Shown here: positions 1-64,000 of the stretch, one piece after another | Layout of the letters: each line of letters opens with the position of its first letter | Numbering within the stretch: the stretch's first letter is position 1 | Origin: Flavobacteriales bacterium | GTDB taxonomy: Bacteria; Bacteroidota; Bacteroidia; Palsa-965 | DNA length: 64,000 bases | Assembly (NCBI GenBank): GCA_040377305.1 | Contig: JBEIPA010000001.1 | Location: 128,001-192,000 of the forward strand | Reading direction: 5' to 3' | Notes under the pieces: generated by a model | What the model saw: the letters and a program-made list of their open reading frames with translations, nothing else | Told to the model about the DNA's origin: nothing | Databases searched by the model: none | Translations under genes and position numbers: made by a program

Positions 1-30
1 ATCTGTATAGACTTTTCCTGGCGTTTTGTC

Positions 31-49
31 TCCCAATAGCTATCGGGAT
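31..49. repeat. Short near-palindrome TCCCaATAGCTATCGGGA downstream of the M23 gene
   Basis: tcccaatagctatcgggat, one mismatch from a perfect CCCGATAGCTATCGGG palindrome; a related gatcccgataggtttgggaatgac lies at about 55855-55878. Confidence 0.5.
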
Positions 50-60
50 TGGCGGTAAAA

Positions 61-1032
61 TTATTGCTGTGGAATTACCCGCACTTTATCACCGGCTCGC
101 AACCGCATATAACCAGTCCAACCGTTATATGTTTGTATCTGTTTCGCAGAACGTCCATACTGTTGTGCAATCTTCGTGATGTTATCTCCACGTAAGCACG
201 TATGAAATTCCACTCCCTGCGGACGAACAGCAAATCCCTGACGCGTTCTCACCAAATCAATTTTCTCCGCAATCAATTTCCGCGTTTGCAGATCGATAAT
301 GTATGCCGGATTAATTGCCACACCCCTGAACCGCAACTCAAAATGCAGATGTGTTCCGGTAGAATGACCGGTATTGCCTCCAAGGCCAATGAGCTGACCC
401 GAGTTCACGATATCGCCCGGCTTCACTTTTATTTTCCAGAGATGTGCGTATACCGTTTCGAGACCATTGTAGTGACGAATGATCACAATGTTTCCGTATC
501 CACCCGATTTCCCGGCGAAACGAACCATGCCCATGAACGCAGAACAAACCGAATCGCCACGCACAAGATCCACATCAATGCCGCGATGAAAAGCTGAATC
601 TCTCCAGCCAAATCCTGAAGTCAACACACCGTTGAACGGAAACACAAACGGACCGCTAATCGCCGAAGCAAGATCGAGCGTGACCACCGTATCCGCTTTG
701 TACAGCGAATCCGAATAGGGAAATAACATGCGTGTGTTCCAGTTGCCGTAATATCTGTTCGCCGGATAAAATGCGAATCCGCTTTCAAACTGATTCTTCG
801 GATAGCTTGCACGCAATGAATCAATTTGATTGTTGATCATCACAAACAGCAATGAATCGTGTACATCCGCATCGAACAAAGAATCGATCATGAGCACCAG
901 TTCCGGCTCACTCATTTCCTCGATGGAAGCTGCAATGCGTTGTTGCGCGGGCGTCAATGAGTCGCCGTTGGAAGCGCAAAGTCGTCCAAAGCTTGCCAGC
1001 AGCAACGCCACGAATGCAAAACGAAAATTCAT
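61..1032 (-). CDS. M23 family peptidoglycan DD-metalloendopeptidase with C-terminal LysM domain
   Basis: Signal peptide; HRGID (HxxxD) and STGTHLHFE (HxH) M23 motifs; C-terminal GDNITKIAQQYG LysM-like segment. Confidence 0.9.
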   Translation of the reverse strand: MNFRFAFVALLLASFGRLCASNGDSLTPAQQRIAASIEEMSEPELVLMIDSLFDADVHDSLLFVMINNQIDSLRASYPKNQFESGFAFYPANRYYGNWNTRMLFPYSDSLYKADTVVTLDLASAISGPFVFPFNGVLTSGFGWRDSAFHRGIDVDLVRGDSVCSAFMGMVRFAGKSGGYGNIVIIRHYNGLETVYAHLWKIKVKPGDIVNSGQLIGLGGNTGHSTGTHLHFELRFRGVAINPAYIIDLQTRKLIAEKIDLVRTRQGFAVRPQGVEFHTCLRGDNITKIAQQYGRSAKQIQTYNGWTGYMRLRAGDKVRVIPQQ

Positions 1033-1088
1033 ATTCCTCAGCGTATTTTTTTTGACTGCCTACTGCCCGACCGCCTACTTCCCAACTG

Positions 1089-2315
1089 TTATTGACATCC
1101 CGCCAACTTCTTCTCCTCTGCGACTCCCGGATAATTCATCGCCGCGGCCTTGTCAAAATCAGCACAGCACTCTTTTTTCTTGTTCAGCTTGTAGTTTGCT
1201 TTGGCACGGAAGAAGTAATCTTCTCCGGTTGCTCCGTTAGCAATTGCAGTCGTAAAATTATCTGCAGCTTCCTGCCATTTCTCCTGATCAAAACGAATAC
1301 GACCGAGTCCGCGGGATGCTACTGCATTCTTCGGTTCGAGCTCCAGCACTTTCTTGTAATCGAGTTCGGCAAGCATGAATTTAGATTTGCCCTGCACGTA
1401 GTAAGAATTCGCTCGCGACAATAAAGTCGGAACATCATCTTTCTTCAAAGCGAGTGCCTTCGTGTAATCTTTCGTTGCTGACGGATAATTTTTCTGTTTC
1501 GTAAAAAGATCTCCGCGCATTCTGAAAATTTCGGAATCTTTCGTTTTGTAGACATCGACAATGACGGTGTAATCTGCAATTGCTTCGACCAGTTTATTCT
1601 GTTGCGAAAAACAACTGGCACGTGCACGATACACACTTTCATCCGCGGCTTTCAACGTAATTGCTTTCGACAAATCGGCCACTGCGGGATCCAATTTCTT
1701 CTGATCGAGTTCAAGCTTGCCTCGCTCAGCGTAAGCTTTCCCAAGATTAGCATCGAGAGTAATTGCTTTATTAAAATCCGCAAGCGCTTCAACATCCTTC
1801 TTCATCTTGCGATACAATACACCACGCTCGTAAAACGTGTTCGCATTCTTCGAATCGAGCGCAATTGCTTTTGAGTAGTCGTTAAGAGCCAGCTGATCCT
1901 GATTCGTCTTTCCATACAGCTTCGCACGATTCACGTAGCTATCAACGAAATTCGGATTCAAGGTAATCGCACTCGAATAATCGGTAATGGCGAGATTGTC
2001 GTTGCCCATTTTCTCGTGACACTTTGCGCGGTAATAAAATCCAGGTGCGAAATTCGCATTCAGTTTCACACCTTGATTGAGATCGGCAAGCGCGAGATCA
2101 TTCTTGCCCAACTCCATCTGGCAACGACCCCGATCAACAAAAGCCTCGAAGTAAGTCGCATCGGTTTTGATCGCAATGTCAAACTGCGCAATCGCCTCCA
2201 CGTACTTCTTCTCATTCATGAGCTTCACGCCTTTTTCGTGATAGACATAGGCAGGTTGAGCGAATACGATTGTTGAAATAAAAATCCCGAGAAGTAGAAG
2301 GCAAGTTCGACGCAT
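1089..2315 (-). CDS. Secreted tetratricopeptide repeat (TPR) protein
   Basis: Signal peptide, then about 10 34-aa repeats (Y..RG/RA.....A..DY/DF.KAI.L). Confidence 0.9.
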   Translation of the reverse strand: MRRTCLLLLGIFISTIVFAQPAYVYHEKGVKLMNEKKYVEAIAQFDIAIKTDATYFEAFVDRGRCQMELGKNDLALADLNQGVKLNANFAPGFYYRAKCHEKMGNDNLAITDYSSAITLNPNFVDSYVNRAKLYGKTNQDQLALNDYSKAIALDSKNANTFYERGVLYRKMKKDVEALADFNKAITLDANLGKAYAERGKLELDQKKLDPAVADLSKAITLKAADESVYRARASCFSQQNKLVEAIADYTVIVDVYKTKDSEIFRMRGDLFTKQKNYPSATKDYTKALALKKDDVPTLLSRANSYYVQGKSKFMLAELDYKKVLELEPKNAVASRGLGRIRFDQEKWQEAADNFTTAIANGATGEDYFFRAKANYKLNKKKECCADFDKAAAMNYPGVAEEKKLAGCQ

Positions 2316-2490
2316 TATGAATCCAATATTTGGCTGTGATTCTTAAAGATAATTAAGGATTTGCGATAATCTGCGAATCTGCGGCAGAAAAAGGGTGTTA
2401 AGCGAGAAAACCAAAATTTTTAGTTAGCCAAAAATATACTTGACACCGCTACTAACCCCGATTACCTTTGCCGCAACTAAAACGCTAACT

Positions 2491-3519
2491 ATGAGAATTC
2501 TTAAAGGACTAGGCATTGTAGTCGGATTACTACTTGCTATTTATCTCATCCTCGCCATTTTCGGCCCAGCGAAAATGCATGTTGAACGCTCGATCATGAT
2601 TAATCAGAAGTCTGACGTCGTGTTCAATGAAATCAACACGCTCAAGCAGTGGCAAAACTGGTCGTATTGGGACAACATTGATCCGAATATGCAATCAACT
2701 TACGAAGGACCAGAATCGGGTGTTGGTGCAAAACACAGTTGGACAAGCACGAACGATAGCGTTGGAAATGGTTCACTCGTGATCAAAACTTCTATGCCAA
2801 ACACATTGGTAGAGTGCGATCTTTCATTCGAAGGAATGGGAACGAGCACTAGTGGCTGGGCTTTAAAAGACACTGCAGGCGGAACATGGGTAACAGCATA
2901 CATGGATGGTGAAACTCCGTTCCTGTTTCGTCCGATGATGTTGTTCATGGACATGGAAGAAATCCTTGGAAAAGATTTTGATGCTACACTCGCAGGTTTG
3001 AAAGCACATACGGAAGGTTTGGAATCTCCAACGATGATGGCTGAATATGTAATGCAAGAAGCCACGACTCCGGCGATGAAACTGTTGACGATTGCCGATA
3101 GCGCAATGTCTGTGGAAGCTCTTGGCGAGAAACTCGGTGGACTCTACGGAGAAATTATGGGTGAAATGGAAAAACAAAAATTGACGCAGGCAGGTCCGGT
3201 AATTGCGATCTATGACAAAGTAGAATACGGAGCAGATGGTTCCATGAAGTTTTGGTTCAAGGCAGGAATTCCAGTTGCGAAGTCAGGAAAGAATGCAGGA
3301 CGAATTATGTATTGGGAGAACACCGCAGGAAATGCTGTGAAGTGTGACTATTACGGCGACTACTCGAACACCGGTGCCTGTCACGATGCAATCAACAAAT
3401 ACATCACCGATAAAGGAAAAACGATAAACGGATCAGTTTGGGAAGTATATGTAACTGACCCAGGTGCTGAGCCCGACACGGCGAAATGGCTTACGGAAAT
3501 CTACTATCCGGTGCAATAG
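2491..3519 (+). CDS. SRPBCC/START domain plus GyrI-like effector-binding domain protein, N-terminally anchored
   Basis: HVERSIMI...WSYW..DP..GVGA SRPBCC pattern; C-terminal WEVYVTDP...WLTEIYYP GyrI-like; start set at ATG 2491, downstream of TACCTTTG at 2463. Confidence 0.85.
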   Translation: MRILKGLGIVVGLLLAIYLILAIFGPAKMHVERSIMINQKSDVVFNEINTLKQWQNWSYWDNIDPNMQSTYEGPESGVGAKHSWTSTNDSVGNGSLVIKTSMPNTLVECDLSFEGMGTSTSGWALKDTAGGTWVTAYMDGETPFLFRPMMLFMDMEEILGKDFDATLAGLKAHTEGLESPTMMAEYVMQEATTPAMKLLTIADSAMSVEALGEKLGGLYGEIMGEMEKQKLTQAGPVIAIYDKVEYGADGSMKFWFKAGIPVAKSGKNAGRIMYWENTAGNAVKCDYYGDYSNTGACHDAINKYITDKGKTINGSVWEVYVTDPGAEPDTAKWLTEIYYPVQ

Positions 3520-3636
3520 TCAATGCGGAGCCGGTGCTCGGCACGACAATTTCACTGAAATACAGCCATTTACGGCATGAAATTTGGTTTTATATCGGTA
3601 ATAAGTTAGATTTACCTAAGCAAAACTCACACACAC

Positions 3637-4008
3637 ATGACACGTATTTTCGTCCTCTTCGCATTTATCCTGACTGCAACATTTGCACAGGCACAATCAT
3701 CACCAGTTGCTGAGAATCCAACTGAGCGCGCACATTCGCAAGCGCTTGGATTACAGAAACAAGTTGGTTTATCTGATGAGCAACTCGTGAAAGCGGAAGC
3801 AATCTTTCTTGCACGTCACACCGAGGTTGAAGCGATCAAGAACGACGCAAGCAAAACTCAGGAAGAAAAAGACAATGCAATAACACTTGTGCGCACCGAG
3901 AAAGAAAAGGAAATACAGGCATTGCTTACTCCTGATCAGTTGATCAAGTATAACGAAATTAAAACTACTCGTCAGAACCGCAAGAAAGCTGCGAGTGGCC
4001 AACAATAG
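3637..4008 (+). CDS. Small secreted helical protein (Spy/CpxP-like, LTxxQ motifs)
   Basis: Signal peptide ending AQA; LSDEQ and LLTPDQ motifs. Confidence 0.7.
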   Translation: MTRIFVLFAFILTATFAQAQSSPVAENPTERAHSQALGLQKQVGLSDEQLVKAEAIFLARHTEVEAIKNDASKTQEEKDNAITLVRTEKEKEIQALLTPDQLIKYNEIKTTRQNRKKAASGQQ

Positions 4009-4030
4009 AAATTTAGAAAAACACACATTG

Positions 4031-4062
4031 AAAATCCTTCAAAGAAATTTGAGGGATTTTTT
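4031..4062. terminator. Bidirectional intrinsic terminator
   Basis: aaaatccttcaaa-gaaa-tttgagggatttt hairpin between convergent genes. Confidence 0.75.
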
Positions 4063-4065
4063 CTT

Positions 4066-4812
4066 TTACTTCGATACGCCCTGCTGAAACTTTTCCGACT
4101 GCTCGATTGCGTCCATCAGGTCTCCAAGTATTTCATCTGAATCCTTCGTGAGATCAATGTCCATCACGTCCTTGAAACGAATGGAAAGATTCACACCTTG
4201 CTTCTTCATTTTGAGGCCGCTCTTGTCGAACGCACGACGGAATCCATCAATGACTACGGGCACAACAATCGGATTGTATTTTTTCAGAATCAGAATCACA
4301 CCACGTCGTCCTTTAGCGAAAGGTTTCGTTGTTCCTTGCGGAAAGTTGATTACCCAGCCATCGCTTAATGCAATACCGATGTTGGAAATATCGTCCATGC
4401 GAACTTTCCGTTTCACATCTTCTTTGCCTTGCTTCCACGTGCGTTGAATGCTAACCGATCCGACGTAAGCAAAAATACGCGGAAGAATTCCCTTCTTCAT
4501 CGTCTCTTCTGCTGCAACAAAATAACTGTTGATGCGGGGATTCTTCAGGTAGCTTTTGTCATCAATCGTATTGTATTGCCCGTTCTTCGCGGCGCAAAAC
4601 ACGTGAAGAAATGCGATCACATCCGCGAAGTAGGTCTGGTGATTGGAAACGAACAGCACATTTCTGTCTGGCAGATTCTTCAGTACCTCCGCACCTTCGA
4701 TCGTGATTTTGTTCTGTTTCGCATATCTCTTCCACGTCACCCGTCCGATATTCCGGATCAGGGATCGCTTTATCCAATTCAAATGTCCAAACGGGTCACG
4801 ACTTTCTGACAT
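4066..4812 (-). CDS. Lysophospholipid acyltransferase (PlsC family)
   Basis: NHQTYFAD (HxxxxD) and FPQGT motifs; likely start MSESRDPFG at 4812, as the longer ORF overlaps the divergent gene. Confidence 0.85.
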   Translation of the reverse strand: MSESRDPFGHLNWIKRSLIRNIGRVTWKRYAKQNKITIEGAEVLKNLPDRNVLFVSNHQTYFADVIAFLHVFCAAKNGQYNTIDDKSYLKNPRINSYFVAAEETMKKGILPRIFAYVGSVSIQRTWKQGKEDVKRKVRMDDISNIGIALSDGWVINFPQGTTKPFAKGRRGVILILKKYNPIVVPVVIDGFRRAFDKSGLKMKKQGVNLSIRFKDVMDIDLTKDSDEILGDLMDAIEQSEKFQQGVSK

Positions 4813-4945
4813 ATTCTCCAAAGATACGGAGAGATCGGAGTCGGGAGTTATTCCCAAGTGTAAACAGTCTTGACTACCTGGCGATCGAACACTTTTCCTG
4901 ATACATCCGGGTCTCTCATCTCCCGTCCCACCCTTATCTTTGAGC

Positions 4946-6430
4946 GTGCAGAAAATCATCCTTCGATCCGTCGCTATCCTTGCAATCCTCACAGGTGCAA
5001 TTGCATTACTCGTTTGGTATTGGACAATGAAGCGTGACATGCCTGCACAAGCTCGTGTGATTCCGGCTGATGCAATGGCTGTTCTTACATTCAACATTCG
5101 CGAAATCGCTGCAGATCGTTCGGGAGATGAACATTTATTTCCCGACATAATGGATAAGGCGATGATCGGAAATGAGATTGAATCGTTCTCGCGCGCAATC
5201 GATGGCAACGGAGGACAAACGGGTGTTGCTACGATGTCGGACATTCTCATGTTTGTTTATCAAACGGGCAACGAAGGTTATTTCGGAGTGGCAGTTGAAC
5301 TTGAAGACAGCGCGATGTTTGGTAATCTGATGCGCATTCACTTTGCCAAAGAATACAACATCGTTCCATTATCGATGGGCGGAATTCCGTTGATGCAATT
5401 CGATACAACTGCGGCCGTGTTCGGTTGGACAAACGATGTAGCGCTTTTGCTCTACCCGCTCGGAAATCATGGCATCCCGCAGGTCACCGCGCAGTGCACA
5501 AAGCTCCTCAAACAGCAAAAAGAAAATTCCGTTCTCGCGAATGAAAAATTCCAGGAGATGGAAAAGCAAACGTTTGCCTTAGGATTGTGGGTGCAAACAA
5601 AATCGCTGCTCACGTTCACGGACGGCGGTTCTTTAATCGAAGCAATTACGCATGACGTGGAAACGTATAATTACCTCGCGAATTTCGAAGACGGTGAGAT
5701 TCTCATTCGCTCCGAATGGCATCTTGCCGATGAGGCGAAACGTGATATGATCAGAGAATTCGAATTTCCGTGCGACACGTCTCTCATCACCTCATTTCTG
5801 CGGGGACGTTTCGATGTGAAATCCGATTCACTTGCAGGAGGCTCATTCGCTGATGCGGCGTTCGATAAACTTCCGATTGCAGAAGAAGATTATCCTGAAC
5901 TTTTTTCTTCGATGACCGGTGATTTTATTTCTGTTGGACACAGTAAGATTGCCGGCGACGAATTCGAAACACACTGTTTCCTGTTGTCTGATCCGGCCAA
6001 AGCAAAAGCATTCATCACTTCACGCATGCAACGCGATTCGATTCCGCTGACAACATCAGGTTGGAAATACAACGTTGCTCTTGTCCAGGAGTGGAGAATG
6101 ATCATGGACAACAACATGCTCACGCTCACAAATCATCCGGGTGTTGACGGAAGACCACATGCTATGACTGCGAATCTTGCAGGCTATATGGCGTGGTTCA
6201 ACTTTCAGAAAATGCTGGCAGAAGCCGACGGTGGTATCTATGCATTTATTCCGCTTATCAATACGGGTGCGCCATTGCTTTCAGAACATGTTACAACGTG
6301 TAGCAGCACATTACCGGTTCAGTTCGGCAATGTTCGTCACTCAGAAATTGTTTTCCGTTTCAGGAACAGAGAAGTGAACGGACTTGTGCAGACCGAGGAG
6401 TTGGTGAGGAAGATTTACTTCGGGAAATAG
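4946..6430 (+). CDS. Membrane-anchored hypothetical protein (DUF4836/DUF3352-like)
   Basis: Long ORF with N-terminal TM helix then IPADA motif; GTG at 4946 sits 3 nt after TATCTTTG (TTG at 4940 is the alternative start). Confidence 0.6.
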   Translation: MQKIILRSVAILAILTGAIALLVWYWTMKRDMPAQARVIPADAMAVLTFNIREIAADRSGDEHLFPDIMDKAMIGNEIESFSRAIDGNGGQTGVATMSDILMFVYQTGNEGYFGVAVELEDSAMFGNLMRIHFAKEYNIVPLSMGGIPLMQFDTTAAVFGWTNDVALLLYPLGNHGIPQVTAQCTKLLKQQKENSVLANEKFQEMEKQTFALGLWVQTKSLLTFTDGGSLIEAITHDVETYNYLANFEDGEILIRSEWHLADEAKRDMIREFEFPCDTSLITSFLRGRFDVKSDSLAGGSFADAAFDKLPIAEEDYPELFSSMTGDFISVGHSKIAGDEFETHCFLLSDPAKAKAFITSRMQRDSIPLTTSGWKYNVALVQEWRMIMDNNMLTLTNHPGVDGRPHAMTANLAGYMAWFNFQKMLAEADGGIYAFIPLINTGAPLLSEHVTTCSSTLPVQFGNVRHSEIVFRFRNREVNGLVQTEELVRKIYFGK

Positions 6431-6450
6431 CGGATGCTCACATGTCAACC

Positions 6451-6587
6451 CTCGGTACGCCTATATTTTTTCTCAAGTTGCTCCGCAATAATTTTAGGCT
6501 ACTCGGTCTGACAAGGTGAATAGTTGTCAGACCGAGTAAACCTGAAAAACTGCAGAGCAGCGTGAACGATTTTACCGTTGTACCGAG
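6451..6587. repeat. Extended nested inverted repeat (REP/MITE-like hairpin)
   Basis: Perfect 15-bp stem tactcggtctgacaa/ttgtcagaccgagta (6500-6538), with outer pairs ttttagg/cctgaaa and ctcggtac/gtaccgag. Confidence 0.75.
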
Positions 6588-6596
6588 AGATGAAAA

Positions 6597-7040
6597 CTAT
6601 TCTCCAAGCGATTCCAAATTCGCCACAAACTTATGCGGCTTCCCAGCCAGCTTCGCGAAAAAAGTAGCTTCTGCTTTTTTGATTGCTGTTGAAGCACTTG
6701 TCAGTTTCTTCTTGCCGGTAATGGTAATCTGAAGAATCACCGCGCGACCATCGTTGCGATTTTCTTTTCTCGCAATGAGTTTTGCTTCCTCGAGTGTGCG
6801 AATAACTTTCGAAGTCATCATTACATCCGTGCCGGCAGTTCTTGCGAGCAAAGTTTGTGATGGTTGTTTACCACTCGCTTCAAGCTGCTTCACCGCGTCG
6901 AGCAAGAGAAACTGGACGTGCGTTATTCCAGTTGTTTTAAGATGGTCGCGAACATGTCGCTGCCATGCATTACCGGCTTTCCACAGGAGAAATCCTGCAC
7001 CGGAAAAGGAGCGCTTGGTTTTTTTGGGGCTAGAGGACAT
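6597..7040 (-). CDS. MarR family transcriptional regulator
   Basis: GITHVQFLLL, MTSKVIRTLE and DGRA...IT..G winged-helix pattern. Confidence 0.9.
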   Translation of the reverse strand: MSSSPKKTKRSFSGAGFLLWKAGNAWQRHVRDHLKTTGITHVQFLLLDAVKQLEASGKQPSQTLLARTAGTDVMMTSKVIRTLEEAKLIARKENRNDGRAVILQITITGKKKLTSASTAIKKAEATFFAKLAGKPHKFVANLESLGE

Positions 7041-7070
7041 CTGTTGGGGGTTGGGGGTTGCTTGTCCATA

Positions 7071-7694
7071 TTAATTTCGGTCTTCGTTACTAAATCCAAT
7101 TGTAACACCGGCACGAAAACCAATTCTCTCCAGTGTACCATCTTCAGGCAAACGGTAAATAAAACTTGCGCCAATTTGAGGTGCAATATAAATCGGAAAT
7201 TTCAGATTCGACATGAGTCGGCAACGAATCATCATTGTGCCAACCATGCGACCGTGTTCAAATCCTGTTGCACGATCTCTCCAATAATCAAAGCCAAGTG
7301 GATTCAGTGAAACGTGCATTCGCATCTTTCCATCGGTGGCATAATAACCAACACCTTCCGGAATTGCACACAAGAGCACCCCCAGATTGTTTGCCCATGG
7401 AATTGCGTTAAATACCGGGCGAGATTGTTGTTCCTGAAGTAGTTTGTAACCACCAACTAAACCTGCAGTTCCGTGAAAATAAAATCCTCCGTCTAATGCA
7501 GGTCCGATACCGATCTGATAATTCAATGTGAAGCGTTCACCCAATCCAATGTGAAAGATGCCGCCGAATTGTTGTTGAGCACGGGAGCCAAGCTGGTAGT
7601 GTTCAGCATAGATACCACCTTCAAACCACTCCTGGGCTGAAGCACGATAACTGAGAAAAGACAAAAGCAGGAATAGGGTTAAACGCGCTTTCAT
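7071..7694 (-). CDS. Secreted hypothetical protein, possibly an outer-membrane beta-barrel
   Basis: Signal peptide MKARL...ASA; Gly/aromatic alternating strands. Confidence 0.6.
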   Translation of the reverse strand: MKARLTLFLLLSFLSYRASAQEWFEGGIYAEHYQLGSRAQQQFGGIFHIGLGERFTLNYQIGIGPALDGGFYFHGTAGLVGGYKLLQEQQSRPVFNAIPWANNLGVLLCAIPEGVGYYATDGKMRMHVSLNPLGFDYWRDRATGFEHGRMVGTMMIRCRLMSNLKFPIYIAPQIGASFIYRLPEDGTLERIGFRAGVTIGFSNEDRN

Positions 7695-7726
7695 TGTTGG
7701 GTGCAAGTTAGTGAGACTTAGGACAA

Positions 7727-8362
7727 TTACGCGCCTAAAACTTCAGAAAGCGTGCCAGTATGGAGCTCATGTCCACCCTCGAACCGTACGTGTTTGTAAG
7801 TGGTGAAAAGCGTTTCAATAGTGGTAAGATTCCTTTTCTCACTAGCCTCGTCAACGTACTTATCGTGAGATGCAGTAACCACCGTCAAGGCTTTGCATCG
7901 GGCCTTGCTTTCTGCTGGTAAGTCGGGCGGAAAGAAGCCACACCAGAGAATCAGATGGTCGATTTGAGTCATCCCGAATGCAGCCCATCGCGAAACAGTT
8001 GCAGCGCCCTGCGAAAAACCAAGCACCGTAATTTTGACATCTGGCGGACAACGTAACAGTACGTCTGCAGCACATTGATCAAGCCATTGAATGTAATCCG
8101 ATATATCATCAAGGCGATCTTCTTTCGTCATCCACGAGGCAACAACTTTGTCGTAACCACCGCGGTGATAGAAACGATGCAAACCTTCGGGAGCAACAAA
8201 CAATCTGGAGGCACTACTCAGGGAAGAGAATCCTTCGAGAAATTCATTTGCAAGTTGTGCATAACCGTGACACACAAAAACGACTTCGCGCACGTGTGTG
8301 CCAGGATCTGCCGAGAGAAAATATCGTGCTGTTTTGGGAACGGTGAGTTTCTGTACAATCAT
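7727..8362 (-). CDS. Alpha/beta hydrolase (phospholipase/carboxylesterase)
   Basis: HGY oxyanion motif, GFSQG nucleophile elbow, D..Y, GGHEL. Confidence 0.9.
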   Translation of the reverse strand: MIVQKLTVPKTARYFLSADPGTHVREVVFVCHGYAQLANEFLEGFSSLSSASRLFVAPEGLHRFYHRGGYDKVVASWMTKEDRLDDISDYIQWLDQCAADVLLRCPPDVKITVLGFSQGAATVSRWAAFGMTQIDHLILWCGFFPPDLPAESKARCKALTVVTASHDKYVDEASEKRNLTTIETLFTTYKHVRFEGGHELHTGTLSEVLGA

Positions 8363-8475
8363 CTACTTTCCTTTTGATCCGGCTGGAAGCTCCGAATATG
8401 TTTCGATCAATTTAGGAATATTTCAATGAAGTATTCTCCAGGACGAATTTGCTATAAAGGTTGCCTCTCCGATTT

Positions 8476-10377
8476 CTAATTACCTGAAAAATTCATCGGC
8501 AGTTCAATTATAAATTCGGCACCACCATTCTTCTCACTCTTAATACTGATGCATCCGCCCAAACTTTCGACCTGTGTCTTGACCATAAATAGCCCAATTC
8601 CCTTTCCTTCAATTGTCGGGTGAAATCTTTTATAAAGTCCAAAAACATCCTTGCCGTACTTGTTCAGGTCAATCCCTATTCCACTGTCCTTGAATGTAAT
8701 TTTCAATTTGCCCGATTCCATTTCACTTTTTATCCGAATAACGGGCGTATCATTTGGCTTTCTGAATTTAATACTATTCAATATAATATTATAGAAAATA
8801 CTGTGCATATAACTTTTGATACTTATCGTTCTATCAATAAGAGAAAAGTCTGTCTCGATTTGCACTTGTTCCTTTTGTATAAGATTCTGAATACTCGATC
8901 TGATTCCGTTAACAAGCTCCTCCAGATTAACCTCTGAGCGGCTTTCCGTGACGTCAAATCTTAAGTGCAGAATATCATTGATGTCCTTCACAACTTCGTC
9001 CAGTTGTTGAACTGCTGCGAAAAGGTATTCCTGAATTTCTATCCGATCCTGACCGGAAACATTCCCTTTCAAAACATTATTAATGCCCAGGATACTGGCA
9101 ATCGGCGCTCGCAGGCTGTGTGAAACGATGTGCGCGAACTGTTCAAGGTTTTTGCTATGCTGAATTAAGTCGCTGGTAAGCTTAAAGCGCTCCTGTTCTG
9201 CCTGTTTGCGTAGCGTAACATCACGAATCATCATCGATGTTCTTTCCTGCCCATAGGCATCTGTAAACACTGCAGAAGTTACTTCACCCGGAAATTTACT
9301 GCCGTCTTTGCGGATAAAATTCAGTTCCCCCTTTGAACTACCCGTACGTCTTCTTTCTTCAATGAACATTTCCAGATGTGGATCAGAAGCGTCCACCAAC
9401 CCCGCTCGCCCGGCCGCACAAATTTCCTGTTCCGACATTTGAAAAATGTAACACGCAGCAGGATTGGCTGAAATTATTTCCCCATTGGGAGAAGTAAGAA
9501 GGATGCCATCCATACTATTCTCGAAGAATGCACGATACTTTACTTCACTTTCACGGATTAGCTGTTCAGATACTTGCTGTTCAGTAATGTCAATATGCAT
9601 GACAACAATTCCGGAATCGCGGCTTTCATCTTCTCGTGTGACAATCACCTTAAACCATTTCGTACTATTCTGCAGGTAGTACTGATGAATGCCAGAGTAA
9701 CTCTCTAATTCTCCCGATAGTATTTTCGACAACGCAGTTTCCAGTTTTTGCCCATCACCTGAAATGTTGCTGTAGCACAGTTTTATAATATCATGATAAG
9801 TACACCCAATGCCGTAGTTCAGTCGTTCAAATGAATTTGTATTGAAAAAATCCTTCCACAACTTATTTACATCACAAATGACTCCTCCTTTATCCAGCAA
9901 GACAATATGTGCCGGTAGATGTTGAAGTAGATCGGCATATTTTCTTTCGGAGTTCTTTAGTGTCACCGCCGCTTCCTTCCGCTCATTCTCAAGTTTGGCA
10001 TATCTGAGAGCACTGAGAAAAGCCAAAGGCAAACGCTGGGGTCTGTCTTTCAGAATATAATCACTCGCTCCGTTCTTCATAACCTCTGCTGCAAATTCTT
10101 CTGTAACAGTACCGGTTACAAGGATGAAAGGAATTTCCAACTCCGATTCCTTCAGAATATCTAATGCCTGCAGGGAATTAAATGAAGGGCAGAGATGATC
10201 ACTGATAATTATTTCCGGGGCAAATTCCTTCAAAGCATCAATATATGCAGTACGCGAATTCACAACTTTAATGTCCAGGTTAACCTTCGCTTCTTCCAAT
10301 AGCTGGTCAATTAATTTAGCATCTGCCGGTAGTCCTTCCAGGTGCAGCACTCTTACAGGGTTGTTACTTGGTATCAT
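8476..10377 (-). CDS. Hybrid sensor kinase REC-PAS-PAS-HisKA-HATPase
   Basis: N-terminal receiver (degenerate LEG, IISD, DYILK), two PAS domains, SHSLRAP H-box, DSGIGID and GKGIGL boxes; start uncertain (10377 or 10419). Confidence 0.85.
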   Translation of the reverse strand: MIPSNNPVRVLHLEGLPADAKLIDQLLEEAKVNLDIKVVNSRTAYIDALKEFAPEIIISDHLCPSFNSLQALDILKESELEIPFILVTGTVTEEFAAEVMKNGASDYILKDRPQRLPLAFLSALRYAKLENERKEAAVTLKNSERKYADLLQHLPAHIVLLDKGGVICDVNKLWKDFFNTNSFERLNYGIGCTYHDIIKLCYSNISGDGQKLETALSKILSGELESYSGIHQYYLQNSTKWFKVIVTREDESRDSGIVVMHIDITEQQVSEQLIRESEVKYRAFFENSMDGILLTSPNGEIISANPAACYIFQMSEQEICAAGRAGLVDASDPHLEMFIEERRRTGSSKGELNFIRKDGSKFPGEVTSAVFTDAYGQERTSMMIRDVTLRKQAEQERFKLTSDLIQHSKNLEQFAHIVSHSLRAPIASILGINNVLKGNVSGQDRIEIQEYLFAAVQQLDEVVKDINDILHLRFDVTESRSEVNLEELVNGIRSSIQNLIQKEQVQIETDFSLIDRTISIKSYMHSIFYNIILNSIKFRKPNDTPVIRIKSEMESGKLKITFKDSGIGIDLNKYGKDVFGLYKRFHPTIEGKGIGLFMVKTQVESLGGCISIKSEKNGGAEFIIELPMNFSGN

Positions 10378-10459
10378 GATTGGGGGTGATAATACTATTG
10401 TGTGGTATGAGCACAGCAATCTGGGTTGATTGAGAAATTAGAAAGCGAATTTGTGATAA

Positions 10460-10885
10460 TCATAGTGAATCGGACTTGGATAGATTGGATTGAGACTGTA
10501 TGATCTTCAATGTGTCAATTACCTTTTCAAGATCATGTGACTTATCGAAAAAGAAATCTGCCCCAAAACCAATACACGACTTACGGTAATGCTCGTTGGC
10601 AAAATTTGTAAATACGATCAATATGATTTCAGGATATTGCTTCCGAAGTTGGATAAGAAAACTAATGCCATTAGATTTTGGTGAATCACCCTCAAGATGA
10701 ATGTCCAGAATAACAATCCTTGGCTTGGTTTCAGCTATCACAACATTGGCCGAGGAAACGTTTGGAGCGCACGCCACACATTCCACACCGACCAAAACAC
10801 CCAAAACGCTCTTCAACCGCTCAGTAATGAGTGCCGAATCATCAACAAGCACAATTTTTATTGGGCATATCCCTTCCTTCTCCAT
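10460..10885 (-). CDS. Stand-alone receiver-domain response regulator
   Basis: LVDDS, ILDIHL, FT, FFFDK. Confidence 0.85.
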   Translation of the reverse strand: MEKEGICPIKIVLVDDSALITERLKSVLGVLVGVECVACAPNVSSANVVIAETKPRIVILDIHLEGDSPKSNGISFLIQLRKQYPEIILIVFTNFANEHYRKSCIGFGADFFFDKSHDLEKVIDTLKIIQSQSNLSKSDSL

Positions 10886-10953
10886 ATCCTCTGTTTCGGG
10901 TGCAAAGGACTGAATGAAGGCATCCGTTTCAGATAGGTTGGATCATGAAACTC

Positions 10954-10974
10954 TTGTAGTGGTTTGTACTACAA
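10954..10974. promoter_or_regulatory. Putative NarL/UvrY-type operator TTGTAGT-N7-ACTACAA
   Basis: Perfect 7-bp inverted repeat upstream of the REC gene and just downstream of the NarL-family regulator gene. Confidence 0.5.
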
Positions 10975-10980
10975 AACGGA

Positions 10981-11598
10981 TCAAACTAACTTGTTGTCCA
11001 GGGCATATCGCGTAATTTCGGCGTTATTGCCGAGGTTTAGTTTCTCCAGTATTCGGGCGCGGTAGGTGCTAATGGTGTTTACACTCAACACGATTTCGTC
11101 GGCAATCTCCGACACCGTTTTACCTGAAGCGATAAGCTGGAGTACCTGCAACTCTCGATCTGACAGGGCGTCATAGTCCTGCTTTTCTCCATAAGTATCA
11201 GCTAATTGTTCGGCTACTGAATCTGAAATATACTTACGTCCGGATAAAACTTTGTGTATAGCCGCAAGGAGTTCCTTTGTGGCGCTTTGTTTACTAAGAA
11301 AGCCAGAGGCTCCAGCCTTGAGTGTCCTGATCGCATATTGTTCTTCAGGGTGCATGCTCAACATGAGTATGGGCGCTTTTATCCCATTCGCCCTTATTTG
11401 TTTGAGCGCTTCCATTCCATTTATTCCTGGCATGGAAATATCAAGCAAAATGATATCCCAAATCTGCCTTCGGACTTCAACAAGCGCCTCATTGCCATTG
11501 GTGACTTCCGTAATGTCTGCCACAGAAAATTCTTCGCGCAATATTTGCACCAAACCTTTTCTGACTATTGCATGATCGTCTGCAATTAGAATTTTCAT
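10981..11598 (-). CDS. NarL/LuxR family DNA-binding response regulator (UvrY/GacA-like)
   Basis: IADDH, LLDISMP, LSDRELQVL...SVNTISTYRARILEKL. Confidence 0.95.
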   Translation of the reverse strand: MKILIADDHAIVRKGLVQILREEFSVADITEVTNGNEALVEVRRQIWDIILLDISMPGINGMEALKQIRANGIKAPILMLSMHPEEQYAIRTLKAGASGFLSKQSATKELLAAIHKVLSGRKYISDSVAEQLADTYGEKQDYDALSDRELQVLQLIASGKTVSEIADEIVLSVNTISTYRARILEKLNLGNNAEITRYALDNKLV

Positions 11599-13913
11599 AA
11601 GTGCTGATTGTCTTTTCCTTGTAATGGTATTTCCAACGCAATCGTAACTCCACGTTGTTCTTCATTCTTGATAATTAAATTCCCGTGCAACATTAACGCG
11701 CGTTCTTTCATACCAACCAACCCCAGGGATTTTTTGTTCTTAGCTTCTTCAAGATTCAAACCAACACCGTTGTCCTTTACAATCAGTGATAAGACTCCGT
11801 TTTTTTCTTCAAGAGCAGTTTCAACAAGTGTTGCCTGACTATGCCTTGCGACGTTGGTAAGTGCTTCCTGATAAACCCTGAATATGTTAGTGACAATATT
11901 TATATCGAAGTCGCTGTCTTCTACTTCAGTCTTGAATCGCGATCTGATACCCGTTCGCTTTTCGAATTCCTGAGTTTGCCATTCGAGGGCGGCAATCAAT
12001 CCCAGATCGTCCAATATCCCGGGACGAAGTTCGGATGCAATTCGTCGTACACTTTGTATTGTGTCATCTATTAGCAAAATCATGTTTGATAGTCTTTCCT
12101 GAACCATAACCTCACTTTGATTCTTGCTTTTTAGAATCCAGGATGTGTCCATCTTTAAGCCTGTCAATTGCTGACCCAATTCGTCATGGATTTCACGTGC
12201 AATGCGGGTTCTCTCCTCTTCTCGAACACGCTGCAAATGTCCAGTGAGTTCCTTCAACTGATCATACGATGCTTTCAACTCCTCTTCTGCCTTCAGTTTT
12301 TCGGTAATATCATTTAGCATCACCAAAGAAGCACGTGTTCCATTATAATCTATCAAGTGACCCGTAATATCGAGAAACATCACTTCGCCACTCTTCTTCT
12401 TATGCCGCCATACTTTTTTGTGAACTCTACCGTACTGCTCCTCTGTCGTGATCACTTCCTCAAGTGCTGCGACATCCTCCAGGGGGCGGATGTCCTTAAT
12501 CGTTAAGTTCAAAAATTCATCTCTTGTATAACCATACTTTAACAAAACTTCTTCATTGCAATCAATTATCTGCGTCGTTTTAAAATTCCAAATAAACATC
12601 GGTGACGGATTATTCTCGAAGAGATTTTTATAATCCTTTTCACTTTGAATAATCTTGAGTTGCGCCTGTTTGCGTTCAGTTAGATCCTGACAAGTACCCA
12701 ATGCTCGTACGGGATTTCCAAGCGGATCATAAAAAATCTTCCACCGCTCCTCTACATACTTTATAGCGCCAGACGGACTCACAGCCCGATGTTCGACAAC
12801 ATGCAAGAAATGTGATCCGATTGATTCCTTAAACGCATGATCAACCATCTCACGATCCAACGGGTGAACATAGTCGAGAAAATTAGGATGTGAATGCTTA
12901 AAGTCCACGGGATCGATCTCAAAAATTTTGTAGGTCTCCAACGACCACGTCACTTCCATGGTTGAAAGGTTAGTTTCCCAACTACCAACCTTCGCTAAAG
13001 CTTGCGCTTCAATCAGTCTCGCTTCACTGACTTGCAACATCCTGGTTTTTTCTTCAACCAGTTTGTTCAGCTTCAAAGGCTGCCTTGCAAGATACCAGGC
13101 AAAGATGCCGCCCACCAGTGAGAGAAGAAACCCAAGAATAGAAATGGCTAAGACTCCTAAAAATGCTTTTTTGTTTTTCGACATTACATGCAACTTCCAC
13201 TCACCATCTGGGATTTCAATTACAACTGACTGACCAGATTCAAACGATCTCGATTCAGGTAAAAAGTATTCTTCCTTTAATGTGGTTGGATTAACTTTTG
13301 ACAATTGATACACGAATTCATTGCCCGGGAGCGTATCAATACCTGCGGCCTTCAAAAGTGTGGATATCTTAATAAGAACCGCAGCGAAGCCCTGAAACTC
13401 ATTGTTAATGAAAATAGGGAGTCGACCAACGACCGCAACTCCTCCCTGCTTCAATTCGAATGGACCTGCAAAATAAAGCGACTTCATATCTATCGCCTTG
13501 TACGCCTCCTGGTTACGCAAGGAATCTTCAAGGATATTATAACCAATAGCTGCTTCATTTCCCTGTAACGGATAGACATTGGTTATTTCCCCTCCCTGGG
13601 TTAATTCAAGTGCATCGATAAATTTGTTCGATTGCAAAATGCGCTTCGCAATGGAGTCGAAATTTTTGGGAACTCCATATTCCTCCACAACAAACTTCAA
13701 TGTTTGCACTGCAGCAAGATCGTAGCTCAATGCAGTTTGCAACCTATCCTTTACCGAATTTATCTCCCGAAGAATCTGATTGTGCTTTTCCTCTTTGACG
13801 ATCAAGTACCGCTGATAGGATAGAAACTGAGTTAAGCCCGCGATTAATAAAAAAACGATCAGTCCCGTTAAGCGAGGAGTTTTGCTGCTTGAAGTAGTAG
13901 TGTTCGCTTTCAT
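11595..13913 (-). CDS. Membrane sensor kinase CHASE-PAS-PAS-HisKA_3-HATPase
   Basis: Two TM helices around a CHASE-like domain (AGPFELKQGG), two PAS domains, ERTRIAREIHDELGQ, QEALTNVARH, SLGLVGMKER; 4-nt overlap with the regulator. Confidence 0.9.
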   Translation of the reverse strand: MKANTTTSSSKTPRLTGLIVFLLIAGLTQFLSYQRYLIVKEEKHNQILREINSVKDRLQTALSYDLAAVQTLKFVVEEYGVPKNFDSIAKRILQSNKFIDALELTQGGEITNVYPLQGNEAAIGYNILEDSLRNQEAYKAIDMKSLYFAGPFELKQGGVAVVGRLPIFINNEFQGFAAVLIKISTLLKAAGIDTLPGNEFVYQLSKVNPTTLKEEYFLPESRSFESGQSVVIEIPDGEWKLHVMSKNKKAFLGVLAISILGFLLSLVGGIFAWYLARQPLKLNKLVEEKTRMLQVSEARLIEAQALAKVGSWETNLSTMEVTWSLETYKIFEIDPVDFKHSHPNFLDYVHPLDREMVDHAFKESIGSHFLHVVEHRAVSPSGAIKYVEERWKIFYDPLGNPVRALGTCQDLTERKQAQLKIIQSEKDYKNLFENNPSPMFIWNFKTTQIIDCNEEVLLKYGYTRDEFLNLTIKDIRPLEDVAALEEVITTEEQYGRVHKKVWRHKKKSGEVMFLDITGHLIDYNGTRASLVMLNDITEKLKAEEELKASYDQLKELTGHLQRVREEERTRIAREIHDELGQQLTGLKMDTSWILKSKNQSEVMVQERLSNMILLIDDTIQSVRRIASELRPGILDDLGLIAALEWQTQEFEKRTGIRSRFKTEVEDSDFDINIVTNIFRVYQEALTNVARHSQATLVETALEEKNGVLSLIVKDNGVGLNLEEAKNKKSLGLVGMKERALMLHGNLIIKNEEQRGVTIALEIPLQGKDNQHL

Positions 13914-14102
13914 TTTGTATGAATAACGTTTACCGTGCTATCAGCGGCGTACTGACTAAGCTGCGAACCTCTGCTCCAATGCCAACATGTAACTTAAGAA
14001 AGGTATGCGTTTTATGCCCTATTTCCTAAGCTAAACAATTAATATGCCTCTGATGGACCCGATCTGCATGCTATATCGATACCACATTACCTCGCATAAA
14101 TA

Positions 14103-15314
14103 CTACTTCTTTTCTCCTTTTGATTTCGCGCTACTATCGGCCGACTCCTCCTCATCTGTTTCAATGAAGTGCGCGCCGAGTATTTCCAATACAGGCTTCA
14201 CATTATAAATGCCGCGATTGAATTTGTTGCACAACATGACGATCGTAACATCTTCTGTAACGCCGCGATAAAATGCACTCGTGTAACCATGCCACCAACC
14301 ATTGTGGAAGACGGCGCGGGCTTTATCGGGGAAATCAACGGTGCGCCAACCGTAACCGTAGTTCCAGGATTTCTTTCCAACGAGCTCTTCACTGTAGCCA
14401 GTGTACGCAAGGTTCTGCATTTCCAGGCTCAGAACAATTCCGCGTCGTAATGCGCGATCCCACTTGAACATATCGCCGACGCTTGCATAAACTCCTTTGT
14501 CGCCCGCAACACCATCGAGAAAATCATGATCCCAGCGATTCCAGCTTTTGTAGTAGCCTCGCGCCATGTGGGGATGCGAAGAAGTATCGCCTGCTACCCA
14601 GGTATGATTCATTTCGAGCGGATCGAAATAATTTACTTTCATGAATTCGTGGAAAGACATTTCAGAAACTTTCTCCACGATAGCTGCGAGAAGAATATAC
14701 CCTGTGTTGCTGTAATCGTATTTTTCGTCGGGCTTGTGAATGGATTTTACCTTTAGACGAGTGAAGAGTGCAACCACGCTGTCGTTGGTGTAATAGTCGG
14801 GCGGATCAACTCCTCTGTCTCGATAATACTTGTCGCAGATATTCGTGTACTTGTCCATTCCGCCCCGGTGACACAGTAATTCGTGCACGGTCAGGTTTGA
14901 ATACGGAAGCTCCGGAAAAAATTTGCGAACGGAATCCTGGAGGCTCAACTCGCCACGTTGTACAAGCAACAAAACCGCGGCAGCAGTAAATTGTTTTGAA
15001 ACCGAAGCAAGCTGGAAAGACGACTCAAGTGTGAGCGAATCTCTGTTCTCGTGATTTTCCCAGCCGAATGCTTTTTCGTAGAGCACGACGCCGTTCTGTG
15101 CAACAAGAACACAGCCAGAGAAGGTTCCCTCCACAAACTTCTTCGCGAAAAATGTGTCGAGGCTCGCTTGTTTCGCGTCAGCTCCTATTTTCTTCCAATA
15201 GTATTCAGTGGAATCCGGTAATGGCGTATCGATTTTCACAACCGCGGTCGATTCACCACATCCTGAAGCCAGCAGAACAAGAAATAGAAATATGGAAATT
15301 GCAAAAGCGCGCAT
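14103..15314 (-). CDS. Serine hydrolase lipoprotein (beta-lactamase class C / PBP-like family)
   Basis: Lipobox LASGC; SVSK (SxxK), YSN and HNG motifs. Confidence 0.9.
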   Translation of the reverse strand: MRAFAISIFLFLVLLASGCGESTAVVKIDTPLPDSTEYYWKKIGADAKQASLDTFFAKKFVEGTFSGCVLVAQNGVVLYEKAFGWENHENRDSLTLESSFQLASVSKQFTAAAVLLLVQRGELSLQDSVRKFFPELPYSNLTVHELLCHRGGMDKYTNICDKYYRDRGVDPPDYYTNDSVVALFTRLKVKSIHKPDEKYDYSNTGYILLAAIVEKVSEMSFHEFMKVNYFDPLEMNHTWVAGDTSSHPHMARGYYKSWNRWDHDFLDGVAGDKGVYASVGDMFKWDRALRRGIVLSLEMQNLAYTGYSEELVGKKSWNYGYGWRTVDFPDKARAVFHNGWWHGYTSAFYRGVTEDVTIVMLCNKFNRGIYNVKPVLEILGAHFIETDEEESADSSAKSKGEKK

Positions 15315-15318
15315 AAAT

Positions 15319-15349
15319 AAAAATCCCCCGAAAGTTCCGGAGGATTTTT
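15319..15349 (-). terminator. Intrinsic terminator-like hairpin
   Basis: aaaaatcccccg-aaagttc-cggaggattttt after the Cbp1-like gene, abutting the start of the next gene. Confidence 0.65.
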
Positions 15350-15375
15350 GACTTGTGGTGTTGATAAACCAACCT

Positions 15376-16221
15376 TTATTTCACAACCACGACTAAATAT
15401 TTTGAAACGCTCCAGAATTTCTTCTGGTCAGTGATAACCAATTTCTCTGCACGACCATCTGCACCGTCGATTCTGTATGAACCTGCAGGATGTGTAGTCA
15501 CAACTTCTGCTTCTTTCGAGCTAAGTGGCACTTCCGTAATCTTGGTGATATCAACCTGCGTGAAGTAATCGACGTTCGGCTTCTCGTTCATCTTGATGGT
15601 TTTGCCCATTCCGATTACACCACCTTCAAGGCTGATGATTCCTTGTGCTTCGAGCTCTTTCTTCGTTCCGTATGCGTAGTAAGCTGTGTTCAGCTCAATT
15701 GTCTTCGCATCAGACTCTTGTTGCAACTCCTGGTAATTCATGCTCAGGTTGCTCAGCTCAAGATTTTTCTTCTCGAGATCGTCTTTCAGTTCTGTGATTT
15801 CGGCCTCACGAGTTACCAATGTGTTGTTGAGGTTGTCGATTGTAGTCTGCATAGACGCGATCTGAAGATTTGCGTTACTCAGATTCTTTTTTGCAGATGC
15901 AAGACGCTGTTTGTTCTCAACCATCATCGCATAAATTGCTTCGATGTCGGCAGTGATTTTGTCTTTACGTGAGTTAACGTCCCCTTTTGAAGTATCAGTA
16001 GCAATCATCTTTTCCTTCTCACGGATCTCATCAAGATTAGCCTGGATGTCGTTCATCGCTCTGAAGAATGAGTCGAGTGAAGCTGCTTGTTCACTGGTAA
16101 TGCCACTGAGGCGATTAGTTTCAGCAGTCAAACTGTCCTTAACTGGATCAGTCACTGGTTTATCGTCTCCGCATGCAAACCAAAATGGTGCGATGAAGAG
16201 AATCAGAAATAGCTTTTTCAT
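15376..16221 (-). CDS. Coiled-coil lipoprotein (Cbp1-like Bacteroidota family)
   Basis: MKKLF...FAC lipobox, long coiled coil, C-terminal AYYAYGTKKEL...HPAGSY...FWSVSKYLVV. Confidence 0.7.
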   Translation of the reverse strand: MKKLFLILFIAPFWFACGDDKPVTDPVKDSLTAETNRLSGITSEQAASLDSFFRAMNDIQANLDEIREKEKMIATDTSKGDVNSRKDKITADIEAIYAMMVENKQRLASAKKNLSNANLQIASMQTTIDNLNNTLVTREAEITELKDDLEKKNLELSNLSMNYQELQQESDAKTIELNTAYYAYGTKKELEAQGIISLEGGVIGMGKTIKMNEKPNVDYFTQVDITKITEVPLSSKEAEVVTTHPAGSYRIDGADGRAEKLVITDQKKFWSVSKYLVVVVK

Positions 16222-16404
16222 GGTAGATTGTTTTTTCAGTTTGGAATTCATGTAGCGCGGGGCGGTATCATGAAAGTTGTTGTTAGGTATATCTGTTGCC
16301 AAATTTACGCGGGGGCGTTTGGCAATCGGGGCAAAATTAGATGTTTGGGGTGGATTACAGGATATGTGGCGGTTATTTCAGGACATTTAACTGCATCGTT
16401 GCTC

Positions 16405-16541
16405 ACCCTGGACTAAAGTCCATGGTTATCACGGCTTTTGCTGGTTTATAGGGCATTTTGCGTTGGCGAAATTCCCGCCAACACAAAATGCCCTGCATCC
16501 ACAAAGTAAGGACGTGATAACCGTGGGCTTCAGCCCGCGGT
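16405..16541. repeat. REPIN-like element: two inverted REP hairpins around a central hairpin
   Basis: accctggactaaagtccatggttatcacg ... agggcattttgcgttggcg/cgccaacacaaaatgccct ... cgtgataaccgtgggcttcagcccgcggt. Confidence 0.8.
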
Positions 16542-16551
16542 TCGACGAGAC

Positions 16552-18129
16552 CTACGGCAACTCCGCCATCAAAACGAACAGTTTCTCGAATTTATCTCTG
16601 ATTTCGGAGAGTTCCCATTGCGTATTGTTCCCAATCATCGCAAATGCCAACCGCTTGCCGCTTTTGGTGTCTACATATCCTGAATAAGCCCGCACGCGAG
16701 ACATGGTTCCGCTTTTTGCGCGAAGATTTCCTTCTGCAGCAGTGCTATCTGCAAGTTTTCTGATTGTACCCGATTCTCCCGCAACCGGAAGTGATCGATA
16801 GAACGACTCGAAAATGATGGTGTCTTTTGCAAACGCACGTAACATGCTTACAAGTTGTTTAGTGGTGATGGAGTTGTTTCGCGACAAGCCACTTCCATCG
16901 ACCATATACAAACCTTGTATGTCGACGTTGTGTTTTCTCCAGAACTCATAAACACAAGCTGCGCCACCAAATGTGCTGCCGTATCCTTTTTGTTTGTGCG
17001 AGATTGCGCGCAGAATAGTTTCTGCATAAAAGTTTTGTGATATCTGATTCGTGTGATAAACGAGATCACGCAGTGTTGCCGACGAAGTTGAAGTGATTGT
17101 TTTTCTTCCACCTTCCGCTTCGAGTTTCAATCCGTTGAGACGAATCAAACGGATGGTCGTTGCGGAATCACCAACCTTTATTCCGCGCTCTGCGAGTTCG
17201 TTCTTCAACAGTTGCGCACACAACAAAGCCGGATCGGGAATAGAACCTCGCGCATCGAGGTGTCCGTTCACTTCTCCTTGCACAACGCGCTCGAATTGGT
17301 AAGGACCACCGGTTACATACGCATAAGACTTCGCGACAGAATTGTTTACGCATTGATTGTACAATTTCATCCCCGGAATTTTCGGAGAGTAACTCATGCT
17401 CACATGTCCGCCGGAACCATTCAATGAAATACTGAATTGATTTTCGTGAATGGACAATCCGCTTGGACCTGCGCCGTAATCGCTTTGCACATCTTCCCAG
17501 CACCAGCCACCCGGAGTCATATCGCGTTCGAATGCCTCTGCATCTCCGATGATGCAACCCGAAATAGAGTCAACCCCCAAATTCTGAATGGCAGTTGCCC
17601 AGTTGTTCACCACTTTCTCTACGCTGCTGCCGTATGTTTCCGAACCAAGTGTCGGATCTCCGTTTCCGCGTATGTAAATATTTCCTTTGAGCGTGTTTCC
17701 GTCTTTCGATCCGTCGTGCTGCAATGAAGTAGTGAAACGATAACCCGGTCCAAGAATGGAAAGTGCGGTTCCGGTTGTCACAATTTTCATGACCGAGGCA
17801 GGAACTAATCCTGTTGTAGAATTCCATTCGTACATCGCCGTGTCTGCATCAACGGGTCCGAGGTAATAACTCCACGTTCCTCCACGAAGCTGTGCTGCGG
17901 CATTGATTGAGTCTTCGATGAATGCGAGTAGTCTTCCCATTGCCGAAGTGTCTTTTTCAACGGACTCCTCTTCTTGCGTAGAGTCAGCGTTCTGAGTCAC
18001 TTTATCCTTGAGCGGAACTTTTTCTCCTCCCGTCATAAAAACAAAAATTGTCGCGAGGATTGCCAGAGATAAAATGGCAATGGCACCTACTTGTTTAACG
18101 GTGAGGGTTTTGTTGAGGATATGCTTCAC
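16552..18129 (-). CDS. dacB: D-alanyl-D-alanine carboxypeptidase/endopeptidase, PBP4 (peptidase S13)
   Basis: PASVMK (SxxK), GNGDPTL, SQN, DGSGLSR, AKSG; likely GTG start at 18129 just after a minus-strand TATCTTTG. Confidence 0.9.
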   Translation of the reverse strand: MKHILNKTLTVKQVGAIAILSLAILATIFVFMTGGEKVPLKDKVTQNADSTQEEESVEKDTSAMGRLLAFIEDSINAAAQLRGGTWSYYLGPVDADTAMYEWNSTTGLVPASVMKIVTTGTALSILGPGYRFTTSLQHDGSKDGNTLKGNIYIRGNGDPTLGSETYGSSVEKVVNNWATAIQNLGVDSISGCIIGDAEAFERDMTPGGWCWEDVQSDYGAGPSGLSIHENQFSISLNGSGGHVSMSYSPKIPGMKLYNQCVNNSVAKSYAYVTGGPYQFERVVQGEVNGHLDARGSIPDPALLCAQLLKNELAERGIKVGDSATTIRLIRLNGLKLEAEGGRKTITSTSSATLRDLVYHTNQISQNFYAETILRAISHKQKGYGSTFGGAACVYEFWRKHNVDIQGLYMVDGSGLSRNNSITTKQLVSMLRAFAKDTIIFESFYRSLPVAGESGTIRKLADSTAAEGNLRAKSGTMSRVRAYSGYVDTKSGKRLAFAMIGNNTQWELSEIRDKFEKLFVLMAELP

Positions 18130-18140
18130 GATGCAAAGAT

Positions 18141-18268
18141 AGACGGCAGGCGACAGACGACAGACGGGAGTACCGTAGATTTGCCAACGAAACCCGGTTA
18201 GAAACATCGTTCTTTTACTCGGAAAACGTTGATTTTCACCCTTTACTCCCGTCTCCCGCCTGTCGTCT
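18141..18268. repeat. Heptamer tandem / inverted-arm element (AGACGGG family)
   Basis: agacggc-aggcgac-agacgac-agacggg-agta ... tact-cccgtct-cccgcct-gtcgtct. Confidence 0.8.
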
Positions 18269-18331
18269 GGAGACTTTTTCGTCCCTTTGTAAAATAAACA
18301 CCCACCCCACCACGACCTTCCTACCGTAGTA

Positions 18332-18922
18332 ATGAAGGACATGGTACCCATAGCAACGACAATGGCCGCAGAGCAAAACAGGCTGCTTGAAGAAACAGTA
18401 CAGCGCGAAAGACGCCGTTTGCTCGAGTTCATACGAAAAAGAATTCCGCAGGAGGAAGATCCGGAAGACGTGCTTCAGGATGTATTCACTGAATTAACGG
18501 AAGCTTTCAGAATGGAACGGGTCATCGACCGTGTGTCGGGCTGGGTATATCGTGTTGCCAGAAACAAAATCGCAGATCTTTTCAGGAGACGGAGAACAGA
18601 GTCGTTGGAAGCACGATACGAAAAAGAATTTGGCGATGGAGAAGAAGGCTTAGGCTTAAACGACTTGTTGCCTGACCCGTCGGCAGGTCCGGAAGCTGAA
18701 TATGCACGCCGTGTTATTATGAGTGAGTTGATGCTTGCACTTGATGAATTACCGGAAGAACAGCGTTGGGTTTTCTGGGAAAATGAAATCGAAGAACGTC
18801 CTTTCCGTGAGCTCGCGGAAGAGGCTGGAGTGTCGCTCAACACATTACTTTCAAGAAAACGATATGCTGTTTTGTTTCTACGAGAACGTTTGCGCGGTCT
18901 GTATGAAGAGCTCGGCAACTAA
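18332..18922 (+). CDS. ECF sigma-70 factor
   Basis: EDVLQDVF, WVYRVARNKIAD, LPEEQRWVF, NTLLSRKRYA. Confidence 0.92.
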   Translation: MKDMVPIATTMAAEQNRLLEETVQRERRRLLEFIRKRIPQEEDPEDVLQDVFTELTEAFRMERVIDRVSGWVYRVARNKIADLFRRRRTESLEARYEKEFGDGEEGLGLNDLLPDPSAGPEAEYARRVIMSELMLALDELPEEQRWVFWENEIEERPFRELAEEAGVSLNTLLSRKRYAVLFLRERLRGLYEELGN

Positions 18923-18923
18923 T

Positions 18924-19020
18924 AGTAAAGAGTACAGAGAAAAGAGGCGAGAGAAAAGAATGGTGCGGATGCGAAAAAGAAAACAACAGCCTCTCGCCGC
19001 TTTACTCTTCACTCTTTACC
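18924..19020. repeat. Heptamer tandem / inverted-arm element (AGnnnAG family)
   Basis: agtaaag-agtacag-agaaaag-aggcgag-agaaaag ... ctcgccg-ctttact-cttcact-ctttacc. Confidence 0.75.
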
Positions 19021-19079
19021 CGACCGAAAACGAGGTCGACAAACTAAAAGAAGTATAAACGAACTAAAATATACAACAC

Positions 19080-19472
19080 ATGAAATGGTTTTTGAGATGT
19101 ATAGCAGCCGTAGTGGGATTCGCTGCACTCGCATTCGCGCTCGCGTGGATAACGATGTTGCTCTGGAACTGGTTGGTTCCTGGACTGTTCGGCGGTCCTG
19201 AAATCAGGTACCTCGAAGCTGCAGGATTAATGATTCTCGGTAGACTGCTCGTGGGTGGATTCAAAAGTGGAGGTGGGCATTGCGGTCACGGTGGTAAATG
19301 GGGACATGGCGGACACGGTTACTGGAAACGTCGCTGGGAAGACAAGATGGCGAACATGACTCCGGAAGAAAAGGAGAAGTTCAAAATGGGAATGAACAAG
19401 TGCGGTGGTTGGGGACGTTGGAATGATTGTGAAACTGAGACGCCGAAGGCGGAGACGAACAATACGCAATAG
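19080..19472 (+). CDS. Small membrane protein downstream of the ECF sigma factor
   Basis: Two TM segments, LWNWLVPGLFG motif, Gly/His-rich tract, MTPEEKEKF. Confidence 0.8.
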   Translation: MKWFLRCIAAVVGFAALAFALAWITMLLWNWLVPGLFGGPEIRYLEAAGLMILGRLLVGGFKSGGGHCGHGGKWGHGGHGYWKRRWEDKMANMTPEEKEKFKMGMNKCGGWGRWNDCETETPKAETNNTQ

Positions 19473-19587
19473 TCAATACGCAATGCGCAGTCACTAATCT
19501 GAGACTGGAATTAAAAGAAAAAGGTTCGAGAGTCAAATCTTCGAACCTTTTTCTTTTTGCGCTTTGGCTATTGCGTATTGCTCATTG
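19460..19587. repeat. Heptamer tandem / inverted-arm element (CAATACG family) enclosing a terminator
   Basis: caatacg-caatagt-caatacg-caatgcg ... cgctttg-gctattg-cgtattg-ctcattg. Confidence 0.75.
19513..19558. terminator. Bidirectional intrinsic terminator
   Basis: aaaagaaaaaggttcga...tcgaacctttttctttt between convergent genes. Confidence 0.8.
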
Positions 19588-21076
19588 GATCGCGCTTGCG
19601 CGAAAGTGCAAACATCACAAAAGCCAACGTTATCAACGATACAAAAAACGTAAGCATGCTGCTGTTTGCTTCCGATGTTTGTTCAGGTTCAAAATCCCCG
19701 AACGGAATGATGCTTCCCTGTTTCGAGCTCTGGTGTTTTTTGTCGAGATACTGATCGAACTCTTTCGGATAATCGTAATGCGTGGTGATATCGCGACCAG
19801 TGAGCCACTGATACGTGTATAATTCATTCCAACGACGCTTACCCAGTTCCACCAGATACTCTTGTCCTTTTTCGCAGGTGTAATCCGTACTGTACGGCGG
19901 GTTCGTGAGAATATATCGTCCCTGGAATCGCACCTTATTTGCAGTTTCCTGAAATAACAAATCCTGTGGAAAATGTTCGCGATCATACGTGAGGTGCAGA
20001 CGTGTGAAGTACACGAAGCCTTCGTACGTTTTAGCTTGCGTGTGATAGTCCGTGCTTTTTAGTTCAAGCCAATCTACACCCGCATCTTTCAGATCAGTTA
20101 CAACAGGTGGATCACCAACGCACGGATCACAGAATTGATTTTGCGTTGGAGAAACATCCCAACCGTATTCGAGGAAAACGGTATTCTTTCCCTCGCGACT
20201 CCATGCTTTGTTGTAGAGATCACGATAAAATTCACCGAACTCGTTGCGAACAAACAGCGGCACTTTAAAGTCGGTTGGAATAAGCGAAGTGCGATAGTTT
20301 GTTGTTTCGATGCGTCCAACTTTGGAGTACATGTACACAACAAGATCCTGTACGCCGTTTGCGTTTGCCATTCCCAGGCGAATCGGCAACATGAATTTTG
20401 GTGAGGTGTATGTAATCTGTAGTGGCTTCAATGGCACAGCTCCAGCCGCGGTGTAATTTTCGAGATTCACTTTCGCCACGAAAAACTTCATGTTCGTTTT
20501 GATGTACGGATCGAGAACTTCTTTTGCACCGACCGGCATTTTATAACCGTTGTCAATGAGCCATTCTTCTAATCCACCAGATTCAAGTGCAGAAAGAATA
20601 AGAATATCATATTCACCAACGGTGTATTTCGCTTCCACGGTTACGCCGTAGGATTTTTCCTCCATCGGTGCCGCATTTCCATCGCTGTAACCATAAGCTG
20701 CAGATCTGGTTTTCTTAGCCCCGTAGTGTGGTTTGTATTTCGGAGGAGTGTAACATGGATTCTGATCGTAGTACTCCACCAGACGTGGTGAAGAATACAA
20801 ATCAAGTTTATCGAACAACGCGCGCTCTGCAACTTTGATATCGCCTTCCTGCAATACCACCGGAACCGGAACGACCATTGCAAAATCCTTCACGTCGCCT
20901 TCAAAATCACTCGACATGGTTACGGTTTGCTTATCACCATTCTTCGCAATGATAACCTGCGATGTTTTGTTGAATAGTTTGATGTCTGCTTTTGCAACAT
21001 AAAATCCGCAGAAGCTGTAGCCGATGTTGCTTGTGAACACTATAGCTGCGAGAGTGAGGATGAGCGTCTTTTTCAT
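19568..21076 (-). CDS. DUF2330 domain protein, copy 4 (most divergent)
   Basis: Signal peptide, FCGFYVAKAD, DFAMVVPVP, FMLPIRLG, CDPC, FTRLH, FQGRY, C-terminal TM plus basic tail. Confidence 0.85.
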   Translation of the reverse strand: MKKTLILTLAAIVFTSNIGYSFCGFYVAKADIKLFNKTSQVIIAKNGDKQTVTMSSDFEGDVKDFAMVVPVPVVLQEGDIKVAERALFDKLDLYSSPRLVEYYDQNPCYTPPKYKPHYGAKKTRSAAYGYSDGNAAPMEEKSYGVTVEAKYTVGEYDILILSALESGGLEEWLIDNGYKMPVGAKEVLDPYIKTNMKFFVAKVNLENYTAAGAVPLKPLQITYTSPKFMLPIRLGMANANGVQDLVVYMYSKVGRIETTNYRTSLIPTDFKVPLFVRNEFGEFYRDLYNKAWSREGKNTVFLEYGWDVSPTQNQFCDPCVGDPPVVTDLKDAGVDWLELKSTDYHTQAKTYEGFVYFTRLHLTYDREHFPQDLLFQETANKVRFQGRYILTNPPYSTDYTCEKGQEYLVELGKRRWNELYTYQWLTGRDITTHYDYPKEFDQYLDKKHQSSKQGSIIPFGDFEPEQTSEANSSMLTFFVSLITLAFVMFALSRKRDPMSNTQ

Positions 21077-21091
21077 TCGGCGGTCGGGTTT

Positions 21092-21178
21092 ATGATATGA
21101 TGATAGAATGATCGGATGATAGGATAGGTCGAGTCAAATATTCACTACACTCTATCATTCAATCATCCCACAATCTTA
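21092..21178. repeat. Octamer tandem / inverted-arm hairpin (ATGATNGR), upstream of DUF2330 copy 4
   Basis: atgataga-atgatcgg-atgatagg ... ctctatcattcaatcatccc. Confidence 0.8.
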
Positions 21179-22681
21179 TCACTGATTCGGTACTGTTTCT
21201 TTTAGCTTGCGCTTACGCGAAAGAGCAAACATCACTCCTGCAAATGCAAGTACTGAAGTGAAAAATGTAATCATATTGCTTTCCGATTTCGTGGCATGCT
21301 CGGGTGTGAAGTTCTCCAAATCAACCAAGGCTCCCTGTTTCTTCGGAGCGCCGCCGGTTAGAAACTGATCGTATTCTTTCGGATAATCTGCATGCGATGT
21401 GATATCGCGACCCGTGAGCCACTGATAGGTGTACAATTCATTCCAGCGACGTTTCCCGAGATCCTTGATGTAAGTCTGTCCTTCTGCACACGACAAATCT
21501 CCGCTGGCCGGATGCGTGATGATGTAGCGGCCCTGAAACTTTTCTTTGTTCGCCGTTTCCTGAAACAACAAATCCTGCGGAAAGTGCGCACGATCATATT
21601 TCAAATGCATGCGCGTGAAGAAAACATTACCTGCATACGTTCTTGCTTGTGTGTGGTAGTCCTGAGTTGCCAGTGTAAGCCAATCTACTCCTGCTTCTTT
21701 CAGATCAGTTACCATTGGAGGATCGCCCACACACGGATCACAAAACTGGGTTTGATTCGGAGAAACTTCCCACGCGTATTCGAGGAACACGGTGTTCTTT
21801 CCTTCGCGTGTCCAGGCTTTGTCGTAGAGATCCCGATAAAATTCGCCGAATTCATTCTGCACAAACAGTGGTACTTTGAAATCGGTTGGAATGAGTGAAG
21901 TGCGATAATTGGTTGTTTCGATTCTTCCGATTTTCGAATACATGTAAATCACGAGATCCTGTACACCATTTGCGTTTGCCATCCCCAGTCGGATTGGCAA
22001 CATAAATTTTGGCGATGTGTAAGTAATTTGAAGCGGATCGAGATCAACCGAACCTTTATTGGCGAACTTCTCGAGATTCACTTTACACACAAAAAACTTC
22101 ATGTTCGTTTTGATGTACGGATCCAAAACTTCTTTTGCACCAACAGGCATTTTGTAACCGTTGGCGTTGAGCCACGTTTCAAGTCCTCCCGATTCTTTCG
22201 CCGACAAAATCAAAATGTCATACGTTCCGATCTGGTACTGCGCTTCAACCGTAACTCCGAGCGTATCTGCAGCATAACCAAAGTTCATCATCGGTGCTGC
22301 ATCGAAAGAAACTTCACTCAGAAGTACTCCTTCATTGTAATACTCAGGTTCCACGTAACAGGGAGTCTGATCGTAATAAGAAACCAATCGTGGAGATGAA
22401 TAATCTTCCAGTTTTCCGAAGATGCTTTGATTCACCGTTCGGATATCTTTCTCCTCCAGCACAACCGGAACTGGAACGACCATGGCAAAGTCTTTCACCT
22501 CTCCTTCAAAATCACTCGACATCGTAACGGTTTGCTTGTCGCCATTCTTTGCTATAATTACCTGTGAAGTCTTGTTGAACAATTTCACATCAGCTTTCGC
22601 CACGTAAAATCCGCAGAAACTGTAGCCTATGTTGCTGGTGAACACTATGGCAGCTAGAGTAAGTATGAGTACTTTCTTCAT
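21179..22681 (-). CDS. DUF2330 domain protein, copy 3
   Basis: Same motifs as the other copies. Confidence 0.85.
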   Translation of the reverse strand: MKKVLILTLAAIVFTSNIGYSFCGFYVAKADVKLFNKTSQVIIAKNGDKQTVTMSSDFEGEVKDFAMVVPVPVVLEEKDIRTVNQSIFGKLEDYSSPRLVSYYDQTPCYVEPEYYNEGVLLSEVSFDAAPMMNFGYAADTLGVTVEAQYQIGTYDILILSAKESGGLETWLNANGYKMPVGAKEVLDPYIKTNMKFFVCKVNLEKFANKGSVDLDPLQITYTSPKFMLPIRLGMANANGVQDLVIYMYSKIGRIETTNYRTSLIPTDFKVPLFVQNEFGEFYRDLYDKAWTREGKNTVFLEYAWEVSPNQTQFCDPCVGDPPMVTDLKEAGVDWLTLATQDYHTQARTYAGNVFFTRMHLKYDRAHFPQDLLFQETANKEKFQGRYIITHPASGDLSCAEGQTYIKDLGKRRWNELYTYQWLTGRDITSHADYPKEYDQFLTGGAPKKQGALVDLENFTPEHATKSESNMITFFTSVLAFAGVMFALSRKRKLKETVPNQ

Positions 22682-22692
22682 GACGTAAGTTT

Positions 22693-22780
22693 ATGATAGG
22701 ATGATAGAATGATCGGATGATTGGATAGGTCGGGTGATCGTACTAACTCCATCCTATCATTCAATCATCTGATAATCCCA
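22693..22780. repeat. Octamer tandem / inverted-arm hairpin (ATGATNGR), upstream of DUF2330 copy 3
   Basis: atgatagg-atgataga-atgatcgg-atgattgg ... atcctatcattcaatcatct. Confidence 0.8.
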
Positions 22781-24283
22781 TCATGAATTCGGCACTGTTT
22801 GTTCCTTTGATTTCCGCTTACGCGATAAAGCAAACATTACTCCGGCAAACGCAAGAACAGAAGTAAAGAAACTAATCATGTTGCTTTCCGATTTCGTTGC
22901 ATGTTCCGGTATGAATTCCTCAGGTGTCAAGAATGAACCTTGTTTCTTCGCCGCACCACCCGTTAAATACCGATCGAACTCCTTCGGATAATCGTAATGC
23001 GCAGTAATATCGCGACCAGTTAGCCACTGATAGGTATAGAGTTCATTCCAACGGCGCTTTCCAAGATCCTTGATATACGTTTGCCCTTCTGCACAAGAAA
23101 GATCTCCGCTTGCCGGATAGGTGATAATGTAACGACCCTGAAACTTTTCCTTGTTCGCTGTTTCCTGGAATAACAAATCCTGCGGGAAGTGTGCGCGATC
23201 ATACGTGAGGTGCAAACGCGTGAAGAACACATTACCTGCGTATGTTCTCGCTTGCGTGTGGTAATCCTGAGTCGCCAGTGTAAGCCAATCTACTCCGGCT
23301 TCTTTCAGATCAGTTACCATCGGTGGATCACCAACGCACGGATCGCAGAACTGTGTTTGATTCGGAGAAACTTCCCATGCGTATTCGAGAAACACGGTGT
23401 TCTTTCCTTCCCGTCCCCAAGCTTTATTGTAGAGATCGCGATAGAACACACCGAACTCATCTTTCGCAAACAGAGGCACTTTGAAATCGGTTGGGATTAA
23501 CGAGGTGCGATAATTAGTCGTCTCGATGCGACCGATCTTTGAATACATGTAGATGATCAAATCCTGAACCCCATTGGCATTCGCCATTCCAAGTCGGATC
23601 GGCAACATGAATTTCGGCGACGTGTAAGTAATTTGAAGTGGATCGAGATCAACAGAACCTTTGTTCGCAAATTTTTCAAGATTCACTTTGCAAACAAAGA
23701 ACTTCATATTGGTCTTGATGTACGGATCGAGAACTTCCTTAGCACCAACCGGCATTTTGTATCCGTTGTCGTTGAGCCACGTTTCGAGTCCGCCCGATTC
23801 CTTTGCTGACAAGATGAGAATATCGTACGTGCCGATTTGGTATTGAGCTTCAATAGTTACACCTAAACTTTGAGTTGTAGTCACATTCGCGACACTCATT
23901 CTCATCATTTCCGGAGCTGCAGCAACCATATCGTAATCGTAATCGTCCCGCTCAACGTAACAAGGTGTTTGATCGTAATACGATACCAATCGTGGAGCGG
24001 AATAATCTTCCAGTTTTCCGAAGATGCTTTGATTCACTGTGCGAATATCTTTCTCTTCAAGAACTACAGGCACGGGAACAACCATCGCGAAATCTTTTAC
24101 TTCGCCTTCGAAGTCGCTCGACATGGTTACTGTTTGCTTATCGCCATTCTTCGCGATAATCACCTGAGACGTTTTGTTGAAGAGCTTTACATCCGATTTC
24201 GCAACGTAGAAACCACAGAAGCTGTAGCCCATATTGCTGGTGAATAGGATAGCGGCGAGGGTGACGATAAGTATTTTTTTCAT
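22781..24283 (-). CDS. DUF2330 domain protein, copy 2
   Basis: Same motifs as the other copies. Confidence 0.85.
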   Translation of the reverse strand: MKKILIVTLAAILFTSNMGYSFCGFYVAKSDVKLFNKTSQVIIAKNGDKQTVTMSSDFEGEVKDFAMVVPVPVVLEEKDIRTVNQSIFGKLEDYSAPRLVSYYDQTPCYVERDDYDYDMVAAAPEMMRMSVANVTTTQSLGVTIEAQYQIGTYDILILSAKESGGLETWLNDNGYKMPVGAKEVLDPYIKTNMKFFVCKVNLEKFANKGSVDLDPLQITYTSPKFMLPIRLGMANANGVQDLIIYMYSKIGRIETTNYRTSLIPTDFKVPLFAKDEFGVFYRDLYNKAWGREGKNTVFLEYAWEVSPNQTQFCDPCVGDPPMVTDLKEAGVDWLTLATQDYHTQARTYAGNVFFTRLHLTYDRAHFPQDLLFQETANKEKFQGRYIITYPASGDLSCAEGQTYIKDLGKRRWNELYTYQWLTGRDITAHYDYPKEFDRYLTGGAAKKQGSFLTPEEFIPEHATKSESNMISFFTSVLAFAGVMFALSRKRKSKEQTVPNS

Positions 24284-24297
24284 GACACTGTAAGTTG

Positions 24298-24385
24298 ATG
24301 ATGGAATGATAGAATTATTGGATGATAGGATGGAACGAAGAACAACATAAACTACATCCTATCATTTAATCATCTGAGCATCCTA
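24298..24385. repeat. Octamer tandem / inverted-arm hairpin (ATGATNGR), upstream of DUF2330 copy 2
   Basis: atgatgga-atgataga-attattgg-atgatagg ... atcctatcatttaatcatct. Confidence 0.8.
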
Positions 24386-25894
24386 TCATGTTTGTGAGGT
24401 AGTTTGAGACTTTGCCTTCCGTTTTCGCGATAACGCAAACATCACTCCTGCAAATGCAAGTACAGAAGTGAAGAACGTGATCATATTGCCTTCAGACTTT
24501 GTTGCGTGTTCCGGCACGAAAGACTCGATTGACATGAACGAACCTTGTTTGGTTTTTCCACCGGTTGATTTGATGTGCTGATCATATTCCTTCGGATAGT
24601 CGTAGTGCGCAGTAATGTCGCGACCGGTAAGCCACTGATACGTGTAAAGCTCGTTCCAACGGCGCTTACCAAGCTCCTTCACATAAGTCTGTCCCTTTTC
24701 GCACGAGAAATCTCCGCTTGCCGGATGAGTAATGATGTAACGACCCTGAAATTTTTCTTTGTTCGCTGTTTCCTGGAACAACAAATCCTGCGGGAAGTGC
24801 GCGCGATCATACGTAAGATGCATACGTGTAAAGAACACATTGCCTGCGTACGTTCTCGCTTGTGTATGATAATCCTGGCTCGCAAGTTCAAGCCAATCAA
24901 CGCCAGCTTCTTTCAGGTCAGTTACCATTGGAGGATCGCCAACGCACGGATCACAAAACTGCGTTTGATTCGGAGAAACTTCCCACGCATACTCGAGGAA
25001 TACGGTATTCTTTCCTTCGCGGCCCCAAGCTTTGTTGTACAGGTCGCGGTAGAATTCGCCAAACTCATTCTGAACAAACAACGGAACTTTAAAATCGGTT
25101 GGAATCAAAGACGTGCGATAGTTTGTTGTTTCGATACGACCGATCTTCGAATACATGTAAATGATCAAATCCTGAACTCCATTCGCATTTGCCATTCCGA
25201 GTCGAATCGGCAACATGAACTTCGGTGATGCATACGTAATCTGAAGTGGATCGAGATCAACGGAACCTTTGTTTGCGAATTTTTCCAGATTCACTTTACA
25301 CACGAAGAATTTCATGTTCGTTTTGATGTACGGATCGAGCACTTCTTTAGCGCCCACCGGCATTTTGTATCCGTTGTCGTTGAGCCACATCTCTAATCCG
25401 CCCGATTCTTTCGCTGATAAAATCAGGATGTCATAAGTTCCAATTTGGTATTGCGCTTCTACAGTTACCTGGTAGTCGTCAGCCAACTCCTTGCTTACGC
25501 TTTTCATTTCCATTCTGTCGATAGACGCTCCCGCAGCCATAGGATAGTTGTAATACTCCGGTTCTACGTAACAGGGGTTCTCATCGTAATAAGAAACGAG
25601 TCGCGGGGCTGAGTAGTCATCAAGTTTGGCGAAGATGCTCGCTTGCACAGTTCGTATGTCTTTCTCTTCGAGAACTACCGGAACAGGAACGACCATTGCA
25701 AAATCCTTCACGTCGCCCTCGAAGTCGCTCGACATGGTAACGGTTTGCTTCTCGCCATTCTTCGCGATAATAACCTGCGATGATTTATTGAAAAGTTTCA
25801 CGTCTGCTTTTGCAACATAAAATCCGCAGAAGCTATAGCCCATGTTGCTGGTGAACACAATGGCTGCGAGAGTGAGTATCAGTACTTTTTTCAT
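24386..25894 (-). CDS. DUF2330 domain protein, copy 1 (first transcribed)
   Basis: Same motifs as the other copies. Confidence 0.85.
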   Translation of the reverse strand: MKKVLILTLAAIVFTSNMGYSFCGFYVAKADVKLFNKSSQVIIAKNGEKQTVTMSSDFEGDVKDFAMVVPVPVVLEEKDIRTVQASIFAKLDDYSAPRLVSYYDENPCYVEPEYYNYPMAAGASIDRMEMKSVSKELADDYQVTVEAQYQIGTYDILILSAKESGGLEMWLNDNGYKMPVGAKEVLDPYIKTNMKFFVCKVNLEKFANKGSVDLDPLQITYASPKFMLPIRLGMANANGVQDLIIYMYSKIGRIETTNYRTSLIPTDFKVPLFVQNEFGEFYRDLYNKAWGREGKNTVFLEYAWEVSPNQTQFCDPCVGDPPMVTDLKEAGVDWLELASQDYHTQARTYAGNVFFTRMHLTYDRAHFPQDLLFQETANKEKFQGRYIITHPASGDFSCEKGQTYVKELGKRRWNELYTYQWLTGRDITAHYDYPKEYDQHIKSTGGKTKQGSFMSIESFVPEHATKSEGNMITFFTSVLAFAGVMFALSRKRKAKSQTTSQT

Positions 25895-25908
25895 GACCCT
25901 TTAGTTTT

Positions 25909-25992
25909 ATGATCGAATGATTCAATGATTTGATGATCGGATTGGATACGGTACAACAGAAACTCCATCCTATCAATCTATAATCATATCAT
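25909..25992. repeat. Octamer tandem / inverted-arm hairpin (more degenerate), upstream of DUF2330 copy 1
   Basis: atgatcga-atgattca-atgatttg-atgatcgg ... atcctatcaatctataatcat. Confidence 0.7.
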
Positions 25993-26015
25993 GCTAATTA
26001 TTCGTGGTATTGAGT

Positions 26016-26879
26016 TTATTTAGACCAGGAGAATTTATCTCCTTTGAAAATTTTATCGAGCACAGGAACGAGTGGTGACAAGAAGAACAATGCCCACACT
26101 GGAGGCGCAGAATACACCCACCATTTCGTTGCCATGTAGTATGCCAGAATGCCAACTCCAACAGCCCATATCAATCGTGCTTTTTGTGAAGCAGGAGTCT
26201 GAACCGGATCAGTGATCATGAAGAAGGTGAAGAGCAGCAACGAACCGTTCGTTAATTGATGCGTAAAGAAATCCATCGGCCAACCGAGGTAAAGAATGTT
26301 GCGCGCAAACATTAACCCGAGGAACGTAAGCAAGAATGCAAACGCTGTATCGAGACGTTTAACGCGCAACAGCACAACCAAACCTGTAAGGCCTACAACA
26401 AACAACAACAAACCGTCACTTCCCCACTGTCCAGGAGAAATCCATGAGTCACCTGTAAGCAGGACTGTTACACAGATTCCAAAGTTTGTTGGATTGAAAA
26501 TATGTTTGCCATTATATTTTAAAAAGAACTTGCTTCCGATGGAGAGCACTGCACACAACACGAATGTCCACACACTGTTTGCCTGCATCATCAAACAGAT
26601 ACTCATTGCACTTACGAGTGCACTCTTGAGTCCTGTCCAATCTTTCGTCTTGAACTGTATCCAAAGTGCCTGCACTGCGAGACAAGAAAGAATCACGATG
26701 TTCACCCGCATGATTGGGATCGTCCAATCCAACACGAAAATCCCGTACAACAGGAAAGACAGTTGGAACAGAATCTGATAATGGCGGGCATCACTTCGAA
26801 ACCATTCGAGAACGTTAGTTACGGGCTTAATCGCCGTTTTTAGGGCGTTTTGGGCGACGGGTAGAGATTGAGTTTCCAT
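26016..26879 (-). CDS. Orphan NqrB/RnfD-family integral membrane protein
   Basis: About 9-10 TM helices; GKHIFNPTNFG and FFMITDP motifs; no other rnf/nqr genes in the window; likely start METQS at 26879. Confidence 0.8.
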   Translation of the reverse strand: METQSLPVAQNALKTAIKPVTNVLEWFRSDARHYQILFQLSFLLYGIFVLDWTIPIMRVNIVILSCLAVQALWIQFKTKDWTGLKSALVSAMSICLMMQANSVWTFVLCAVLSIGSKFFLKYNGKHIFNPTNFGICVTVLLTGDSWISPGQWGSDGLLLFVVGLTGLVVLLRVKRLDTAFAFLLTFLGLMFARNILYLGWPMDFFTHQLTNGSLLLFTFFMITDPVQTPASQKARLIWAVGVGILAYYMATKWWVYSAPPVWALFFLSPLVPVLDKIFKGDKFSWSK

Positions 26880-26945
26880 TGGATTAGTATTAATTCCGCA
26901 AGTAGGATGCGGGGCTTTAGCTGATTCCATAAAAGGTACAAAAAA

Positions 26946-27088
26946 AGATGGGAGTCGGGAGATGGGAGACGGGAGTGAAAAGCTGCAGGGCCAACGCGAT
27001 TGCATTGGAATCATTGATTTCCAAATTCATGGCGAATAATTAGATGCCGGATATGCGTCTTCCTACTCCCGTCTCCGATCTCCTAACT
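26946..27088. repeat. Heptamer tandem / inverted-arm element (AGACGGG family)
   Basis: agatggg-agtcggg-agatggg-agacggg-agt ... act-cccgtct-ccgatct-cctaact. Confidence 0.8.
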
Positions 27089-27555
27089 CAATACTCGTCT
27101 GCTTTCAACACTTTCTTCACCCGTGAGCCTTCTTCATTGAAGCACTGCACATAATACACGCCGACCGGAAACCCGCGGAAGTCAACCTGGAAAAGCTGAT
27201 GCGTGTTTACGAAAAATCCATAGCTGTAGTATTCTTTTCCGAAGCGATCAAACACTTTTACGTAAACCACTCCCGGAACCTTTACCCAGATGTCCATTGT
27301 AATTAAATCGACTGGGGGATTCGGTGTGTACCAGAAATCTATCGGATCGCAAATGGTGTTGGAGTTCCAGTATGTTAATCCTGCATTGTTCGAAAAGCAA
27401 TCATTCTGATAGGTGAATCCATCGCAACCACAAACCGGTTCGTAGCGCGGATCACAATAACCCCCGTATACAACTTGTGTAGAGTCGTAACACCCTTGCG
27501 CTTTCGCAAAATGACATACGACAATCAACAATACCGCAAAAGTCCAACGGATCAT
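27088..27555 (-). CDS. Kazal-type protease inhibitor domain protein with T9SS-like C-terminal domain
   Basis: C...YEPVCGCDGFTYQNDC Kazal motif; TPNP...GVYYV...KKVLK CTD pattern. Confidence 0.8.
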   Translation of the reverse strand: MIRWTFAVLLIVVCHFAKAQGCYDSTQVVYGGYCDPRYEPVCGCDGFTYQNDCFSNNAGLTYWNSNTICDPIDFWYTPNPPVDLITMDIWVKVPGVVYVKVFDRFGKEYYSYGFFVNTHQLFQVDFRGFPVGVYYVQCFNEEGSRVKKVLKADEY

Positions 27556-27676
27556 GGTTTAAAGATACGAAGTCATTGAGTCAGGACGAACACTTACTCA
27601 ATGAAAGTGCACACAAAAACAAACTGTACAATGTTAAAATGCATCCGATCGTTATTTGTAGTAAACCCACTGCCCT

Positions 27677-28408
27677 ATGAACCGCTACCTGTTTGTGCTG
27701 TGCGCACTCCTCTCCTGCTCTGCTGCTAAAGAAAGCCCTGCGAGAACTTTTCAGAAGAAACTCGATAAAATGTCGGTTACCGAAGTGAATGAAACCTACA
27801 CTTCTATCTGTGACCGGCTCGAAGTGAGCAGAAAATCAATGGCCGCCGAATTAAAAAAAGCGACGACTAAAGATGCCAGAACAAAAATCTACGAGCGTGC
27901 GCGACAATTGCTTATCACGACTTTATCGGATAGTATGTTCGTGTGTTGGTATGGAACGGAGTGGGACTTTAACGGAATAACAACTCAACCACGAACAGGA
28001 GAAATTGCCTGTGGATATTTCGTAACGACATTAGTCGAAGATGCGGGATTCAAAATCGGTCGTGTGGAACTTGCACAATGCGCCTCGCAATCCATGATTA
28101 ACACACTATGTCCTGCAGCCGACAGAAAAGTGATCACCGGAGGAAAAGTCGATAAAGTGAAAGAACACCTGCTCGCCAAAGATGACGGCATCTTCATTAT
28201 CGGTCTTGATTCACATACAGGTTTTGTTGTGAAGAAAGGCACGGAACTGCGCGTAGTGCATTCCAATTACACCATGGCATCGGATGGAGTGATGAGTGAA
28301 CCATTCGACAACTCCTCTGTTATTCAGAATAACGGCTATTTCGTTATCGGGGATTTTATGAACAGCGATAGCACCATGATCAAATGGCTGAATGGAACGG
28401 ACTACTAA
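27677..28408 (+). CDS. Lipoprotein with putative NlpC/P60-like Cys-His dyad
   Basis: LLSC lipobox; WYGTEW..G...IACGYFV, HTGFV, VHSNY. Confidence 0.6.
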   Translation: MNRYLFVLCALLSCSAAKESPARTFQKKLDKMSVTEVNETYTSICDRLEVSRKSMAAELKKATTKDARTKIYERARQLLITTLSDSMFVCWYGTEWDFNGITTQPRTGEIACGYFVTTLVEDAGFKIGRVELAQCASQSMINTLCPAADRKVITGGKVDKVKEHLLAKDDGIFIIGLDSHTGFVVKKGTELRVVHSNYTMASDGVMSEPFDNSSVIQNNGYFVIGDFMNSDSTMIKWLNGTDY

Positions 28409-28518
28409 ACGAATTGAATACGTAAGCCAGTGCAGTGATTAACTTTTCACGTGCAACCGGCTAGCGTAATAATAAATCCGTTGCGAATTCGGTGCGAAGA
28501 ATTCTGTAATTTTAGCAG

Positions 28519-29223
28519 ATGAGAAAAGTTGTTGCTCTTGCATTCTGTCTGATTGTTTTGTGGAGCTGTCGCAAAGAAGACACGACAAACGAGCGCTATC
28601 CCGTGACGCAACATTACTATCTCTATTACAATTCTTTCACGGATAGTACCACATTCAAAGCAACATTTTATCATCGCGACACTAAAACAATGCTGCCTTC
28701 CGGATATTCAATAACGGTGAATGATTCGGTGATGCCTATGTTACAGAATCCGGCTCAGCCAGTGAATCCTTCCACCGGACCGAATTATTATTACGAACGT
28801 CGTGAAGCCGGATCAAGCGGCGCCATTTTCAAATTCAGACGGCCCGACGGCTCTGTAGTACCGAATACAATTCCGGCAAACTATGTGCAGTCGATTACGT
28901 TTGATTCTATATTCACCGCAATATCAAGATCTGATACTTTATTCATTCTGGTTGTTACAGACACATTGAACACAGATGAATCAATTACAGTTTCAATTTA
29001 TCAGGACGATAACCACTTTACATATGAGACGATTGCGTGGCAGCCCGGTGATTCGGTAATTACGATATTCCCATCACAAATGTCAACCCTGTTTACAGGC
29101 CCGGCCGATATTACCATAAGTCGCAACAGTCCGGTATTGCCGCTTCAACTCTCAGACGGACTTGCCTCCGGAGATATGCGCGCCGTTGTATTTGCAACGC
29201 AAGAAGTCAGCATTGTTCAGTAG
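28519..29223 (+). CDS. Hypothetical lipoprotein
   Basis: LWSC lipobox; beta-rich 234-aa ORF. Confidence 0.7.
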   Translation: MRKVVALAFCLIVLWSCRKEDTTNERYPVTQHYYLYYNSFTDSTTFKATFYHRDTKTMLPSGYSITVNDSVMPMLQNPAQPVNPSTGPNYYYERREAGSSGAIFKFRRPDGSVVPNTIPANYVQSITFDSIFTAISRSDTLFILVVTDTLNTDESITVSIYQDDNHFTYETIAWQPGDSVITIFPSQMSTLFTGPADITISRNSPVLPLQLSDGLASGDMRAVVFATQEVSIVQ

Positions 29224-29228
29224 ATCAA

Positions 29229-30251
29229 TTAAACCCGCACCCCTAACAACAGGATGTCGTCGGTTTGCTGATGACCTTTCATCCAGTCATCCATGCGGCT
29301 TTTGACAGTACGTAATTGATCAGACGGCGAAGTGCGAGAAATTTCCTCCAGCATCTTTTTCATTCTTTCCTTCTGAAATTTCTTTCCGTCGGGACCACCA
29401 AACTGATCGGGAATTCCATCGCTACTCATGTAGAACATATCGCCTGCTCCAAGTGCAATACGATGAGTTGGCGGCGGAGACTTTACGTGATCCTGCATGG
29501 AACCGACAGAACATTTCATTCCCTTTGTTTCCTGTAATGCGCCATTCGAAACGATAAGCAACGATGTCCCGGCACCAGCATAAGTCAACTCACGTGACAT
29601 GCGATCGTAAATGCACAGCCCTACTTCCATTCCATCATTCAGCTCATTGTGTGCACGCTGCTGCCCGAGCGAATCTTTCACTTCCGCATTCATTGCATCT
29701 ATAATCTGTGAAGGATCGAGGCTCCCTGTTTTCTCCAATGCATTGCGTAAAGCGTTATGTCCGATGAACGTGAGAAACGCTCCGGGAACTCCATGGCCCG
29801 TACAGTCGATTGCCGCAATCACAACTTTTCCTTTGTGCTCCTGCACGAAGTAAAAATCTCCGCCAACTATATCGCGTGGACGCAGGTAGAAAAAACTTTC
29901 AGGTAGAATTTTTTGTAAGTCATCTGCTTCCGGTTCCAGTGCCTTTTGCAATCGGCTTGCATACCGAATGCTATCGAGAATATCCTTATTCTGTTCCTCG
30001 ATTACTTTGTTCTTTTCCTGCAATTGCTTAGCAGTTTTGCTCTTCAATCGGAAGCGGCTCCATGCAAATAATCCGGCGACAATTACACCGCCGAAAATTG
30101 CGAGGAAAAAATTCCGGTGTACGGAAGGATAACACACGAACTCATGCTCTTCACCGGAGAACGCGCCGAAAACTCCGCCTTCAGCAAAAAGCGTTACAGG
30201 TAAGACAGAAAACAGAACCAGGAAATATTTGAATGATCGCAGCATTTGCAC
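29229..30251 (-). CDS. SpoIIE/PP2C family Ser/Thr phosphatase, membrane-anchored
   Basis: PRDIVGGDFY, DCTGHGVPGA, SDGIPDQFGG, QTDD. Confidence 0.9.
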   Translation of the reverse strand: MQMLRSFKYFLVLFSVLPVTLFAEGGVFGAFSGEEHEFVCYPSVHRNFFLAIFGGVIVAGLFAWSRFRLKSKTAKQLQEKNKVIEEQNKDILDSIRYASRLQKALEPEADDLQKILPESFFYLRPRDIVGGDFYFVQEHKGKVVIAAIDCTGHGVPGAFLTFIGHNALRNALEKTGSLDPSQIIDAMNAEVKDSLGQQRAHNELNDGMEVGLCIYDRMSRELTYAGAGTSLLIVSNGALQETKGMKCSVGSMQDHVKSPPPTHRIALGAGDMFYMSSDGIPDQFGGPDGKKFQKERMKKMLEEISRTSPSDQLRTVKSRMDDWMKGHQQTDDILLLGVRV

Positions 30252-30279
30252 GTATTTTTGAAAGCCTCAAGTTAAGTGT

Positions 30280-31437
30280 ATGCAACGGATTTCAAAAGAA
30301 CAAGCACAATCAATTCTCCTTTCGGCACAAGGTTTCTCCAAACCCAATGCATTCGGAAAAGGCATTGCAGGTGCACACGAAACTGTTCAGCATCTCGGTT
30401 ATGTTCAACTTGACACACTTGCAGTAGTAGCCCGTGCACACCACCATACGCTCTGGTCACGAAACAACTTGTACAACGAAGAAAATCTGCATCAACTTCT
30501 CCGCGAAGGAAAAGTATTCGAATACTGGAGCCATGCAGCTTCTTATTTGCCCATGGACGATTTCAGGTTTTCATTGCCGCGAAAAGCACTATACCTCTCC
30601 GGACATTCACACTGGTTTTCGAAGAATAAGAAACTGATGAAGTATGTGCTGGATCGGATTCGTGCAGAAGGTCCGTTGCAGTCGAAAGATTTTGCAAGCG
30701 ACCGGAAGCGTGGAAGTTGGTGGGACTGGAAACCAGCAAAGATTGCACTTGAGCAGTTGTTCATGGAAGGTTCTCTCATGGTCAAATGGCGGAATGGATT
30801 CCAGAAAGTGTACGATCTCACCGAACGCGTTGTTCCTTCCCATGTTGAATGCACCAAACCTTCGAACAATGAATACGCAGAATATCTTGTGCGTTTCAAC
30901 CTGCGCGCCCTGGGAGTCGCTACTCTGAAAGATTTCACACATCTGCGTCGCGGAATGCAAAGCACGGTTGCACTAGCTGTGAAGCGCATGATCGCAAGCG
31001 GCGAAATTACTGAGCTGCAAATCGAAGGCTTAAAAGAATCATGGTTCGCTTTTCCGGCAACACTGAAGGTGAAACAGAAATCACCGAAAGGAACTTTTAT
31101 CCTGAGTCCGTTCGACAACCTTGTGATACGACGCGAACGCCTGCAAAAGCTGTTCGGCTGGGAATTCAATCTTGAATGCTATTTGCCCGAACACAAGCGA
31201 AAATTCGGCTACTTCTGTCTACCGGTTTTGCACAACGGAGAATTTGCAGGCATGTTCGATCCGAAAGCAGATCGTGCAACAAACATATTTCACGTAAAGA
31301 AGCTGCATTTGAATATTAAGCCTTCTGCTGAATTCAGATCGTCCTTCCTGAAATCGCTGGAAGATTTCTCCGCATTCAACAACTGCGACCGGATTGTATT
31401 TGACAGACGTAGCGACAAGAAGTTGATTACTCCATAA
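30280..31437 (+). CDS. ycaQ: YcaQ/AlkZ (HTH_42) family crosslink-repair DNA glycosylase
   Basis: VQLDT (QxD), FEYWSHAAS, LSPFDNL, ECYLPEHKRKFGY. Confidence 0.85.
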   Translation: MQRISKEQAQSILLSAQGFSKPNAFGKGIAGAHETVQHLGYVQLDTLAVVARAHHHTLWSRNNLYNEENLHQLLREGKVFEYWSHAASYLPMDDFRFSLPRKALYLSGHSHWFSKNKKLMKYVLDRIRAEGPLQSKDFASDRKRGSWWDWKPAKIALEQLFMEGSLMVKWRNGFQKVYDLTERVVPSHVECTKPSNNEYAEYLVRFNLRALGVATLKDFTHLRRGMQSTVALAVKRMIASGEITELQIEGLKESWFAFPATLKVKQKSPKGTFILSPFDNLVIRRERLQKLFGWEFNLECYLPEHKRKFGYFCLPVLHNGEFAGMFDPKADRATNIFHVKKLHLNIKPSAEFRSSFLKSLEDFSAFNNCDRIVFDRRSDKKLITP

Positions 31438-31440
31438 AAC

Positions 31441-31471
31441 AAAACGCCGCGAATTTCTTCACGGCGTTTTT
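31441..31471. terminator. Bidirectional intrinsic terminator
   Basis: aaaacgccgcgaa-tttc-ttcacggcgtttt between convergent genes. Confidence 0.75.
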
Positions 31472-31528
31472 CATTATACGATTATTAGTTATCGCCAGTC
31501 GCAGATTGAAACCGCGCGGCAGTCCAAA

Positions 31529-34500
31529 CTATTTCTGAAGAATCACTTTCTCGTGCTGCTTCAAATCTCCTGCAGTAATTACGATTGTATATGCACCGTC
31601 TGCGAGTCCTGAAAGATCCAGTTGCGTAACCTGACTTCCGTTCGATCCGCTGTTTTCTTTCTTCGCCATTACAATACGTCCGGTTGCGTCCATCACTTCG
31701 TATGTGATTCCTTCCGAAGAAGAAGGCGTTACGATCGTGATCAGACTTGTCGTCGGATTCGGGTAAAGCTGAACAGGGAATGACGCATTGTGATCATTCA
31801 CTCCATTCACGATAAGATCTTCGAGGTTCGACTCAGACGTATTGATGTTGCGCGTTGGTGTACAACTCACTTGCCAAACCGTTTGGATACGGTAGCGACA
31901 TTGCGTTACGGTAACTGGCGGTGTCCAATCCGTATACACGAAGTTGGTTCCCGGTACAGAGTCAATCACTTCCCAGTTACCCGCGAGTGTTGAATCACGC
32001 AGGATGCGGTAGTAGTCAACAGTCTGCCCTTCATACATCGTCCAGTTGAGGTTTGCTTCTCCACCTACGCCAATACTTGCCTGCATAAACAGTGTGCGGT
32101 GGTGGTTGCTAAGCGGACTTTCATTTCCGCAGCTGTCGATTGCTGAGATCTTGTAACGCTGGAATGTCGTGTTTGGGTTCGCAATCGGAACATAAATGCT
32201 GTCAACGAACAATGACAGTGAATCGTAATCGACTGTTCCAACAACCTGATATGTGTTTGACGTGATCTCGCGATAGATGCGGAATGAATCAATATCAGTT
32301 GCGGTTGGTTTCTCCCACATGATATTGTTCCAGTTCGAGGGACCATCAACAGTAACCATACAAATGTCAACAGGCGTTACTGCATCCACTGCAAAGTTGA
32401 GGAAAGCTGAATCACCGGATCCGCAACCATTTACACCATATACAACAACAGCACCAGATGAAGCCGATGAAACAAAGTCAACCGTAATGGTATTTGTTCC
32501 ACTTCCTGATACAATTGTTGAACCTGCAGGTAAGTTCCAGGTATAAGTAGTCGCGTTCGTGATTGCAGGAACGGTGAATGTTACTCCTGTTGCTGCCGGA
32601 CATATTGCAATATTCCCGGGACCGGAAACAGTTCCAGCTCCAACTGGCAATGGATTGACGGTCACTTGCAACGTATCAGCTGCAACTCCAGTTCCGCAGG
32701 CATTGTTTCCGTTCACATATACTGCTCCGCTTTGTGAATTGAGATTAAACGTAACAGTAATTGAATTCGTATTAGCACCTGCTGTTACAATTGCACCCAC
32801 CGGCAAGGACCAGATGTAGTCTGTAGCATTTGCTGCAGCAGGGACAGTGAATACAACTGCGGTGTCGCCTTCACATACTGTAGCCGGACCAGAGATTGTC
32901 GTCGTTGTATCAGGCAGTGGATTTACAGTGAGTGTAATTCCAGGCCCCATTGCGCCGTTACCGCAAACGTTCGTACCATAAACCGTAACCGGTCCTGAAG
33001 ACGCAGTTGGCGAGAAATCCACAGTGATCGAATTTCCGTTGTCAACTACAATAGTTGCACCAACTGGTAATGTCCAATTGTAGTTCGAAGCGCCTGTGAT
33101 TGAAGTAACGCTATACTGCACTCCCGTAGCACCCGCACAAACCGTAGTTGGTCCGGTGATGGCTGTAGAAGAATCAGGGAGTAATCCAACCGTGATTGCA
33201 AGGTTAGCTGAAGTTCCGGTTCCGCATGAATTCACTCCAGAAACCGTAATGTTACCCGAACCTGTTGCGTTTGTAAAATCAGTGGTAATGGAGTTCGTAC
33301 CCGCACCGTTTGTAATCACAACGCCCGGAGGCAATGTCCAGTTGTACGTTGTTGCGTTGAGGATAGACGGAACAGAATAAACCACACCGGTTGTGCCTTC
33401 ACACACGGTTGTGTTTCCGCTGATTGTTCCTGCAACGTCCGGAAGTGGATTCATTGAAATTGTTAATCCTACAGACGAAGATCCTGTTCCGCATGAGTTC
33501 GTTCCGACAACATCTACCGTTCCACCGGATGCATTTGCAGAGAAATCAACAGTAATGGTTGATGCATTCGGGTTACCAACAATCGTTGCTCCCGGAGGTA
33601 ATGTCCAGGTGTACGAAGTTGCATTCGCAATTCCGGATGTGCTGTAAACCACACCTGATTGACCCTGACAAACACTCAATGGTCCACTGATGCTGGATGT
33701 TGTACCTGGAAGCGGAAGCACAGTCACGTTGAACGGAGCTGAAGAAGCACCAACACCACACGTATTTGATCCCTGCACTTGTACAAACCCCGAAGTAGCA
33801 ACGTTGCTAAAGTCAACAAGAATATTGTTTGTACCCGAACCGCTGGCAATTGTTGCACCAGAAGGCAACGTCCAATTGTAGCTGGTCGCATTTGCAATTG
33901 CAGCCACAGAGAACGGAACCAAAGTTTGTCCCTGACACACGGTTGAAGTTCCGGATACAGCACCAGCAGAAGCCGGGTAAGGAGCAATTGTAATGGTGTG
34001 AGTCACTTGGCTGTTACCTGCAGCGTTATCGGTGATTGCAAGCGTAACTGTAAACGAGCCCGGACCTGTGAACTGAATGTTCGACGGGTTCTGCTGTGTC
34101 GATGAAGATGGATTTGGTGTTGTTGGTCCACTGAACGTCCAAGTCCACGAGGTAATAGTTGTGCTTGGTGCAAACGATTGATCCGTGAACGAGATGTTGT
34201 TTATCTGTGAAGGTGTTGCACAGATTGTTGAAGGTGCCCATGTGAATTGCGCAGTAAGCGGACATGAACCCATGGTGATTATCACGTTATCTGTACTTGG
34301 CGCACACGTTCCGTTTGTAATTGTCCAACGGAGCGTTACAATATCTCCGGTTGTCAGACCATTCAGTGTTGTGTTCGCTGCGTTGACGTTAGTGATGTTA
34401 CCATTTGTGATCGAAGGATCATTGGTTGCAAATACCGACCATTGTCCCGTACCTACAGTAGGCACATTCGCTGCTAGAGTTGCGGTTCCGATACAAATAT

Positions 34501-37500
34501 TCTGATCGGGTCCTGCGTTAGAAGTAGACGGCAATTGGGATACAGTTACTGTAAATGTGGTGGTTGTGATGTTGTTATTCGTTGCACCATCGTTTACTGT
34601 TACCGTAATAACTGCGGTTCCGTATTGACCAACAACTGGCGTATATGTCATCGATCCATTTGCATTCGGACTTGTGTATGAAACGGTAGGGTTAGGAATC
34701 AAACCCGGATTGCTTGAAGCAGCTGTAACAGTAAGCGTTTGCGTTTCACCAGCAGAACCGGTGCCCACACCACCAAAGTTTACAACCTGTACACCCGAGT
34801 TCTGGCATATTGCTGAAGGGTTTGAAATTGCGCCGATTGTTGGAGGTGTGTTCAGTGTAGCACCGCTTGTAGTTGCTGACGTCAATAGATAATTGTTCGT
34901 ACATCCTGAACCATTCGAGTTGTATTCATACACCGCGAAGTAATAATTGGTGTTTGAAGTCAGTCCGGTTATAGTCACGGAATTCCCTGTGCCGTTGTAA
35001 ACGCAATAGGTTGCTCCTCCAAGGTTAGTTCCGCTGCCGAAAACTGTGTTTGCTGCATACCCCATTCCATCGAACGGTGTATTTACAATCGGACTACCCT
35101 CACGTGCAACAACCACACGACTAAATCCATTACCTGCGGTAAAGTTCAGTGTCATGGCGGTTTGCGTCTGTCCGGTAAGGGTCAATGCACTCGCCGGAGT
35201 AGTTGGTTCGGAAGCAAGCGGATCAAGGTCGTTCGTGAGCACATAAGTACTGCCCGCGGTTGAAGAAGCAACAATATCCTGCTTGCCATCCATATTGAAA
35301 TCTCCGGAATTCAACTGGAATGATGCACCCGGCAGAGTATAGTCAATACGTGCCGCGAATGTATAATTGCCCGTTGCTTCAAAAACAGAAACAGTAGTTC
35401 CGCTAGAATATCCAACGGCGATATCGTGACGCCCGTCTCCATCAAAGTCGTTACATGTTAAGCCATAACAGTTCGCATTTGCGACCGCCAGCGAACCAGA
35501 AAAAGTGAAACTGATAGCAGCAGTAGAATTGTTCTGGTAAATGCGAACCGAAGTATTGTTACATCCTACTGCAAGATCAGGTTTGCCATCGTTGTTAAAG
35601 TCGCCTGCTGCGATTGACATTACATTAGCACCACCTGTTGTTGTAAATGTTTGTGCTGCTCCGAAAGAAATGTTGCCAACAGTACTGTTGTTCTCCATGG
35701 CAACAAAGCTGTTCGTATTCATGTTGCCATAAACGATATCCGCTTTGCCATCAAGATCCATGTCGCGTGCAATAATGGAATACGGTGTACCTGCTGTTGC
35801 AAAATCCTGACGCGCAGCAAAAGTCAGATTGAAATTTGTACTTGTATTACGGTACACGCTAATGAGGTTCCACGATCCGTCGTAGCCAACGAGAATGTCA
35901 AGCTTGCCGTCACCATCGAAGTCTGCAGCTCTCACCTGTCCTGGTGTAGCCGAGAGAGGAAGATCAACTCTACCGCCCGTAAATGAGAAACCTGATCCGC
36001 GATAAACCGAGATTGTATTATTCGAAAGCTGACTCACAATCTGGTCATTCTTTCCGTCTCCGTCCATGTCAGCAACTTCAACATAATACGAATTGTTCGG
36101 AACGTAATTCGTGTAGTTCACGAAAGTTGGAGGATTGATTCCATTCGCTGACTGCCCGATGAAGCCATTGACGTAACTTGATCCATACCCAGCGATGTAC
36201 ATATCCGTTTTACCGTCGCCGCTTCCATCTTTTAACGCAATTCCATATGTGTTTCCGTATGACGAAATTGTACTTGTGGTAAACGAACTGACGTTAATCG
36301 GGTTCGAACAAGACGACGTGATGTTGAACTCACGCGTATATGTTGCGGTTAGTCCATTCACTTGTACTGACACCGGATTATTATTTGCACCATAAGGTGC
36401 TATAACCTGAAGCTGAGTTGCGGTTGCAGAAGAAACAGCTGCTCGTGTTGCGCCGAAGTAAACGAAATTATCGTTTGCATTTGTACTGAAGTTTGTTCCC
36501 GTTATTGTAACCAAAGTACCAGCGGAACCGGATGTAGGCGACATGAGCGTTATAGTAGGAACAGACTGCGCACCGGTTTGTGTTTCCACTACATACATTC
36601 TAGGTGTATCGTAGTTGTAGTTGTTGCCGGATCCGTAATCGTACTCCGTAATAGTAAAGGTATAGTAGCTGTTAGGCGACAATCCGTTAACCGATGCAGT
36701 ATTGTTAAAGCCGTTATAAATCGTGTACGTATTGTTTCCAATCCGTGTTCCGCTTCCAAATATGGAACTTGCGTTGTACGAATAAAAATCACTTGGTTGT
36801 GACACTGGAGAACTTGACCAAACCCAACCGCTGCTACCCGTATAGGAAGATGCGACCGCAGTCGTCATGTTCATCATAGTGCCCGTAAGATTGGCCAGAG
36901 TCTGCGACGTATTAGCAACAGAACTACCACCACTCATACCTTCATCCATTCTCCAGTAACCAATAAGATTACTCTCATATCCATACAACGAAATCCAGCG
37001 ATCATAATCAATATTGCCGCCTGACCGTGCAGTATTCCACACGCGTACCTCGTCGATCAAACCACTCCAGTAAGTACTTGCTGTTGGTGTACTTGCGGTG
37101 CCAACATCCGCACCAATCATAAAGGAGTTGTTGTATGCGTAAGTAATAGATGCGTTTAATCCTGCGTCATTAATACCATATTGGGCCCCATCGATGAACG
37201 AACGTAAGTATCGACCATCGTATGTCATTGAGAAATGGTGCCATCCCGGGGTCAGGTTTGTTACGCTGGTATATAATTGTCCCCATCCGCCATTTCGGTA
37301 AGCTGAGAAATACATATTACTTCCGATCTGCGCCATGTAATATCCACCGTTCTCTCCGTTACCAGCGAGGTATTGTGATGTTACTGATGTATTCCAGTTC
37401 GTACGATATGCCCAGGCTTCAAGAGTTACATTACTCGGCTGAAGTGTTGTACTCCACGGTACGTTTATGTAATCGTTCGATCCGTCGAACATTAATGCTG

Positions 37501-38791
37501 TTGGTCTGCGACCTGGCTTACAAGTTACCGTGCGCGCCATTCCTGTTCCAGCAGTCCAGTTCATATTCATACCAGTTGGAGTAACAGAACTGAATGAGAT
37601 ACCTGACGATGCAACGATCGGATGTGTGGCATTTGTTGTACGGTAATTGTAGCCGTAACCTGAATAATAATTCGTAGTTGGATTATACGTACCTGTAGAT
37701 CCGTTGTAGTCAAATACACGAATGGTGTAACTTGTTTCCTGCGAGAGGTTATTTACACGAACGGAATTTCCTGATCCGTTGTAGACAACATAACTGTTAC
37801 CAATCATTTGACCGGAACCGTAGTTGGAATTCGCCGTGTAAATTGTTGCGTCAACAGGAACGTCAAACGATGAAGTACTATTCATCAATACAAGATGATT
37901 CGCACCACCGCCGGTTAAAGCGTTACACCAACTCAGTGTAAATGCATCGTCTTCTGCGTCGCGGGTTTCCACATTCGTCACAGCAGCAGTTGGTTCACTG
38001 GCCAGCGTTGTGAATCCTTCGGTAGGATAACTTGTAAGGAGATAGTTGTTCTGGCCCGATGTTCCGTCGAACGTAAAGGCATTCGCAGTATAATTCGTTT
38101 GAGGGGATAGCCCGGTTACGTTTACGCTGGTCAATGTTCCGTCATAAACAACGTAAGAATAATAAAACGGCGACCCGAGCGCATCCCCTGATCCATAAAT
38201 CGAAGAAGCATAATAATCAATACCATCGGTTGGGCTGTATGTATTTGTAGTTCCATAACGTACGCCAACTAATTCACGAGAACCACTTCCTGCAGTCCAG
38301 CTTAACGTAGCACCGCTGCTCGTAAAGTTGGATGATGTAAGAGCAGTACACTGAGTCACCGGTTGCGCAACCAGTGCGTACTGTCCATCACTTCCATAAG
38401 GTGAAGTCGTGAAATTCGGTGATGTTGAAGTTCCTGTGTACTCCCAGACAGCAACCGTGTAATAGCTTCCCGACGTTAAACCATAAATCGTAAGTGAACT
38501 AGCCGTCCCTTTATAAACTGCATAGTTATTGTTTCCGATGTTTTGTCCAGAACCAAAAGTTGTGCTTGTTGGTGTGTAGTTGGTGAAATCTACCGGATAG
38601 GAAACACTATTCGGAGAGGCTCTAACAGTGACTAAACGTCCGGTTCCTGAACCGTTGGTCCAACTAACCGTAAATTGGGTTGTCTGAATATTAGTGAAAA
38701 CGAAGTTCGAGGCTGCAGTCAGCTGCGCTGAAACTTCAACACTAATGAACAAGAAAATAAAGAGCGCGAGGAGGGTACGAATTTGTTTCAT
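31529..38791 (-). CDS. 2420-aa T9SS-secreted multidomain adhesin (FN3-like x5, LamG, IPT/TIG, FG-GAP propeller, PKD/Ig repeats, CTD)
   Basis: Signal peptide; DxDGDGKxD repeats; IDEVRVW LamG; six SG...VC...W.LP.G...N.CG.G repeats; LYPNPT...GAY...K C-terminal domain. Confidence 0.9.
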   Translation of the reverse strand: MKQIRTLLALFIFLFISVEVSAQLTAASNFVFTNIQTTQFTVSWTNGSGTGRLVTVRASPNSVSYPVDFTNYTPTSTTFGSGQNIGNNNYAVYKGTASSLTIYGLTSGSYYTVAVWEYTGTSTSPNFTTSPYGSDGQYALVAQPVTQCTALTSSNFTSSGATLSWTAGSGSRELVGVRYGTTNTYSPTDGIDYYASSIYGSGDALGSPFYYSYVVYDGTLTSVNVTGLSPQTNYTANAFTFDGTSGQNNYLLTSYPTEGFTTLASEPTAAVTNVETRDAEDDAFTLSWCNALTGGGANHLVLMNSTSSFDVPVDATIYTANSNYGSGQMIGNSYVVYNGSGNSVRVNNLSQETSYTIRVFDYNGSTGTYNPTTNYYSGYGYNYRTTNATHPIVASSGISFSSVTPTGMNMNWTAGTGMARTVTCKPGRRPTALMFDGSNDYINVPWSTTLQPSNVTLEAWAYRTNWNTSVTSQYLAGNGENGGYYMAQIGSNMYFSAYRNGGWGQLYTSVTNLTPGWHHFSMTYDGRYLRSFIDGAQYGINDAGLNASITYAYNNSFMIGADVGTASTPTASTYWSGLIDEVRVWNTARSGGNIDYDRWISLYGYESNLIGYWRMDEGMSGGSSVANTSQTLANLTGTMMNMTTAVASSYTGSSGWVWSSSPVSQPSDFYSYNASSIFGSGTRIGNNTYTIYNGFNNTASVNGLSPNSYYTFTITEYDYGSGNNYNYDTPRMYVVETQTGAQSVPTITLMSPTSGSAGTLVTITGTNFSTNANDNFVYFGATRAAVSSATATQLQVIAPYGANNNPVSVQVNGLTATYTREFNITSSCSNPINVSSFTTSTISSYGNTYGIALKDGSGDGKTDMYIAGYGSSYVNGFIGQSANGINPPTFVNYTNYVPNNSYYVEVADMDGDGKNDQIVSQLSNNTISVYRGSGFSFTGGRVDLPLSATPGQVRAADFDGDGKLDILVGYDGSWNLISVYRNTSTNFNLTFAARQDFATAGTPYSIIARDMDLDGKADIVYGNMNTNSFVAMENNSTVGNISFGAAQTFTTTGGANVMSIAAGDFNNDGKPDLAVGCNNTSVRIYQNNSTAAISFTFSGSLAVANANCYGLTCNDFDGDGRHDIAVGYSSGTTVSVFEATGNYTFAARIDYTLPGASFQLNSGDFNMDGKQDIVASSTAGSTYVLTNDLDPLASEPTTPASALTLTGQTQTAMTLNFTAGNGFSRVVVAREGSPIVNTPFDGMGYAANTVFGSGTNLGGATYCVYNGTGNSVTITGLTSNTNYYFAVYEYNSNGSGCTNNYLLTSATTSGATLNTPPTIGAISNPSAICQNSGVQVVNFGGVGTGSAGETQTLTVTAASSNPGLIPNPTVSYTSPNANGSMTYTPVVGQYGTAVITVTVNDGATNNNITTTTFTVTVSQLPSTSNAGPDQNICIGTATLAANVPTVGTGQWSVFATNDPSITNGNITNVNAANTTLNGLTTGDIVTLRWTITNGTCAPSTDNVIITMGSCPLTAQFTWAPSTICATPSQINNISFTDQSFAPSTTITSWTWTFSGPTTPNPSSSTQQNPSNIQFTGPGSFTVTLAITDNAAGNSQVTHTITIAPYPASAGAVSGTSTVCQGQTLVPFSVAAIANATSYNWTLPSGATIASGSGTNNILVDFSNVATSGFVQVQGSNTCGVGASSAPFNVTVLPLPGTTSSISGPLSVCQGQSGVVYSTSGIANATSYTWTLPPGATIVGNPNASTITVDFSANASGGTVDVVGTNSCGTGSSSVGLTISMNPLPDVAGTISGNTTVCEGTTGVVYSVPSILNATTYNWTLPPGVVITNGAGTNSITTDFTNATGSGNITVSGVNSCGTGTSANLAITVGLLPDSSTAITGPTTVCAGATGVQYSVTSITGASNYNWTLPVGATIVVDNGNSITVDFSPTASSGPVTVYGTNVCGNGAMGPGITLTVNPLPDTTTTISGPATVCEGDTAVVFTVPAAANATDYIWSLPVGAIVTAGANTNSITVTFNLNSQSGAVYVNGNNACGTGVAADTLQVTVNPLPVGAGTVSGPGNIAICPAATGVTFTVPAITNATTYTWNLPAGSTIVSGSGTNTITVDFVSSASSGAVVVYGVNGCGSGDSAFLNFAVDAVTPVDICMVTVDGPSNWNNIMWEKPTATDIDSFRIYREITSNTYQVVGTVDYDSLSLFVDSIYVPIANPNTTFQRYKISAIDSCGNESPLSNHHRTLFMQASIGVGGEANLNWTMYEGQTVDYYRILRDSTLAGNWEVIDSVPGTNFVYTDWTPPVTVTQCRYRIQTVWQVSCTPTRNINTSESNLEDLIVNGVNDHNASFPVQLYPNPTTSLITIVTPSSSEGITYEVMDATGRIVMAKKENSGSNGSQVTQLDLSGLADGAYTIVITAGDLKQHEKVILQK

Positions 38792-38873
38792 GTATTAGGC
38801 CAGGTTGAATGGGGCTTAAGTGTATTAGGTTTTAACAAAGGAAAGGTACTAATTTGTCTGTTTTGTGTCACCC

Positions 38874-38902
38874 ATTCACCGTTAAAACGAAACAATTCAT
38901 CG
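38874..38902. promoter_or_regulatory. Putative LytTR-type direct-repeat operator
   Basis: ATTCACCG (38874) and ATTCATCG (38895), 21 bp apart, in the divergent promoter region. Confidence 0.45.
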
Positions 38903-38988
38903 AAGGTTTCAGTGAACTTATGAGCAATTGCTGAAAACACCGCATCTCTTTATTTTTACCTTTGTTTCAGCGCAAAATTCCGCCAAAA

Positions 38989-41900
38989 ATGCCCATCCGT
39001 CGGTTGTTAATTTTATTGTCTTTTTTGTTGTCGGCGGCGTGGCTTCAGGCGCAACAATACAATCTCAAAGTTTATGGAACCCGTGACGGTCTGGCTAATT
39101 CCATCGTTAAGGCCATCTACATGGATTCCAAAGGGTATCTATGGTTTGGCACGCAAGGTGGATTGAGCCGTTTCGACGGACAAACGTTCGTAAACTACAG
39201 TGACAAAGATGGGTTGCCAGGGAATGACATTACCTGTGTTACTGAAGACAAGAAAGGTAATATCTGGATTGGCACTTATGGTTTCGGTATTGCGAAATTT
39301 GACGGACAGAAGTTCACCGTTTACAATGACACGTCGGGATTAAGCGACAATACCGTTTACAATATTCTGTGTGACGATCAAGGAATTCTGTGGATCACCA
39401 CCTTTAATGGCGGCATCAACAAGTACGACGGATCGACTTTTACTACATTCGGAACAAAAACCGGATTACTAACGGACCAGTTTCTGAAGTGCGGTCAGGG
39501 TCGCGGGGGAAACATCTGGTTCGGTACCAAAGGGAAGGGCGTTTATCGCTACGATGGAACCAACTTCGTTAACTACGGAACATCTGACAGTCTAAGTTCG
39601 CCATCCTACTACTGCGCTTACACAGATACAAAAGGCCAAACATGGTTTGGGTCTTTGAAGAGCGGAATCGATGTTGTGAATTCCGACTACAAATTCTCCC
39701 ACATGGATTTGCCGGAAGTTGAAGGCGGACTCATTTCTGCGATTGTAGAAGATCGTCGTGGTAATATGTGGATCGCAGGTAAGAAAGGTTTGCTCAAATA
39801 CAATTCACGTGAGCGGATGCTTTTCACAGAAAATCATGGTCTGCCTTCGAATTCAATATATGCAATCTGCGAAGATTACGAAGGCAATATTTGGGTTGGA
39901 ACGTCAGGTGGTGTTTGTCTTTTCCGCAATGAAGCATTCGTTACCTATACCGAGCACGAAGGACTAACAAAAAGTAAAGTCACGGCATACTTCAACGACA
40001 GTAAAGGCAATTGCTTTGTTGGAATGTATGGCGGTGGTGTTGGAATCCTTAAGGACAATACAATTACACCGCTTCCGATTAAGGAACTTGATGGACAACT
40101 CGTGATGGCATTTTCAGAAGATGCCTCAGGACAAATCTGGGTTGGTTCCGAAGGTAATGTGAACGGCGTTGTAGTCATTGCACAGAAAGGTGACACATGG
40201 GGATTGGTCAGGACAATTCCGATTATAGAAGGAAGAGGACTGAAAACAATTCCTAGAATAATACGCGATCGAAATAACAATATGTGGGTTGCGTCTTATG
40301 GTGCCGGTGCAGTTTGCTTTAAGCAGGACGGATCCTACTCTTTGTATCGCGACAGTATGAATCTTCCGAGCGGAAATGTTTTAACCGTATACGAAGATCA
40401 GATCGGTAACATCTGGCTCGGAATGTATCAGGCAGGGATTGCTAAGATTGATATGAGCGGGAAAGTTACGCTCATGGATGAAGATGACGGACTTGGAGAT
40501 AATTCGATCTGGTGTATCTCAGAAAGTCCATCCGGAGAGATTTTATTCGGCACGAACGATAATGGAATCAGTATTTACAACGGATCGACATTCACAACCA
40601 TCAACTCCTCGAATGGCTTGTGTTCCAATTTGATCTACGCCTTGGTAATCGACAAAGAAAACAGAATCTGGGCCGGAACGAATAAGGGCGTGAACAGAAT
40701 TTCTCTTGGAAAAGATTTCGCTGTAACCGCTGTGAAATATTTTGGTGAGAAAGAAGGTTTACGCGGAACCGAAGTTTCACAACACTGTCTTTACATTGAC
40801 CCGAACAATTTACTCTGGATCGGAACAGAAAACGGTTTGATTCGTTACAATCCGATTTTTGATTATGTCAATGACAATCCACCGAAATTACAACTCAACA
40901 ACATTCGCCTCAATTATAACGTGGTTGACTGGACGAAGTATGTTGATTCCGTTGACACGCGTACATTATTGCCAGTAAATCCTATTCTTAGTTATCGCGA
41001 CAATCACTTAACGTTCGACTTCCAGGCATTGACCACTGACTTTGTGCAGTATCAGTTCATGCTCGAAGGACTCGACACTGAGTGGTCTCCATGGACATCG
41101 AATACGAGTGCTTCGTATCCGAACATTCCATCCGGCCGAACATACACCTTCCGTTTGAAAGCGGTGAACAGTGATGGCTTTGAGAGCAAAGATGTAATAT
41201 CGTATACGTTCACGATTGAACCGCCGTTCTGGGAAACGTGGTGGTTTTATACTTTATGTGTGATTGTAGTACTCCTCGGTGTTGTGTCCTTCATTCGCTG
41301 GAGAACTTCACGACTTGAGTTGGAGAAAAAGGTTCTCGAAGAAAAAGTAGAAGAGCGAACTCACGAGTTGAGTCTTGCAAACACGCAGCTTTCTGCAGCA
41401 TATAATGACATTACTGACAGTATCAACTACGCGAAACGTATACAGCAGGCCATGTTACCGCCTGCATCTGAAATCAGAAAAGTTCTTCCTGAGCATTTCA
41501 TCTTTTTCAAGCCACGTGACATTGTGAGTGGTGACTTTTATTGGTTCTTCCAGAAAGAAAACAGAACATATATCGCTGCAATTGACTGCACAGGTCACGG
41601 TGTACCGGGTGCGTTCATGAGTATCATAGGCAATTCATTGCTGAATGAAATCATGAATGAAGAAGAGCTAGTTGATCCGGCTTCGATTATGAATTTGTTG
41701 CGCGAGAAACTGATTGTTTCACTTCGCCAGCAAGGAACTGATGCGGAAAGTAAAGACGGAATGGACATGGTGATGGCGTGCATTGATCGCAACAGCAACG
41801 TGGTAACTTTTGCTGGTGCGAATAACCCGTTGTACCATTTCTCCGGAACCACATTTACAGAGTACAAAGGAGACAAGATGCCGATTGGTGTTTACACGGG

Positions 41901-42159
41901 AACCGACCGCTCATTTACAAACAAGGAAATTCCACTGGTAAAAGGTGATGTAATCTATCTGATCACAGATGGTTATCCGGATCAGTTCGGCGGCCCTGCA
42001 GGAAAGAAATTCCTTTACACGCGCTTCAAGCAATTCCTGGCAGAGATTACCAATGCGCAGATGTCATCGCAGAAAGACACAATCGGCAGTCGCTTTGATG
42101 AATGGAAGGGTATGAATGATCAGGTCGATGATGTGCTTGTAATTGGCATCAGATTATAG
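38989..42159 (+). CDS. Beta-propeller (Reg_prop / Y_Y_Y) sensor fused to SpoIIE/PP2C phosphatase
   Basis: Repeated D..GNIW.GT..G blades, YQFMLEG...W...Y, PPFWETWWF TM, PRDIVSGDFY, DCTGHG, TDGYPDQFGG. Confidence 0.9.
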   Translation: MPIRRLLILLSFLLSAAWLQAQQYNLKVYGTRDGLANSIVKAIYMDSKGYLWFGTQGGLSRFDGQTFVNYSDKDGLPGNDITCVTEDKKGNIWIGTYGFGIAKFDGQKFTVYNDTSGLSDNTVYNILCDDQGILWITTFNGGINKYDGSTFTTFGTKTGLLTDQFLKCGQGRGGNIWFGTKGKGVYRYDGTNFVNYGTSDSLSSPSYYCAYTDTKGQTWFGSLKSGIDVVNSDYKFSHMDLPEVEGGLISAIVEDRRGNMWIAGKKGLLKYNSRERMLFTENHGLPSNSIYAICEDYEGNIWVGTSGGVCLFRNEAFVTYTEHEGLTKSKVTAYFNDSKGNCFVGMYGGGVGILKDNTITPLPIKELDGQLVMAFSEDASGQIWVGSEGNVNGVVVIAQKGDTWGLVRTIPIIEGRGLKTIPRIIRDRNNNMWVASYGAGAVCFKQDGSYSLYRDSMNLPSGNVLTVYEDQIGNIWLGMYQAGIAKIDMSGKVTLMDEDDGLGDNSIWCISESPSGEILFGTNDNGISIYNGSTFTTINSSNGLCSNLIYALVIDKENRIWAGTNKGVNRISLGKDFAVTAVKYFGEKEGLRGTEVSQHCLYIDPNNLLWIGTENGLIRYNPIFDYVNDNPPKLQLNNIRLNYNVVDWTKYVDSVDTRTLLPVNPILSYRDNHLTFDFQALTTDFVQYQFMLEGLDTEWSPWTSNTSASYPNIPSGRTYTFRLKAVNSDGFESKDVISYTFTIEPPFWETWWFYTLCVIVVLLGVVSFIRWRTSRLELEKKVLEEKVEERTHELSLANTQLSAAYNDITDSINYAKRIQQAMLPPASEIRKVLPEHFIFFKPRDIVSGDFYWFFQKENRTYIAAIDCTGHGVPGAFMSIIGNSLLNEIMNEEELVDPASIMNLLREKLIVSLRQQGTDAESKDGMDMVMACIDRNSNVVTFAGANNPLYHFSGTTFTEYKGDKMPIGVYTGTDRSFTNKEIPLVKGDVIYLITDGYPDQFGGPAGKKFLYTRFKQFLAEITNAQMSSQKDTIGSRFDEWKGMNDQVDDVLVIGIRL

Positions 42160-42380
42160 AACGCGGATTTTTGACGTACGCAGTGTGCTATTCTTTTAAA
42201 GCGATTTCCCGGGTAAATTGAAAGTGTCTGAATTGGATCGACGCGGTTTTTTTTTTGCGCGCAAAAAAATCGCCAACTAACCAGCTTCTCTCATAAAATC
42301 TAACAACTGAACGGAGTATTTATCGGACTGATCCAACTAGAAACGCTAACAAGTAACGTACATAAAAATCCGCGTTCCTA
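42157..42380. repeat. MITE/REPIN-like element with terminal inverted repeats
   Basis: gaacgcggattttt-gacgtacg ... cgtacat-aaaaatccgcgttc; internal ttggatc/gatccaa and tttttttgcgcgcaaaaaaa. Confidence 0.65.
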
Positions 42381-42932
42381 TTTCCGCCATGAGTAAACAT
42401 TCTTCACCGCTACCCACTTCCCATTCTTCCACTGAAAAAGTGTTGCGCCACCGTTCCCGCACATTGCACCACACTGGAATGCAGTATACACTATTGCAGA
42501 CATTCCGTCTTTCGACATAAGCGGTTTGCTAACCTCGAAGAAACCATGATTCTGTTTTTTGAAATATGCTGTCCATGCTTTCTTCGCTTTCTTGGCGCTC
42601 AGCGCACTGTTGGGCAAAATAGCTGATGCCAGAACAACAGCACCTGCAATTGAATCTTTACTCCACAACGCGTGCTCATTCTTGTTCAGTTGCTGACGCA
42701 TGTATGCCATATCACCTGAAGTGATAAAGTTTCCGCGCACAAGATCATTCAGGAATGAAGAATCACCATCCGCATCACCCGACAAGTAGCACATCACTGA
42801 ATCGCGCAGCAGGAATGTGTCCGGTGCTGTTGCGTTTTGCAGTGCGGTTTTTAGGAGTGTAGTGCGGGATTGGGAGTATCCCTGGATTGCGAAAGCTGCA
42901 ATGATGGTAATGAGAATAGAAATTTTCTTCAT
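42378..42932 (-). CDS. Secreted hypothetical protein (CGxxCGxG motif)
   Basis: Signal peptide; SKP.....AIVY...CGAMCGNG...W; TAATTTTG 4 nt before the ATG. Confidence 0.75.
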   Translation of the reverse strand: MKKISILITIIAAFAIQGYSQSRTTLLKTALQNATAPDTFLLRDSVMCYLSGDADGDSSFLNDLVRGNFITSGDMAYMRQQLNKNEHALWSKDSIAGAVVLASAILPNSALSAKKAKKAWTAYFKKQNHGFFEVSKPLMSKDGMSAIVYTAFQCGAMCGNGGATLFQWKNGKWVAVKNVYSWRK

Positions 42933-42938
42933 GCAGCA

Positions 42939-44595
42939 AAATTAGCAATTATCAAGTGTGTTAACCTTTTCAGAATCTGCACTTGTACAACTTCAGACTC
43001 AACTGAGTCGAGTTTTCAGGAATTGTTAATGCGTACAGGTAAAAGTATCCGGCATATGCATACTGCAAGTGAAATGTAGAGCCGATATCTGCTCGTCTTT
43101 GCCTTAACATTAACTCTTGGTCCCTACTAACCGGTCTACCGTAGAGCGAAGTCATTCCAGACTTCATGTGGAGTGTGGTGGATAAATTATATTTTTCCAC
43201 AACTCGATTATCCGATAGTAGCTCGTAACAGTACAACCTTTGCCAACTGGAAACGACGAACTGCAATTTGCTTTTTTCATTAGGGTTTATCATAATATAA
43301 TCTGGCAAAGGCTCAGCCCTTACCTCCTTAGGCTTGAATGGAGAAATAATGGTATCAAAAGCGATTCCCTTATCACCAAACCTTTGGATGTGGACCGAAT
43401 GGTCTGTAACCCACCCCAGAGAATCCAATTCATGGAAATAAACAGAATACCGTATGTCTGGTTGGCAGTCAGCACCCGAAACATCAAGAGCACCCGCATA
43501 AAAATTGCTGCCACTTAAGTAAGAGTATCGAAGACCCGAAGGCTGTCCCGGCGTGTTATACTCGAAAAAATTAATTCTCCCGCAACTCAATACATAAGGG
43601 TTCCTGAAAATAAATTTAGGTGGATCGATAATGGCACTCATGGTCACTTTGCCATCTTGAAAAACAGCCACCTTGCTGACATCAGTCGCTAGGTTTCTTT
43701 TGCTCTTCTTCGGAATATAGACCAGGTGAACATAAACATGATCAGAAAGATTACTGGTATGGATGAGATCAACACTACTAAGATAATGGCCATCCACGTC
43801 TTCCAGAACAACGTCCTTTCCAAACACTTTCGCTAAACTCAAATCAAAGACCTTCATGATAGGCCAATAGCTCGAACCTGTAACATCACCTGTGGCGGGA
43901 CTTCTATTTAGATCTCCTTCCCTAAAAGTCAGATACAGAAAATTGTTAGCTACGATAAATCTCAGATTCTGTCGCAACATCCATCGGTCGTAAATTATCC
44001 TAGTAGTGGCAGATTTACGACTAACATCGTATGTAATGAGTGCAGCTTCTCTGGTTTTAGCCATCTGAGGCATAACTAAAAAGTACACGATATTTCCATT
44101 TACGTACTTATATACATCCAACACACGGAATGGTAGATTTACAACAGTGGTAGTTTGTCTGAATGCAGTATCGAAATGGCAAAGCAGAAAATTTTTAGAG
44201 GTAAAGAACATCCCCATTCCAGAAGAACCGGTATTCTGCTCTGCACCATAAAGAATGAACCCACTCTCACCACAGGTCACCATATCAGCTGCGCCATCAA
44301 CACTTCCCCACGCAAACATTGTAGTGTCCCAACTAAGGGAGTCAACGATTTGAGATTTAACATTGACTCCTAGAGTCAACATCAGTACAAGAACAAGGAG
44401 ATATTTTTTCACTGTAAGCAAGTTAGTAAGGCTACATATTCCTTCTATACTGCCCACCAACTTCAAACATCGGTTCCATAATCAGTGCAAGCGAACAATA
44501 CTTCACCGCTTGAATTAACTTACCAATACCATTCTGGACAATACAGCGAGAAACAAAGCGAATTTCCTTTTGATGCTAAATTAGCAATTATCAAG
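42939..44595. mobile_element. 1.64-kb cassette bounded by the 18-bp direct repeat AAATTAGCAATTATCAAG
   Basis: Identical 18-mers at 42939-42956 and 44578-44595 flank a single gene of atypical composition. Confidence 0.6.
42970..44412 (-). CDS. Secreted hypothetical protein (ORFan-like, atypical codon usage)
   Basis: Long open frame; GTG KKYLLVLV signal peptide at 44412; no family recognised. Confidence 0.65.
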   Translation of the reverse strand: MKKYLLVLVLMLTLGVNVKSQIVDSLSWDTTMFAWGSVDGAADMVTCGESGFILYGAEQNTGSSGMGMFFTSKNFLLCHFDTAFRQTTTVVNLPFRVLDVYKYVNGNIVYFLVMPQMAKTREAALITYDVSRKSATTRIIYDRWMLRQNLRFIVANNFLYLTFREGDLNRSPATGDVTGSSYWPIMKVFDLSLAKVFGKDVVLEDVDGHYLSSVDLIHTSNLSDHVYVHLVYIPKKSKRNLATDVSKVAVFQDGKVTMSAIIDPPKFIFRNPYVLSCGRINFFEYNTPGQPSGLRYSYLSGSNFYAGALDVSGADCQPDIRYSVYFHELDSLGWVTDHSVHIQRFGDKGIAFDTIISPFKPKEVRAEPLPDYIMINPNEKSKLQFVVSSWQRLYCYELLSDNRVVEKYNLSTTLHMKSGMTSLYGRPVSRDQELMLRQRRADIGSTFHLQYAYAGYFYLYALTIPENSTQLSLKLYKCRF

Positions 44596-45061
44596 CCGCT
44601 TTGCGCTGATCTGCCGTCCACAGATGTGGCCATAATTCGGATGATTTGCAGAAGCCATGTTCAACCGGATTCTGGCGAATGTAATTTAATACACGCGACA
44701 CATCTTGTTCCCCTGCCAGATGAATGCGGCAAACTGAACTCTGAAACAATCTGCCCTTTCGGAAATGCCGTTTGTTAATTGCTTTGGCGTAACCGTTTTG
44801 AAAATTGCTGAATGCCTGAAGTATTGTGTTGTGTACTTCAACTTCATCAGATGAAAACTTCTTGATCCGGATGAGTAAGTGATAGTGATTGGGCATCAAA
44901 CAATACGCTTTGAACTCAACGAATTGGCTGAGGTGCTCTTTCATTCGTTTTGTGAAGTAGAAATAATTGTCGCGGTCTTTAAAGAGAAGCTCTTGGGAAA
45001 TCGCGTGATTGAATACATGGTAGTGCCTTCCCGGAAGGAAGATGGTTTTGTAAATGTTCAT
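44591..45061 (-). mobile_element. REP-associated tyrosine transposase (RAYT, Y1/HUH family)
   Basis: YHVFN, YCLMPNHYHLL (HUH), GRLFQ, YIRQNPV catalytic Tyr. Confidence 0.9.
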
Positions 45062-45166
45062 GCATATAAAGGTTAAAGTGAAAAATATGGGGCGAAGGTA
45101 AAATGGGTTTTCGAAAGTTGGGCGGAAAACTAATTTTTTTTAGTTAAAATGAATTTAGGATATCAT

Positions 45167-45266
45167 GCGCGCACACACGCACAAACCTTAAAGGTTTTAA
45201 AAACCTTTAAGGTTTGACAGACCTTGAAGGTTTATTTGAAACCTTCAAGGTCTGCGTGCTTGCGCG
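45167..45266. repeat. REP doublet adjacent to the RAYT gene
   Basis: 17-bp-arm palindrome at 45182-45216 and 16-bp-arm palindrome at 45218-45254, each arm containing ACCTTnAAGGT; GC-rich outer flanks. Confidence 0.85.
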
Positions 45267-45277
45267 TGTACTAAAAC

Positions 45278-48200
45278 TTACATGTTACGACGATACTGCC
45301 CGCCAACTTCGAAAAGCGCTTCCGTGATCTGCCCCAACGAGCAATACTTCACCGCCTCCATCAATTCATTAAATCCGTTCTGGTTGTGAATCGCAGCTTG
45401 TTGTAGTCTGACGAGTGCAGCAGGTCCCCGATCTATGTTCGATGTGTAAAGATTCTTCAGCATCTCTATCTGGTAATCTTTCTCTTCCTCAGTAGCGCGT
45501 ATAACTTCTTTCGGACGAACAGTCGGAGATCCTTTCGATGACAAGAATGTATTCACACCAATCAAAGGATATTCGCCAGTGTGCTTCAGTGTTTCGTAGT
45601 ACAAGGATTCTTCCTGAATCTTTCCACGCTGATACATTGTTTCCATAGCACCAAGCACACCGCCCCGTTCGCTGATCTTGTCGAACTCAGAAAGAACTGC
45701 TTCTTCCACGAGATCCGTCAACTCTTCAATAACAAATGAACCCTGCAGCGGATTTTCATTCTTCGCCAAACCTAATTCGCGGTTGATGATCAACTGAATC
45801 GCCATTGCGCGACGAACACTTTCCTCCGTAGGAGTTGTGATCGCTTCGTCGTAGGCATTCGTGTGAAGTGAATTGCAATTATCGTAAATCGCATACAATG
45901 CCTGAAGCGTGGTGCGGATATCGTTGAAATCAATTTCCTGTGCGTGAAGTGAACGACCCGAAGTCTGAATGTGATACTTCAACATCTGTGAACGTTCGTT
46001 GCCGTTGTATTTGAATTTCATCGCCTTCGCCCAAATCTTTCGAGCAACACGTCCGAGTACAGAATACTCCGGATCCATTCCGTTCGAGAAGAAGAATGAA
46101 AGGTTTGGTGCGAAATCATCGATGTTCATTCCGCGAGACAGGTAGTATTCAACGAAAGTAAATCCATTCGACAGTGTCAATGCCAACTGTGTTATCGGAT
46201 TCGCTCCGGCTTCAGCAATGTGATAACCTGAAATCGATACCGAATAAAAGTTGCGGACCTTCTTGTCGATAAAATACTGCTGAACATCGCCCATCAACCG
46301 CAGCGAAAACTCTGTTGAAAAAATACACGTGTTCTGCGCCTGATCTTCCTTGAGAATATCCGCCTGAACAGTTCCGCGCACTTGCGAAAGTGTGTACGTT
46401 TTGATTTTCTCGTAAACATCTTTCGGAAGAACCTGATCACCGGTGATACCAAGAAGCATCAAACCGAGTCCGTCATTTCCTTCAGGCAATTCGCCCTGAT
46501 ATTTCGGACGCTTAGTTCCTTTTGCCTCCCACAACTCGTGGAGCTTCTTCTCTACTTCACCTTCAAGTTTATTTTCTTTGATGTACTTCTCGCATTGCTG
46601 ATCGATCGCAGCATTCATGAAAAACGCAGCAATAGTTGGAGCCGGACCGTTGATCGTCATCGACACCGATGTTTTCGGATCAGCAAGATCGAATCCGGAA
46701 TACAATTTCTTTGCATCATCCAGACAGCAAATAGAAACTCCGGAGTTGCCGATCTTTCCATAGATGTCAGGACGAATTTCCGGATCGCGGCCGTAAAGTG
46801 TCACCGAATCGAATGCCGTTGACAATCGTTTCGCCGGCATGCCCAGTGACACGTAGTGAAAACGCTTGTTCGTGCGCTCAGGTCCGCCTTCTCCAGCGAA
46901 CATGCGTGTTGGATCTTCTCCTTCGCGTTTGAACGGATAAATTCCGGCAGCATAAGGAAATTCTCCCGGAAGATTTTCCTGTCCCAACCACTTGAGCAAA
47001 TCGCCCCACGCTTCGTACTTCGGTGTAGAAACCTTCGGTACCATTACGTGTGAAAGTGATTCGTAATGCGTTTTGATTTTCAATTCCTTGTCGCGGACTT
47101 TGAAAATATAGAACTCGTCTTTGTACTGTTGCGCTTTCGCAGGGAAGTCTTCAATCATACGCATGTTGCGCTGATCCATATCCAAACGCAGGCGATCGTA
47201 AGTTGCCTCCAGTTCCGTGATTACAGACTCATTGAGTTTTGTCTTCGAAGCTTTCAACGTATCAATCGAAGTACGCAATGCATAGAGCTTTTGTGCAATA
47301 GCTGCCTGCTCTCTCACACGCTTATCATAGCTGCGATTGTTCTCCGTAATTTCTGAGAGATAACGCGTACGTGCCGGTGGAATGATGTAAATCTTTTCCG
47401 ACATCTCCTTCGAAATAGTGAAGGATGACTTCAGATCAACTCCGGTTTTCTTTTTCAACGTCTCAATGACTTTGAGATACAGCTGATTCATTCCAGGATC
47501 GTTGAACTGAGAAGCAATTGTTCCCATCACCGGCAAATCATCATCCGCGGTTTCCCAGAGCTGGTGATTGCGTTTGTATTGTTTGCGAACATCACGCAAT
47601 GCATCGAGTGCACCACGCTTGTCGAATTTGTTCAATGCAATTACATCAGCGAAATCAAGCATGTCGATTTTCTCGAGCTGTGTTGCCGCTCCGTATTCGG
47701 GAGTCATCACATACAAACTCATGCTGCTGTGTTCAATAATTTCCGTGTCGCTTTGACCTATCCCGGATGTTTCGAGAATGATCAGATCGAAATCTGCTGC
47801 TTTCAGAATATCAACAGCTTCCTGCACATGTTTCGACAGTGCGAGATTACTCTGACGAGTTGCGAGCGAACGCATGTACACACGAGAGTTGTTGATCGCG
47901 TTCATTCGGATCCGATCACCAAGCAACGCTCCTCCGGTCTTACGCTTCGAAGGATCAACGGAAATAATTCCGATGGTTTTGTCTTCGAAGTCAATGATGA
48001 ATCGACGCACGAGTTCATCTACCAATGAAGATTTTCCGGCTCCACCTGTTCCGGTAATGCCAAGTACAGGCGTTTTCGATTTCTTCGCCAGGGCTTTGAT
48101 CTCGGTGATCTCAGCTCCGTGTTTGTCACCGAAATTTTCTGCTGCAGAAATCAAGCGACCAATTCCTTTGTGATCGCGACTGTCAATATGCTTTACTTCA

Positions 48201-48658
48201 CCATTAAGCTGAAACCCGGTTGCATAATCGCACTTCTCGAGAAGATCGTTAATCATTCCCTGCAATCCCATCGAGCGACCATCATCGGGGTGATAAATTC
48301 TTGTGATACCGTATTCTTGCAGCTCTGCGATTTCTTCCGGTAGAATTGTTCCGCCCCCACCACCAAATATTTTGATGTGTTCACAACCACGCTCCTTCAG
48401 CAAGTCGTACATGTACTTGAAAAATTCCATGTGCCCACCCTGATACGAAGTGATTGCAATTGCATTCGCATCTTCCTGCACAGCGCAATTCACAATCTCA
48501 GCAACACTTCTGTCGTGTCCAAGATGAATTACTTCTGCCCCACTCGCCTGAATGATTCGGCGCATGATGTTGATAGCTGCGTCGTGACCATCAAACAGTG
48601 ATGCTGCGGTTACAATGCGGATTTTATTCTTCGGCTGATATGTTTGTACTTCCTGCAT
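45278..48658 (-). CDS. icmF: Fused isobutyryl-CoA mutase / MeaB-type GTPase (IcmF)
   Basis: N-terminal B12 domain [15 protein letters not shown]-loop, NKFD, mutase barrel [21 protein letters not shown]. Confidence 0.93.
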
Positions 48659-48758
48659 AAAACGATTGAAGATGAGTGGGTCTGCTCAACGCAAAGATAA
48701 GGGCAGAGGTCGCTTTTTACAACCGGATATACAGGCTTTTTCCCTCTGAAAATCAGGG

Positions 48759-49805
48759 TTATGTGCCGTATTTTGCAACCATGTTTTGAACGAACAATTT
48801 CAGGTCGCTCTTACAGCGTGAAAAGTCTGATGAAAAGTCATTCTGTTTTGCCTGATACCGGGTGTATTGCAGGAACATTGTATTACCCGATTTTGACATT
48901 CTACGAAGAAGTCGGTCCGGAAAATCATTGTCACCTTCCAGTTTTAAATCACGTGCACGATCCCAGAAAAGTAAAAATGTTTTCTTCTTGATGATCAGCT
49001 TCTCCTGCTCCGATAAAGTTGGCTCTAGCGATTTGTAAACTGTATCCAGAAACTTCGCCTGCTGCAACATGAACTGCGTCTTCTTATCGTCTTCTTCCAT
49101 CGAAGTCAAATACGCCTGAAGCTCCATCGAATTCTCACCATACTTCGAACGTAAAAACCATTTGGCACCTTCGACACCAACAAACTGTGCTAAATTTTCA
49201 TTGTACTCGACACTATCCGTGACAAACAATGTTCCGTGAGTCAATTCGTGAATGATCAGCTCTGCAAGATCGGCCTCGCTCCTATTCAACATCGAAGACA
49301 AAACAGGATCTTTAAACCAACCGAGCGTTGACCAACCCGAAGCACCACCGATATCAGCATCTAAGCCTAACATTTTCAGTCGGAAATATTCCTCTTTCGC
49401 CTTGGCTGCATCGAAGAAACCTTTGTACGGAACTTCACCTACTACCGGAAAACTCCACGTATATGGTTTCAGCTGGAATTTCTCTGCGCCTGTAACAACA
49501 TACATCAAGCGCTGATCTTTTTGATCATAAAATGCTGTGTAGTTATCGGAGTGTTTCAACCCAATTGAATCGTAAGCGAACAGTTTGATTTCCTCAATGA
49601 GATGTAGCTTTGCCTTCACACTGTCGCTTACTTCCGGATCTGCAAACACCTCTTCAAAATCTCGGGCACCCCAAACGATGGAGAGTTGACCTTTACCCAT
49701 GCGGAGTCCGTACGTTACCAGATCTGCGCTAAATAGGCAGAAGAGAAATGCCGGCAGCAGAATGAAATCGGAAAGGAAAATTCGCAGGTAACGGAATCGC
49801 ATCAA
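48759..49805 (-). CDS. Putative zinc aminopeptidase (DUF2265-like)
   Basis: WSFPVVGEVPYKGFF, STLGWFKDP, HELTH...NE. Confidence 0.8.
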   Translation of the reverse strand: MMRFRYLRIFLSDFILLPAFLFCLFSADLVTYGLRMGKGQLSIVWGARDFEEVFADPEVSDSVKAKLHLIEEIKLFAYDSIGLKHSDNYTAFYDQKDQRLMYVVTGAEKFQLKPYTWSFPVVGEVPYKGFFDAAKAKEEYFRLKMLGLDADIGGASGWSTLGWFKDPVLSSMLNRSEADLAELIIHELTHGTLFVTDSVEYNENLAQFVGVEGAKWFLRSKYGENSMELQAYLTSMEEDDKKTQFMLQQAKFLDTVYKSLEPTLSEQEKLIIKKKTFLLFWDRARDLKLEGDNDFPDRLLRRMSKSGNTMFLQYTRYQAKQNDFSSDFSRCKSDLKLFVQNMVAKYGT

Positions 49806-49806
49806 G

Positions 49807-49942
49807 AATGTGCTAATGTGTTAGATTGGAAATGTGCTAAAAGAGTATTCATTGAGTTGTGTCAAATTACCCATTTTCTAACCCTGAACAGCACTTTGCC
49901 GCGTCGTTTTAGCATATTAACACATTAGCAAATTAGCACATT
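49807..49942. repeat. Octamer tandem / inverted-arm element (AATGTGCT family)
   Basis: aatgtgct-aatgtgtt-agattgga-aatgtgct ... agcatatt-aacacatt-agcaaatt-agcacatt. Confidence 0.8.
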
Positions 49943-49953
49943 GACGCGTAGAT

Positions 49954-50721
49954 TTGGGCGTGTTCTTCTACCTCTCCAAAATCCTCAGTTTCCTTACCAT
50001 GCCCTTCACATGGGTGATGATTTTGTTCTTGTGGTCGTGGATGACAAAGATACCCGTTCGTAAAAAGCGTCTGTTCATTGCCGGAATGGTTGTGCTGTTG
50101 TTGTTCTCCAACCGTTTCCTTCACAATCAGGTGATGATGGCATGGGAAATAGAAGCAGTTGCAGAACCTGCCCCAAAAACTTACGATGCAGTTATCGTGC
50201 TCGGTGGATTCAGTACGTACAATGAAGAATTCGATCGGATTAATTTTTCAAATAGCTCTGATCGTTTCATGCAGGGATTGCAACTGGTAAAAAAAGGAGT
50301 TGCCCCGTTCATGATTATGACGGGAGGAAGCGGCAGCCTAACGTTCTCCGATCACAAAGAAGGCGATCGCGTTAAAACGTATTTGCAGAGAATCGGTTTT
50401 CCGGATTCGCTTTACGTTGTAGAAAGCGAGTCGAAAAATACCTACGAGAATGCTGTGAACACGGCAAAGATTCTCAAGGAGAAATATCCAAACGGTAAAT
50501 TTCTGCTTGTGACTTCCGGATATCACATGCGCCGGTCGATTGGCTGTTTCGCGAAGCAAGGACTGAGCTGCGATCCGTATAGTACAGATATGCACGGTGG
50601 GCCCGGAAGATTCAGCCTCGATTACTATCTCCTTCCTGATGTTCAGATTCTTGGAGAGTGGAACCTATTGTTCCACGAATGGATTGGGTGCATGTCGTAT
50701 TCGATAAGTGGTTATTTGTAA
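49954..50721 (+). CDS. YdcF/DUF218 (ElyC/SanA-like) family protein
   Basis: IVLGG, TGGSG, ESKNTYENA, LVTSGYHMRR, HEW. Confidence 0.9.
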   Translation: MGVFFYLSKILSFLTMPFTWVMILFLWSWMTKIPVRKKRLFIAGMVVLLLFSNRFLHNQVMMAWEIEAVAEPAPKTYDAVIVLGGFSTYNEEFDRINFSNSSDRFMQGLQLVKKGVAPFMIMTGGSGSLTFSDHKEGDRVKTYLQRIGFPDSLYVVESESKNTYENAVNTAKILKEKYPNGKFLLVTSGYHMRRSIGCFAKQGLSCDPYSTDMHGGPGRFSLDYYLLPDVQILGEWNLLFHEWIGCMSYSISGYL

Positions 50722-50797
50722 CCGCGATTATCATTTTTCGCTTGGGTGAATAAAATATTTTTCTATTTTCACTGGCGCAAACCTTGAAAACCATTTT

Positions 50798-51193
50798 GTG
50801 AGCTTTCCCGATCACGAGAAGATCGTTATTCCTAATTGTGTTGAGATTTCCATTCGCGACGGAATCGTCTATGTTGTTTACGACGATGGCGCCGAAGTTG
50901 GTCGTGAACTGAAAAAAGATATGCACGCTGCTTTCCTGAAAATTACGGGTGGCAGGAAAATGCCGTTTCTATTCACGAACAAGGGTGCATACTGGATTGC
51001 GAAAGATGCACGTGAATTCGCAAGGAAAATTGAGCCCAAACAACCCTTCAAAGCTGTTGCCTATTGGGCACCTACCCTGGGAATAAGACTCATGGCGGAT
51101 TTCTATGGCAAGTTTTACAAGCCGGAAATTCCTTACAAAGTTTTTTCTACAGAGTCCGCTTCTTTAGAATGGCTTAAGCAGTATGCGGGCTAA
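50798..51193 (+). CDS. Small STAS/SpoIIAA-like hypothetical protein
   Basis: KDARE...A...KP..PYKVF....A..WL pattern; GTG start. Confidence 0.65.
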   Translation: MSFPDHEKIVIPNCVEISIRDGIVYVVYDDGAEVGRELKKDMHAAFLKITGGRKMPFLFTNKGAYWIAKDAREFARKIEPKQPFKAVAYWAPTLGIRLMADFYGKFYKPEIPYKVFSTESASLEWLKQYAG

Positions 51194-52932
51194 TTATTCG
51201 GTGATGAAGTCGGTACGGGTCGGTACTTCTTTTTCAACTTTTTGTTTTGAGTATACTTGATGAGCAAATTGTCAGCTACATCGGCACCGTATCCGTTTTT
51301 TAGATCATAGGTCATTATGGCCAATGTCGGATAAATGGTATCCCAGGCAGAAGGACCAACCTTGATAGCAACTCCTGCTTTGAAAGTGCTATTGGTGTAA
51401 TCACTATTCCACTTGTAGTATAACGTTATTCCATCCTGGTAATACTCCATCTCCGGAACAAAACGATTGTACAAATACTGATCGAAAAACCATTGGTAGT
51501 CTTTGCCGGTTTTTTCATTCACAAGTGCAATGAAATCGTTCGAGGTTACATTCTTGTGCATAAACCGCGTTGCGAACGTCTTGATAATGTCGAAGAAGAT
51601 GCTGTCCTCATTAATTTGTTCTCGCAAGGTGTGCAACGTCCATGCACCTTTGGTGTAAATGTCTCCGTCTTTGTAGTTGAAGTAACGCATCCCATCGGGG
51701 CCAACCATGTTCCTTCGATTGATAATGGTCAAACGATAGACGCGCAAGTAGTTCTCATAAGCTTCATGGCCATGTGTTTTCTCAACGTACAAACACTCTG
51801 CATAAGTTGCAAAGCCTTCGTGCAACCAACCTTCCGCAAGATCTTCTGCAGTCAATGAATTTCCCCACCATTCATGCGCTGTTTCATGCAAGATGATGTA
51901 ATCGAATCCGAGGTAATTATTTTTGAATTTGTTGCCATACGCGATTGCTGTCTGGTGCTCCATTCCCGCAAAAGGAGATTGTACGAGTTTGAATCCATCA
52001 TCGTAAAAGGGGTAAGGTCCAAACACCTCTTCGTAAAACGCAAGCTGATCCTTCAACTGTGTGAAATGCTCTTTCGCTTTGTCGTAATCCTGTTCAAGCA
52101 CATAATGATTCAATGCGAGAGTATCACCCGTGACTTTGCTCGTGTAGGTATCGTGAAGAAGTTTGTACTTACCGATGTAGAAGGTGATGTTGTATAGGTT
52201 GATGGGATAGGTGACTTTCCACTTCCAATACTCGTCGCCACCTTCATACTTTTCATGATATTCCAGTTGCCCGTTGCTGACAGCAGTCAGTCCTGATGGT
52301 ACACGAATACCAATTGTTGCACTAAGCGGCTCATCATTCACAACATCCTTACATGGCCACCACATACTTGCACCTTCACTCTGACACGCAACTCCCCACA
52401 ATGCATTATCAGTATCGTCTTTCTTACGAACAAATCCACCTCTCCATGGAGCGCGTTTCGCCGTTGGGGGGATGCCTTTGTAGTCAACTACAATTATGAA
52501 TTCAAGTGATTGAACAGCTGGTTTAGGCAGAATCACAAAAACTGCATCAGCGATTCGGAAGTAAGTTGCGTCAACCGTCGATTCGTTCTTACGACTCCCA
52601 TTAGTAATCTGGCCAAGCTTCAAAATCTCCATGTTTGCGTGCAGGTCAATCTGAATCGTGTCACAATCCTCCAACGCAATCGCGGTTATTACAGTCGTAC
52701 CAGTTATGGGAGAATCATCTTCCATTTTAGCAAAAGTGAAATGTAGGTTGTAGTCGATTACATCATAGCACGTTCTAAATCGCGATTCCTGATTACCCAA
52801 CAAATTCAACGCCTCTGTCTTCTCCGGATATTTTCCCGCCCGATTTGGATTGTGCAGTTTGAAGTGCACACCAACAATGCTACAGGCTGAAATAAAAACG
52901 ATGATGAAAAGGAATACAGCGGCTTTTTTCAT
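51190..52932 (-). CDS. M1 family metallo-aminopeptidase
   Basis: AGMEH, HETAHEWWG...WLHEGFA, YTKGA; start MKKAA at 52932. Confidence 0.9.
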   Translation of the reverse strand: MKKAAVFLFIIVFISACSIVGVHFKLHNPNRAGKYPEKTEALNLLGNQESRFRTCYDVIDYNLHFTFAKMEDDSPITGTTVITAIALEDCDTIQIDLHANMEILKLGQITNGSRKNESTVDATYFRIADAVFVILPKPAVQSLEFIIVVDYKGIPPTAKRAPWRGGFVRKKDDTDNALWGVACQSEGASMWWPCKDVVNDEPLSATIGIRVPSGLTAVSNGQLEYHEKYEGGDEYWKWKVTYPINLYNITFYIGKYKLLHDTYTSKVTGDTLALNHYVLEQDYDKAKEHFTQLKDQLAFYEEVFGPYPFYDDGFKLVQSPFAGMEHQTAIAYGNKFKNNYLGFDYIILHETAHEWWGNSLTAEDLAEGWLHEGFATYAECLYVEKTHGHEAYENYLRVYRLTIINRRNMVGPDGMRYFNYKDGDIYTKGAWTLHTLREQINEDSIFFDIIKTFATRFMHKNVTSNDFIALVNEKTGKDYQWFFDQYLYNRFVPEMEYYQDGITLYYKWNSDYTNSTFKAGVAIKVGPSAWDTIYPTLAIMTYDLKNGYGADVADNLLIKYTQNKKLKKKYRPVPTSSPNN

Positions 52933-52966
52933 TGTGATAAAAGTAACGAAACTCGCAGTCGATACA

Positions 52967-53176
52967 TGGTCGCATCGCGACCAAACGTGTGTAAAAAATA
53001 TGCTTCTCCCCAAATGTACCATCCCTTTTTCCGGCGACGCCTTCGGCGTCGCCGGACAAAGGGAGGGTGGTTCATGATAGCACGTCTTTATTACACACGT
53101 TTGGTCCCTATCCTGACGAAGCGCCAGCGCGTGTCCGGATTCCGATATCGCATTGCGATCGTCGGAAACGGGACCA
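52967..53176. repeat. Composite REPIN-like structured element
   Basis: Perfect 16-bp inverted repeat gaccaaacgtgtgtaa (52979-52994) / ttacacacgtttggtc (53091-53106); central 12-bp GC hairpin at 53030-53056; terminal hairpins tggtcgc/gcgacca and tggtccc/gggacca. Confidence 0.75.
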
Positions 53177-53181
53177 TCGTG

Positions 53182-55812
53182 TTAGAGATTCGCCAACTGC
53201 GCTTCAATTGCTTTGATCTTCGACTCTGCATCGCTCATCTTCTTCTTCTCGCTGTCGATGACTTCAGGCTTAGCGTTCGCAACAAATCGTTCGTTTGCCA
53301 GTTTCTTCTGAACGGATGTCAGAAATCCTTTGTTGTAAGCAAGATCCTTCTCCAGGCGTTCGCGTTCTTCTTCAATGTTGATTGAACCAGAAGAAGGAAT
53401 AAAGAAATTCGTAGAACCCGCGTTGAATGAATATGCGTTCTCCGGATTTTCTTTCACTACTTCAACAGAAGAAATATTCGCGAGCTTCTGAATCGCAGGG
53501 AAGAATTTGTTGTCTGGATTTCCAGCAACTTTCAACTCCAGCACTTCTTTGGGCGACATCTGCTTCTGCGAGCGATACATGCGAATTGTCGTCACCGCCT
53601 GCTGTGCCATTTCAAAAGATGAAATGACTTTTGCGTCAAACGATTTTGCTTCGGGCCACTTAGCTACAATCATAGCGTCCAAGCCTTTTCTTTCCGCGAG
53701 CAGATGATACAGCTCTTCGGATATGAATGGCATGAATGGATGAAGTATTTTCAGAATGCGTTCGAAAAATTCTGCACTCGCAGCATACGTTATTGCATCA
53801 ATCGGTTTTGAAACGCCATCAACGAATTCAGGTTTCACCAATTCGAGATACCACGCACAGAAGTCATCCCACACGAGTTTGTAAGTTGCCATCAATGCAT
53901 CTGACAAACGAAATTTCGTATAGTGATCGTTGATCTCCGCAAGCTGCTGATTGAACTTCGCATCAAACCAATCAATCGCTGCTTTCGCAACGTCAGGTTG
54001 TGCTGCTGATGAATCAACGGTCCATCCTTTTACGAGACGGAATGCATTCCAAATCTTATTCGAGAAGTTTCTTCCCTGCTCGCACATCGATTCGTCGAAT
54101 GGCAAATCGTTGCCGGCAGGCGAACACAACAGCATTCCCACGCGAACACCGTCGGCGCCGAATTTCTCAATGAGACCAAGCGGATCAGGAGAATTTCCGA
54201 GCGACTTCGACATTTTTCTTCCTTGCTTGTCGCGCACAATTCCGGTGAGATAAACATTCGAAAATGGTTTATCTCCAACGTATTCGTAGCCAGCAATGAT
54301 CATTCGCGCAACCCAGAAAAACAAAATTTCCGGAGCGGTAACGAGATCATTCGTCGGATAATAATATTTCAGATCGGCATTGATATTTGCTTTTCCATTG
54401 CGGATTGCAGCGGGATCGAAAACGGTAATTGGCCAAAGCCATGAAGAGAACCACGTATCAACTACATCTTCATCTTGTCGGATTGACCCTGTAGAACCTT
54501 TCTTCGCAAATTCTGCTTTTGCTTCCGCTTCCGTTTTTGCTACAACGAAATTTCCGCTCTCATCATACCACGCAGGAATACGTTGTCCCCACCAAAGCTG
54601 ACGGGAGATGCACCAGTCCTGTACATTCTCCATCCAATACTTGTAAGTATTGATGAACTTGTCGGGAATGAGATTCACTTCTCCTTCTACAACTGCTTTC
54701 AGTGCGGGCTTAGAAAATTCCTTCATAGCCACAAACCACTGCGGAGAAAGTCGCGGTTCAATTACAACATTGGTTCTTTCAGAATAACCGATGCTGTTCT
54801 TGATCTCATCCACTTTCGTGATGTGACCTTTCTCCTCGAGATCTTTTACAATTGCTTTGCGACAATGGAAGCGATCCTGTCCAACGTATAATTGTGCAGC
54901 AGCACTCATCGTTCCGTCCGGATTCAGAATGTCAATGGATTCCAGTTTGTGTTTCTTCCCGAGTTCGTAATCATTCTTATCATGTGCAGGCGTTACTTTC
55001 AGTGCACCTGTTCCGAATTCTTTGTCGACGTATTCGTCAGCGATAATGGTCACGGCACGGCCAATTAACGGCACCAATGCTTTCTTACCAACGAGTTTTG
55101 TATAGCGTTCGTCTTCCGGGTGAACACAAATCGCAGTATCGCCAAGGATTGTTTCCGGTCGTGTTGTGGCAATCGTGATCCACTCGTCCGAAGTCCCTTC
55201 AACTTTGTATTTGATGTAATACAATTTCGAAGTTGCTTCTTTCATGAAAACTTCTTCGTCCGAAACTGCAGTAAGTGCAGCCGGATCCCAGTTTACCATG
55301 CGTGTACCGCGATAGATATATCCCTTTTTATGGAGATCAATAAAAGTGTCGAGTACTGCTTCACTGAGTTGCTCGTCCATAGTAAAGCTCGTACGATCCC
55401 AATCACAAGAAGCCCCAAGTTTCTTCAGTTGCTCCAAAATGATTCCGCCGTATTTCTCTTTCCACACCCAGGCATGCTTGAGAAATTCTTCCCGCGACAA
55501 ATCTTTTTTGTTGATGCCTTGCTCCTTTAGAAGTGCTACAACTTTGGCTTCAGTTGCAATAGAAGCGTGATCTGTTCCCGGAACCCAGCAGGCATTTTTT
55601 CCCTGCATACGGGCGCGACGAATCAACACATCCTGAATTGTGTTATTCAGCATGTGCCCCATGTGCAGAACCCCGGTGACGTTTGGAGGAGGAATTACGA
55701 TTGTGTACGGTTCGCGATCATCGGGAATTGAACGGAAAAAGCCGTTTTCCATCCACCACGCGTACCATTTTTCCTCTACTGACTTAGGGTCGAATGTTTT
55801 GGGGATTTCCAT
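53182..55812 (-). CDS. valS: Valine--tRNA ligase
   Basis: PPPNVTGVLHMGH (HIGH), ATTRPET, DWCISRQLWWG, KMSKS, C-terminal coiled coil; start MEIPK at 55812. Confidence 0.98.
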   Translation of the reverse strand: MEIPKTFDPKSVEEKWYAWWMENGFFRSIPDDREPYTIVIPPPNVTGVLHMGHMLNNTIQDVLIRRARMQGKNACWVPGTDHASIATEAKVVALLKEQGINKKDLSREEFLKHAWVWKEKYGGIILEQLKKLGASCDWDRTSFTMDEQLSEAVLDTFIDLHKKGYIYRGTRMVNWDPAALTAVSDEEVFMKEATSKLYYIKYKVEGTSDEWITIATTRPETILGDTAICVHPEDERYTKLVGKKALVPLIGRAVTIIADEYVDKEFGTGALKVTPAHDKNDYELGKKHKLESIDILNPDGTMSAAAQLYVGQDRFHCRKAIVKDLEEKGHITKVDEIKNSIGYSERTNVVIEPRLSPQWFVAMKEFSKPALKAVVEGEVNLIPDKFINTYKYWMENVQDWCISRQLWWGQRIPAWYDESGNFVVAKTEAEAKAEFAKKGSTGSIRQDEDVVDTWFSSWLWPITVFDPAAIRNGKANINADLKYYYPTNDLVTAPEILFFWVARMIIAGYEYVGDKPFSNVYLTGIVRDKQGRKMSKSLGNSPDPLGLIEKFGADGVRVGMLLCSPAGNDLPFDESMCEQGRNFSNKIWNAFRLVKGWTVDSSAAQPDVAKAAIDWFDAKFNQQLAEINDHYTKFRLSDALMATYKLVWDDFCAWYLELVKPEFVDGVSKPIDAITYAASAEFFERILKILHPFMPFISEELYHLLAERKGLDAMIVAKWPEAKSFDAKVISSFEMAQQAVTTIRMYRSQKQMSPKEVLELKVAGNPDNKFFPAIQKLANISSVEVVKENPENAYSFNAGSTNFFIPSSGSINIEEERERLEKDLAYNKGFLTSVQKKLANERFVANAKPEVIDSEKKKMSDAESKIKAIEAQLANL

Positions 55813-55996
55813 TTGTTGGTTATCTTCGTTAGTCTCGTTTTTCGAGTGACAGCTGATCCCGATAGGTTTGGGAATGACACCACTCAAACGAGAGGCAAAT
55901 TTACTAAAAAACAGCGCTTTTCGCCCTTATACTGGCACGATTTCTGATGTAATTACCCGATAACACAACCAACAAAACGATTCAAAAATTAAAGTC

Positions 55997-56581
55997 ATGA
56001 AAAAACTATTCCTCTTGCCACTTTTAGCCCTGAGCGTAATCACGGCATCTGCACAGGCTCCAACCGTTTCTGGTGGAACCGAGCGTCCGGGACCTACGAT
56101 GAAATTCGAAGAGCTTGACCACAACTTCGGAACTATCAAACAGGGTGAGTCTGTTACTCACATCTTTAAGTTCAAGAATGATGGCAAAGAGCCGCTGATT
56201 ATCAACACTGCGGTTGGTTCATGCGGATGTACAGTTCCTGAGTATCCAAAAGAGCCAATCCGTCCAAACGGTGCGGGTGAAATCAAAGTTACTTTCAACT
56301 CTACTGGAAAATCAGGTCCACAAGACAAGACGATCACTATCACTTATGATACTGACAAGACAGTTGTACTGCACATGCGTGGTACTGTAGAAGTTCCGGC
56401 ACCAGCGCCTGCTCCTGCTGCTCCTGCACAAGGACCAGCTCAAGCACCAACTGCAAAGCCTGCTGCTTCGCCAGCTCCTGCTCCGACTGCACAACCAAAA
56501 GTTGTTGCAACTCCTGCTCCCGCTCCTGCCGCAACTAAAGATGCGCAGCCAGCTCCAGCACCTGCTAACAAACCAAAATAA
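55997..56581 (+). CDS. DUF1573 protein, copy 1, with Pro/Ala-rich tail
   Basis: HNFG.I, F.FKN.G..PL.I, GSCGCT.P...KEPI.P. Confidence 0.9.
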   Translation: MKKLFLLPLLALSVITASAQAPTVSGGTERPGPTMKFEELDHNFGTIKQGESVTHIFKFKNDGKEPLIINTAVGSCGCTVPEYPKEPIRPNGAGEIKVTFNSTGKSGPQDKTITITYDTDKTVVLHMRGTVEVPAPAPAPAAPAQGPAQAPTAKPAASPAPAPTAQPKVVATPAPAPAATKDAQPAPAPANKPK

Positions 56582-56607
56582 TCAATCACACCGTTTTTTC
56601 ATTACCA

Positions 56608-57114
56608 ATGAAAAAGTTCATCACACTTGCAGCACTTTGCGCTTTCGCCTTCACGGTGAATGCGCAAACTCCTGCTCCAAAGCCGAAGGCAACACCTGCA
56701 GCACCGGCGGCAACTTCTGCTCCTGCTCCGCAGGCAGATCCTGGTTATAAGTTCGACAAGCTGGATCACGATTACGGTACAATCCAAAAAGGTGCTGAGC
56801 CTTATTGTGAGTTCCGTCTTACAAACACAGGAAAAGCTCCGCTTGTAATTGCAAGCGCTGTTGGATCATGTGGCTGTACAGTTCCGGAATATCCTAAAGA
56901 GCCAGTAGCTCCAGGACAATCTGTGATTATCAAGGTTCGTTACGACACCCAGCGTATTGGTCACTTCGAAAAGCAAGTGACAGTAAGTTTTGCTGGTCAG
57001 TCGACTCCTGCGATTTTGAAAATTCACGGTACTGTTGAAGCTCCTCCTGCTGATCAGCCATTCCCGGGTCCGGGAACCGGCACAGGAACGACGGGCGCAC
57101 CAGTTAACCAGTAA
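56608..57114 (+). CDS. DUF1573 protein, copy 2
   Basis: HDYG.I, GSCGCT, YDT.R.G.F.K; Pro/Ala-rich N-terminal linker. Confidence 0.9.
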   Translation: MKKFITLAALCAFAFTVNAQTPAPKPKATPAAPAATSAPAPQADPGYKFDKLDHDYGTIQKGAEPYCEFRLTNTGKAPLVIASAVGSCGCTVPEYPKEPVAPGQSVIIKVRYDTQRIGHFEKQVTVSFAGQSTPAILKIHGTVEAPPADQPFPGPGTGTGTTGAPVNQ

Positions 57115-57125
57115 TCTTAAACAAC

Positions 57126-57539
57126 ATGAAGAAGGCAATTGCGTGCCTGCTATTCGTAGCAGCTTTCATTAGTGTAAAGGCACAAGACCTTTCATCCGCT
57201 GCAAAAGCAGTTGAAGGGGCTGTGATCACTTTTGAAGAATCTGTGATTGACTTTGGAAATATTGTTGAAGGAAGCGAACAGCTCCGCACATTTAAGTTTA
57301 CGAATACGGGAACTGCACCTTTGATTATTTCCAGCATCAAAGGACAGTGTGGTTGCACGACGATCAGCGATAGCTGGCCGAAAGAAGCCATTGCTCCCGG
57401 CGCAAGCGGAGAGTTCCAGGTTAAATACGACACAAAGTCGCGCGTAGGACAATTCGACAAGAAAATTGTCATTACTTCGAATGCATCAGTTCCAGTAACT
57501 GAAGTGCATATCAAAGGAAACGTGACCGCGGCACAATAG
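57126..57539 (+). CDS. DUF1573 protein, copy 3
   Basis: DFG.I, FKFTNTG..PL, CGCT. Confidence 0.9.
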   Translation: MKKAIACLLFVAAFISVKAQDLSSAAKAVEGAVITFEESVIDFGNIVEGSEQLRTFKFTNTGTAPLIISSIKGQCGCTTISDSWPKEAIAPGASGEFQVKYDTKSRVGQFDKKIVITSNASVPVTEVHIKGNVTAAQ

Positions 57540-57557
57540 CGTTTGTTGGTTAAAACT

Positions 57558-57592
57558 AAAAAGCCCTGCAGTGAAAGCTGACGGGGCTTTTT
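57558..57592 (+). terminator. Intrinsic terminator
   Basis: aaaaagccc-tgcagtgaaagctgac-ggggcttttt. Confidence 0.7.
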
Positions 57593-57681
57593 AATGTGCT
57601 AATATGTCAATCGGTTAATGTGCTAATCGAATATAAACGTATTTCTATCCGGTCATCTTATCATTCTATCATCCAATCATC
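57593..57681. repeat. Chimeric octamer tandem element
   Basis: Left arm aatgtgct-aatatgtc-aatcggtt-aatgtgct; right arm tcatctta-tcattcta-tcatccaa-tcat. Confidence 0.65.
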
Positions 57682-57751
57682 GTTTCCGACCTAATTTAAC
57701 ACAGAGTGGTTCAGTTGTTGCTGTATAAAAGCAAACATTATACACACTAAC

Positions 57752-58210
57752 ATGAAACGAGTAATCTTAACGCTGATCTGTGCTGCGACATCACTGATCG
57801 CATTTGCACAACCAACAACATCAGATCCGGTGGTTGATCCTTCAGCTCCGAAAATTACATTTGAAACCACCGAATACAACTTCGATTCAATTGTGCAGGG
57901 CGATACAGTGAAGTACACATTCACATTCAAGAACACTGGAAAATCTCCGCTCGTGATTTCCGACGTAACAGTTGGATGCGGATGTACAGTTCCGAAATAT
58001 TCTAAAGAACCAATTGCTCCGGGCAAGAAAGGAACTATCTACGTTGAGTTCCGTTCAGCAGGGAAAATGGGTGTGCAGGAAAAACCGATTACGGTGATCT
58101 CAAACAACGGTGGCGGAAACGTCGTGTTGTTCCTCCGCGGCAAAGTAGTTGCAAAAGCTGGTGCTGATGCAGGTACAATGAACCGCACAGGCGGACCTCA
58201 GAATAAATAA
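57752..58210 (+). CDS. DUF1573 protein, copy 4
   Basis: FTFKNTG..PL, GCGCT.P..SKEPI.PG. Confidence 0.9.
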   Translation: MKRVILTLICAATSLIAFAQPTTSDPVVDPSAPKITFETTEYNFDSIVQGDTVKYTFTFKNTGKSPLVISDVTVGCGCTVPKYSKEPIAPGKKGTIYVEFRSAGKMGVQEKPITVISNNGGGNVVLFLRGKVVAKAGADAGTMNRTGGPQNK

Positions 58211-58226
58211 TACATCCCGAATAAAA

Positions 58227-58364
58227 ATGATGCGCAACACGCTGACGATATTACTCTGTGTTTGCGCATCATTTATTTTGAGGCACGACCAAATATCAGT
58301 TTCGAAGATTCCGCCCAGGCTTGAATATGTTCCACCGGTTCCAGCGAACAAACCGAATCATTAA
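58227..58364 (+). CDS. Possible 45-aa small ORF or DUF1573 remnant
   Basis: MMRNTLTILLCVCASFILRHDQISVSKIPPRLEYVPPVPANKPNH; A-rich leader; fills the gap between copies 4 and 5. Confidence 0.35.
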   Translation: MMRNTLTILLCVCASFILRHDQISVSKIPPRLEYVPPVPANKPNH

Positions 58365-58380
58365 TTTCTAACTTAGAACA

Positions 58381-58767
58381 ATGAAATCCCGCATCCTGTT
58401 ACTCGCAGTTATCGTCCTTACGCTAGGAGCTTTCAAATCCGGCACCGGACCAACGATGACATTCACCGAAACGAAACACAACTTTGGTTTTATTCGTCAG
58501 GGCGAAGTGGTTTCGCATGAATTCGAATTCACGAATACCGGAGACGGTCCGCTCATTATCAACGAATGTGTTGTTGCGTGCGAGTGTACCAAAGTTGAAT
58601 TCCCGAAAGAACCGATTGCGCCTCAGGCAAAAGGCAACATCAAAGTCACATTTGAATCGAAAAGCGCTATTGATCGTCAGGAACGCGATGTAGTTGTAAA
58701 ATCAAATGCTGCAAATTCACCGCAGACGCTTGTGTTTAAGTGTGTGGTTCTGAAACCAAAGGATTAA
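58381..58767 (+). CDS. DUF1573 protein, copy 5 (CECT variant)
   Basis: HNFG.I, FEFTNTG..PL, ACECT...PKEPI.P. Confidence 0.88.
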   Translation: MKSRILLLAVIVLTLGAFKSGTGPTMTFTETKHNFGFIRQGEVVSHEFEFTNTGDGPLIINECVVACECTKVEFPKEPIAPQAKGNIKVTFESKSAIDRQERDVVVKSNAANSPQTLVFKCVVLKPKD

Positions 58768-58844
58768 CCACTTACAAAACGAAAGTTTCCTATCCTGTTA
58801 TTTGCTTTATCTTTCATTCGCGTCCCGAAATGAAAATTTAAGCA

Positions 58845-60113
58845 ATGAAAAAAGCGCTTACCATTCTGTTTGCATGTAGCACTCTTGTCCTTTCTGCGCA
58901 ATGGGTGTCCGTACGTCATGATTCCGATAATATTTTCGACGAGGGATATTTTATCAATGAAGATACCGGTTATGCGATCGGAGAAGAGTATTCGACAGGT
59001 ACACAGGCGCTCATTCTTCGAACACTTGACGGTGGTGTAACATGGGACACCACATTTTTCCCTTCGGGTTATGGGATGGGATGCATAAGTATTCCAACGT
59101 CGTTAGTTGGGTACGCAGGTGGAAGAGACTGTGTCATCAACAAGACTGTAGATGGAGGGAACACGTGGAACCCAGCACCCAACTTTCCGGTTTCGCTTAA
59201 TGACCTTTATGACTTTCATTTTATCAGCGCTGATACCGGATTTGTCATTGACGTCGGTGGAGTTATTTGGAAAACGACTGACGGTGCAAACACATGGAAC
59301 ATTGTTTATTCACCCGGTCAGTGGCTGAATCAACTTGGCTTCCCAAACGAAGGGAATATGCAGTTTGTGAATGACACACTTGCCTACGCCGCACTTGGTG
59401 AAAATGGGTTGATAGCAAAATCGCTTGATGGAGGAAATTCGTGGACGAGCATAAGTACAGGTGACACCACCATTCACATTAACGCCATATATATGATTAA
59501 TGCCGACACAGGCGTTGCAGTGGGCCGACATGGTAAGTACGTCCGTACTACAAATGGTGGCTCCAGCTGGAGTCCAGTAGCGCAGATTCCTAATACGCTA
59601 TGCTATCTTATGGATATCCTATTTTTCAATGATTCTGTTGGATATATGATTGGAGGGAATGACTATTACAATTGGCCACCATCTCCGGTTAAATATGGTT
59701 TGATATATGCTACATCCGACGGAGGTGTAACCTGGACATTAACCGACAGTTTGAATCGTGGTTGGTTAACTGCCTTGCATAAAGTCAGTGATTCAGTTGC
59801 GTACTGTTTCGGATGGGATGGACGTGTTTTAAGAATCAGTAATCCTGTGCAATATCTGGGTGTGGATGAGCCGTCAACTGCTTTAGGAATTTCAGTGTTT
59901 CCGAATCCGGCTACTTCAATACTTAATGTACAAGTTACAACTCAGGAAATATGCACGTTCCGGTTGTATGATTGTTTAGGAAGAACCGCACGTGAACTAG
60001 AATTCGAATCGTCAACTGTCATATCAATCGAAAATTTACCACAAGGAATTTACTATTGGGAGGTGCGTTCCAGTGGCAAATTTCAAGCTGGGGGAAAAAC
60101 AGTGAAGCAATAG
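58845..60113 (+). CDS. YCF48/BNR-repeat beta-propeller protein with T9SS CTD
   Basis: Repeated T.DGG.TW Asp-boxes; VFPNPA...GIYY...K. Confidence 0.88.
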   Translation: MKKALTILFACSTLVLSAQWVSVRHDSDNIFDEGYFINEDTGYAIGEEYSTGTQALILRTLDGGVTWDTTFFPSGYGMGCISIPTSLVGYAGGRDCVINKTVDGGNTWNPAPNFPVSLNDLYDFHFISADTGFVIDVGGVIWKTTDGANTWNIVYSPGQWLNQLGFPNEGNMQFVNDTLAYAALGENGLIAKSLDGGNSWTSISTGDTTIHINAIYMINADTGVAVGRHGKYVRTTNGGSSWSPVAQIPNTLCYLMDILFFNDSVGYMIGGNDYYNWPPSPVKYGLIYATSDGGVTWTLTDSLNRGWLTALHKVSDSVAYCFGWDGRVLRISNPVQYLGVDEPSTALGISVFPNPATSILNVQVTTQEICTFRLYDCLGRTARELEFESSTVISIENLPQGIYYWEVRSSGKFQAGGKTVKQ

Positions 60114-60219
60114 GCCGGTTTTCGCAGTTATTCCAGCGCGAAGTTCATCGTTTTAACCGCGAACTTAGAACGGAGAACTTAGAACTTTTCCCGACCTTTG
60201 TGTTTCATTCCAATGTGAT

Positions 60220-61449
60220 ATGCCAAAGATTTCTGTAAAGGCCGGCTCAATGCCAGCGTCTCCGATTCGCAAACTTGTTCCTTACGCTGATAAAGCGAAA
60301 AAAGAAGGCAAGAAAATTTACCATCTGAACATCGGTCAGCCGGACATTGAAACTCCGGAAGTGATGCTGAACGCAATCAAGAATTCGAACATTCGCGTGA
60401 TTGAGTACACGCATTCGGCAGGAACAGAAAGCTATCGCAAAAAACTTGCGGCATACTATCAGCGATTCAACATGCCGGTAACCACGGAAGATGTGATGAT
60501 CACTACCGGTGGATCGGAAGCGATTGAAATTGCAATGATGACTTGCTTCAATGCAGGTGATGAAATAATTATTCCGGAACCATTTTACGCAAACTATAAC
60601 GGTTTTTCGTGTGCAGCTGATCTGGTGATCAAACCTATTCGTTCATACATCGAAACCGGATTTGCGCTTCCTCCGATTGCCGAGTTTGAGAAACTGATTA
60701 CTCCGAAGACAAAAGGAATAATGATTTGCAATCCCGGAAATCCGACTGGATATCTCTACACGCGTGAAGAGCTCGAGGCATTGAAAGAAATCGTGAAGAA
60801 GTATGATCTCTTTTTGTTGTCGGATGAAGTGTACCGCGAATTCTGTTACGACAACAAGCAATATGTTTCTGTCATGCATCTGGAAGGAATTGACAACAAC
60901 ATTGTATTGCTCGATTCTATTTCAAAAAGATATTCAGCATGCGGTGCGCGAATTGGTGCACTTATTTCGAAGAACAAAGAAGTAATGAATGGCGCATTGA
61001 AATTTGCGCAGGCGCGTTTGTCTCCACCTACATTCGGACAGGTGGGTGCAGAAGCTGCTTTGGAAACTCCTCAGTCCTATTTCGATGCAGTGACAAAAGA
61101 ATACACTGCCCGCAGAAATTTTGTGATTGAATCGCTCAACAAAATGGATGGCGTGTTCTGTCCGAAACCGAGTGGTGCGTTCTATTGCATTGCACGCTTA
61201 CCGATCGACAACGCTGATACATTCTGTCAGTGGTTACTCGAAAGTTTCAGCTACAACGGACAAACCGTGATGCTAGCACCAGCCACGGGCTTCTACTCTA
61301 CTCCAGGTGCAGGAATCAACGAAGTTCGTATCGCTTACGTTCTCAATCTCACTGATCTTGGCAATGCAATGAATTGCCTGGAAGAAGCATTGAAAGTTTA
61401 TCCCGGCAGAACTGTGGTAAAGACAGAAACAGTTGCTGAAGTAAAATAA
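60220..61449 (+). CDS. PLP-dependent aminotransferase, class I/II (aspartate aminotransferase-like)
   Basis: LNIGQPD, NPGNPTG, DEVY, SISKRYSACGARIG. Confidence 0.93.
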   Translation: MPKISVKAGSMPASPIRKLVPYADKAKKEGKKIYHLNIGQPDIETPEVMLNAIKNSNIRVIEYTHSAGTESYRKKLAAYYQRFNMPVTTEDVMITTGGSEAIEIAMMTCFNAGDEIIIPEPFYANYNGFSCAADLVIKPIRSYIETGFALPPIAEFEKLITPKTKGIMICNPGNPTGYLYTREELEALKEIVKKYDLFLLSDEVYREFCYDNKQYVSVMHLEGIDNNIVLLDSISKRYSACGARIGALISKNKEVMNGALKFAQARLSPPTFGQVGAEAALETPQSYFDAVTKEYTARRNFVIESLNKMDGVFCPKPSGAFYCIARLPIDNADTFCQWLLESFSYNGQTVMLAPATGFYSTPGAGINEVRIAYVLNLTDLGNAMNCLEEALKVYPGRTVVKTETVAEVK

Positions 61450-61454
61450 CGCGT

Positions 61455-62051
61455 ATGCTTCGCAAAATTCTGTTCGCAGTTTTGATGTTTGGATTCGTTC
61501 CGAATATTACTGCGCAGAATTCTGACATCAATCTACTTCGCCAGTTCAATGGTCCGATCAATTCCAATCCGGATGCATTGATGCGCGGAGTTTCCAACTC
61601 GGTTATTCCATTGATGATCGCTATTCCAGCAGGATTGTTGATTTACAATCGCACTACAACAGGTTCCTGGACAGAGAAGCACGAACCTTATGTAATTGGT
61701 TTTTCTTTAGTAGCGACCGTTGGAATCACTTACGGATTAAAGAAAATTGTAAATCGTCCGCGTCCTTTTGTGACGTACTCCGACATTTACCAGAAGGATT
61801 CACATGTGGGTCCGTATTCATTTCCATCGGGACATACGTCATCTGCATTTGCTCTCGCAACATCTGTGAGCTTATGTTATCCGAAATGGTATGTGATTGC
61901 TCCAGCCGCACTCTGGGCAATTACTGTAGGATGTTCGCGCATGTATCTTGGCGTGCATTATCCCACCGACGTGTTGATTGGCGCCTTAATTGGCTCAGGA
62001 TGTGCGGTGTTGACATACCAGCTCAACAAAAAGCTTTCAGGGCCCCAGTAG
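61455..62051 (+). CDS. PAP2 family phosphatase
   Basis: K....RPRP, SFPSGH, SRMYLGVHYPTD. Confidence 0.92.
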   Translation: MLRKILFAVLMFGFVPNITAQNSDINLLRQFNGPINSNPDALMRGVSNSVIPLMIAIPAGLLIYNRTTTGSWTEKHEPYVIGFSLVATVGITYGLKKIVNRPRPFVTYSDIYQKDSHVGPYSFPSGHTSSAFALATSVSLCYPKWYVIAPAALWAITVGCSRMYLGVHYPTDVLIGALIGSGCAVLTYQLNKKLSGPQ

Positions 62052-62138
62052 CTTTATAGTTACTGACATTGGTCAGACAGAAGCGGCATTCGAGTACATT
62101 CGGCTGCAAATCTTAGTACAGCTAACCAAACCTTACAC

Positions 62139-62639
62139 ATGATGAAAAAACCTCTTTTGATTCTGGGGCTGGTTGCTGGTAGTTATGGATTCCTGCATTC
62201 ACAATCAATCTCTCCTGATGTTATTTCAACAGCCGGAGATTTTTATTCGAATGCAAGCGGATCGATTTCGTGGACATTGGGAGAACCGATGGGCGAAACT
62301 TATACCTCTACCAACAACATCCTCACGCAGGGATTTCAGCAACCATGGGATTTTGGAACCGGAATGAATCCCGGAACCACACCTGTTGACGCTGATGTAT
62401 TCCCGAACCCTACAGCGGATGTAGTGAATCTCCAGTTCGACAATACTTCGAACGGAACGTACGTGATTGAAGTGTATAATGCACTCGGTCAGCAAATGAG
62501 CGCAACGCAGTTTACTGCAACGCCATCTGCACGCGCTACTGTTTCGCTTGCGGAATTCTCGAATGGAATTTATTTCATTACAGTACGCAAAGTCGATGGA
62601 ACAGAGTCCTCGACGTTCAAAATCACTAAAAACGAATAA
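62139..62639 (+). CDS. Small T9SS type A sorting-domain protein
   Basis: Signal peptide, short VISTAG...SWTLGE...LTQGFQQ domain, VFPNPT...GIYF...KI.K CTD. Confidence 0.85.
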   Translation: MMKKPLLILGLVAGSYGFLHSQSISPDVISTAGDFYSNASGSISWTLGEPMGETYTSTNNILTQGFQQPWDFGTGMNPGTTPVDADVFPNPTADVVNLQFDNTSNGTYVIEVYNALGQQMSATQFTATPSARATVSLAEFSNGIYFITVRKVDGTESSTFKITKNE

Positions 62640-62660
62640 CCCTACCCAACCTACCTCTAC

Positions 62661-64000
62661 ATGAAAAAATTATTATCACTAGTACTCCTCTTAGTTGCCG
62701 GCGTAGCATTCGCTCAGGCACCTCAGATGGTAAAGTACCAAGGTGTTGCGCGTGATGCTGCTGGTGCAGTAATCGCAAACGGCACGATCACTGTACAATT
62801 CGATGTTCACACTGGTTCTGCAGCGGGTCCTATCGCTTACACTGAAACACACGTAGGTGTTACGACTAACCAATTCGGTTTGTTTAGCATCAGCATGGGT
62901 TCTGTTTCTCCATTCCCTGCTAACCTTTTCGGAGCAGGTTCAGAATTCCTTGAAGTATCTGTCGACTTCGGTACTGGATTAACTTCAATGGGAACTTCAC
63001 AGTTCTTATCTGTTCCTTATGCATTGTTCGCTGATTCATCGGCTAATCCTGGTCCTCAGGGCCCTGCTGGTCCGCAAGGTCCATCTGGTGATCCTGGCGT
63101 TGCTGGTCCACAAGGTCCATCTGGCGATCCTGGTGTAGCTGGTCCGCAAGGTCCATCTGGCGATCCTGGTGTGGCTGGTCCGCAAGGTCCTGCTGGTGTA
63201 ACCGGTCCACAAGGTCCTTCTGGTGATCCTGGAGTAGCTGGTCCGCAAGGTCCTGCTGGTGTAACTGGTCCACAAGGTCCTTCCGGTGACCCTGGTGTAG
63301 CTGGTCCTACTGGTGCAGTTGGTCCTCAAGGTCCTACTGGTGCAGTTGGTCCTCAAGGTCCTGCTGGTGTTACTGGCGCTCAAGGTCCGGCTGGCGCAGT
63401 TGGCCCTCAAGGTCCTGCTGGTGTTACTGGCGCTCAAGGTCCTGCTGGTGCAGTTGGTCCGCAAGGTCCTGCTGGTGTTACTGGTGCTCAAGGTCCTGCT
63501 GGTGTTGCTGGTCCCCAAGGTCCAATTGGTCCTGCTGGTGCAGTTGGTGCTCAAGGTCCACAAGGTGTAGCGGGTCCTGTTGGTCCAGCTGGTGCAGTTG
63601 GTCCTCAAGGTGCTGCTGGTCCAACTGGTGCAACCGGTCTACTTACTAATGGTACAGGCGCTGGGCAAACAGCTTATTGGGATGGAACAAATTGGGTAAT
63701 CAACGGGAACATTTATAACAATGGTGCTAACGTTGGTATAAATACAGTTCCTTCTGTTAGTCGCAAACTGGATGTGTATTGGGTTCAACAGACAGCGACA
63801 GGTGATGGTCAAGCAACTATCTACGGTTACCGCACGCGTGATAACCAAAATGACGGAATTTCTTATGCGATAAATGGCGGACAAAGTGCAATGCAGGGAT
63901 ACAACTTCTGGGGTGATGTTTACACTTGGGGTGTAGCTGGCCACAACTACAACGACTATAACCGTACAGGCGGCGTACTTGGAGCTGATGTCAACGGCAC
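62661..64000 (+). CDS. Collagen-like fibre protein (partial, runs off the window; absent from the ORF track)
   Basis: ATG at 62661, [32 protein letters not shown]...LSVPYALFA, then about 65 uninterrupted Gly-X-Y triplets (63051-63644), then NVGINT; no stop before 64000. Confidence 0.9.

Follow-up and report, generated by a model that had tools for sequence, protein, structure and literature searches.

A tandem DUF2330 gene array with hypervariable loops and a predicted P35-like fold, a candidate set of bacterial protease baits

The DUF2330 array and its neighbors

The 64,000-nucleotide stretch of Flavobacteriales DNA analyzed here (the window) contains, according to its list of open reading frames, a minus-strand tandem of four DUF2330 genes encoding 500 to 502 amino acids each (Table 1). 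In a Pfam profile search PF10092 was the sole family matched by each copy (E values of 4e-70 to 2e-67; 228 to 237 bits versus a cut-off of 24.7), and a genome-wide profile search showed that these are the only PF10092 matches in the genome. Two copies were also scanned against NCBIfam, without a match. All four proteins carry a signal peptide, begin with Phe-Cys-Gly once mature, and end in a hydrophobic stretch with a basic tail; in copy 1 the signal peptide and the anchor were assigned by reading the sequence. The hairpin repeats that precede the copies are members of a dispersed palindromic family of the same genome. The promoter and terminator scan remained at chance level, and the contigs of one possible source sequencing run matched the window with zero loop variants.

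Table 1. Features of the DUF2330 locus. Loops are bounded by PC and VT(V/I)EA, and their lengths (33 to 36 aa) count the first Tyr.
Feature	Position	Strand	Description
DUF2330 copy 1	24386..25894	-	502 aa; signal peptide aa 1-21; mature start Phe-Cys-Gly
DUF2330 copy 1 domains		-	Predicted P35-like beta-sandwich, helical extension, C-terminal hydrophobic anchor with basic end
DUF2330 copy 2	22781..24283	-	500 aa
DUF2330 copy 3	21179..22681	-	500 aa
DUF2330 copy 4	19568..21076	-	502 aa; most diverged copy
Loop of copy 1	25469..25570	-	34 aa; acidic, Met/Tyr-rich; predicted disordered; candidate reactive-site (bait) loop
Loop of copy 2	23861..23959	-	33 aa; acidic, then Met/Thr-rich; 76% identity with loop of orthologue P0007
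Loop of copy 3	22256..22357	-	34 aa; zero Lys/Arg; hydrophobic and acidic
Loop of copy 4	20645..20752	-	36 aa; six Lys/Arg; 64% identity with loop of orthologue P0033
Cys2 codon, mature copy 1	25826..25828	-	Candidate counterpart of P35 Cys2
Cys2 codons, remaining copies	24215-24217, 22613-22615, 21008-21010	-	
CxxC (CDPC) of copy 1	24944..24955	-	CxxC found in all four copies
Hairpin repeat preceding each copy	25895..26015, 24284-24385, 22682-22780, 21077-21178	-	~100 nt
RnfD/NqrB-like membrane protein (PF03116)	26016..26879	-	Open frame reaches 27014
Kazal-like protein with T9SS C-terminal domain	27088..27555	-	Genus-level neighbor

Among 80 parsed representatives of the family, the signal cleavage site is of the A-x-A type (position -1 is Ala or Ser in 78, position -3 is Ala in 61), and Phe occupies position +1, directly preceding Cys2, in 74. 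Conserved cysteines (mature numbering, 136 alignment rows) are found at positions 2 (123 rows), 87 (134), 293 and 296 (117 and 118), and 377 (125). Cys293 and Cys296, which form the CxxC motif, are lost jointly, the motif being absent from about 10 of the 136 rows; Cys87 and Cys377 persist where Cys2 is lost. From the sequences we infer that Cys2 is the unpaired one of the five.

The family comprises 4,470 clusters at E ≤0.001 (50%-identity representatives). Within the genus, 20 of 24 genomes have between one and five DUF2330 matches; in a sample of 200 other genomes from the phylum, just 3 have any. The relatives belong to the Bacteroidota by their record titles. A search of IMG/VR with two patterns revealed no viral DUF2330.

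Directly upstream of the array lies the single PF03116 match of the genome. Its product matches RnfD of PDB 8AHX (E value of 3e-13) and is approximately 69 residues shorter, the missing part being a central extramembrane stretch between two aligned anchors. This stretch presumably holds the threonine that carries the covalent FMN in RnfD. Unlike the RnfD/NqrB membrane subunits of PF03116, the gene stands alone. Of 15 loci from relatives, 14 have it directly upstream and the remaining one has it fused; one of these 15 loci, together with three of the single-copy orthologue pairs considered below, depends on an unpublished genome (G012). A wider set of 79 GTDB loci, made up of the best of some 610 confirmed stretches and almost entirely from Bacteroidota, has the gene in 75 cases (61 within the locus, 14 fused). 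Crocinitomix algicola and Ferruginibacter sp. SUN106 are examples of carriers in culture. The RnfD-like membrane protein is a steady partner of DUF2330. The gene was not found in 66 myxobacterial-type metagenome loci, many on short contigs; a multiheme cytochrome is present in 6 of the 66.

The first-pass annotation had pointed to a Kazal inhibitor gene just upstream on the same strand. The strand is correct, but the gene is not adjacent, the RnfD-like gene lying between it and the array. The Kazal profile PF00050 scores 23.6 bits against a cut-off of 21, and 12 of the 15 loci from relatives have the gene within the region retrieved. Its motif recurs in only 2 of the 79 wider loci, both close kin, and the window gene and all 13 relatives' Kazal motifs have Pro as the second residue after Cys II, a position that we take from Kazal spacing to be P1. 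Given this genus-level synteny, the rarity of the motif and the Pro at the presumed P1, the gene was rejected as a member of the system; it probably lies outside it and lends the bait idea no support.

Variability and evolution of the loop

The four copies share 80 to 96% of their core residues, and their loops have 7 to 13 of 34 to 36 residues in common (six pairs). In an alignment of the 109 full-length sequences out of 120 listed homologues, the loop reaches a mean column entropy of 2.98 bits, against 0.55 to 0.72 bits in the core and 2.43 bits in the C-terminal linker, the other disordered part of the protein. The hypervariable loop on a conserved core that the first-pass annotation had described is therefore confirmed beyond chance, with loop sequences as quoted there and coordinates agreeing within 1 to 4 nt. 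The differences in loop length that it had also reported are small: all 102 parsed close homologues have 32 to 36 aa, and the 127 loops recovered from the 136-row wide alignment have a median of 33 and a range of 16 to 45. This is thus a family-wide feature of variable sequence and nearly fixed length.

Met, Ala, Tyr and Ser are overrepresented in the 102 close loops (Met 3.1-fold and Ala 2.3-fold), and Leu, Phe, Ile and Trp are scarce. The AAP motif, which had been read as a serine-protease substrate, does occur in three of the window's loops (copies 2, 3 and 4), but it is not conserved; its frequencies of 7 in 102 close and 20 in 103 distant loops rule it out as a signal. No conserved Asp motif (a caspase site with Asp at P1) was found across the 102 loops.

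The evolution of the loop was followed in 42 genes of relatives. Orthologues from sister species retain it, with 33/34 and 34/34 residues identical in two comparisons (G010/G014) and 32/35 in a third (G004/G006, where synonymous sites are saturated). The corresponding pN values of 0.012 to 0.058 compare with pS values of 0.30 to 0.91, and strict neutrality of the loop is rejected in the three orthologue comparisons (p of 5e-8, 3e-13 and 0.003). Purifying selection acts on the C-terminal linker of the same pairs too, and the test therefore rejects strict neutrality only. In another clade, the single-copy orthologues (from G008, G012, G019 and G023) share only 14 to 20 of 31 to 34 loop residues at 90 to 95% core identity, which indicates that the loop changes at an uneven rate.

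Paralogues within a genome behave differently from sister-species orthologues. In 32 pairs from 14 genomes (33 pairs before removal of one duplicate entry, G125 being the same as L089), loop identity is at most 38%, even where the cores are 98.7% and 96.6% identical. The seven paralogue pairs with a core identity of at least 92% have 71 of 221 loop residues and 160 of 214 linker residues identical, compared with 255 of 370 and 271 of 334 in 11 between-genome pairs (in neither set are the pairs independent). Thirteen metagenome arrays of the myxobacterial type gave a similar picture, with loops at most 42% identical in 28 of 31 pairs. The remaining three pairs have identical loops and DNA that is 98 to 100% alike, which indicates that arrays grow by whole-gene duplication. 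The nearest core lies on the same contig for 8 of 42 array members and the nearest loop for none; here, equal lengths were taken to indicate the same contig, and near-identical copies are masked by the 90% clustering. In a quick tree, the core of copy 4 clusters with three basic-loop copies from other contigs (SH-aLRT of 96), and basic loops account for five changes. In one relative (G020), synonymous differences between copies number 5 of 58 in codons 1 to 60, 13 of 29 just before the loop, and 0 of 29 just after it, a pattern that suggests gene conversion skipping the loop. The window's own copies contain no fresh tract of this kind.

These data bear on the simplest alternative, in which the loop is a common spacer under little constraint, free to change in copies that are old, and gene dosage or differences in other parts of the protein explain why the array persists. 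Between copies 1 to 3 the core dS is approximately 1.7, with synonymous sites near saturation, so that age alone allows much loop change. Counting methods, used to look for the positive selection that had been proposed as a test of the bait idea, gave no case of loop dN exceeding loop dS, most synonymous sites of the loop being saturated or poorly aligned. The similar purifying selection on the linker in close orthologues also agrees with a spacer, as does the composition of the loop, which is not distinctive in the proteome (a scan singled out neither the loops nor the bait stretches of the genome's own alpha-2-macroglobulins), and an apparent escape from gene conversion can result from divergence itself. 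A spacer is nevertheless quite unlikely. It is at odds with the rejection of strict neutrality and with the tightly held length; moreover, 6 of 7 paralogue pairs differ far more in the loop than in the linker that serves as control, and loop identities between 43 and 99% are absent among the within-locus pairs (32 genome and 31 metagenome pairs). The position of the loop in the predicted fold, described below, also argues against it.

Predicted fold and its likeness to P35

The structure prediction bears out the suggestion that the loop is disordered, with pLDDT below 50 at mature residues 96 to 119. Among 48,161 solved chains, the closest match to the predicted DUF2330 fold is the baculovirus caspase inhibitor P35, known to act as a suicide substrate through a reactive-site loop, with 216 to 223 aligned residues. 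Other beta-sandwiches (ITIH/VIT, the N-terminal sandwiches of M1 aminopeptidases, Legionella lpg2210 and ribophorin I/Ost1) align over only 140 to 176, approximately 50 residues fewer. By fold, the predicted structure thus qualifies as P35-like. In the structure alignment of this model, the loop maps to about the P35 cleavage region (Asp87), and the mature N-terminus of DUF2330, with Cys at position 2, is in register with that of P35. An exhaustive structure search with the post-loop fragment matched P35 weakly; in a Foldseek-based search with this fragment, P35 was not among the matches listed.

Sequence comparisons gave no matches in the PDB, and the ESM Atlas contributed unnamed clusters only, under 0.9. 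PF02331, the P35 family, is absent from the copies, which match PF10092 alone at E ≤0.01, and from the genome at E ≤10, a search in which no control matched either.

P35 is reported to be cut by caspase in a flexible reactive-site loop at Asp87 with formation of a thioester, the hydrolysis of which is blocked by the repositioned N-terminal Cys2 after removal of the initiator Met; relatives with different loop sequences have different inhibition profiles (PMC7863939, PMC3252740, PMC3375223). Gingipain K is reported to be inhibited by wild-type P35 as well (PMC4138498). A 2011 account stated that a cellular homologue of P35 had not yet been described (PMC3252740). Our literature search, outside which lay subscription papers and supplements, found no cellular or bacterial P35 homologue in later work and no publication naming DUF2330 or PF10092.

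On the predicted structure, DUF2330 shares with P35/P49 (MEROPS I50, PF02331; PDB 1P35 and 1I4E) its closest solved fold, N-termini in register, a Cys at or next to position 2, and a loop, predicted to be flexible, that lies at about the cleavage region and varies between relatives. The two differ in that DUF2330 is bacterial, exported and membrane anchored, whereas P35 is viral and cytosolic, and sequence similarity is undetectable. The DUF2330 loop is approximately 32 residues longer and has no conserved Asp site; Phe precedes Cys2, whereas the Cys of P35 is the free N-terminus. The CxxC motif, the further cysteines, the helical C-terminal extension, the tandem arrays and the RnfD-like partner are all additional to P35. 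Since it has neither a PF02331 match nor a conserved caspase site, DUF2330 is not filed as P35, yet judging from the predicted model its build and its mode of action likely resemble those of P35.

The inhibitors that the first-pass annotation had taken as models fared less well. Alpha-2-macroglobulin shares the concept of a disordered, variable stretch offered to proteases. DUF2330 is about a quarter of the size of this PF00207 family, and none of the four copies has the CxEQ thioester motif or an alpha-2-macroglobulin Pfam domain, so this identity was rejected; the genome has two separate alpha-2-macroglobulin genes with CxEQ motifs. Serpin profiles gave no sequence match at E ≤0.01, and neither serpin nor alpha-2-macroglobulin chains were among the best 50 structure matches listed. 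In serpin clusters such as SERPINB3/B4, tandem duplicates are reported to combine conserved cores with diverged reactive loops, with positive selection demonstrated (PMC4136820). The DUF2330 array resembles these clusters in its conserved core and diverged loop, but its fold is a predicted beta-sandwich, it has no serpin sequence match, and counting methods found no case of dN above dS in its loops.

Possible function of the array

The predicted disorder of the loop, the predicted P35-like fold and the loop's position near the P35 cleavage region support the protease bait of the original proposal, whereas its alpha-2-macroglobulin and serpin models do not fit and the AAP motif and the Kazal gene lend it no support. 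Taken on the predicted structure, it is rather probable that the loop serves as a bait, in a trap or a tripwire. The array would likely offer baits for different attacking proteases, with P35 as the closest predicted fold and the loop near its cutting site both pointing to a bait set.

The specific form that we favor, tentatively and at somewhat short of an even chance, is that each copy is an exported, membrane-anchored, P35-like suicide-substrate trap with the hypervariable loop as bait. A foreign protease would cut the loop, most likely a cysteine protease because P35 holds its target as a thioester. The N-terminal segment would then be released, Cys2 or the new conformation would halt hydrolysis of the acyl-enzyme, and the trapped protease would remain tethered at the envelope. 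With its acidic, basic and hydrophobic loops, the array would catch a wider range of proteases. More speculatively, the RnfD-like partner, which was not seen beside the myxobacterial-type copies, may keep Cys2 reduced via the CxxC pair. The Phe before Cys2 is the main difficulty of P35-like chemistry, because the Cys of P35 is a free N-terminus. Thiol-thioester exchange may still be possible with this Phe in place, and the chemistry need not equal that of P35.

The same fold, register and loop evidence would fit a tripwire, in which the shape change of a cut loop is passed to the RnfD-like protein as ion or electron flux or a stress signal, with no lasting inhibition. The adjacency or fusion of the RnfD-like gene in Bacteroidota agrees with this, the missing central stretch of RnfD could provide a seat for the partner, and the Phe departs from P35 chemistry. 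This reading is nonetheless improbable: the myxobacterial-type loci, many on short contigs, have arrays with distinct loops yet no RnfD-like gene, a single RnfD-like gene serves four copies here, and P35-like chemistry accounts more simply for the conservation of Cys2.

The cysteines also permit a reading in which no cleavage occurs. DUF2330 could serve in redox reactions or assembly at the envelope, built on an ancient sandwich of the P35 type, its cysteines working with an RnfD-like or cytochrome partner and its loop being an uncut, variable surface for binding or recognition. The conserved CxxC with three further cysteines and the redox-type partners in two lineages are consistent with this, the Met and Ala enrichment of the loop could allow oxidant scavenging, and the beta-sandwich is also found in non-inhibitors among the structure matches. 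We regard this explanation as doubtful, given that the CxxC is missing from some rows and that it leaves unexplained the extra residues aligned with P35, the N-terminal Cys and loop at P35 functional positions, and the differing loops on near-identical cores within genomes.

If the P35-like trap is correct, it would provide the first mechanism for DUF2330 and a new kind of bacterial envelope protease trap alongside alpha-2-macroglobulins, serpins and ecotin. With a bacterial family of this size sharing the P35 fold, ideas on where P35 came from could be put to the test. The broadest version, which we consider somewhat unlikely as a whole, is that DUF2330 is the missing cellular source family of baculovirus P35 and a widespread envelope defense, in which a pared-down RnfD subunit keeps arrays of P35-like suicide inhibitors, varied only in their reactive-site loops, ready to trap proteases from predators or competitors. 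The four window copies, with four loops on near-identical scaffolds, form a natural experiment, and DUF2330 is a directly testable candidate for cellular relatives of P35.

Hairpin repeats and a possible loop swap

Each DUF2330 copy of the tandem array is preceded by an imperfect hairpin of ~100 nt that is rich in ATGAT/ATCAT. RNA folding of these hairpins gave −18 to −29 kcal/mol, as raw energies without a shuffle control. A profile built from the four hairpins returned 62 matches in the genome, distributed over ~30 places, most of which were matched on both strands, and it had zero matches in the relatives' loci searched. The hairpin looks like a lineage-specific REP-like repeat that was duplicated together with the gene.

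Features accompanying the DUF2330 array (window positions)
Feature	Position	Placement	Conservation
Imperfect hairpin	25895-26015	before copy 1	
Imperfect hairpin	24284-24385	before copy 2	
Imperfect hairpin	22682-22780	before copy 3	
Imperfect hairpin	21077-21178	before copy 4	
ECF sigma gene	18332-18922	converges on array	across genus
Small membrane gene	19080-19472	converges on array	across genus

The homologue P0052 is a composite, an observation listed for P0052 and P0046: the signal peptide, N-terminal part and hypervariable loop are of the copy 1 type, and the C-terminal part is of the copy 2 type. The identities are 34/34 in the loop and 100/100 and 97/97 in the distal core. Either an unequal crossover produced a natural loop swap, or P0052 is an assembly chimera.

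The window's own genome also encodes two alpha-2-macroglobulins of ~1,900-2,100 aa with CxEQ motifs (C46:31459 and C45:51581; L201 and L202).

Partner genes

The RnfD-like membrane protein is fused ahead of DUF2330 in the locus of a relative (L044:7984-10422) and in 14/79 GTDB loci (L056-L134, the best of ~610 confirmed stretches), these fusions being mostly from records titled as Chitinophagaceae, Chitinophagales or genera of these. The fusion is also present in 10 of the 46 long DUF2330 representatives scanned. Among the same 79 best stretches, 14 to 17 loci (L079, L081, L095, L108 and others) have the DUF2330/RnfD-like pair flanked on the opposite strand by an ECF sigma factor and two or three small genes. 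In the 66 myxobacterial-type loci (L135-L200), many of them short, no RnfD-like gene was seen; in six of these, DUF2330 is adjoined by a multiheme cytochrome c plus TPR protein (L136:2915-5035 and five others).

Distant homologues

Some distant DUF2330 proteins carry a Gly-rich loop in place of the Met/Ala-rich one (P0206, P0207, P0235, P0257 and P0261 are listed), and two have a TonB C-terminal domain. Many end in a Cys-bearing motif followed by a hydrophobic stretch and Arg residues, which we take to be a MYXO-CTERM sorting signal.

The DUF2330 model was also matched by proteins of Clandestinovirus and Tupanvirus (BFVD A0A8F8PN05 and A0A6N1NI77; E values of 2.8e-7 and 3.1e-4). Possibly these are P35-like proteins of giant viruses and form a link between bacteria and the viruses of insects.
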